IMG/VR virus record: IMGVR_UViG_3300005512_000250
Coordinates: 1-28,395 of that record
DNA: 28,395 bases
Reading direction: 5' to 3' (one strand)
Source of the DNA: a virus
Taxonomy: Duplodnaviria; Caudoviricetes
Shown: in pieces, positions 1-28,395 of the stretch
Position numbering within the stretch: position 1 is the first letter of the stretch
Layout: every line of letters begins with the position of its first letter
The notes under the pieces: model-generated
What the model saw: only the letters and a program-made list of their open reading frames with translations
The model's database searches: none
What the model was told of the DNA's origin: nothing
Program-made: the position numbers and the translations under genes

Positions 1-15
1 AGACAGGAGATCAAC

Positions 16-732
16 ATGGCTGTTCATTTTACTGGTCCTATCCTTTTTGCAGGCAAGGACAATCCGCGTAAGTGGTTCAAAGATCTGCCGATCGACAAGA
101 ACCCCGATTACATCACCAAGTGGGACGACTTTACTGGCGTAGCACTGGACTCCACCAACGACTGGACGGTCGTTAAGGATTCTGGCGCGGCGGTTGCTAT
201 TGTTGCCGACACGGTTGGTGGTGAAGTCGCCCTCACCTCTGCCGCTACTACCGACAACGACGGTGCCTCTATCCAAGGCAACGAAGTGTTTGCAGTGCAG
301 GCTGGCAAAGACCTCTGGTTTGAAACCCGCATCAAAGTATCCGACGCTGACGACACCGACTTGTGCGTGGGCTTCACCGTCAACTTTGCTACCAACCCTG
401 AAGCAATGCTTACCGCCGCAGACCGCATCGTGTTTGAGTCTGACGACGGCACTGCAACGCTACAGTGCATCACCGAGAAAAACGGTACCGAGACTGCTAC
501 GGCGCTTGCTACTGCATACGACCTAGCCGACGACACTTACGTCAAGCTGGGTATCCATGTGCTGAGCAACACCACGGTGGAGTTTTACGTCAACCGCGAG
601 CTTGTGGCTACCCATACCACCAACATCCCGGACGATGAGAACCTGACCATTGCGGCTATGGAACTGTCTGGCTCCGCTACTGGCACGAAGTCCGCCACCA
701 TCGATTACATGTTTGCCTCTGCGGCACGGTAA
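16..732 (+). CDS. Virion structural protein, beta-rich (possible ConA/LamG-like capsid decoration protein)
   Basis: 238-aa ORF with AGGAG RBS at 5-9. Acidic and Thr/Ala-rich; 'VEFYVNRELVATH' resembles ConA-like beta-sandwich strands. Function inferred from position. Confidence 0.6.
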   Translation: MAVHFTGPILFAGKDNPRKWFKDLPIDKNPDYITKWDDFTGVALDSTNDWTVVKDSGAAVAIVADTVGGEVALTSAATTDNDGASIQGNEVFAVQAGKDLWFETRIKVSDADDTDLCVGFTVNFATNPEAMLTAADRIVFESDDGTATLQCITEKNGTETATALATAYDLADDTYVKLGIHVLSNTTVEFYVNRELVATHTTNIPDDENLTIAAMELSGSATGTKSATIDYMFASAAR

Positions 733-747
733 AAGAGGGTTGGTGTG

Positions 748-888
748 ATGACTGCTAAGAAAACGGAAAGCAAGACAGAAACCAAAACACCCGCACCAAA
801 GAAGCAGTCTGCTGAAAAGGTTGCACTGCCCCCTGTGGGCAGTGCGGCCCATAAGGCGATGCTCCTGCGGGGAGAGATCAAGGAGTAA
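748..888 (+). CDS. Small Lys-rich hypothetical protein (46 aa, MTAKKTESK...GEIKE)
   Basis: Not in the ORF track. ATG 748 to TAA 886-888 fills the gap between neighbours, with GAGG upstream. Confidence 0.7.
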   Translation: MTAKKTESKTETKTPAPKKQSAEKVALPPVGSAAHKAMLLRGEIKE

Positions 889-891
889 GGG

Positions 892-1296
892 ATGGCTGAC
901 GCAGTTACCTCCCAAACTTTCATCGACGGCCCTAAAACGGTCGTCATGAAGTTTACGAACATCTCCGATGGCACTGGTGAGTCTGGTGTAACCAAAGTTG
1001 ACGTGAGCGCCCTGCAACCGTTGCCAGATGGCACGCCTTGCACGGGAGTCGTTATCGAAAAGATCTGGTGGCAGTGCATTGGCATGAAGGTGCAAATCCT
1101 TTGGGATGCTACTGCTGACCAGTTTTGTATCGAGCTGGGTGAAAACCAGTCAGGCGACCACGACTACTGCAAGTTTGGTGGCTTGACCAACAATGCTGGA
1201 GCGGGGAAGACAGGAGATATCAACTTCACCACGGTAGGCCACACAGGTGGCGATACCTACACGGTGATTTTGTATCTCCGCAAAGAGTACAATTAA
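892..1296 (+). CDS. Phage virion-associated protein (beta-rich, 134 aa)
   Basis: AAGGAG upstream; lies in the structural cluster; function not identified. Confidence 0.7.
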   Translation: MADAVTSQTFIDGPKTVVMKFTNISDGTGESGVTKVDVSALQPLPDGTPCTGVVIEKIWWQCIGMKVQILWDATADQFCIELGENQSGDHDYCKFGGLTNNAGAGKTGDINFTTVGHTGGDTYTVILYLRKEYN

Positions 1297-1307
1297 GGGG
1301 ATGACAA

Positions 1308-2096
1308 ATGGCTCGCGAAATTAGTTCTATCACCCGCGTTGGAACTTCTGAGCCGTTTGAGCTTCAAGTCTCCCGTGGACAGATTGCGTGGCATAGCACT
1401 CTGTACAAGTTCGGGTTCAATAACGTCGTCGGCACCAGCAACGAAACCATCTGGGATGGTGGCGGTTTGTACGCATATCCTGCCGCCGCCGCAGTTATGT
1501 ACGTCTCTTCCAGTAGCACTAATGATGCCGCCGCAGGTACGGGTGCTCGCACGATTGAAATCCAAGGTTTAGACACCAACTACGAACCAATCACGGAAAC
1601 GGTCACCCTTAACGGGCAGACGCAGGTCGCTACGACAAAAGAGTTTTTGCGGGTGTTCCGTGCGTATGTGCTGACCGCAGGTTCAGGTGGCACGGCGGCT
1701 GGTGACATTTATATTGGCACTACGGGTGCTAGTAGTGGTGTGCCTACGGGCACTTACTACGCCAAAATCACATTGGGGGAAAACCAAACCCTCATGGCAT
1801 TGTATACCGTCCCTGCAAACCACACGTTGTATGTGGTTCGGGGCAGTATCTCAACGGGCACAGAAAACGCCAACAAGTTTGTCAAAGGGCGTTTTGTAAT
1901 CCGCACATTGGGCGGAGTCTTCCGCACGCAAACGGTGGTCACCCTTTCGAACGGCTTTATTGATTTCGACTGGGAGATCCCGCTCGGTATTCCGGAGAAA
2001 ACAGATGTTGAGGCACGCGCAGTTTCTAGTTCGGGTGACCAGTCGGTAGCCGCGACGTTTGAGGGCGTGTTGATTCGTAATGGAGACTCGTTCTAA
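1308..2096 (+). CDS. Putative virion structural protein (Gly/Thr-rich beta-sandwich, 262 aa)
   Basis: AAGGGG RBS; composition typical of head/tail appendage proteins; TAATG overlap with the next gene. Confidence 0.65.
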   Translation: MAREISSITRVGTSEPFELQVSRGQIAWHSTLYKFGFNNVVGTSNETIWDGGGLYAYPAAAAVMYVSSSSTNDAAAGTGARTIEIQGLDTNYEPITETVTLNGQTQVATTKEFLRVFRAYVLTAGSGGTAAGDIYIGTTGASSGVPTGTYYAKITLGENQTLMALYTVPANHTLYVVRGSISTGTENANKFVKGRFVIRTLGGVFRTQTVVTLSNGFIDFDWEIPLGIPEKTDVEARAVSSSGDQSVAATFEGVLIRNGDSF

Positions 2097-2380
2097 TGGC
2101 GACAACCAAAAACGTCAAGCGAACCCCCAGCGGGCGATTGCAGTATAGAGGGGAAACGTTCAGTGGCTATAACAAACCCAAGCGCACACCTAACGGACCC
2201 AAAAAGTCTGCCGTCCTCGCAAAGAAGGGTGACCAAGTTAAACTTGTCCGCTTTGGCGACCCTAATATGTCAATTAAAAAAGACCAACCCGCTCGACGCA
2301 AAAACTTCCGAGCTCGTCACAACTGTGATACGGCAAAGGACAAGTTCAGCGCCAGATACTGGTCCTGTAAAGCGTGGTAA
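2096..2380 (+). CDS. Small basic phage protein (FGDPNM...RRKNFRARHNC...YWSC family)
   Basis: 94 aa, very Lys/Arg-rich. The motif is recognisable as a recurrent marine-phage protein of unknown function. Translationally coupled to the upstream gene. Confidence 0.8.
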   Translation: MATTKNVKRTPSGRLQYRGETFSGYNKPKRTPNGPKKSAVLAKKGDQVKLVRFGDPNMSIKKDQPARRKNFRARHNCDTAKDKFSARYWSCKAW

Positions 2381-2393
2381 TGGGGTGGTGTTC

Positions 2394-2615
2394 ATGGCAG
2401 ATAAGACAATACACGAGCTTGAGGTCGAGTTCACTGAATGGAAGACCCAGCAAAAGCATATAGTTGAAAAAGTGGACCAGTTACACAGCGACATGAGCGA
2501 GGTCAAAAAGGCCGTGTTCCAAGCGAAGTGGATGCTGGTAGGTGGTTTGGTCTTTGCAGGATTAATGAATAGCGATGCGTTCATTGCTATGCTAATGAGA
2601 ATAGGTGGGCAATAA
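2394..2615 (+). CDS. Coiled-coil plus C-terminal hydrophobic segment protein (XhlA/holin-like architecture)
   Basis: True start is probably ATG 2394 (GGGGTGG upstream), not 2163. Heptad-like N-half followed by WMLVGGLVFAGLM. A lysis role is inference. Confidence 0.6.
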   Translation: MADKTIHELEVEFTEWKTQQKHIVEKVDQLHSDMSEVKKAVFQAKWMLVGGLVFAGLMNSDAFIAMLMRIGGQ

Positions 2616-2836
2616 TGCCTATCACGCGGGGACAAGAACGTAAGCAAGTGGAGGGTACGATGGGTAAGAGACGCGGTTTGTACGACAACATCAATGCGCG
2701 CAGGCGTGCTGGTAAGTCGCGCCCTAAGAGCAAATCCACTATCTCGCCTGAAGCGTATGCCAACATGAAGGCGGGGTTCCCAGAGCGTAAGAAAGCCGCC
2801 AAGGGCGGTAAAATTGTCAAGGGGCCGTGTTCATAA
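2615..2836 (+). CDS. Small basic protein ending GGKIVKGPCS
   Basis: 73 aa, TAATG-coupled at both ends, Lys/Arg-rich. Confidence 0.8.
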   Translation: MPITRGQERKQVEGTMGKRRGLYDNINARRRAGKSRPKSKSTISPEAYANMKAGFPERKKAAKGGKIVKGPCS

Positions 2837-3087
2837 TGCCGTTTAGCAAATACAGTCCCAAGCAAAAGAAGTTGGCTCGTATAGCGGAGCCGCGCGATGC
2901 AATCACTGAAGCAGACTTTAAGGAGCTCGACATGAAGCGTACGAAGAAAATGGGTGGCGGCTATGGTCGCAAGAAGATGATGGGTGGCGGCGAAATGATG
3001 TCCCCCCGTAAAAAGATGGCAGGTGGCGGCTACGGTCGCAAGAAAATGAAAATGGGTGGCAAGGTCGTTAAAGGGCCTTGCTCGTAA
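2836..3087 (+). CDS. Small basic protein with KKMxGG repeats, ending GGKVVKGPCS
   Basis: Start at ATG 2836 overlaps the upstream TAA; 83 aa. Confidence 0.8.
   Translation: MPFSKYSPKQKKLARIAEPRDAITEADFKELDMKRTKKMGGGYGRKKMMGGGEMMSPRKKMAGGGYGRKKMKMGGKVVKGPCS
2944..3063 (+). repeat. Intragenic imperfect repeat encoding four KKM(x)0-2GG units
   Basis: ggtggcggctatggtcgcaagaagatga at 2953 versus ggtggcggctacggtcgcaagaaaatga at 3022. Confidence 0.85.
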
Positions 3088-3099
3088 GGAGTATAGGGT

Positions 3100-3789
3100 A
3101 TGGCGGTCTCCGGCTCTACAGACTTTGAACTCGATGTAGCTGACTACATTGAAGAGGCGTTTGAGCGTTGCGGTATTGAGGTGCGTACAGGATACGACCT
3201 TAAGACTGCGCGGAGATCGCTTAACCTTATGCTGGCCGACTGGGCCAACCGTGGGCTAAACCGCTGGACTATCCAGCAGACTACGCTCACGTTGGTTGCA
3301 GGCACGGCAGAATACAACCTTGGCACGGATACGATTGATATTCTCAGCGCGGTTATCCGTACCAATAGTGGTACTGCAAACCAGAGCGATATCAACATCA
3401 GCCGTGTAAGCCGCGATGCGTGGATCAACATCCCTACCAAGAATACGCAGGCCCGCCCGACGCAGTATTATGTGGACAGGCAGATTAACCCCGTGGTGCG
3501 CTTGTGGCCCACGCCAGATAGCGCCACGACCTACACGCTGGTGTACGACCGCCTGACCCGTATGGATGATGCCGATGCCGCGCAGAACACTATGGACATG
3601 CCATTTAGGTTTTATCCGTGTCTTGCGGCGGGGCTGGCCTATTATATCAGCATCAAGCGTGCCCCTGAGCGCATGCAGATGCTTAAGGCAATCTACGAAG
3701 AAGAGTTTGAGCGTGCGGCGGCAGAAGACCGCGACCGCGCGAGCCTGAGTTTAACCCCCAGCAGGGATTATTATTCGTTCATATCATGA
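3100..3789 (+). CDS. Head-tail adaptor / tail tubular protein A-like
   Basis: 229 aa with AAGGAG RBS. 'IEEAFERCG..ARRSLNLMLADWANRGLN' and 'RPTQYY..LWPTPD' are typical of podovirus adaptor proteins. Confidence 0.75.
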   Translation: MAVSGSTDFELDVADYIEEAFERCGIEVRTGYDLKTARRSLNLMLADWANRGLNRWTIQQTTLTLVAGTAEYNLGTDTIDILSAVIRTNSGTANQSDINISRVSRDAWINIPTKNTQARPTQYYVDRQINPVVRLWPTPDSATTYTLVYDRLTRMDDADAAQNTMDMPFRFYPCLAAGLAYYISIKRAPERMQMLKAIYEEEFERAAAEDRDRASLSLTPSRDYYSFIS

Positions 3790-4088
3790 GATACGCGGTA
3801 GGTAAAAAATCACTCGCAATATGCGACCGATGCGGGCAACAGTACCCGTACCTGACCTTGCGTAAAGAATGGACGGGGTTCAAGGTGTGTCAGGAGTGCT
3901 TTGAAGTTAAGCACCCCCAGCTTGAGCCAGACCCGCCGCCGTTTGAGCCGCAGGCTTTGTACGAGCCGCGCCCTGCACGGGTTGAGCCACAAACCGTGGT
4001 GGTGGGGCAGACGGTGTTCCCGCCGCCAGCTAATTTGTCCACGCAGGCGGTTGCCTCGGTGGGTAGCGTGGAGGTGTCGACGCCATGA
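3786..4088 (+). CDS. Cys4 (CDRC...CQEC) zinc-binding phage protein
   Basis: 100 aa, ATGA overlaps at both ends, two CxxC pairs. Confidence 0.75.
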   Translation: MRYAVGKKSLAICDRCGQQYPYLTLRKEWTGFKVCQECFEVKHPQLEPDPPPFEPQALYEPRPARVEPQTVVVGQTVFPPPANLSTQAVASVGSVEVSTP

Positions 4089-4735
4089 GTTTTACATACG
4101 GTCAGCTTAAGCAGGCGATTCAGGATTACACTGAAAACGACGAGACCACGTTCGTTAACAACCTGCCTGTGTTTATCCGCAACGCGGAAGAGCGCATCCT
4201 TAAGAATGTGCAGTTGGACTTGTTCCGCAAGAACCAGACGGCTACGTTCAACGCGGGTGACCAGTACATTGCTTGCCCGAGCGACTTCCTCGCGCCGTTT
4301 AGCTTCAGCTATGTGGACGGTAGCGGCAACAGCCAGTATATGGACTTCAAAGACGTAGACTTCATGCGTGAGTTTGCGCCTGATCCTACGGTTACGGGCA
4401 ATCCGCGCTACTACGCGGTGTTTGACGTGAACAACTTTATCGTCGCGCCCACGCCTAGCGCGGCGTTTGCAGTAGAGCTCCACTACTTGTACCGCCCCGC
4501 CAGCTTGACTACGTTGGCCGACAGTGGCACAACGTGGTTGAGCACCAATGCACCGATGGCAATGTTGTATGGCAGTTTGAGCGAAGCGTACACTTTTATG
4601 AAAGGTGAACAAGATTTGGTTGCTCAATATGACAAAACATTGCAGAATGCCATTGTTGGTATGAAACTCCTCGGCGAAGCAAAAGAGGTAACTGACGAGT
4701 ACCGCGTAGGCCGAGTACGGAGACCTAAACAATGA
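4085..4735 (+). CDS. Second adaptor-like / tail tubular protein
   Basis: 216 aa. 'FIRNAEERI', 'GNPRYYA', 'VAPTP' and 'LYGSL.EAY.FMKG' are typical of phage head-tail connector proteins. Confidence 0.7.
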   Translation: MSFTYGQLKQAIQDYTENDETTFVNNLPVFIRNAEERILKNVQLDLFRKNQTATFNAGDQYIACPSDFLAPFSFSYVDGSGNSQYMDFKDVDFMREFAPDPTVTGNPRYYAVFDVNNFIVAPTPSAAFAVELHYLYRPASLTTLADSGTTWLSTNAPMAMLYGSLSEAYTFMKGEQDLVAQYDKTLQNAIVGMKLLGEAKEVTDEYRVGRVRRPKQ

Positions 4736-5025
4736 TGGTAGCACCCGCCGAAGGCGCAGTAGATTTAGGAATCAGGGTAGAAGCGGTGAGCCACCGTGGT
4801 TTTACCCCTGAGGAAATTGCCGAGCGTTGCGTTGACCGCATTGTTTCGGTGTCGGACTCCGCGCACCCTGCTATCCGGGACCAAGCCCGAGCCTATAAGA
4901 AGCAACTGCATGCGCTAGTGACTTTTTATATGCGTGAGGCTATCAAAAGCGATAGAACCACTGTATACAATGAGCTGTGCAACGCGGGGCAACCGAAGCT
5001 CGCTGAACTCATAAGGAGATTGTAA
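4732..5025 (+). CDS. Hypothetical phage protein (97 aa)
   Basis: Coupled ORF filling the gap in the operon; start could be 4732 or 4735. Confidence 0.75.
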   Translation: MMVAPAEGAVDLGIRVEAVSHRGFTPEEIAERCVDRIVSVSDSAHPAIRDQARAYKKQLHALVTFYMREAIKSDRTTVYNELCNAGQPKLAELIRRL

Positions 5026-5026
5026 G

Positions 5027-5479
5027 ATGGCCTTCACGGGTAACTTCATGTGCACGAGCTTCAAACAGGAGCTCCTTTACGGCGTACACGACTTTGATGC
5101 TAGCACGGGCGATACGTTCAAGCTGGCGCTGTACGACAACAACGCCTCGTTTACTGCGGCGACTACAGCCTACACGGCGTCTGACGAAGTCGCAGGTACG
5201 GGCTATACCGCAGGCGGCGGCACGCTGACTAACGTCAACCCCACGACCAGTGGTACCACGGCGTTCACCGACTTTGCCGACCTGACCTTTAGCACGGCAA
5301 CCATCACGGCACGCGGCGCGTTGATTTACAACACCACGCCCAACACGACCTCGGTGAGCGTAAGCAACCCGACCGTTGTGGTGCTGGACTTTGGTGGTGA
5401 CAAGACGTCTACGGCGGGGGACTTTACCATCGTGTTCCCCACGGCGGACGCGAGTAACGCAATTATCCGGATCGCCTGA
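5027..5479 (+). CDS. Virion structural protein (beta-sandwich-like, fibre-associated)
   Basis: 150 aa with AAGGAG RBS. 'FKLALY...GYTAGG..L...TITARGALIYN...VLDFGGDKT' is a common phage structural family. Confidence 0.75.
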   Translation: MAFTGNFMCTSFKQELLYGVHDFDASTGDTFKLALYDNNASFTAATTAYTASDEVAGTGYTAGGGTLTNVNPTTSGTTAFTDFADLTFSTATITARGALIYNTTPNTTSVSVSNPTVVVLDFGGDKTSTAGDFTIVFPTADASNAIIRIA

Positions 5480-6108
5480 TGACAAGTGTTATCGTCCCCA
5501 TAGGCGGCTGGGGCCGTGCTGGCTGGGGCGATGGCCCTTGGAGCCAGAGTGGCTTGCCGTTTGCAACGGGGGCGGCGGGTAGCGTTACGGTAGATGCTCA
5601 AGCCAATGTGCCTGTAACGGGCTTGGTGGCATCAACAACGGTCGGCTCTGTATTGGTAATTGCAGAAGCCAATGTATCGGTAACTGGGGTTGCTGGTACA
5701 GGCCAAGTAGGCAACGCTACGGTAGATGCACAGGCGGTTGTGCCTGTCACTGGCGTAGCGGGCACGGCGGCAGGTGGCGCGGTTACGGTAGTCGCGCAGG
5801 CCCAAGTGTTCCCCACAGGCGTGACCGCATCGGGGGCGGTCGATGGCGTAAGCGTTATTGCAGAAGCCAACATCCCCGCAACAGGCATAGCGGCTACGGC
5901 CTCGGTTGGTACCATCAGCGTGATCACTACGGTAGACGTAGACGTGACTGGTGTGAGTGCTACGGGAGCCGTGGGTCAAGTTACAATTGATGCAAAGGCG
6001 ACGGTCTTCCCAACGGGAGTTTCGGCTACCACAAATGAACCTTATGTGTTAGTTTGGGGTGAAGTCAAACCAAATCCGGGAACTGTTTGGACAGAAATCG
6101 CCGCGTGA
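5479..6108 (+). CDS. Val/Thr/Gly/Ala-rich 22-aa repeat structural protein
   Basis: 209 aa. N-terminal GWG repeats, then six full 22-aa units (AxVxxTGVxATGxVGxVTVxAx) with partial units at either end. Confidence 0.8.
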   Translation: MTSVIVPIGGWGRAGWGDGPWSQSGLPFATGAAGSVTVDAQANVPVTGLVASTTVGSVLVIAEANVSVTGVAGTGQVGNATVDAQAVVPVTGVAGTAAGGAVTVVAQAQVFPTGVTASGAVDGVSVIAEANIPATGIAATASVGTISVITTVDVDVTGVSATGAVGQVTIDAKATVFPTGVSATTNEPYVLVWGEVKPNPGTVWTEIAA

Positions 6109-6117
6109 GGATGAGAA

Positions 6118-8565
6118 ATGGCAAGCACCTATACTACGAACCTTGGTATTGAAAAACCCGGAACTGGTGAACAATCAGGAACGTGGGGCACCACCGCCAA
6201 TACCAACTATGACCTCATCGATCAGGCTATCAACGGCATTGTGCAGGTCACATTGGCGGCGGCTGGGTCAAGCGGTAGCCCTAATACCATTGACATCACC
6301 AACGGCACTGCGTCCGATGGACGGAACAAATACATTGAGTTTGTAGATGGCGGCGACCTTGGCGCTACGGCGTATGTTCAGCTAGATCCTAACGACGCCG
6401 AAAAGATTGTGCACATGCGGAACAGCCTGAGTGGTAGCCGCTCGGTGATTGTGTTCCAAGGCACCTATAACGCCAGCAATGATTTTGAAATCCCTGCGGG
6501 CAAGGACGTTGTTCTCAAGTTTGATGGCGGTGGCGCGAGCGCAACCGTTACGCAGGTGTTTGTTGACCTCAAGCTAGACGCACTCGACGCCGCAACGGTA
6601 GCGGCGACCACGGGTAACATTACCACGGTCAACTCTACTACGGTAGACACTACCAATCTAGAAGTCACCAATCTCAAAGCTAAGGATGGCACCTCGGCAG
6701 GTTCCATTGCGGACAGCACGGGTGTTGTCACCATTGCCTCTGCGGTGCTTACCACGGCAGATATCAATGGTGGCACCATGGATGGGGTTACCATCGGCGG
6801 TGCCAGCACGGCGGCGGGTAGCTTTACTACGGTCACCGCCAGTGGGCGCGTTACGTTTGGCGAGCTCAAAGGTACGGGCGCTACGGTTGTCAATACCATT
6901 CTTGACGAAGACAACATGGCGACCAATAGCGATACCGCATTGGCGACCCAGCAATCTATCAAGGCGTATGTGGACAGCCAAGTTGGTACGGTAGATACGC
7001 TGGCCGAGATCCTTGCTAACGGCAACACGTCTGGCACGACCAACCTGATTATGACGGCGGGGCAGAGCCTCACCACCGATAGCATCTTGGAAACCAGTGC
7101 GGGCAACGGCGTCAACATCGACAGCGTTGTACTCAAAGATGGTGATGTCAACGGCACCATTGGTCAGGTTACGGCAAAAGCCGCCAACTTCACCACCGTG
7201 GGGGCTTCTAGCAACGTCACCGTAGGTGGCACGCTTGGCGTGACGGGTGCTACGACTCTTTCTAGCTCGCTCAGCGTAAACACGGGTGCGGTGTTTAATG
7301 AAAGCGGCGGGGATAATGATTTCCGCGTAGAGTCGGATACCAACGAGTACGCGCTGTTTGTGGATGCGGGGAATGACGCGGTTGTTATTGGAGCATCGGC
7401 GAGAGCAAATGGCGGCAAATTAACTGTTGCGGGTACGGCGGTCTTTACTTCCAACACCGCTGGAAGTTTTGTATCGGACGATGCGTTTATCGACTACGAA
7501 TCCGCTAATAAGCGTATGCGTATCCACTCTGGCGCTGCGGGTGTTGGCTCGTCTCTGTTGGAAATTGGAACAGTTATTGGTGGGCAACAACGATCTGCGG
7601 TAGAAGTAGATGGGAACGGTAACCTAACCATCAACGAAGATGGCGTGGATAAAGACTTCCGCGTCGAGTCTGACAACGATGCGAGTTGCTTTGTAGTAAA
7701 CGCTGGTTCAGACCGCGTTGCTATCGGAAACAGCAACCCTTCTGGCAAGTTTGAGATTTTCGGCGCGAATGCTGGCGACATCATGATGCGCATAAACAAT
7801 ACTGCGTACGGTAGTACAGATTCGTCTGGTTCAAGCAAACTTCAATTTGGTTGGTCTAACCACACTGGCGCTAGTATCGTTGCGTATAAAGACGGGACCA
7901 TCAACCGAACGGGTTTCATCATAAACACTGAAGTTGGTTTTAATAATGAAATTGAGCGTTTGAAGCTTGGCTCCAGTGGCGCTTTCACGCTTACCCCTGA
8001 AAGTGGGGGTCACGCGGTATTCAATGAAAACAGCACTGATTCCGACTTCCGCGTCGAGTCTGACACAAACACTCATGCGTTGTTCGTGGATGCTTCGACG
8101 GATCAGCTATACGTCGGGTTGTCGGTGGGTAGTTTTGGTGCAAAAATAACTGCGGAAAGTGCTAGTAGTTACACTTTTGAATCACGCAGAACAGGTACAG
8201 GTAGCGAAGGCCACATAGTTTTTCGCAATGCCAACGGCGCTGTCGGGAGTATTTTTACAAACGCCTCCGCCACCGCCTACAATACCTCCTCCGACTACCG
8301 CCTTAAGGAAAACATCGCAGATGCAGACGACGCTGGTGAGTTGATTGATGCCATTCAAGTTCGTCAGTTCGACTGGAAGGCTGACGGGGCACACCAAGAC
8401 TACGGCATGATCGCTCAGGAGCTAATGACTGTTTCACCTGAAGCCGTTACTGGTGATCCAGAGTCTGACGATATGATGGGCGTAGACTACTCCAAGCTAG
8501 TTCCCATGCTCATTAAGGAAATCCAATCTTTACGCGCCCGCGTCCATGCGCTTGAAAGTAAGTGA
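6118..8565 (+). CDS. Tail fibre protein with C-terminal intramolecular chaperone (peptidase S74-like)
   Basis: 815 aa with GAGG RBS. N-terminal 'MASTYT..LGIEK..TGEQSGTWG' anchor. C-terminal 'YNTSSDYRLKENI...GMIAQEL...VDYSKLVPMLIKEIQSLRARV' is the canonical S74 autocleavage/chaperone signature. Confidence 0.9.
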   Translation: MASTYTTNLGIEKPGTGEQSGTWGTTANTNYDLIDQAINGIVQVTLAAAGSSGSPNTIDITNGTASDGRNKYIEFVDGGDLGATAYVQLDPNDAEKIVHMRNSLSGSRSVIVFQGTYNASNDFEIPAGKDVVLKFDGGGASATVTQVFVDLKLDALDAATVAATTGNITTVNSTTVDTTNLEVTNLKAKDGTSAGSIADSTGVVTIASAVLTTADINGGTMDGVTIGGASTAAGSFTTVTASGRVTFGELKGTGATVVNTILDEDNMATNSDTALATQQSIKAYVDSQVGTVDTLAEILANGNTSGTTNLIMTAGQSLTTDSILETSAGNGVNIDSVVLKDGDVNGTIGQVTAKAANFTTVGASSNVTVGGTLGVTGATTLSSSLSVNTGAVFNESGGDNDFRVESDTNEYALFVDAGNDAVVIGASARANGGKLTVAGTAVFTSNTAGSFVSDDAFIDYESANKRMRIHSGAAGVGSSLLEIGTVIGGQQRSAVEVDGNGNLTINEDGVDKDFRVESDNDASCFVVNAGSDRVAIGNSNPSGKFEIFGANAGDIMMRINNTAYGSTDSSGSSKLQFGWSNHTGASIVAYKDGTINRTGFIINTEVGFNNEIERLKLGSSGAFTLTPESGGHAVFNENSTDSDFRVESDTNTHALFVDASTDQLYVGLSVGSFGAKITAESASSYTFESRRTGTGSEGHIVFRNANGAVGSIFTNASATAYNTSSDYRLKENIADADDAGELIDAIQVRQFDWKADGAHQDYGMIAQELMTVSPEAVTGDPESDDMMGVDYSKLVPMLIKEIQSLRARVHALESK
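7291..8120 (+). repeat. Three dispersed 'NE....DFRVESD....(L/C)F(V)V(D/N)A..D.(V/L).(I/V)G' modules in the tail fibre
   Basis: Copies near 7291, 7630 and 8017. Exact 22-bp direct repeat gacttccgcgtcgagtctgaca at 7654-7675 and 8044-8065. Confidence 0.85.
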
Positions 8566-8572
8566 GGTAAAG

Positions 8573-8854
8573 ATGAACACCGACCCCGCCCAGTGGGCGA
8601 TATTTCGTAGACAGGAGCTGATACACGCACACATTGACCAGCACGGGATGAAGAACCCCATCGTGGTCAACAGCAAAAACGAGCTTCAGTTTGGTGGGTG
8701 TCGGTTGCAGTATGCGGTGCTAAGAGGACTGGAAGAAATTGAAGTTATTGTCACGGACGACAAGAATGAAGTTCGGCGCCTGCAAGATGAGCAGGCGATG
8801 TTTGAATACACGTTCTTAGCCGAAGAGTACATAGAACGTAAACAAGGAGCCTAA
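8573..8854 (+). CDS. Small ParB/sulfiredoxin-fold-like protein
   Basis: Start ATG 8573 after GAGGT. 'IDQHGMKNPIVV...LQFGGCRLQYAVLRGLEEIEV' matches the ParB-N pattern G..PI.V...G..RL.A...G...I.V. Confidence 0.6.
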   Translation: MNTDPAQWAIFRRQELIHAHIDQHGMKNPIVVNSKNELQFGGCRLQYAVLRGLEEIEVIVTDDKNEVRRLQDEQAMFEYTFLAEEYIERKQGA

Positions 8855-8869
8855 AAAGGAGAAGTGACC

Positions 8870-9226
8870 ATGGCTATTACCTGTACTTGGAGCGTCAACA
8901 GCATGACGCATAACGATGTTGATGGCGGGGTTATCCTCGTTTATTGGTCTTGCGTAGCGGCAAGCGACGGCACGCCGTCTTATACTGCTACCGAAGGCGG
9001 CAAGCTCCGTTGTGAGCCTGACCCCAGCTCCCCCAGCTACATTCCTTACGCAGACCTAACGGAAGCCGATGTGCTTGCATGGGTTTACGCAAGCCTTGTA
9101 CAAGGGGATGAAACCCCAGAGCAGGCCAAGGCCCGCGTTGAAGCTGACCGTACCGCTAAGGTACAAGGCCAGATTGACCGCGCTAACAGCCAGTCTTCTG
9201 GTGTACCTTGGGCGCAGAGCGCCTAA
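8870..9226 (+). CDS. Tail-fibre-associated protein (assembly/chaperone-like)
   Basis: ATG 8870 after AGGAGA. 'YIPYADLTEADVLAWV...GVPW' is typical of small proteins that follow marine phage tail fibres. Confidence 0.7.
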   Translation: MAITCTWSVNSMTHNDVDGGVILVYWSCVAASDGTPSYTATEGGKLRCEPDPSSPSYIPYADLTEADVLAWVYASLVQGDETPEQAKARVEADRTAKVQGQIDRANSQSSGVPWAQSA

Positions 9227-9258
9227 CCTAACTTGAACCAAAAACGGAGAGCTTAACC

Positions 9259-9507
9259 ATGAGCACCGCACAGCAAGCAAACGTAGTGAACATCAACGGC
9301 ACTGAGTACAAGTATGACGATTTGAACCAGAATCAGCTCTACTTGATTAACCAGATTCGTGACTTGCAGACCAAAGCAGGGAACATCCGTTTCCAGCTAG
9401 ACCAAGTTACCGCCGCGCAGGACGTGTTCACCAACATGCTGATCCAGTCTGTTGAGACTGCAAAAGAACAGGCGCTTACCGATGCTGGTGAGCAAAAAGC
9501 TGGCTAA
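9259..9507 (+). CDS. Small coiled-coil protein (possible fibre chaperone)
   Basis: 82 aa with GGAG RBS. 'INGTEY..DDL' followed by heptad repeats. Confidence 0.7.
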   Translation: MSTAQQANVVNINGTEYKYDDLNQNQLYLINQIRDLQTKAGNIRFQLDQVTAAQDVFTNMLIQSVETAKEQALTDAGEQKAG

Positions 9508-9526
9508 CAGTGTGTGATGGAATGCG

Positions 9527-11416
9527 ATGCCCCTTACCAAACTTCAGTTCCGTCCGGGAGTAAACCGCGAGACTACCTCCTACGCTAACGAGGGTGGTTG
9601 GTACGATTGCGACAAGGTTCGGTTCCGGTTTGGTGTGCCCGAAAAGATCGGTGGTTGGCAGAAAAAGTCAGGCACGACCTTCCTCGGCACTTGTAGGGCG
9701 TTGCATCCATGGGTCGCGTTAGATGGGTCGCAGTATCTTGGGGTGGGCACTCACCTCAAGTATTACATTGATGAAGGCGGCGCGTTTAACGACATAACCC
9801 CAATCCGCGAGACCACGGCGGCGGGCGATGTTACGTTTGCCGCTGTCAATGGTAGCTCTACCCTTACGGTAACGGACAGCAACCACGGCGCATTGCAAGA
9901 CGACTTTGTCACGTTCAGTGGCGCGGTCACCCTTGGCGGTAATATCACGGCTGATGTGCTCAACCAAGAGTACCAAATCAGCAACGTGGTGAACGCCAAC
10001 ACCTATGAAATCATTGCCAAGGACACAAGCGGTGTAACCGTAGTGGCCGATGGCAGTGATACGGGTGATGGCGGCGCGGCAGTGGTCGGTGCCTACCAAA
10101 TCAACACGGGTTTGGATACAACCGTTGTCGGCACGGGCTGGGGCGCGGGAACTTGGGGCCGTGGTGGATGGGGCAGTGGTGCTAGCATCAGCGCAACGGG
10201 TGACCAGCTCCGCATTTGGTCGCACGATAACTTTGGCGAAGACCTCATTATTAACGTCCGCAACGGTGGCATCTACTACTGGGATAAATCTACCCAGTCA
10301 GCACCGTTTACGCGAGCCGTGGAGTTGAGCCAATTAAGCGGGGCCGATGCTACCACGCCAACGATTGCCAAGCAGGTCATAGTCAGCGACCGCGACCGCC
10401 ATGTGCTTGCTTTTGGCTGTGACCCGCAGACTAACATTGGCGTGCAAGACCCGTTGCTAATCCGTTTTAGCGACCAAGAGAACCCCCTGATTTGGGACGC
10501 ATTGCCAACCAATACCGCAGGCGACTTGCGCGTGGGTAGCGGCAGTGAAATCGTGTGCGCCGTGGAAACCCGCCAGCAGACGCTAGTGTTTACCGACGTG
10601 AGCGTGCACACCATGCAGTTCATCGGGCCTCCGTTCACTTTCGGTATCAACCAAATCAGCGAAAACACCACGATCATGGGGCCATTGGCGGCGGCGGCGG
10701 TAGACGACATCGTCTTGTGGATGGGGCAGGAAGAGTTTTACATCTACAACGGCAGTGTGCAAAAGCTCCCGTGTTCGGTGCGGTCGTATGTGTTTGATGA
10801 CTTCAACTTAGGCCAAGCCGAAAAGGTGACGTGCGGCACTAACAGCTCGTTTAGCGAGGTCTGGTGGTTCTATTGCTCTGCCAGCTCGGACGATCTTGAC
10901 CGTTATGTAGTCTACAACTATGCTGAGCAGGCGTGGTATTACGGGCAACTGACCCGCACTTGCTGGCTTGACCGTGGCATCAACCAAAACCCCATTGCCG
11001 CAGGGCGCGACGGTTACCTGTATCTGCAAGAGTTTGGCAATGACGATGGCAGTGCCAACCCGCCCACGGCGATCAACAGCTACATTGAGTCCAGCCAGAT
11101 TGACATTGGCGATGGCGAAAACTTTGTGTTCATGCGGCGGTTGATACCAGACGTCACGTTCATTGGCAGTGCCAGCCCAACCCCTGTGGTGGACTTTATA
11201 CTGGAAGCCCGCAATTTTCCAGGAGCCAACTACCGTACCAGCACGACCAATAACGTCGCGCGCACGGCTACGGTACCCATCGAACAGTTTACCGAGCAGG
11301 TGAACTTGCGGTTACGGGGCCGCTCGTTTGCGTTGAAAATCCAGTCTACTGATACAGGCGTCAACTGGCGCTTAGGGGCACCAAGGGTAGATATAAGACC
11401 TGATGGGCGGCGCTAA
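9527..11416 (+). CDS. Tail nozzle / tail tubular protein B-like (stabilisation protein)
   Basis: 629 aa. 'MPL.KLQFRPGVNRE.T.Y..EGGW.D.DKVRFR.G.PEKIGGW' start, beta-propeller-like composition and 'PDGRR' end. Lies just before the internal proteins. Confidence 0.8.
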   Translation: MPLTKLQFRPGVNRETTSYANEGGWYDCDKVRFRFGVPEKIGGWQKKSGTTFLGTCRALHPWVALDGSQYLGVGTHLKYYIDEGGAFNDITPIRETTAAGDVTFAAVNGSSTLTVTDSNHGALQDDFVTFSGAVTLGGNITADVLNQEYQISNVVNANTYEIIAKDTSGVTVVADGSDTGDGGAAVVGAYQINTGLDTTVVGTGWGAGTWGRGGWGSGASISATGDQLRIWSHDNFGEDLIINVRNGGIYYWDKSTQSAPFTRAVELSQLSGADATTPTIAKQVIVSDRDRHVLAFGCDPQTNIGVQDPLLIRFSDQENPLIWDALPTNTAGDLRVGSGSEIVCAVETRQQTLVFTDVSVHTMQFIGPPFTFGINQISENTTIMGPLAAAAVDDIVLWMGQEEFYIYNGSVQKLPCSVRSYVFDDFNLGQAEKVTCGTNSSFSEVWWFYCSASSDDLDRYVVYNYAEQAWYYGQLTRTCWLDRGINQNPIAAGRDGYLYLQEFGNDDGSANPPTAINSYIESSQIDIGDGENFVFMRRLIPDVTFIGSASPTPVVDFILEARNFPGANYRTSTTNNVARTATVPIEQFTEQVNLRLRGRSFALKIQSTDTGVNWRLGAPRVDIRPDGRR

Positions 11417-11712
11417 TGGCACGGTTGCTATCGCCCCCACAGTTTCCGCTGGCTCCCAAGGAGTACAGCCAGCAGTACCATAACGAGATAGTGCGGGTGT
11501 TCAGCGTGTTCTTGAACCAGTACCTATCTCCGGGAGAAGGTCGGCATACGGCACTAACGCTGACCGCATTGCAAACGGATGACGTAGGCTTGGAAACAGG
11601 TGCGTTGTTCCAACAGGAGGGGTTTGTAAAAATCGCTCTTGCCAACGTGCCACACGTCCGTGGCAGTAGCGCGACGGGCTCCGTAGGAACAGTAGACGTG
11701 GTGATCACATGA
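11416..11712 (+). CDS. Small virion protein (98 aa)
   Basis: TAATG-coupled to the nozzle gene; 'P.APKEY...Y' N-terminus. Confidence 0.75.
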   Translation: MARLLSPPQFPLAPKEYSQQYHNEIVRVFSVFLNQYLSPGEGRHTALTLTALQTDDVGLETGALFQQEGFVKIALANVPHVRGSSATGSVGTVDVVIT

Positions 11713-11939
11713 GCCAAGATTATTTGACCATGCCCAATGGGGCAAAGTACCTCCCAGCAACCAGCCAAGACACGGTGTCCTGTGCCAGTTGTTCAAACCT
11801 AGTGGATACCCCTGAGGAAATCGCTAGTTACCCTGCGGGGAACTGCCCTCAGTGTGGCAACCCGTGGACGGGTACGGAAACGAAAAGCACAAAAATTATG
11901 GTGACAATGCCCGTGGCACTGGGCGGGGCGACAATGTAG
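11709..11939 (+). CDS. Zinc-ribbon protein (CASC...CPQC)
   Basis: 76 aa, ATGA overlap, two CxxC pairs. Confidence 0.7.
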   Translation: MSQDYLTMPNGAKYLPATSQDTVSCASCSNLVDTPEEIASYPAGNCPQCGNPWTGTETKSTKIMVTMPVALGGATM

Positions 11940-11940
11940 G

Positions 11941-11969
11941 TTGCGACAATGAGTTCTAGATTGTATGAT
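11941..11969 (+). promoter_or_regulatory. Sigma70-like promoter upstream of the internal/ejection protein genes
   Basis: TTGCGA (11941-46), 17 bp, TATGAT (11964-69), in the largest intergenic gap of the structural module. Confidence 0.65.
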
Positions 11970-12037
11970 GCTTTTAGCGTCTAATTCAGGAACTCACGCG
12001 GCCTGCATATCTCCCATACAGAACAAAGGTGGATAAT

Positions 12038-13681
12038 ATGCAAGGTATCGAGCAATTAGGATATGAAGTCGTTGAGGAGCCAATGGTTCCGGAAGGCGGC
12101 GTTCAACAGTTCAAGCAAGCGGCGGATATGCTGGCTGAGTTTGGGCGCAACGGCGATACCTACATTGTTCACGCCGCCGAAGGCGAGACGGTGGTTCCCA
12201 TGGAAGTGCTTGAGGCAAACCCCCGCCTTAAGCAGATGCTTTACCAACAGCTTGAGGAAATGGGCGTAGACCCACAGCGGTATGTGGTGGGCAACGAGCT
12301 CAACAGCATCAACCCTGTAACTGGTCGGCCCGAGTTTTTCTTCAAGAAGATTTTCAAAGCTGTTAAAAAGGTCGTTAAGAAGGTTGTCAACGTCGTCAAA
12401 AAGGTTGCGCCGATTGTTCTACCTATCGTCGCGCCGTTCCTCCTGCCTGCAATGCCATTGGCGTTCGCGTCGGGTTTGGGTAGTTTGGCGGGTGGCTTGA
12501 TAGCTGGGCAAGACTTTAAGACTGCGCTCAAGGGCGCGGTGATTACAGGTGGTATTGCGGGCCTCGGTAATATGATGGCTGGCGGTAGCTTTATGGGTAG
12601 CAAGATCAACCCGACTGGCGGCTTTGGTGACGTAGGCTTGAAAGACGCCTTTACGCTGGATAACCCCTTTACCAAAGCGATGCCTTCTAACCTGCAAGCC
12701 ATTGCGGATACCGCCGCACCCCGTGGCGAAACTATCCTCGAGAAAATGGGCATGGGCGGTGGCGAAAGCTCCGCTTACGGTGCCGATGCAACAGGCGAAG
12801 GTGCCGCAACCATGAGCAGTCGTGGTACTGCCGCCCCGTCCGAAGGGTTCTTTAGCGACGTCAAGCGCGCAGTGGTTCCGGGCGATAACTACGGCTTTGG
12901 TGAGCTGTATAGCGACTACATCAGCCCGAGCCGCGCAAGCATCCAGCCCAACATGGCAGAGCTGAGCGCGCAAGGGGCCACAGCAGGTGCCGAGGCCGTA
13001 GCACGCACCAATGCGGCACTCACCGCCGCAGGGCAAGCACCGCTTACGGACGCCGCAAGTAGCGCCATTATCAACCGTTCCATTGAATCGGCGGCGGCAA
13101 ACGCGGCTCCTGGATTCTTGACCAAGTACGGGCCGCTAGCGGCAACGGCACTCGGTGGCGCGGCAGTGAGCGACGCCGTGCTGGGCACCAACCTGATTAC
13201 CCCGCCTGAGGAACAGCCGATTGACATGCCGCCCACGGGTGATGAATTGTTGGCGCAAGACCCTGCCAAATACGGGTTTGACTTTGCACGCTACGTTGGG
13301 GACAACCCCTACTATCAGCGCCAAGCTGACGCACAGCCGTCTGGCGGAGCACAAGCGGCGGCGTCTAACGCCTACGCTAACCCCTACATGGCGGCACTCC
13401 TGCAAGGCACGCAGGCACCGCCTGTACAGTCGGGCACCATTCAGTCCAGCCCCATGGGTGCGTATGGTCAGAACACTCAGTTCGCGCGCACTTTGTTCGC
13501 CGCTCAGGGTGGCGAAATCGTGGGTCCTGGAACACCAACCAGTGATTCTATTCCAGCCATGTTAAGCGATGGGGAGTTTGTCATGAACGCCCGAGCTGTC
13601 CGTGGCGCTGGCGGCGGTGACCGCCGAGCAGGCGCTCAGCGGATGTATCAGCTCATGCGTCAGTTTGAGCGGAGGGCGTAA
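12038..13681 (+). CDS. Internal virion / DNA ejection protein 1
   Basis: ATG 12038 after AAGGTGGA (GTG 12029 is an alternative start). Cationic amphipathic helix, Gly-rich hydrophobic segments, and a C-terminal GPGTPTSDSIPAMLSDGEFV motif also known from tape-measure proteins. Confidence 0.75.
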   Translation: MQGIEQLGYEVVEEPMVPEGGVQQFKQAADMLAEFGRNGDTYIVHAAEGETVVPMEVLEANPRLKQMLYQQLEEMGVDPQRYVVGNELNSINPVTGRPEFFFKKIFKAVKKVVKKVVNVVKKVAPIVLPIVAPFLLPAMPLAFASGLGSLAGGLIAGQDFKTALKGAVITGGIAGLGNMMAGGSFMGSKINPTGGFGDVGLKDAFTLDNPFTKAMPSNLQAIADTAAPRGETILEKMGMGGGESSAYGADATGEGAATMSSRGTAAPSEGFFSDVKRAVVPGDNYGFGELYSDYISPSRASIQPNMAELSAQGATAGAEAVARTNAALTAAGQAPLTDAASSAIINRSIESAAANAAPGFLTKYGPLAATALGGAAVSDAVLGTNLITPPEEQPIDMPPTGDELLAQDPAKYGFDFARYVGDNPYYQRQADAQPSGGAQAAASNAYANPYMAALLQGTQAPPVQSGTIQSSPMGAYGQNTQFARTLFAAQGGEIVGPGTPTSDSIPAMLSDGEFVMNARAVRGAGGGDRRAGAQRMYQLMRQFERRA

Positions 13682-13684
13682 CGC

Positions 13685-16600
13685 ATGGCTACCGAAACCC
13701 AATATGTCTACAGCAATGAATCGCCTGAGATTGCGGCCCGCAAGCTCGGGCTGATTGACCTTGTAAAAGACCTCACCAGTCAGCCCGTTGTAGGCGGGTT
13801 GCCCGCGTTCCAAGTAGCTCCGCAACAGGGGTTGCAAACCCAAGCGTATGACCTTGCTCGTACGGGTGTAGGGGCGTTTGCTCCGTATATCAGCACGGCG
13901 GCACAGCGCGTAGGCGGGGGTATTGATCAACTTGGTCAGGCCGCAGGTCAGTATGGCGCTGGGGCGGGTATGGTCAACACTGCACTAGCAGGGTACGCCC
14001 CGATACAGGAAGGCGCTCTAACAGGTGTGGGCCGTGCCGCAGAACTCGGCCAAGCCGCAAGTGGCGCGGGCGTGCTGGGCATTGGTCAGCAACTCGCAGG
14101 CATGCAACCGTACCTGCAAGATGCCGCGCTCGGCCTTGGCATGGGCGCAACCGCAGGCGAGCAAGCCTACGCGGACACTCTTGCCCAACTGCAAGGGGCC
14201 ACAACGGGCGCTCGTGGCGTGGCAACAGCCGCAGGTGCAGGAGGCCGTGGCGTAGCAGGTGACCTAGCTACTCAGCTTGGCGGGTTGCAACAGGGTTTAG
14301 GCTCCTTGGGTCAAACAGGCATGGACATTGCCGGAACCACAGGAGCAACGGCGGCAGACATTGCACGCGCCGCCGCAGGCACTATGGGCGATGCCGCCCG
14401 AGGTGCACAGCAAATTGGGACAGAAACAGCGTTTGGGGCAGGTGTCCAGCGGGATCTTGCACAAGCAGGACTCGCTGGCGCTACCGATGCCGCCCGCGCT
14501 CAAGTAGCCGCCGCGCAAGGTGACCTAGCAGGTGCCGTAGGCGGTGCTCGGGGCCAAGCCGCCGCTCTGCAAGCAGGGTTGGCAGGTGCCGCTCAGCAAG
14601 CTGGTCAACAAGTAGGGGCGGGCCAACGCCTTATGGCCGATGCACTTACGGGTGCTCGGGGCCAAGCACAGGCCGCACAGACCAACCTCGGTACGATTTC
14701 TGGCGGTGCCCTTGGGCGTATTCCTGGAATTCAACAGGGCCTTGCCGACGTTACGGGCGCGGCTCGGGGCGTTGTAGGTGGCGCAGGCCAACAGCTACAG
14801 GATATCGCCACGGGTGCTCGTGGGCAGGTTGCTCAAACAGGTCAAGATTTTGCAGGAATTACGGGCGGTGCTCGTGGTGTTGTCGGTCAGGCTGGGCAGG
14901 GCTTCCAAGACGTAGCTGGCGCGGCTCGGGGCCAAGTGGCTCAAACGGGCCAAGATTTCTCAGGCATTATGGGCACCAGCCGAGGTTTGGTAGGTCAAGC
15001 CGCGCAAGGGTTCCAAGATGTTGCAGGTGCCGCCCGAGCAGGTGTTGGCGGCGCACAGACTGCCGCCGATATTGCCGCGCAACGGGCGCGGGCGAGCACC
15101 GCAGGCGCACAGCAGGCCCTTGGTCAGGCTGGGCAGTTTGGTATGGGCGCGGCGCAACAGGGTATCGGGGCGTTGGCTGGCACTACAGACCAGTTTGATC
15201 CGACCAGCGCAACCCGTTACTTCAACCCCTACGAAGATGCCGTGGTTCAGCAAGCACTGGCCGATGTTCAGCGCGCCAGCGATATTGCAGGCCAAGGCGA
15301 GCGTGCCCAAGCAGTCGCCGCTGGGGCCTTTGGCGGAGCGCGGTCTGGCATTGTTGCTAGCGAGCGTGCCCGCAACGCACTGGAGCAACAGGCTCGTACC
15401 GCCGCACAGCTACGGCAGGCGGGCTTCCAGAGCGCACAGGGGCAAGCACAGAACGCCTTCGAGGCCGCACAGCAACGCGCACAACAGGCGGCACAGCTTA
15501 CAGGCGCATTGGGCGCTCAGGGCGCTGGTACCGCTCTACAGGCGGCAAGCCAAGCAGGTCAGCTTGGTCTCAGCGCAGAGCAACTGGCACAGCGTGGCGC
15601 ACTGGAAAGTGGGCAACTCGGCCTCAGTGCAGAGCAACTGGCACAAGCAGGAGTCAGCGATCTGGCTCGCACGGGTCTCAGCGCCGAACAACTTGCAGGT
15701 CAGCTCGCGCAAGCACGGGGGCAACTCGGCCTCAGCGCAGAACAGCTCGCACAGGCTGGTATCAGCGACTTGGCCCGTACAGGTCTCAGCGCAGAACAGC
15801 TCGCAGGCCAACTGGCGCAAGCCCGTGGGCAGATGGGTCTTACAGCAGAGCAACTGGCGCAGTCTGGCGTCAGCGACCTCATGCGGGCGGGCCTCAGTGC
15901 AGAACAGCTTGCTCAAGCAGGCGTTACCCAAGGCGGACAGATGGCGCTTACCGCAGATCAGCTTGCTGGTCAATTGGCTGGCGAAGCAGGCCGCATGGGT
16001 ATGTCGGCCGAGCAACTGGCGGCGAGCCTTGCAGGACAGTCGGGCCAGCTTGGCCTAAGTGGCGCAGAACTCCTTGGGCGTTTGACGCAACAGGGTGGTG
16101 CCGCAGGCTTGCAAGCCGAGCAACTGGCAGGTCAACTTGCACAAGCACGGGGCCAGCTAGGCTTGAGCGCCGAGGAACTTGCACAGCGTGGCGCGGGGCA
16201 GGCAGGTCAGATTGGCCTGAGCGCAGAACAACTCGCCAGCCAAACCGCGATGCAAGGCCAACAGCTCGCAGGGCAACTGGCTCAGCAAGCGGGGGCCATG
16301 GGCATTTCTGCACAAGAACTCGCAGGCCGTTTGGGTCTACAGGGTACCGCGCAAGCCGCGAGCAACGCTCAAGCGTCTGGTCAGCTTGCCAATATGGCGG
16401 CAAGCATGGGTATGAACGCCGAGCAACTGGCGGCACAGTACGGCATGACCGCCGAACAGCTTGCAGGTCAGCTCGCGCAAACGGGCGGAGCACTGGGCAT
16501 GCAGTCCGCAGGGTTGCGGGCAGATACCGCAAGTCAGCTCGGCCAACTGGGCGCGCAGTATGGGCAGATTGGTATTGGTGGCGAGGAAGCCGCCGCCCGT

Positions 16601-17074
16601 CTGGGCCTTGCAGGAGCCGACATTACAGGCCAGATGGCAGGGCTTGCCAACCAAATCGGCACGCAGGGGGCACAACTGGGCCTCAGCGGTGCGGGCACGT
16701 TGCGGGACATTGGTTCGGGCTACGGGGCGCTGGGTCAGGCATACGGTGCGCTTGGAACACAAACCGCCGCTCTGGGCGAACTGGGCCAGACCATGCAGAT
16801 CAAGGATATGGACTACCTGTCCAAGCTGGGGTCGCAACAGCAACAGTTCGAGCAGGCAAAACTGGACGCCGCCCGCCAAAGCGACCTGCAAACCATCTAC
16901 GAACCGTACCAGCGAGCAGGCTTCTACAGCGATATCCTGCGCGGGGCACCAAGCTCGCAGTCGGTTATTACGCAGACCTCGTCGCCTAACCCGTCGTTGC
17001 TCAACCAGCTTACGGGCGCGGCGGCAACAGGCATTGGTCTGGCAGGCGCGGCTAGCAAATCGGGGATTATTTAA
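13685..17074 (+). CDS. Internal virion / DNA ejection (pilot-like) protein with long Ala/Gly/Gln helical repeats, 1129 aa
   Basis: GGAGG RBS. Central 'YFNPY...AGAFGGAR' core typical of phage DNA-transfer proteins, 18/11-residue repeats and a hydrophobic Gly-rich C-terminus. Confidence 0.8.
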   Translation: MATETQYVYSNESPEIAARKLGLIDLVKDLTSQPVVGGLPAFQVAPQQGLQTQAYDLARTGVGAFAPYISTAAQRVGGGIDQLGQAAGQYGAGAGMVNTALAGYAPIQEGALTGVGRAAELGQAASGAGVLGIGQQLAGMQPYLQDAALGLGMGATAGEQAYADTLAQLQGATTGARGVATAAGAGGRGVAGDLATQLGGLQQGLGSLGQTGMDIAGTTGATAADIARAAAGTMGDAARGAQQIGTETAFGAGVQRDLAQAGLAGATDAARAQVAAAQGDLAGAVGGARGQAAALQAGLAGAAQQAGQQVGAGQRLMADALTGARGQAQAAQTNLGTISGGALGRIPGIQQGLADVTGAARGVVGGAGQQLQDIATGARGQVAQTGQDFAGITGGARGVVGQAGQGFQDVAGAARGQVAQTGQDFSGIMGTSRGLVGQAAQGFQDVAGAARAGVGGAQTAADIAAQRARASTAGAQQALGQAGQFGMGAAQQGIGALAGTTDQFDPTSATRYFNPYEDAVVQQALADVQRASDIAGQGERAQAVAAGAFGGARSGIVASERARNALEQQARTAAQLRQAGFQSAQGQAQNAFEAAQQRAQQAAQLTGALGAQGAGTALQAASQAGQLGLSAEQLAQRGALESGQLGLSAEQLAQAGVSDLARTGLSAEQLAGQLAQARGQLGLSAEQLAQAGISDLARTGLSAEQLAGQLAQARGQMGLTAEQLAQSGVSDLMRAGLSAEQLAQAGVTQGGQMALTADQLAGQLAGEAGRMGMSAEQLAASLAGQSGQLGLSGAELLGRLTQQGGAAGLQAEQLAGQLAQARGQLGLSAEELAQRGAGQAGQIGLSAEQLASQTAMQGQQLAGQLAQQAGAMGISAQELAGRLGLQGTAQAASNAQASGQLANMAASMGMNAEQLAAQYGMTAEQLAGQLAQTGGALGMQSAGLRADTASQLGQLGAQYGQIGIGGEEAAARLGLAGADITGQMAGLANQIGTQGAQLGLSGAGTLRDIGSGYGALGQAYGALGTQTAALGELGQTMQIKDMDYLSKLGSQQQQFEQAKLDAARQSDLQTIYEPYQRAGFYSDILRGAPSSQSVITQTSSPNPSLLNQLTGAAATGIGLAGAASKSGII
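14156..15139 (+). repeat. N-arm repeat array (ARG-anchored 18-aa units; 54-bp period with 108-bp higher-order repeat)
   Basis: For example ARGQVAQTGQDFAGITGG / ARGVVGQAGQGFQDVAGA / ARGQVAQTGQDFSGIMGT / SRGLVGQAAQGFQDVAGA. Confidence 0.9.
15566..16495 (+). repeat. C-arm repeat array (GLSAEQLA-anchored 18-aa units; 54-bp period with 108-bp higher-order repeat)
   Basis: For example GLSAEQLAQAGVSDLART / GLSAEQLAGQLAQARGQL / GLSAEQLAQAGISDLART / GLSAEQLAGQLAQARGQM. Confidence 0.92.
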
Positions 17075-19617
17075 TGGCGAATGGTATTTATCAGCGTAGC
17101 TTGTTTGGGGGGAACGCGCCCCCGCCGCCGAGTTCGGTGGGCGTAGGCATCACCAGTGGGTTAGAAGCCCCGATGATGGACCCTATGGCAACCCCCGTAC
17201 AAGACCCGCAACAGCAATTATTTGACCGTGCAGAAGGCGAAGCAGGTATGTCAACTGCCGCAGGCTTGCAAGCGGCGGCCGAATCTATGCAGGAGCTCTA
17301 TGGCGAACTGGACAACGCGGAAAGCATCGAAGAGGTTATTAACTCACTGCGAGGCGATGAACAGCCAATGTCCGCCCGCTACAGCGAACTGGCTGAGATG
17401 GTTGGTGAGGCCGATGCAAAGAAGACACCGGAGTCGGTCCTAGCGTTGTTGCAACCCACCTTCCAGATTATGGAAGTCATGCAACAAAACGTTCCAGAAG
17501 GTGGCATTGCCAATGCCCCGATGATGATGGGGGGTGGCGAGCAGGCCGCCGAGGATTTTAGCGGGGCCTCTTCTGTGCAAGCGCCTCGGTCAGAAGAGGC
17601 CATGCTCCGCATCGCCATGGGCGAACAGCCCGTTATGCGCCAAGACGGCTCCCCGCCTACTGGTGAGGTGGTTCCGTTTAGTGGACCAATGCTCACTGGT
17701 CCTGCCAGCACTCCGTCAAACACGGGGTTTAGGTTTACTGGGACTACCGTGCCGACCCTGCAAGGTCTTCCTAACATGAACACCGCGCAGAATGTAATGA
17801 CTGATTACATGAACCTAATCAGCCCTTACCTGCAAGGTGTGGGTGGCGGCAGTGATGCCAACAGTTTGATTGATTACCGTTTGGGCGCGCTGGACCCGTA
17901 TATGGTTCAGCCCCGCACCCGTGAAGAAATCCTTGCCGACCAGCAAGCGTTCTTTGGCGATGCGGACACGAACGATGCCCAAGTGCAGGCGCTACTCGCG
18001 CTCGCCAAATACGGTAGCCAAATTAGCCAGACTCCTGGAAGCCTCTTGCAAGCGTTGGTTAAGCCCGCAGGTGAGTTTGCCGCTGACCTCAGCAAAGTGG
18101 CGGCGCAAAAGGCCGCACAAGAGCGCCGCGCTAAGGAGTTTGCATACTCCACGGCGGAAAGCGAGCAGGCACAGCGCCGTAACGCAGAACTCCAAATTGC
18201 GATGGGTGCCATCAACCAAGCGGCAAGCGGAGCCAACAGCTTTGCTGAGGCGCGGTTGCGGGCGGCGTCAGAAGCCGCCAAGCTCGGCATTACCATGTCT
18301 GAGAACGAGCGCGATGCCGCTAACCGTTCGCTGGAATTGGCGTGGACCGCCAACAATCAGTACGGCGTCACGGGCACCGAGACGTTTATGAAGCCCAAAG
18401 AGGGTGGCGGGTTTGACATCATTGCAGTGCGCCGCACGGCAGATGGCCCACGGATGCTCCAAGACGGCAACCTTGTGCCGATTCCAGAGGGCTACTACCC
18501 CGCCGATGCTACGACGCTCCGTGCCGCTACGGCAAGCGGTGGGGTTGACTTTAGCGATGCAAGCCGCGTAGACCTGCTGGTACCTGACTCGCAGTCCAGA
18601 ACGGGCTTCCGCCAAGTTCCTGGGATCTACGCCAATGGCGCATACTTTGTCAGCCCAGATGGCAACCCACGCAACGCTACTCTTGCTCCCGCAGGGTTTA
18701 TCCAAGGTACGGAGAGCGATGTACTCAGTGTATCGCCCGCTGATTCCGTGGGTCGTGTATATGCAACCGTCACGGCAGGCCCGCTTGCAGGCCGCACGTT
18801 CCTCACTGCTATCAACAATCAGCCCGTTGGCGGCGTAGCGTTTGAGCTTGAAGAGCCTGTGTACGAAACCAATGCCGAAGGCCAGCGCACGCTTGTCCGT
18901 GGTAACCCAATGGTGGAAAACGTGGGCCGTTCGGGCGTGACCTTTGGTCAGCTCAGCCCACAGCAGGTGGAAAACGCACAGCGTAAGGTTTCCGATATGA
19001 CCGCCGCACTGGCGCAGGGTAACGATGTGCTTTCGGCCATTCCGCAGGCGGTTGGCCCGCTGAACAGCGTGCGGTCGTTCACGTCTAACGCTATTGCGGC
19101 CTTCGCCCCTGATTCGTGGGATGGCATGTTGGAATACGCGCAAACTGAGCGTGGTCGCCAGCAGATGTCGTTGTTTGGTCGTACATTGGCCCGCGCCGCC
19201 GCACTGTCCGACCGCTACGCCGTGGCAGAACAAACCTTGATTACGCAGTTGGCCGAAGACCCCGCAGGGTTCTTCCGTAACCCTGAGATGTCGGCAGTCC
19301 GTTTCCAAGAACTGCTCCGCACACTGCAAAACGAACTTAGCGAGAACCGTGCGCTCCTTGGCGACACCGATATCTTGCGCGTGCGCGAGGTTCCAACAGG
19401 CACGGCTAACGATCCGTTCTTGTACACCTCGCCCGGACATTTTGAATACCTGAGCATTGCCGCCGCCAACGGTGGTAACCTAGACGGCATGTACATGAGG
19501 ATGACCGCCAGCGAAGCACAACAGGCGGGCCTACCCGAAGACCTCTGGCGTGGTAAAGAGCCCGGAGAACTGGTAGACCTACGGTTGTCTAACCGCATGT
19601 TTGGAAGGGGGCAGTAA
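17074..19617 (+). CDS. Internal virion protein (847 aa)
   Basis: TAATG-coupled at both ends; low-complexity N-terminus and helical Ala/Gln-rich middle. Role inferred from position. Confidence 0.7.
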   Translation: MANGIYQRSLFGGNAPPPPSSVGVGITSGLEAPMMDPMATPVQDPQQQLFDRAEGEAGMSTAAGLQAAAESMQELYGELDNAESIEEVINSLRGDEQPMSARYSELAEMVGEADAKKTPESVLALLQPTFQIMEVMQQNVPEGGIANAPMMMGGGEQAAEDFSGASSVQAPRSEEAMLRIAMGEQPVMRQDGSPPTGEVVPFSGPMLTGPASTPSNTGFRFTGTTVPTLQGLPNMNTAQNVMTDYMNLISPYLQGVGGGSDANSLIDYRLGALDPYMVQPRTREEILADQQAFFGDADTNDAQVQALLALAKYGSQISQTPGSLLQALVKPAGEFAADLSKVAAQKAAQERRAKEFAYSTAESEQAQRRNAELQIAMGAINQAASGANSFAEARLRAASEAAKLGITMSENERDAANRSLELAWTANNQYGVTGTETFMKPKEGGGFDIIAVRRTADGPRMLQDGNLVPIPEGYYPADATTLRAATASGGVDFSDASRVDLLVPDSQSRTGFRQVPGIYANGAYFVSPDGNPRNATLAPAGFIQGTESDVLSVSPADSVGRVYATVTAGPLAGRTFLTAINNQPVGGVAFELEEPVYETNAEGQRTLVRGNPMVENVGRSGVTFGQLSPQQVENAQRKVSDMTAALAQGNDVLSAIPQAVGPLNSVRSFTSNAIAAFAPDSWDGMLEYAQTERGRQQMSLFGRTLARAAALSDRYAVAEQTLITQLAEDPAGFFRNPEMSAVRFQELLRTLQNELSENRALLGDTDILRVREVPTGTANDPFLYTSPGHFEYLSIAAANGGNLDGMYMRMTASEAQQAGLPEDLWRGKEPGELVDLRLSNRMFGRGQ

Positions 19618-22600
19618 TGGCAGATCCTAACGCACCAAGCGGAGGCTTCACGCTTCGCCCCCCTAGCCAGCAGATGATTGATCAGCGCCTGAACGAACAA
19701 CGGTTCGGGGCTGGTCGTGCTGGTAGCTTGCCGTTTGACCCCCGCACACAGGACCAACGTGGCCCTGATGCTGGCCCACCGCCCATGGCTCCCATTACCA
19801 TGGAAGCCGCAGCTCAGCCTAGCCGTGTAACGGGCCGCTTTGAAGACCTCACGCCTGATCAACAGCGTGCGTTCAGTGACCCTAACCTCGCCCAACGTGC
19901 GGTTGGTGGGGTCAACCAGTTTGTAGCCGACAGTGGGCTGGGTGCGTTATCCCGTGGCTTTAACGACATCATTCTGGCCTTGCCCGACATGGCGATCAAC
20001 GCCATTGCAAGCGGGCTGGAGAGCGCAGGCATTGTGGAAGAAGGTGCAGTTGACCGTAACTTCCTCAACCGCGTGTTTAACAGTAGTGACTACCGCACTC
20101 AGCGCGTCATTATCCCGTATGTGCTCAACTACGGCGTAGACGACTACATTGGTCAAACCGAAGCCGAAGGCAACTTTGACCAGTATATGCGTGCTGGTGG
20201 TCAGGGTGTGGCGCTTGCCGCACCGTTTATCGGGGCTTCTGCCCGTGGCGCTCAGCTTACCGCCGCCGCACCTAACGTAATCAACGCGGCTGGTCAGCGT
20301 GTACTGCCCGCCAATGCTAGCACGACACAGCGCGTGGTAGAGCAAATGATTGCCCCCTACCGCAGTGCTCCTGCCGCAACCGCAGGACTGGAAGCAGGCT
20401 TGGGCGCGGTATCGGCCATGGGCGTGCAAGCCGAACAAGACCTCTTTGGCACCACTACAGGGATTGGTGGTCTACTGCCCTTGGCTCCCGTTGCACTGTA
20501 TTACGGCGGCAAGACTGCCCTTACCCGAGGCCCCGTTGGCCGTGGCGTCAACTGGGTTGGCGACCGCGTAGGCGGTGTAGTAGATGAGGCCCGCGTTACC
20601 GCAGGCACAGCACCCGCAGGGGAAGGCCCTCGTGGTGCCGCCGCCCGTGGTCAGCTAGGCGAGGCTATCACCCAAGCGGTGGAAACGCCCCAAGGGCAGG
20701 CCAACATCGCCCGTGCGGCAGAAATCGAAAGCCGCCTGAGCCCATACGCCGACCAACCCGTATCCCTTACCCCCGCTGAGCGGACCATGGACGTTCCGTT
20801 GCTGGAAACGCAACGCCGTGCCGAGGCTACAGGTAGCCCTGAGTTTACGCGGCAAAACGCCGACCGTAAGACCAATGCGCTGACCGCGATTGAGCGCTTC
20901 CGCGAAGGCGAACTTACAGGCAACCCGCTTGTGGATGCCCCGCTCTACATCTTGGATGAGGCTACAGGCCAGTACCGCCTGACCATTGCCCCTATTGATG
21001 AGGGCCTAGATGACGTCACGTTCCAGCTCAGCCGTTTGGCCGATGCCGATACGGGTGCGTATCCACGCCTGAGTGATCGCCGCCCCGTTGGACAAACCAT
21101 CCGTGAAACGGTGGTCAACGCGCACCGCGCCGCTATGGAACAAGCGCGGACCATGGCTAACAGGCTCAATATCAACAACGCCGACCAGCTTGCCAGCCGT
21201 GATGCTACGGCAACGGCGCGGCAGTCGGTACGCGATTTGTTGCTCACCCGCCAAGGTGAGGAAGCCTTGAGCTACGAGGGCTTGCCCCGTTTGGTGCGGC
21301 AGTTTGTGGAAAGTGATTTGGACCGCATTAGCTTCCAAGACTGGAAGTCTTTCCGCGACCAAGTGAGCCAAGAAATCGGCCGAGCTATTGCGCTCAAGCG
21401 CGGCTCAGACACCCGTGCCCTAACGGTGCTGGCGGAGCAACTGGACGACATGGCATCGGCCTACGGACGCACCAGCCAGAAGTTTGAAGATTACCGCCAG
21501 TGGTATCAGGCAAACGTGGTCCAGCCGTTTGAGCGCAGTGGCGTGATTGCCATTACTGCTCGCGGTCAGGGCGGTACCAAAGCTCAACCCGTGTACTACC
21601 TGCCTGATGAGCGGGTGGCGCAAACCTTCTTGGAAAACAGCGACACTGCACGGCAGTTCATGGCCCTGTTTGGCGACAACCCCGAGCGCATTGCCGACAT
21701 GCGGGCAGTGGTGCTGGACCAAATCCGCGACCGCGCATACGACTCGGCCCGTGGTACGTTCCGCCCCAATGCCATCAACACCTACATGAACCGCAACCGC
21801 GAAGTGTTGCAGAACCTCGGTTTGTATGACGAGCTCAGCAATACGCAAGGCTTGCTCACTGCACAGCTAGAGCGCCAAGCCGAACTGACTGCGCGCCGCC
21901 GTGCCATCAACCAAAACCAGTTGTTCCGTGCTATTGCCAGTGCTGAGGGCCGTAATGACCCCGAGCGGTTGCTGGACGAAGCCCTGCGGAACCCTGCGCT
22001 GATGCGCGACCTGCGGCAAAGCGTAACCCGTCCCGGACCTACACAGGTGCGGGCAGACTTGGGTATTAGCGCCGACGATGCCGCCGAGGCCTTCCGTGCC
22101 GCCGTTACCCAACGACTGTTTGCCAACGCGCCCGATGCCATGGCAAACCCTGCATCTTTCAAGGAGTTCCTTGTGCGTAACGAGCGCGTGTTGGACGCCG
22201 CGTTTGATCGTTCGCATATTGACAATATGTACCTCGTGGCTGACGCCGCTGAGCGCGTATTGGCAACAGGCATGCCCGTGGGCAAGGGCGTCATGCCTGA
22301 GGACATAATTACGCGGCTCACCAACCGTTTGGGCACCACCCCTGCGGGTATCAGCAACCGCTTTATCGCCGTTCAGGAAGGCCGCTTAGGTCCCAAGGCG
22401 GCGATCGGTTATGTGCTCAGCCGTGCCATCCGCCAGCAAAGCAGTGCGCGAGCAGATGCTTTGTTCCGCGAGATGATGTTTAACCCCGACCTTGCCCGCA
22501 CGTTGACTACGGAAGGCCCCTCGCCGCTTTCCGTCAGCGAGCCTATTGGGCGCAGAATCAATGCGTATATGTTCAACGTAGGTGTTGATTATGGCGAAGG

Positions 22601-22928
22601 TATGGAGGCAGGCCCGCCTGCACCGCCCATCCAAATTGAAATGCAACCTGCACTGCCCGACCAAGGTAGTGTCACGCCGCCCGCTCCGCCGATTGGTGGT
22701 AGCGGTACTCAAACTGCTCAGGCGACTCCGCCAGTGGCTCCGACCCCTGCTCCAGTAACGCCTGCACAGATTGCCCCACCTGCAATGCCTCCCGCCTCGG
22801 GTGCTACGACGGGTGCAACCACTCCAGCAGTGAGTGCATCACAGCTATTCCCATTTGACCCAACGCTTGCCGCCATTGAACAACGGCGCACGGCCCAAGG
22901 TCAGGGAATTATGTCTTTAGGTCAGTAG
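19617..22928 (+). CDS. Large internal virion / ejection protein (1103 aa)
   Basis: Gly-rich hydrophobic segments in the N-terminal third, helical body, Pro-rich tail and 'FPFDP...GIMSL' end. Last large gene of the structural module. Confidence 0.7.
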   Translation: MADPNAPSGGFTLRPPSQQMIDQRLNEQRFGAGRAGSLPFDPRTQDQRGPDAGPPPMAPITMEAAAQPSRVTGRFEDLTPDQQRAFSDPNLAQRAVGGVNQFVADSGLGALSRGFNDIILALPDMAINAIASGLESAGIVEEGAVDRNFLNRVFNSSDYRTQRVIIPYVLNYGVDDYIGQTEAEGNFDQYMRAGGQGVALAAPFIGASARGAQLTAAAPNVINAAGQRVLPANASTTQRVVEQMIAPYRSAPAATAGLEAGLGAVSAMGVQAEQDLFGTTTGIGGLLPLAPVALYYGGKTALTRGPVGRGVNWVGDRVGGVVDEARVTAGTAPAGEGPRGAAARGQLGEAITQAVETPQGQANIARAAEIESRLSPYADQPVSLTPAERTMDVPLLETQRRAEATGSPEFTRQNADRKTNALTAIERFREGELTGNPLVDAPLYILDEATGQYRLTIAPIDEGLDDVTFQLSRLADADTGAYPRLSDRRPVGQTIRETVVNAHRAAMEQARTMANRLNINNADQLASRDATATARQSVRDLLLTRQGEEALSYEGLPRLVRQFVESDLDRISFQDWKSFRDQVSQEIGRAIALKRGSDTRALTVLAEQLDDMASAYGRTSQKFEDYRQWYQANVVQPFERSGVIAITARGQGGTKAQPVYYLPDERVAQTFLENSDTARQFMALFGDNPERIADMRAVVLDQIRDRAYDSARGTFRPNAINTYMNRNREVLQNLGLYDELSNTQGLLTAQLERQAELTARRRAINQNQLFRAIASAEGRNDPERLLDEALRNPALMRDLRQSVTRPGPTQVRADLGISADDAAEAFRAAVTQRLFANAPDAMANPASFKEFLVRNERVLDAAFDRSHIDNMYLVADAAERVLATGMPVGKGVMPEDIITRLTNRLGTTPAGISNRFIAVQEGRLGPKAAIGYVLSRAIRQQSSARADALFREMMFNPDLARTLTTEGPSPLSVSEPIGRRINAYMFNVGVDYGEGMEAGPPAPPIQIEMQPALPDQGSVTPPAPPIGGSGTQTAQATPPVAPTPAPVTPAQIAPPAMPPASGATTGATTPAVSASQLFPFDPTLAAIEQRRTAQGQGIMSLGQ

Positions 22929-22947
22929 CTATGAGGACAGGTATGCA

Positions 22948-23436
22948 ATGGACCCCATCACCGCATTAGCGGCGGCGACTTCTGCATTTAACCTTATCAA
23001 GAAAGGGTTTGAAGTTGGCCGCGATTTAGAGTCGATGGCTGGCGACATTGGGCGTTGGATGACTGCCGTAGGGCATATCCGCAACGCAGAAGAAGCCGCG
23101 AAAAACCCCCCGCTGTTCAAAAAGATTGTGCATGGCAAGTCCGTAGAGGAAGAGGCCATGAACGCTTTTATGGCGAAAAAGAAAGCGCAGGACATGCGCG
23201 ACCAGCTACGGGAGATCATTATCTACACCCGTGGCATGGATGCTTGGCAGGAGTTGTTGCAAATGGAGATTGATATCCGTAAGCAACGCGCCCAAGCGGA
23301 AGTGAACCAGAAGAAAGCCCGAGCCAGCTTTTTTGAAAACCTGATGTTATCAGGAGCAACGGTTGCTGTAATTGGGTTGCTTATTTTCCTCGGTTGGCTC
23401 TTTTACAAGGGTTTGAAGGCTAAGGGGGCGGTATAG
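22948..23436 (+). CDS. Membrane-anchored coiled-coil phage protein (162 aa)
   Basis: 'MDPITALAAATSAF..IKKG...GRDLESM' N-terminus, coiled coil, then a C-terminal hydrophobic helix (ATVAVIGLLIFLGWLFY). Confidence 0.75.
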   Translation: MDPITALAAATSAFNLIKKGFEVGRDLESMAGDIGRWMTAVGHIRNAEEAAKNPPLFKKIVHGKSVEEEAMNAFMAKKKAQDMRDQLREIIIYTRGMDAWQELLQMEIDIRKQRAQAEVNQKKARASFFENLMLSGATVAVIGLLIFLGWLFYKGLKAKGAV

Positions 23437-23444
23437 GTAGATCA

Positions 23445-24884
23445 CTAGATGATCCACTCTTTGTGCCCTTCTGCCAGTACGCGGGTGCTAATGTCGATTT
23501 TATCGCGCAGGGCGCGTAGCACTTTCTCATCTACAGTGCCTTCGGCCACGATGTCGATGTACGTCACCTTGTTGGTTTGGCCTATGCGGTGAGCGCGGTC
23601 CTCGCTTTGCAGGCGTACCTCTAGGTCGTAGCCGTTGCTGTAGTAGATCACTGTATGAGCTTCTGTTAGTGTAAGACCGTAGCCCCCAGTGCGCGGCTGA
23701 CCAACAAAGAACCGCAGTGGGTGGTCGGGGTCTTGGAAGCGTTCGACAATGAGCTGGCGTTCCTCGCCCGGAGTGTCACCGTAAAACAGTTCAACGCTTT
23801 GCTCGCCGTATTCCTTTTTCAGTGCGTCGCGAATGATGTGCAGGTCGTGGGTGAAGTTACCCCAGATGATTACCTTGCCGTCGACCTCCTCCAGCGCAGA
23901 CATCAACTCGCTGAGCTTGTTGCTCGGTACCTGTACCATTCGCCCATCTTCCAGCTTTGCAAAGCCTGAGCAGACCTGTTGGAGCCGCAGGATCTGGGTT
24001 AATACAGTGGGGGCCGAAATTAACCCCTCGCCTTCGATAATGGCTAGGGCATTGCGGCGCATCTGCTCGTACAGCTTGCGTTGCTCGGGGGTGAGTTCCA
24101 CATTGCGGCGGGTGTACACCTTGTCGGGCAGGTCGAGGCAGTCCTCTTTACGCACGCGGAAGCTAAACGGCTCGATGATATCGTTCAGTTCGTCAAGGTT
24201 TTGGTACCCAACGATCTGGTTGAAGCTATGCGCGCCCATCGTGCGGCGGACCATCTTGGCGTAGCGGTTCTGGAACGTCCAAAAGCTAGCGTGCCCAAGC
24301 ACATGGTGGTCTAAAAACTCGCACTGCGTAAACAGGTCAAGCGGCGATTTGGTTACAGGTGACCCCGTAAGAATCCGCCTGTACGCGGCTTGCTTGCCCA
24401 GCTTGATCAGGTTCTTGGTGCGCTGTGCGCCTTTGCTCTTGATGGTGGTGCTTTCATCCACTGCAAGCATTGCGCGGTGCGTGAACAGGAACTTGTCGGC
24501 GGCTTCGTAGCCACGTTTGGTGGACAACGCCTCAACGTTCATTAAGAAGATCTGCAGATCGTCGGACACGGTTTGCAGTGTGTCGAGCTCTTTCTTCTTT
24601 TTCTGCGTTTGCTCTGGTGACCATGTAACGATGTTCGCCTTTATGTGGTCGGGCAGGTGCGTGGGCAGTTCCTTGCGTTCCCAGTTACGGTAGACGCCCT
24701 TGGGTGCAATGATCAGCGCGCTGTCGACCTCGCCTTTGTCATACAGCATGGCAAGGGTGTCGATTAGCACCTTGGACTTGCCCGTACCCATGTCCATGAA
24801 CAGGGCGAAGTAGGGCTTGTCCCACGATTTTTTGAGTGCCTCGAGCTGGTGCTCGTAGGGCTTGAACTTGAATTTGTATCGCAT
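23445..24884 (-). CDS. SNF2-family (SF2) DNA helicase/ATPase
   Basis: Motif I MDMGTGKS, II VDEST, III LTGSP, V GGYGLTL, VI QSEDRAHRIGQ. AGAAAGAGG upstream. Confidence 0.93.
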   Translation of the reverse strand: MRYKFKFKPYEHQLEALKKSWDKPYFALFMDMGTGKSKVLIDTLAMLYDKGEVDSALIIAPKGVYRNWERKELPTHLPDHIKANIVTWSPEQTQKKKKELDTLQTVSDDLQIFLMNVEALSTKRGYEAADKFLFTHRAMLAVDESTTIKSKGAQRTKNLIKLGKQAAYRRILTGSPVTKSPLDLFTQCEFLDHHVLGHASFWTFQNRYAKMVRRTMGAHSFNQIVGYQNLDELNDIIEPFSFRVRKEDCLDLPDKVYTRRNVELTPEQRKLYEQMRRNALAIIEGEGLISAPTVLTQILRLQQVCSGFAKLEDGRMVQVPSNKLSELMSALEEVDGKVIIWGNFTHDLHIIRDALKKEYGEQSVELFYGDTPGEERQLIVERFQDPDHPLRFFVGQPRTGGYGLTLTEAHTVIYYSNGYDLEVRLQSEDRAHRIGQTNKVTYIDIVAEGTVDEKVLRALRDKIDISTRVLAEGHKEWII

Positions 24885-24912
24885 AACGGCCTCTTTCTAC
24901 TGGCAGGCCCCT

Positions 24913-24941
24913 ATTCTAATGTGGGGGCAAAATTATGACAA
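24913..24941 (-). promoter_or_regulatory. Sigma70-like promoter for the helicase
   Basis: Minus strand reads TTGTCA (24941-36), 17 bp, TAGAAT (24918-13); the -10 ends 28 bp before the ATG. Confidence 0.75.
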
Positions 24942-25154
24942 GCGTCAATTTGTCGGCCACTTTGCTATATAGGACCAAAATACGGATGCAGTAAAAAACT
25001 GTTTTTAACTTTTTCCGATATACACTATACAATATCTCGTAACTTTCGTGTACGCGCGACCCAAAACGACTAAATTTGAAAAGTCGTGCATTTGCTTTTG
25101 TGGCCTAATAAGCAAAGTAGCGTATAGCGGTATATCGGAGGTATCCGGAGCAAA

Positions 25155-25188
25155 TTGGACTTTGCCGTGTTCCAATATATGCTATAAA
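25155..25188 (+). promoter_or_regulatory. Sigma70-like promoter for the replication operon
   Basis: TTGGAC (25155-60), 17 bp, TATGCT (25178-83), with an overlapping extended -10 TGcTATAAA (25180-88). Confidence 0.6.
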
Positions 25189-25213
25189 TGAACTTACACA
25201 TGTGGAGAAAGGC

Positions 25214-25543
25214 ATGACCGTTTACATAACCCAAGAAATGCGAGGCCGTGACATCACTGATGCCACAGCCTTTGGCGAACTAGAAATACTGCTTCCCGCA
25301 GAGGAGCAGACCAGCTACAGCACGCAACCAACCGTTAGGCGGATGGCACGCAAGCTCAGCAAGTTCACAGATGACGACTACCTGTTACTGGCGGGGGACC
25401 CTGCGGCTATTGCTATAGCGGCGGCTATTGCCAGTCGCTACAACGCAGGCAAGTTCAAACTGTTGAAGTGGGACAGGCAGGAAGCCAAATACTTCCCCTT
25501 GTCCGTAGACCTTAACCACCGTCCAGGAGGCACCCATGGTTGA
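25214..25543 (+). CDS. Hypothetical phage early protein (109 aa, alpha/beta)
   Basis: ATG 25214 after GGAGAAAGG. 'DYLLLAGDP...LKWDRQ...Y' motif; function unknown. Confidence 0.75.
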   Translation: MTVYITQEMRGRDITDATAFGELEILLPAEEQTSYSTQPTVRRMARKLSKFTDDDYLLLAGDPAAIAIAAAIASRYNAGKFKLLKWDRQEAKYFPLSVDLNHRPGGTHG

Positions 25544-26090
25544 CTTTGAAAGTGCGGCGCAAGAACTTAGCGCCGTAGACGAGAGCGGCTTGTCCACTGT
25601 AAGCAAGCTCGCAAAAACCCAACTGCTCATCGAGCGGCGTATCGAGGACCTTGAAGCTGAGCTCAAGCAAGCCAAGCAAGACCACCGCGCCATTGCCGAG
25701 GACCAGTTACCTGCCGCTATGGCAGAGCACAACATCACCGAACTGAAGCTGGAAGATGGCTCTAGCATCAGCGTAGGAAAGTTCTATAGTGCTTCAATAC
25801 CGAAAGAGAGGGCGGAGGAAGCCTTTAGATGGCTTGTTGACAACGGCTACGGAGACCTGATCAAGAACCAAGTTGCTACCAACTTTGTTCGCGGGCAGGA
25901 GGAACAAGCCGAACAGTTTGCAAGCGAGCTGGCCGACAGGGGCATGCCTGTAAATACAAAAAAGTGGGTAGAGCCCATGACCCTGAAGGCTTTTGTAAAG
26001 GACCAAACAGAACAAGGGACCAACATCCCCGCAGACCTGTTTGGATTGTTCATCGGCGAAAAAGCCAAAATCACCACACCTAAGAGGTAA
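25536..26090 (+). CDS. Phage replication-module protein (N-terminal coiled coil, 184 aa)
   Basis: AGGAGG RBS. 'AF.WL..NG.GDLIKN...V.P.TLKAFVK' family typically found next to SSB-like genes. Confidence 0.75.
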   Translation: MVDFESAAQELSAVDESGLSTVSKLAKTQLLIERRIEDLEAELKQAKQDHRAIAEDQLPAAMAEHNITELKLEDGSSISVGKFYSASIPKERAEEAFRWLVDNGYGDLIKNQVATNFVRGQEEQAEQFASELADRGMPVNTKKWVEPMTLKAFVKDQTEQGTNIPADLFGLFIGEKAKITTPKR

Positions 26091-26096
26091 GAAACC

Positions 26097-26930
26097 ATGA
26101 CAGCAACTAAGCAGAAAGCCACCGAAGTGGCAGTGAAAAAGGACTCCGCCCTTGCAGTATACGAGGGCTTTGAGGACTTCAGCGGCGCAGGCTTTAGCGA
26201 GGTTACCACCGAGGACCTTGCTATCCCATTCCTGCGGATCTTGGCGCAACTCAGCCCGCAGGTCAACAAACGCGATGGCGCGTATGTAACAGGGGCCGAG
26301 GCAGGGCAGATCTTTAATACCGTGTTGAACGAAGTGTACGATGGCGAGGAGGGCATTCTTGTAATCCCCTGCCACTACAACCGTCGCTTTGTAGAGTGGA
26401 CGCCGCGCGAAAAGGGTGGCGGCTATGTGCAGTCGTACGACCCAACCGACCCCATTGTAAACACCACCACCCGCGATGACCGTGGGCAGGACGTGCTACC
26501 CAATGGCAACTATCTGTCCAACACGGCGCAGTTCTTCGTGCTTATGCTCCACCCCGAGCTGGGCGCACAACGCGCACTCATTACCATGACCAGCACTCAG
26601 CTGAAAAAGGCCCGTAAGTGGCTGACGCAGGCACAGTCGTTGACTGCCAAGGGCAAGAACGGCGTGTACATCCTGCCGCTGATGTCGCAGGTCTACCGCC
26701 TGACCACCACCCAAGAGCAGAACGACAAAGGTACTTGGTTCGGGTGGGAAGTTGCCCGCGAGCGTGGCCTTAACCCCCAAGACGAGGAAGATGGCTACCT
26801 GTTTGACATGGGTGTGGCCTTTGCCAAGTCGGTTAAGGCGGGCGAGGTGCAGGTGAAAGAAGACAAATCTGCTGGCACAAACTTCGATGCAGAAACGGGT
26901 GAAATACTTGACGACGATGGCGTCATGTAA
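26097..26930 (+). CDS. Putative single-stranded DNA-binding protein
   Basis: 277 aa. 'EDLAIPFL.ILAQLSPQV' and 'NDKGTWFGW', acidic C-terminal tail (ETGEILDDDGVM), upstream of the primase. The SSB call is inference. Confidence 0.6.
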   Translation: MTATKQKATEVAVKKDSALAVYEGFEDFSGAGFSEVTTEDLAIPFLRILAQLSPQVNKRDGAYVTGAEAGQIFNTVLNEVYDGEEGILVIPCHYNRRFVEWTPREKGGGYVQSYDPTDPIVNTTTRDDRGQDVLPNGNYLSNTAQFFVLMLHPELGAQRALITMTSTQLKKARKWLTQAQSLTAKGKNGVYILPLMSQVYRLTTTQEQNDKGTWFGWEVARERGLNPQDEEDGYLFDMGVAFAKSVKAGEVQVKEDKSAGTNFDAETGEILDDDGVM

Positions 26931-26967
26931 CCGAACAGTCCGTAGGGGTTGATCGCCCTACGACTGC

Positions 26968-27013
26968 GGCTCCCCTACACTGCACTCGTGTGGTGTAGGG
27001 GGGCCACCTTTTT
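26968..27013 (+). terminator. Long GC-rich hairpin followed by a short U-tract (intrinsic terminator/attenuator-like)
   Basis: ggctcccctacactgca-ctcg-tgtggtgtaggggggcc gives a 17-bp stem with three G-U pairs, followed by acctttttc. Confidence 0.65.
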
Positions 27014-27032
27014 CATGCAACGGAGGTAGCAG

Positions 27033-28395
27033 ATGTCACTTGCACAAAGATTCTACGACTTGTTCAAGGGCAGTGATATCGCCCATGGGACATACGTCGT
27101 TAAAACGAGTCGCGCGAGTGATGGGAAAAAACAAGGCACAGCAAAGGTAATCCGCGAGGCCACCACAGTAGCGATGTGGGAGGAGCACCTCAAAGGGGGC
27201 ACGGGGCTGGGTATTATTCCCATTCGTAGCGACAACACCTGCCAGTGGGGCGCGATTGATATCGACCAGTACGATGTCAGTCACAAGCAACTGGTAACCA
27301 CACTGCGGGAGAACAAGATTCCCGCCGTGGTAGGCCGCACCAAATCGGGCGGCGCACATGTTTGGATATTCCTAACCGAAGCCATTGAGGCCGAGGAGGT
27401 TCAGCGCAAGATGACTGAGCTTGCCGCCGCGTTGGGGTTTTCGGGCAGTGAGATATTCCCCAAGCAGTCCACTATTTTGTTGGAGCGTGGCGATACGGGC
27501 AACTTCCTCAACATGCCCTATCACGGGGGAGCAAAGTCTACCCGCTACGGTTTTGACGACAACGGCGAAGGGTTGACGCCCGAGCAGTTTGTGGAATACG
27601 TTAAACCGTTCGTCGTCACGCCTGCCAAGTTCCGCAAGCTGAACGTATCGTTTGGCACTAAGGACGGCATCTTGGAGGAAGGCCCGCCCTGCCTCCAGCA
27701 CTTGTGTAGCAAGGGCTTTGGCGAGGGGTCGCGCAACAACGCGCTGTTTAATCTGGGCGTGTACGCACGCCTGTACGACCCCGACAACTGGGAGGTGCTG
27801 GTCCAGCGTTACAACATGGACTACCTGCACCCGCCCCTGAGCCATAACGAAGTGGGCACGGTCATACGCCAGCTAAAGAAGAAGGATTACTTCTACAAGT
27901 GCGAAGACCAACCCATCAAGCCGTTCTGCGACAAAGAAATATGCAAAGGACGCAAGTACGGTGTCGGCCCTAGTGGGGTGGGCAGTGATATGTCCAGCCT
28001 TACCAAGATCGATGGTGACCCACCTATCTGGATACTCAACGTCGATGGCGAGCGCCTAGAGCTCAGCACCAATGGGTTGACCAGCCAAGCGCAGTTCCAA
28101 AAGGAGTGCGTGGCGCAGATCAACAAGTACCCCATCGCTGTAAACCAACGGGCGTGGCAGACGCGCATCCAAGCCCTGCTGGATAACCTGACCATAGTGG
28201 AAGTGCCGCCCGATGCTACGCTTAAGGGCGAGTTTGAAGACTTACTGCACGCCTTCTGCTGTGAGCGGGCCAAGGGCGAAGAACGTGACGACATCCTGCA
28301 AGGTGTGGCGGTTTGGACCGAGGGGCGCGTGTACTTCCAAGTAAAGGATTTGAAAAAGCACTTGTCGGTGAACGACTTTAACCACTACACTTCCA
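27033..28395 (+). CDS. Archaeo-eukaryotic primase (AEP) superfamily primase, 3'-truncated by the window end
   Basis: Not in the ORF track because it has no stop in the window. GGAGGT RBS, then MSLAQRFYDLFKG. Motifs AIDID, TKSGGAH, EIFPKQ and GNFLNMPY, followed by PPCL...GSRNNALF and a Cys cluster. Frame stays open to the end. Confidence 0.88.
   Translation, partial: MSLAQRFYDLFKGSDIAHGTYVVKTSRASDGKKQGTAKVIREATTVAMWEEHLKGGTGLGIIPIRSDNTCQWGAIDIDQYDVSHKQLVTTLRENKIPAVVGRTKSGGAHVWIFLTEAIEAEEVQRKMTELAAALGFSGSEIFPKQSTILLERGDTGNFLNMPYHGGAKSTRYGFDDNGEGLTPEQFVEYVKPFVVTPAKFRKLNVSFGTKDGILEEGPPCLQHLCSKGFGEGSRNNALFNLGVYARLYDPDNWEVLVQRYNMDYLHPPLSHNEVGTVIRQLKKKDYFYKCEDQPIKPFCDKEICKGRKYGVGPSGVGSDMSSLTKIDGDPPIWILNVDGERLELSTNGLTSQAQFQKECVAQINKYPIAVNQRAWQTRIQALLDNLTIVEVPPDATLKGEFEDLLHAFCCERAKGEERDDILQGVAVWTEGRVYFQVKDLKKHLSVNDFNHYTS

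Follow-up and report, generated by a model that had tools for sequence, protein, structure and literature searches.

Organization of the ejection locus

The window is the whole stretch of DNA that was analysed, 28,395 nucleotides from a virus of the class Caudoviricetes (IMG/VR record IMGVR_UViG_3300005512_000250). It combines SU10-type adaptors with a podophage nozzle, and is a partial genome lacking the capsid and the full fibre set, the virus being known from this one contig. All features described here lie on the plus strand. The tail nozzle/hub gene (9527..11416) encodes a 629-aa protein that matches phrog_3287 (E=3e-71), PDB entry 9nwi_Y (513 aa; E=4e-13) and 8zkm_E, 'nozzle of release VP1' (E=1.4e-4). 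Upstream of the gene under study lies one for a 550-aa protein with hydrophobic helices (12029..13681), which has a C-terminal motif in common with tape-measure families and is possibly a fourth ejected protein.

The open reading frame at 13685..17074 encodes the 1129-aa protein, an ejection protein with a predicted hairpin fold, and is the first of three large ejection genes in the window. The second (847 aa; 17074..19617) occupies the periplasmic-tunnel slot and is gp20/gp15-like by position alone, with zero matches at E<=0.001 in family profile scans. The third (1103 aa; 19617..22928) lies in the inner-membrane slot and is gp16-like by position; in phage DSL-LC04, the gene in this slot is annotated as 'DNA transfer protein'.

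The 1129-aa protein comprises two long arms between conserved elements. The N-terminal cap (residues 14–67; 13724..13885) has near-invariant columns at P14, A18, P40, A45, A54, G61 and P67, and an invariant G63. The N arm (residues 68–500; 13886..15184) is an Ala/Gly/Gln helix with a 3.6-residue period and Arg anchors at 18-residue steps, with steps of 11 and 25 also present. A conserved kink, FDP...NPY (residues 501–516; 15185..15232), breaks the helix in the model and contains the invariant P506. The conserved tip (residues 517–595; 15233..15469) is a helix-turn-helix in both models and includes the GAFGG turn (residues 547–551; 15323–15337), of which G547, A548, F549, G550 and G551, together with R553, are invariant in 85 sequences. 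The C arm (residues 601–1034; 15485..16786), the mirror partner of the N arm, is made up of GLSAEQLA-type 18-residue repeats that carry Glu anchors. It is followed by the conserved C-terminal cap (residues 1035–1089; 16787..16951; G1049, Q1057, D1083 and P1089 invariant) and by a Gly-rich hydrophobic segment (residues 1104–1129; 16994..17071), which contains the top 19-residue hydropathy windows of the protein (1.05–1.08). A membrane belt is not evident in the arms.

A family of short-tailed phage ejection proteins

The C-terminal 124 residues match phrog_4287, 'DNA ejection protein' (E=6.1e-6), as do 29 of 50 aligned homologues (best 1.6e-9), whereas the full-length protein had zero matches in Pfam and PHROG scans. 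A profile built from short members recovers gp27 of Sinorhizobium phage phiM5 at 3e-30. Judged from its sequence, the protein is a member of phrog_4287, and its gene is the first ejection gene of an HTVC023P-like short-tailed phage; the profile matches and the gene slot bear out the first-pass annotation, which had called it an ejection protein.

Besides phiM5 gp27, the named relatives are PaP4/Pa223 gp56 (the PaP4 protein is 98.7% identical to the Pa223 gene product), HTVC023P gp81, CRP-901 gp33 and DSL-LC04 WJZ48114. These proteins have the conserved tip and caps, and their genes lie after the nozzle and ahead of two large virion genes, but they measure 278–468 aa rather than 1129 aa. Pa223 gp56 was described as a gp14-like outer-membrane channel/ejection protein and was found in virions by mass spectrometry; it is invisible in the cryo-EM tail, was assigned to the capsid interior, and yields a hollow nonamer with AlphaFold3. 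The word 'hairpin' does not occur in the Pa223 text, and arm coupling was not found there. The phiM5 gp27 protein is part of the virion proteome according to its record note. HTVC023P is a podovirus by morphology, and its group was reported to outnumber every other known viral group in the sea. A tblastn search with the tip alone found no isolate.

Among the 120 longer homologues that were listed, 39 end in a Peptidase_S74 chaperone, as does phiM5 gp27. This domain is known from trimeric fibres, and would suit a needle, probe or ruler present in few copies, perhaps as a trimer, whose task is to touch or pierce the membrane or to hold the virion at a distance; DNA would then travel through other proteins. 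We consider such a role improbable, given that the family occupies the ejection slot, that Pa223 gp56 is modelled as a hollow nonamer, and that the known hairpins of this slot build channels of 6 or 12 copies.

Mirror register between the arms

The first-pass annotation had described mirrored anchors, and all 19 pairs were reproduced: reading outward from residues 468 and 628, both arms have spacings of 12x18, 11, 18, 11, 25, 11 and 18. At i+j=1101, the pairs are 12 R/E plus L/D, G/A, Q/Q, A/Q, M/T, E/A and G/E; of the six said to lack both residues, the identities are correct, but L/D does contain an acid. The midpoint, 550.5, falls in GAFGG as proposed, and the 18/5 periodicity was recovered. 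The arms had been given as 310 residues each, a limit that proved too narrow, as the register runs from residue ~67 to ~1034 and on into the end caps. The arms have no sequence similarity to one another (best BLASTP E=0.61).

In a scan that is independent of the hand-placed anchors, i+j=1101 came first of 800 anti-diagonals when like charges were subtracted from opposite ones (14 opposite, 2 like), followed by 1137 (12 and 3) and 1119 (9 and 2). Across the 19 anchors, the presence of R and E co-varies (Fisher p=2.6e-4, or 1.8e-3 counting D as acid), in a test whose units are repeats and hence non-independent. Residue-volume complementarity within the protein has several maxima, at sums spaced by 18, and so gives 1101 no special place, and mirror symmetry of pLDDT is non-discriminating (rho 0.44 at 1100 versus 0.68 at 910).

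No DNA inverted repeat was found behind the mirror: the five short inverted pairs present all have their centres away from the tip. Within the N arm, adjacent 108-nt copies share no more than 66% identity, and within the C arm no more than 81%; the longest exact match at 108-nt spacing is 17 nt. This divergence rules out an assembly artefact as the source of the repeats. A mirror in the DNA similarity of the repeat units is weak and not significant (Mantel r=0.19, p=0.08, 13 units).

Predicted hairpin fold

In the AlphaFold2 model, residues ~436–667 form an antiparallel hairpin, whereas the outer arms are modelled poorly; the monomer prediction that had been suggested as a check thus agrees with the proposal in its inner part. 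Confidence is modest (pLDDT of 60 and 65, pTM of 0.30–0.32), and within each arm the models cover the predicted fold over the inner ~115 residues. An antiparallel fold-back with a central conserved turn is supported both by the sequence evidence and by prediction. Modelled residues 497–599 align to residues 38–139 of 7ey7_A (Z-score of 8.3 and r.m.s.d. of 5.0 over 100 residues), a score that unrelated helical hairpins also reach. The AlphaFold2 model of residues 436–667 aligns to antiparallel hairpins. VIA Z-scores (best 9.1 and 10.7) reflect hairpin shape alone and were rejected as a sign of a relative. Foldseek searches of the PDB with the short model gave zero matches at E<=0.001 (chemoreceptor hairpins appeared at E>=0.5), matches in BFVD are uncharacterised phage proteins, and no member with a solved structure turned up when PDB sequences were searched, with the family profile as query or with PaP4 gp56.

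Coupled arm lengths across relatives

Of 241 proteins examined, 120 have both anchors and were measurable. The N arm spans 70–484 residues in this set, and the C arm exceeds it by 40–45 residues in 105 proteins (slope 1.00, r=0.97), the remaining 15 being unbalanced. The relationship holds in 50 dereplicated homologues (slope 1.00, r=0.99) and in another, separate group of 70 proteins from the loci (slope 0.98, r=0.997). The 1129-aa protein is the longest measured, with an N arm of 484 residues against at most 355 in all others. The two caps are predicted to pair at the open end of the hairpin, because the offset between the arms is constant.

Among 59 disjoint pairs of nearest relatives, both arms changed equally (within 2 residues) in 46. 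Thirty-three pairs of equal-sized indels occupy mirror positions (slope 1.01, r=0.994), with an offset of 6.2±5.4 residues against an expected 7, and the 48 distinct arm lengths are phased to 3.605 residues per turn (R=0.74, where the null reached at most 0.55). In 44 homologues, with the query left out, the equivalent of 1101 is the sole charge peak over 75 registers; the charge score is 8.8 per 1000 for a protein's own arms and 3.9±0.6 once arms are swapped (highest of 300, 5.65). The proposed Arg/Glu ladder is therefore supported by the homologues' charge peak and by the comparison of own with swapped arms, and the homologues show no second, Asp/Arg ladder (2 of 63 pairs at the peak register).

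The arms thus keep a mirror register, change by equal mirror-placed indels in whole helical turns, and show covariation of Arg in the N arm with Glu in the C arm. Since two unrelated halves gain and lose equal numbers of residues at mirror positions, they very likely form one helical hairpin; arm coupling and the inner AlphaFold2 model together uphold the giant antiparallel hairpin centred on GAFGG. The mirror-placed equal indels and the locking of the arms also favour the earlier suggestion that length is set by gain and loss of paired repeats. It is scarcely credible that the mirror reflects chance, an assembly artefact or DNA-level symmetry, with the arms unpaired. The repeats are of low complexity, the unit-similarity mirror falls short of significance, and 13 of the 59 nearest-relative pairs are unbalanced (10 of these 13 being near-identical pairs), but indels are coupled in both size and position in independent sets, which effectively refutes this explanation, and the divergence of the copies and the lack of a DNA inverted repeat also count against it.

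Variation was also seen at strain level: in near-identical strains, paired skips leave each arm 36 residues shorter. The N-arm block (108 nt, 36 aa; 14903..15010) is missing from such strains, the joint 14902->15011 being present in seven of eight runs, with zero cover at this site in run X17. For the C-arm block (108 nt, 36 aa; 15611..15718), the joint 15610->15719 was present in two of the eight runs, short flanking letters indicate it in four others, and it was absent from view in runs X6 and X12. The long allele of the window was not seen at either block in the eight runs examined.

Comparison with known ejection proteins and tubes

The slot of this gene is already known for antiparallel hairpins in short forms, P22 gp7* and T7 gp14. 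The gp7* monomer folds back and places a central fingertip on the hub, forming a 24-helix extracellular channel, with its hydrophobic C-terminus in the outer membrane (bioRxiv 10.64898/2026.09.03.749273). It resembles the 1129-aa protein in being the product of the first ejection gene, in its Ala/Gln/Gly-rich composition and in the fold-back that is predicted for the latter, and three motifs align in the same order with the phrog_4287 family. However, gp7* has 229 aa, bridges a gap of ~6 nm, and has two C-terminal membrane helices and no repeats; the single C-terminal segment of the 1129-aa protein has a hydropathy of 1.08, versus 1.31 for the two segments of gp7. Alignment to 59 gp7 relatives with hhalign was not significant (probability 3%, E=0.015; E=0.12 for the reversed control), another gp7 profile comparison gave an HH probability of 0.4%, and PF25688, the Pfam family of gp7 (phrog_598), had zero matches in 50 members at E<=5, or in gp81, gp56 or gp27. 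In ESM space, gp7 is a neighbour (0.88), which is a lead only, and we regard it as a putative homologue.

The ejected forms of T7 gp14 and of gp41 of the phiKMV-like phage Ar-KM are two-helix antiparallel hairpins, present in six copies at the nozzle. The tip model aligns to 7ey7_A from this group, but these proteins have ~190 aa, with the hairpin inside the nozzle, and no sequence match to the family of the 1129-aa protein was found. The 318-aa gp37 of phage A1002 forms a dodecameric 24-nm double-layer tube with an antiparallel nozzle-dock domain (PMC13730344). Its fold-back chain, dock domain and 12-copy tube recall the hairpin tube proposed here, whereas it is already assembled in the mature virion and its homology is undetectable: the KPP25 orthologue, recognised by its match to PDB 44nx/26la, gave E values of 0.05–1.6 against family profiles, which is not significant, and no significant match to phrog_4287. 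Sequence and profile comparisons thus showed no significant homology to gp7, gp14 or A1002 gp37.

A permanent, pre-assembled tail tube below the nozzle, as in A1002, would make the gene a determinant of tail length. The A1002 tube folds back and short family members are similar to gp37 in size, but this arrangement is unlikely in view of the non-significant KPP25 comparison, the podovirus morphology of HTVC023P, and the placement inside the capsid of Pa223 gp56, a virion protein unseen in the tail.

The tape measure protein of TP901-1 has 11/18-residue repeats, rises ~0.145 nm per residue and sets length by repeat number (PMC5099701), and phiX174 H is described as an amide-lined helical DNA tube with hendecads (PMC7354561). 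Both resemble the arms in periodicity, but they are single-pass helices, so that no second arm needs matching, and homology was not found. A tail tape measure protein, which would call for a long-tailed phage with genes for a tail tube and its chaperones and for a single-pass helix, was rejected, as the chain consists of two matched arms and the partial genome has SU10-type adaptors with a podophage nozzle. The analogy with phiX174 H, drawn in the first-pass annotation, finds no support in the form given, the protein being in the gp7/gp14 slot.

Proposed extracellular tube

We think it probable that the protein is a hairpin that docks its GAFGG turn on the nozzle and forms a tube to the outer membrane. 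By analogy with P22 gp7*, T7 gp14 and Ar-KM gp41, it would be stored in the head and then ejected, after which the conserved turn, a putative nozzle-docking 'fingertip', would dock on the tail nozzle, with the 629-aa nozzle/hub protein as its candidate partner. Some 6–12 copies would likely ring into a tube with the tip at the nozzle and the ends in the outer membrane, into which the hydrophobic C-terminus is predicted to insert as an anchor, a function suggested by P22 gp7*. The two downstream proteins would continue the channel through the periplasm and inner membrane. The tube would likely span an outer layer that is thick or varies (capsule, long LPS or S-layer) or a long stand-off set by the fibres. 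Its length probably evolves through slippage: a slip in one arm would either disappear again or be answered by one of the same size in the opposite arm.

Because gp7* and gp14 in that slot are hairpins with their turn on the nozzle, the product is likely an extracellular nozzle-to-outer-membrane tube rather than a whole trans-envelope conduit, as had been claimed earlier. The gp7/gp14 slot, the hydrophobic tail and the downstream genes, which are intact and uncorrelated in length, all point to an extracellular channel segment: two large genes follow in loci whatever the arm length, and hairpin length does not correlate significantly with neighbour gene lengths (rho 0.17, n=65; -0.01, n=38; 0.23, n=62). 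Two features sit less easily with an extracellular tube, namely that the 550-aa upstream hydrophobic protein could fill the outer-membrane role, and that the C-terminal segment is single and weaker than the two of gp7.

The same hairpin could instead form a tube that itself crosses the outer membrane and periplasm, possibly with the 550-aa protein as outer-membrane pore. The arms are long enough, their Gln-rich polar helix face (3.605 period) is like that of DNA tubes such as phiX174 H, and this lineage has an additional upstream gene for a hydrophobic protein. This arrangement seems rather doubtful: hydrophobicity is highest at the C-terminal tail and no belt is clear in the arms, both large downstream genes are retained at any arm length, the slot and family fit an outer component, and arms vary by 36 residues among strains and span about 50–484 residues overall, set against ~50 nm for the entire P22 channel.

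The earlier estimate of at least ~46 nm for the hairpin is too short, the variable arm giving ~65 nm and the whole ~80 nm; at 0.15 nm per residue, the predicted tube is ~80 nm here and ~15 nm for HTVC023P gp81. There is, in our judgement, an even chance that podophages of a widespread aquatic lineage, to which the HTVC023P group belongs, have a head-packed tail extension that is built at the cell surface and tuned between ~15 and 80 nm by matched insertions in its two unrelated antiparallel arms, with arm length reading out the thickness of the host's coat. The giant, continuously tunable form and the residue-exact co-evolution of two arms are new; length-coupled arms in an ejection protein were not reported in the literature searched, which consisted mostly of main texts available outside subscription.

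These results give a predicted structure and a proposed role to a gene listed as 'hypothetical' in the HTVC023P group, and a clean example of compensatory protein indels, comparable to changes in the paired strands of an RNA stem, for which alleles exist at strain level. They may also offer a scaffold for helical nanotubes of selected length. A tube tunable five-fold predicts that each matched 18-residue pair adds ~2.7 nm to the nozzle-to-membrane distance, and that unmatched insertions carry an infectivity cost. The work bears on how short-tailed phages gain access to a membrane beneath a thick surface layer, for which the known extracellular channel, that of P22, spans just ~6 nm; if the proposal is true, stubby-tailed phages could span capsules or other thick surface layers.

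Mirror lattice and charge register

The gene carrying the mirror-arm finding (window 13685–17074, + strand) encodes a 1,129-residue predicted ejection protein, in which an N arm and a C arm flank a tip with a GAFGG turn (residues 547–551). The anchor lattice of the first-pass annotation was reproduced exactly, with 19 pairs at i + j = 1101 (the sum of facing residue numbers), 12 of them Arg/Glu; its placement of the midpoint in GAFGG and its description of the arms as unrelated in sequence likewise hold. In an anchor-free scan this register ranks first among 800 anti-diagonals, with 14 opposite versus 2 like charges. Arg and Glu are present or absent together across the anchors (Fisher p = 2.6 × 10⁻⁴, the anchors being repeats and not independent), and in the inner array the N arm alternates between two units, which lie opposite two likewise alternating units of the C arm. 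No DNA inverted repeat underlying the mirror was found in the gene, and the DNA similarity matrix of 13 repeat units shows a weak mirror (r = 0.19, p = 0.08). Assembly error as the source of the repeats was rejected because neighbouring copies are too diverged.

Among 44 homologues, excluding the query, the equivalent of 1101 is the single standout of 75 registers, with 63 opposite pairs (11–39 in the others), 61 of which have the base on the N arm; one conserved position, R469/E632, supplies 22 of the 61. Swapping arms between homologues lowered the pair rate from 8.8 to 3.9 ± 0.6 per 1,000 (300 permutations, the observed rate never being reached) and, with R469/E632 set aside, from 7.2 to 2.3 ± 0.7 per 1,000 (300 permutations). 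The mirror-arm observation is real, and its origin by chance is highly improbable. Glycine lies opposite large hydrophobic residues in registers 3–4 positions off the charge register. As far as the sequence goes, the charge contacts may form within one chain or between ring neighbours.

Coupling of arm lengths

Tip searches provided the best 120 of 292 and the best 120 of 956 proteins, or 241 with the query. The 120 with both end anchors above threshold were kept; the 121 left out are truncated or belong to subfamilies with other anchors. N-arm length spans 70 to 484 residues in the 120 proteins and C-arm length follows it (slope 1.00, r = 0.97), the C arm being longer by 40–45 residues in 105. 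The slope is 1.00 (r = 0.99) for 50 dereplicated proteins. HMM anchors give a slope of 0.98 both in 70 locus proteins, of which 66 come from viral contigs and 4 from isolates (r = 0.997), and, with subfamily offsets, in 223 of the proteins (r = 0.97).

Nearest relatives were compared as 59 disjoint pairs differing in length: 32 show the same residue change in both arms and 14 agree within two residues. The 13 unbalanced pairs, 10 of them from the 18 pairs with at least 97% identity, may represent short-lived unbalanced alleles or assembly slips. In the near-identical homologue pairs P0020/P0021, P0014/P0016, P0042/P0043 and P0022/P0031, an 18-residue difference either is confined to one arm or runs in opposite directions in the two; these are candidate unbalanced intermediates, or assembly slips. 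Equal-sized indels, paired by hand from 25 of 31 aligned pairs, agree in distance from the tip (33 indel pairs; slope 1.01, r = 0.994; offset 6.2 ± 5.4 versus 7 expected), and where two indels occur their order is mirrored between the arms. These indels measure 7, 18, 25, 29, 36, 43, 54 residues and similar. Set against a helix of 3.605 residues per turn, 48 distinct arm lengths fall in phase (R = 0.74; the null reached at most 0.55). The arms are therefore predicted to run as unbroken, almost straight helices in which only whole turns can be gained or lost.

In CRP-901 gp33 (L002:8791–10176, − strand), about five 12-residue N-side units, by eye, lie opposite about five 18-residue C-side units, matching in unit number, not in residue number; the extension resembles an enlarged FDP...NPY kink in which a partly extended strand lies on a helix.

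Strain variants

Part of the hairpin gene was found in 20 of 24 listed sequencing runs (12 studies), labelled freshwater, estuary, marine and oyster. Along the gene, strains were compared in eight runs from eight studies. In seven of them the N arm lacks 108 nt (14902 joined to 15011); a 108-nt C-arm skip (15610 to 15719) is listed in runs X1 and X3, and short flanking letters (10–30 nt) in X2, X5, X17 and X4 point to the same or an equivalent skip. The blocks encode residues 407–442 and 643–678, whose mirror positions overlap in the same 36-residue array. The common strain allele therefore probably lacks 36 residues per arm relative to the window, whose longer allele was not seen at the two 108-nt sites in these eight runs. 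Dense nucleotide differences in related strains at 15043–15133 and 13690–13864, one patch adjoining the N-arm block, suggest recombined alleles.

Predicted structure

AlphaFold2 returned helix–GAFG–helix for a 365-residue member (pLDDT 60) and for the query (pLDDT 65, pTM 0.32), with poorly reliable outer arms. In shape likeness only, the query model aligns with Smc (436–667, Z 10.7, r.m.s.d. 12.2), a chemoreceptor (442–653, Z 10.3) and T7 tail complex 7ey7 chain A (497–599), which we read as gp14 from its residue range against the T7 gp14 description. The output carries no contact list for the monomer check proposed at first pass, but residues about 436–667 of the query model align to antiparallel hairpins. 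We consider the single antiparallel helical hairpin proposed there very likely. Its length, put at no less than ~46 nm at first pass, is estimated to be larger (about 65 nm variable arm, 80 nm total; 15 nm for HTVC023P gp81).

Family and gene neighbourhood

The family, phrog_4287, takes in HTVC023P gp81, CRP-901 gp33, phiM5 gp27, which belongs to the virion proteome, and PaP4 gp56, 98.7% identical to a Pa223 gene described as encoding a gp14-like outer-membrane channel protein present in virions, invisible in cryo-EM and predicted to be a hollow nonamer (bioRxiv 10.1101/2025.06.11.659172). Among the matches listed, 39/120 longer homologues (P0065–P0120) bear a C-terminal Peptidase_S74 domain, which would suit a low-copy needle or ruler, a role we consider quite unlikely. 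In the S74 subfamily, including L166:11053–12459, this chaperone lies behind the hydrophobic tail; the 'tailspike' or 'tail fiber domain' labels that such members carry in sequence records are probably wrong. Separately, KPP25 FF13_gp03 (L172:3772–4944, − strand) bears a 'photosystem II D1' label (phrog_35998) although the gene sits among the tail genes of a Pseudomonas phage; this label looks wrong.

The window covers 28 kb of a short-tailed phage genome and encodes two SU10-type adaptors and an 815-residue fibre bearing Peptidase_S74. A 629-residue nozzle, with best isolate matches in DSL-LC04 (41%), CRP-901, MinM2 and HTVC023P/027P, precedes four large genes (550, 1,129, 847 and 1,103 residues). 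HTVC023P is a podovirus; of the known marine viral groups, the one it belongs to is reported to be the most abundant (bioRxiv 10.1101/2019.12.14.876532). Two large genes usually follow the family gene where loci extend far enough, and across family loci their lengths do not track that of the hairpin gene. The trans-envelope conduit of the first-pass annotation is weakened by these intact downstream genes and by arms without a clear membrane belt, and is unlikely.

The 550-residue gene (12029–13681) encodes hydrophobic helices, an amphipathic segment rich in Lys and, towards the C-terminus (about residues 491–530), a motif common to eight PHROG families, mostly tape-measure. In DSL-LC04, HTVC023P and Caulobacter phage GB2A, a gene of this kind likewise stands ahead of the family gene. 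The 550-residue product is possibly a fourth ejected protein. Of two small genes 3′ of the nozzle (11416–11939), the 98-residue product, without a match in a family search, is a possible plug or needle, and the 76-residue product has two CxxC pairs. CRP-901 has a GNAT-like gene before the ejection gene, whereas the window has none there.

Comparison with known ejection proteins

Hairpins in this ejection-gene slot are already known, as are 11/18 repeats as length rulers (PMC5099701; PMC7354561). The new part is the giant tunable form with exact two-arm coupling, of which no report was found in the literature searched; PMC10386132, in the portion consulted, treats the phage lineage without this protein. 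The pre-assembled tail tube A1002 gp37 has the same fold-back design (PMC13730344), but homology searches with its KPP25 orthologue gave no significant match, and such a tube seems rather improbable here.

The P22 channel has twelve gp7* chains, every one of them folded back: residues 90–126 make up a fingertip that sits on the hub, and the extracellular channel is built of 24 gp7* helices. The C-terminus inserts into the outer membrane, and a ~6-nm gap leaks DNA when the internal proteins are missing (bioRxiv 10.64898/2026.09.03.749273). T7 gp14 (PMC11784390) and Ar-KM gp41 (bioRxiv 10.64898/2026.05.18.726046) are hairpins at the nozzle. Beside these hairpins, we infer a gp7-like layout because the invariant residues of the family concentrate at the turn and at both caps, the conserved protein ends, and because the C-terminal 26 residues are the most hydrophobic stretch of the protein. 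Homology to gp7 is at best an alignment of three motifs in order with 3% probability, and the likeness would be one of working. Twelve copies would occupy ~2% of an assumed 55-nm head. By analogy with gp7, the tip would dock on the nozzle, the caps and C-terminus would lie at the outer membrane, and the arms would form the channel wall between them.
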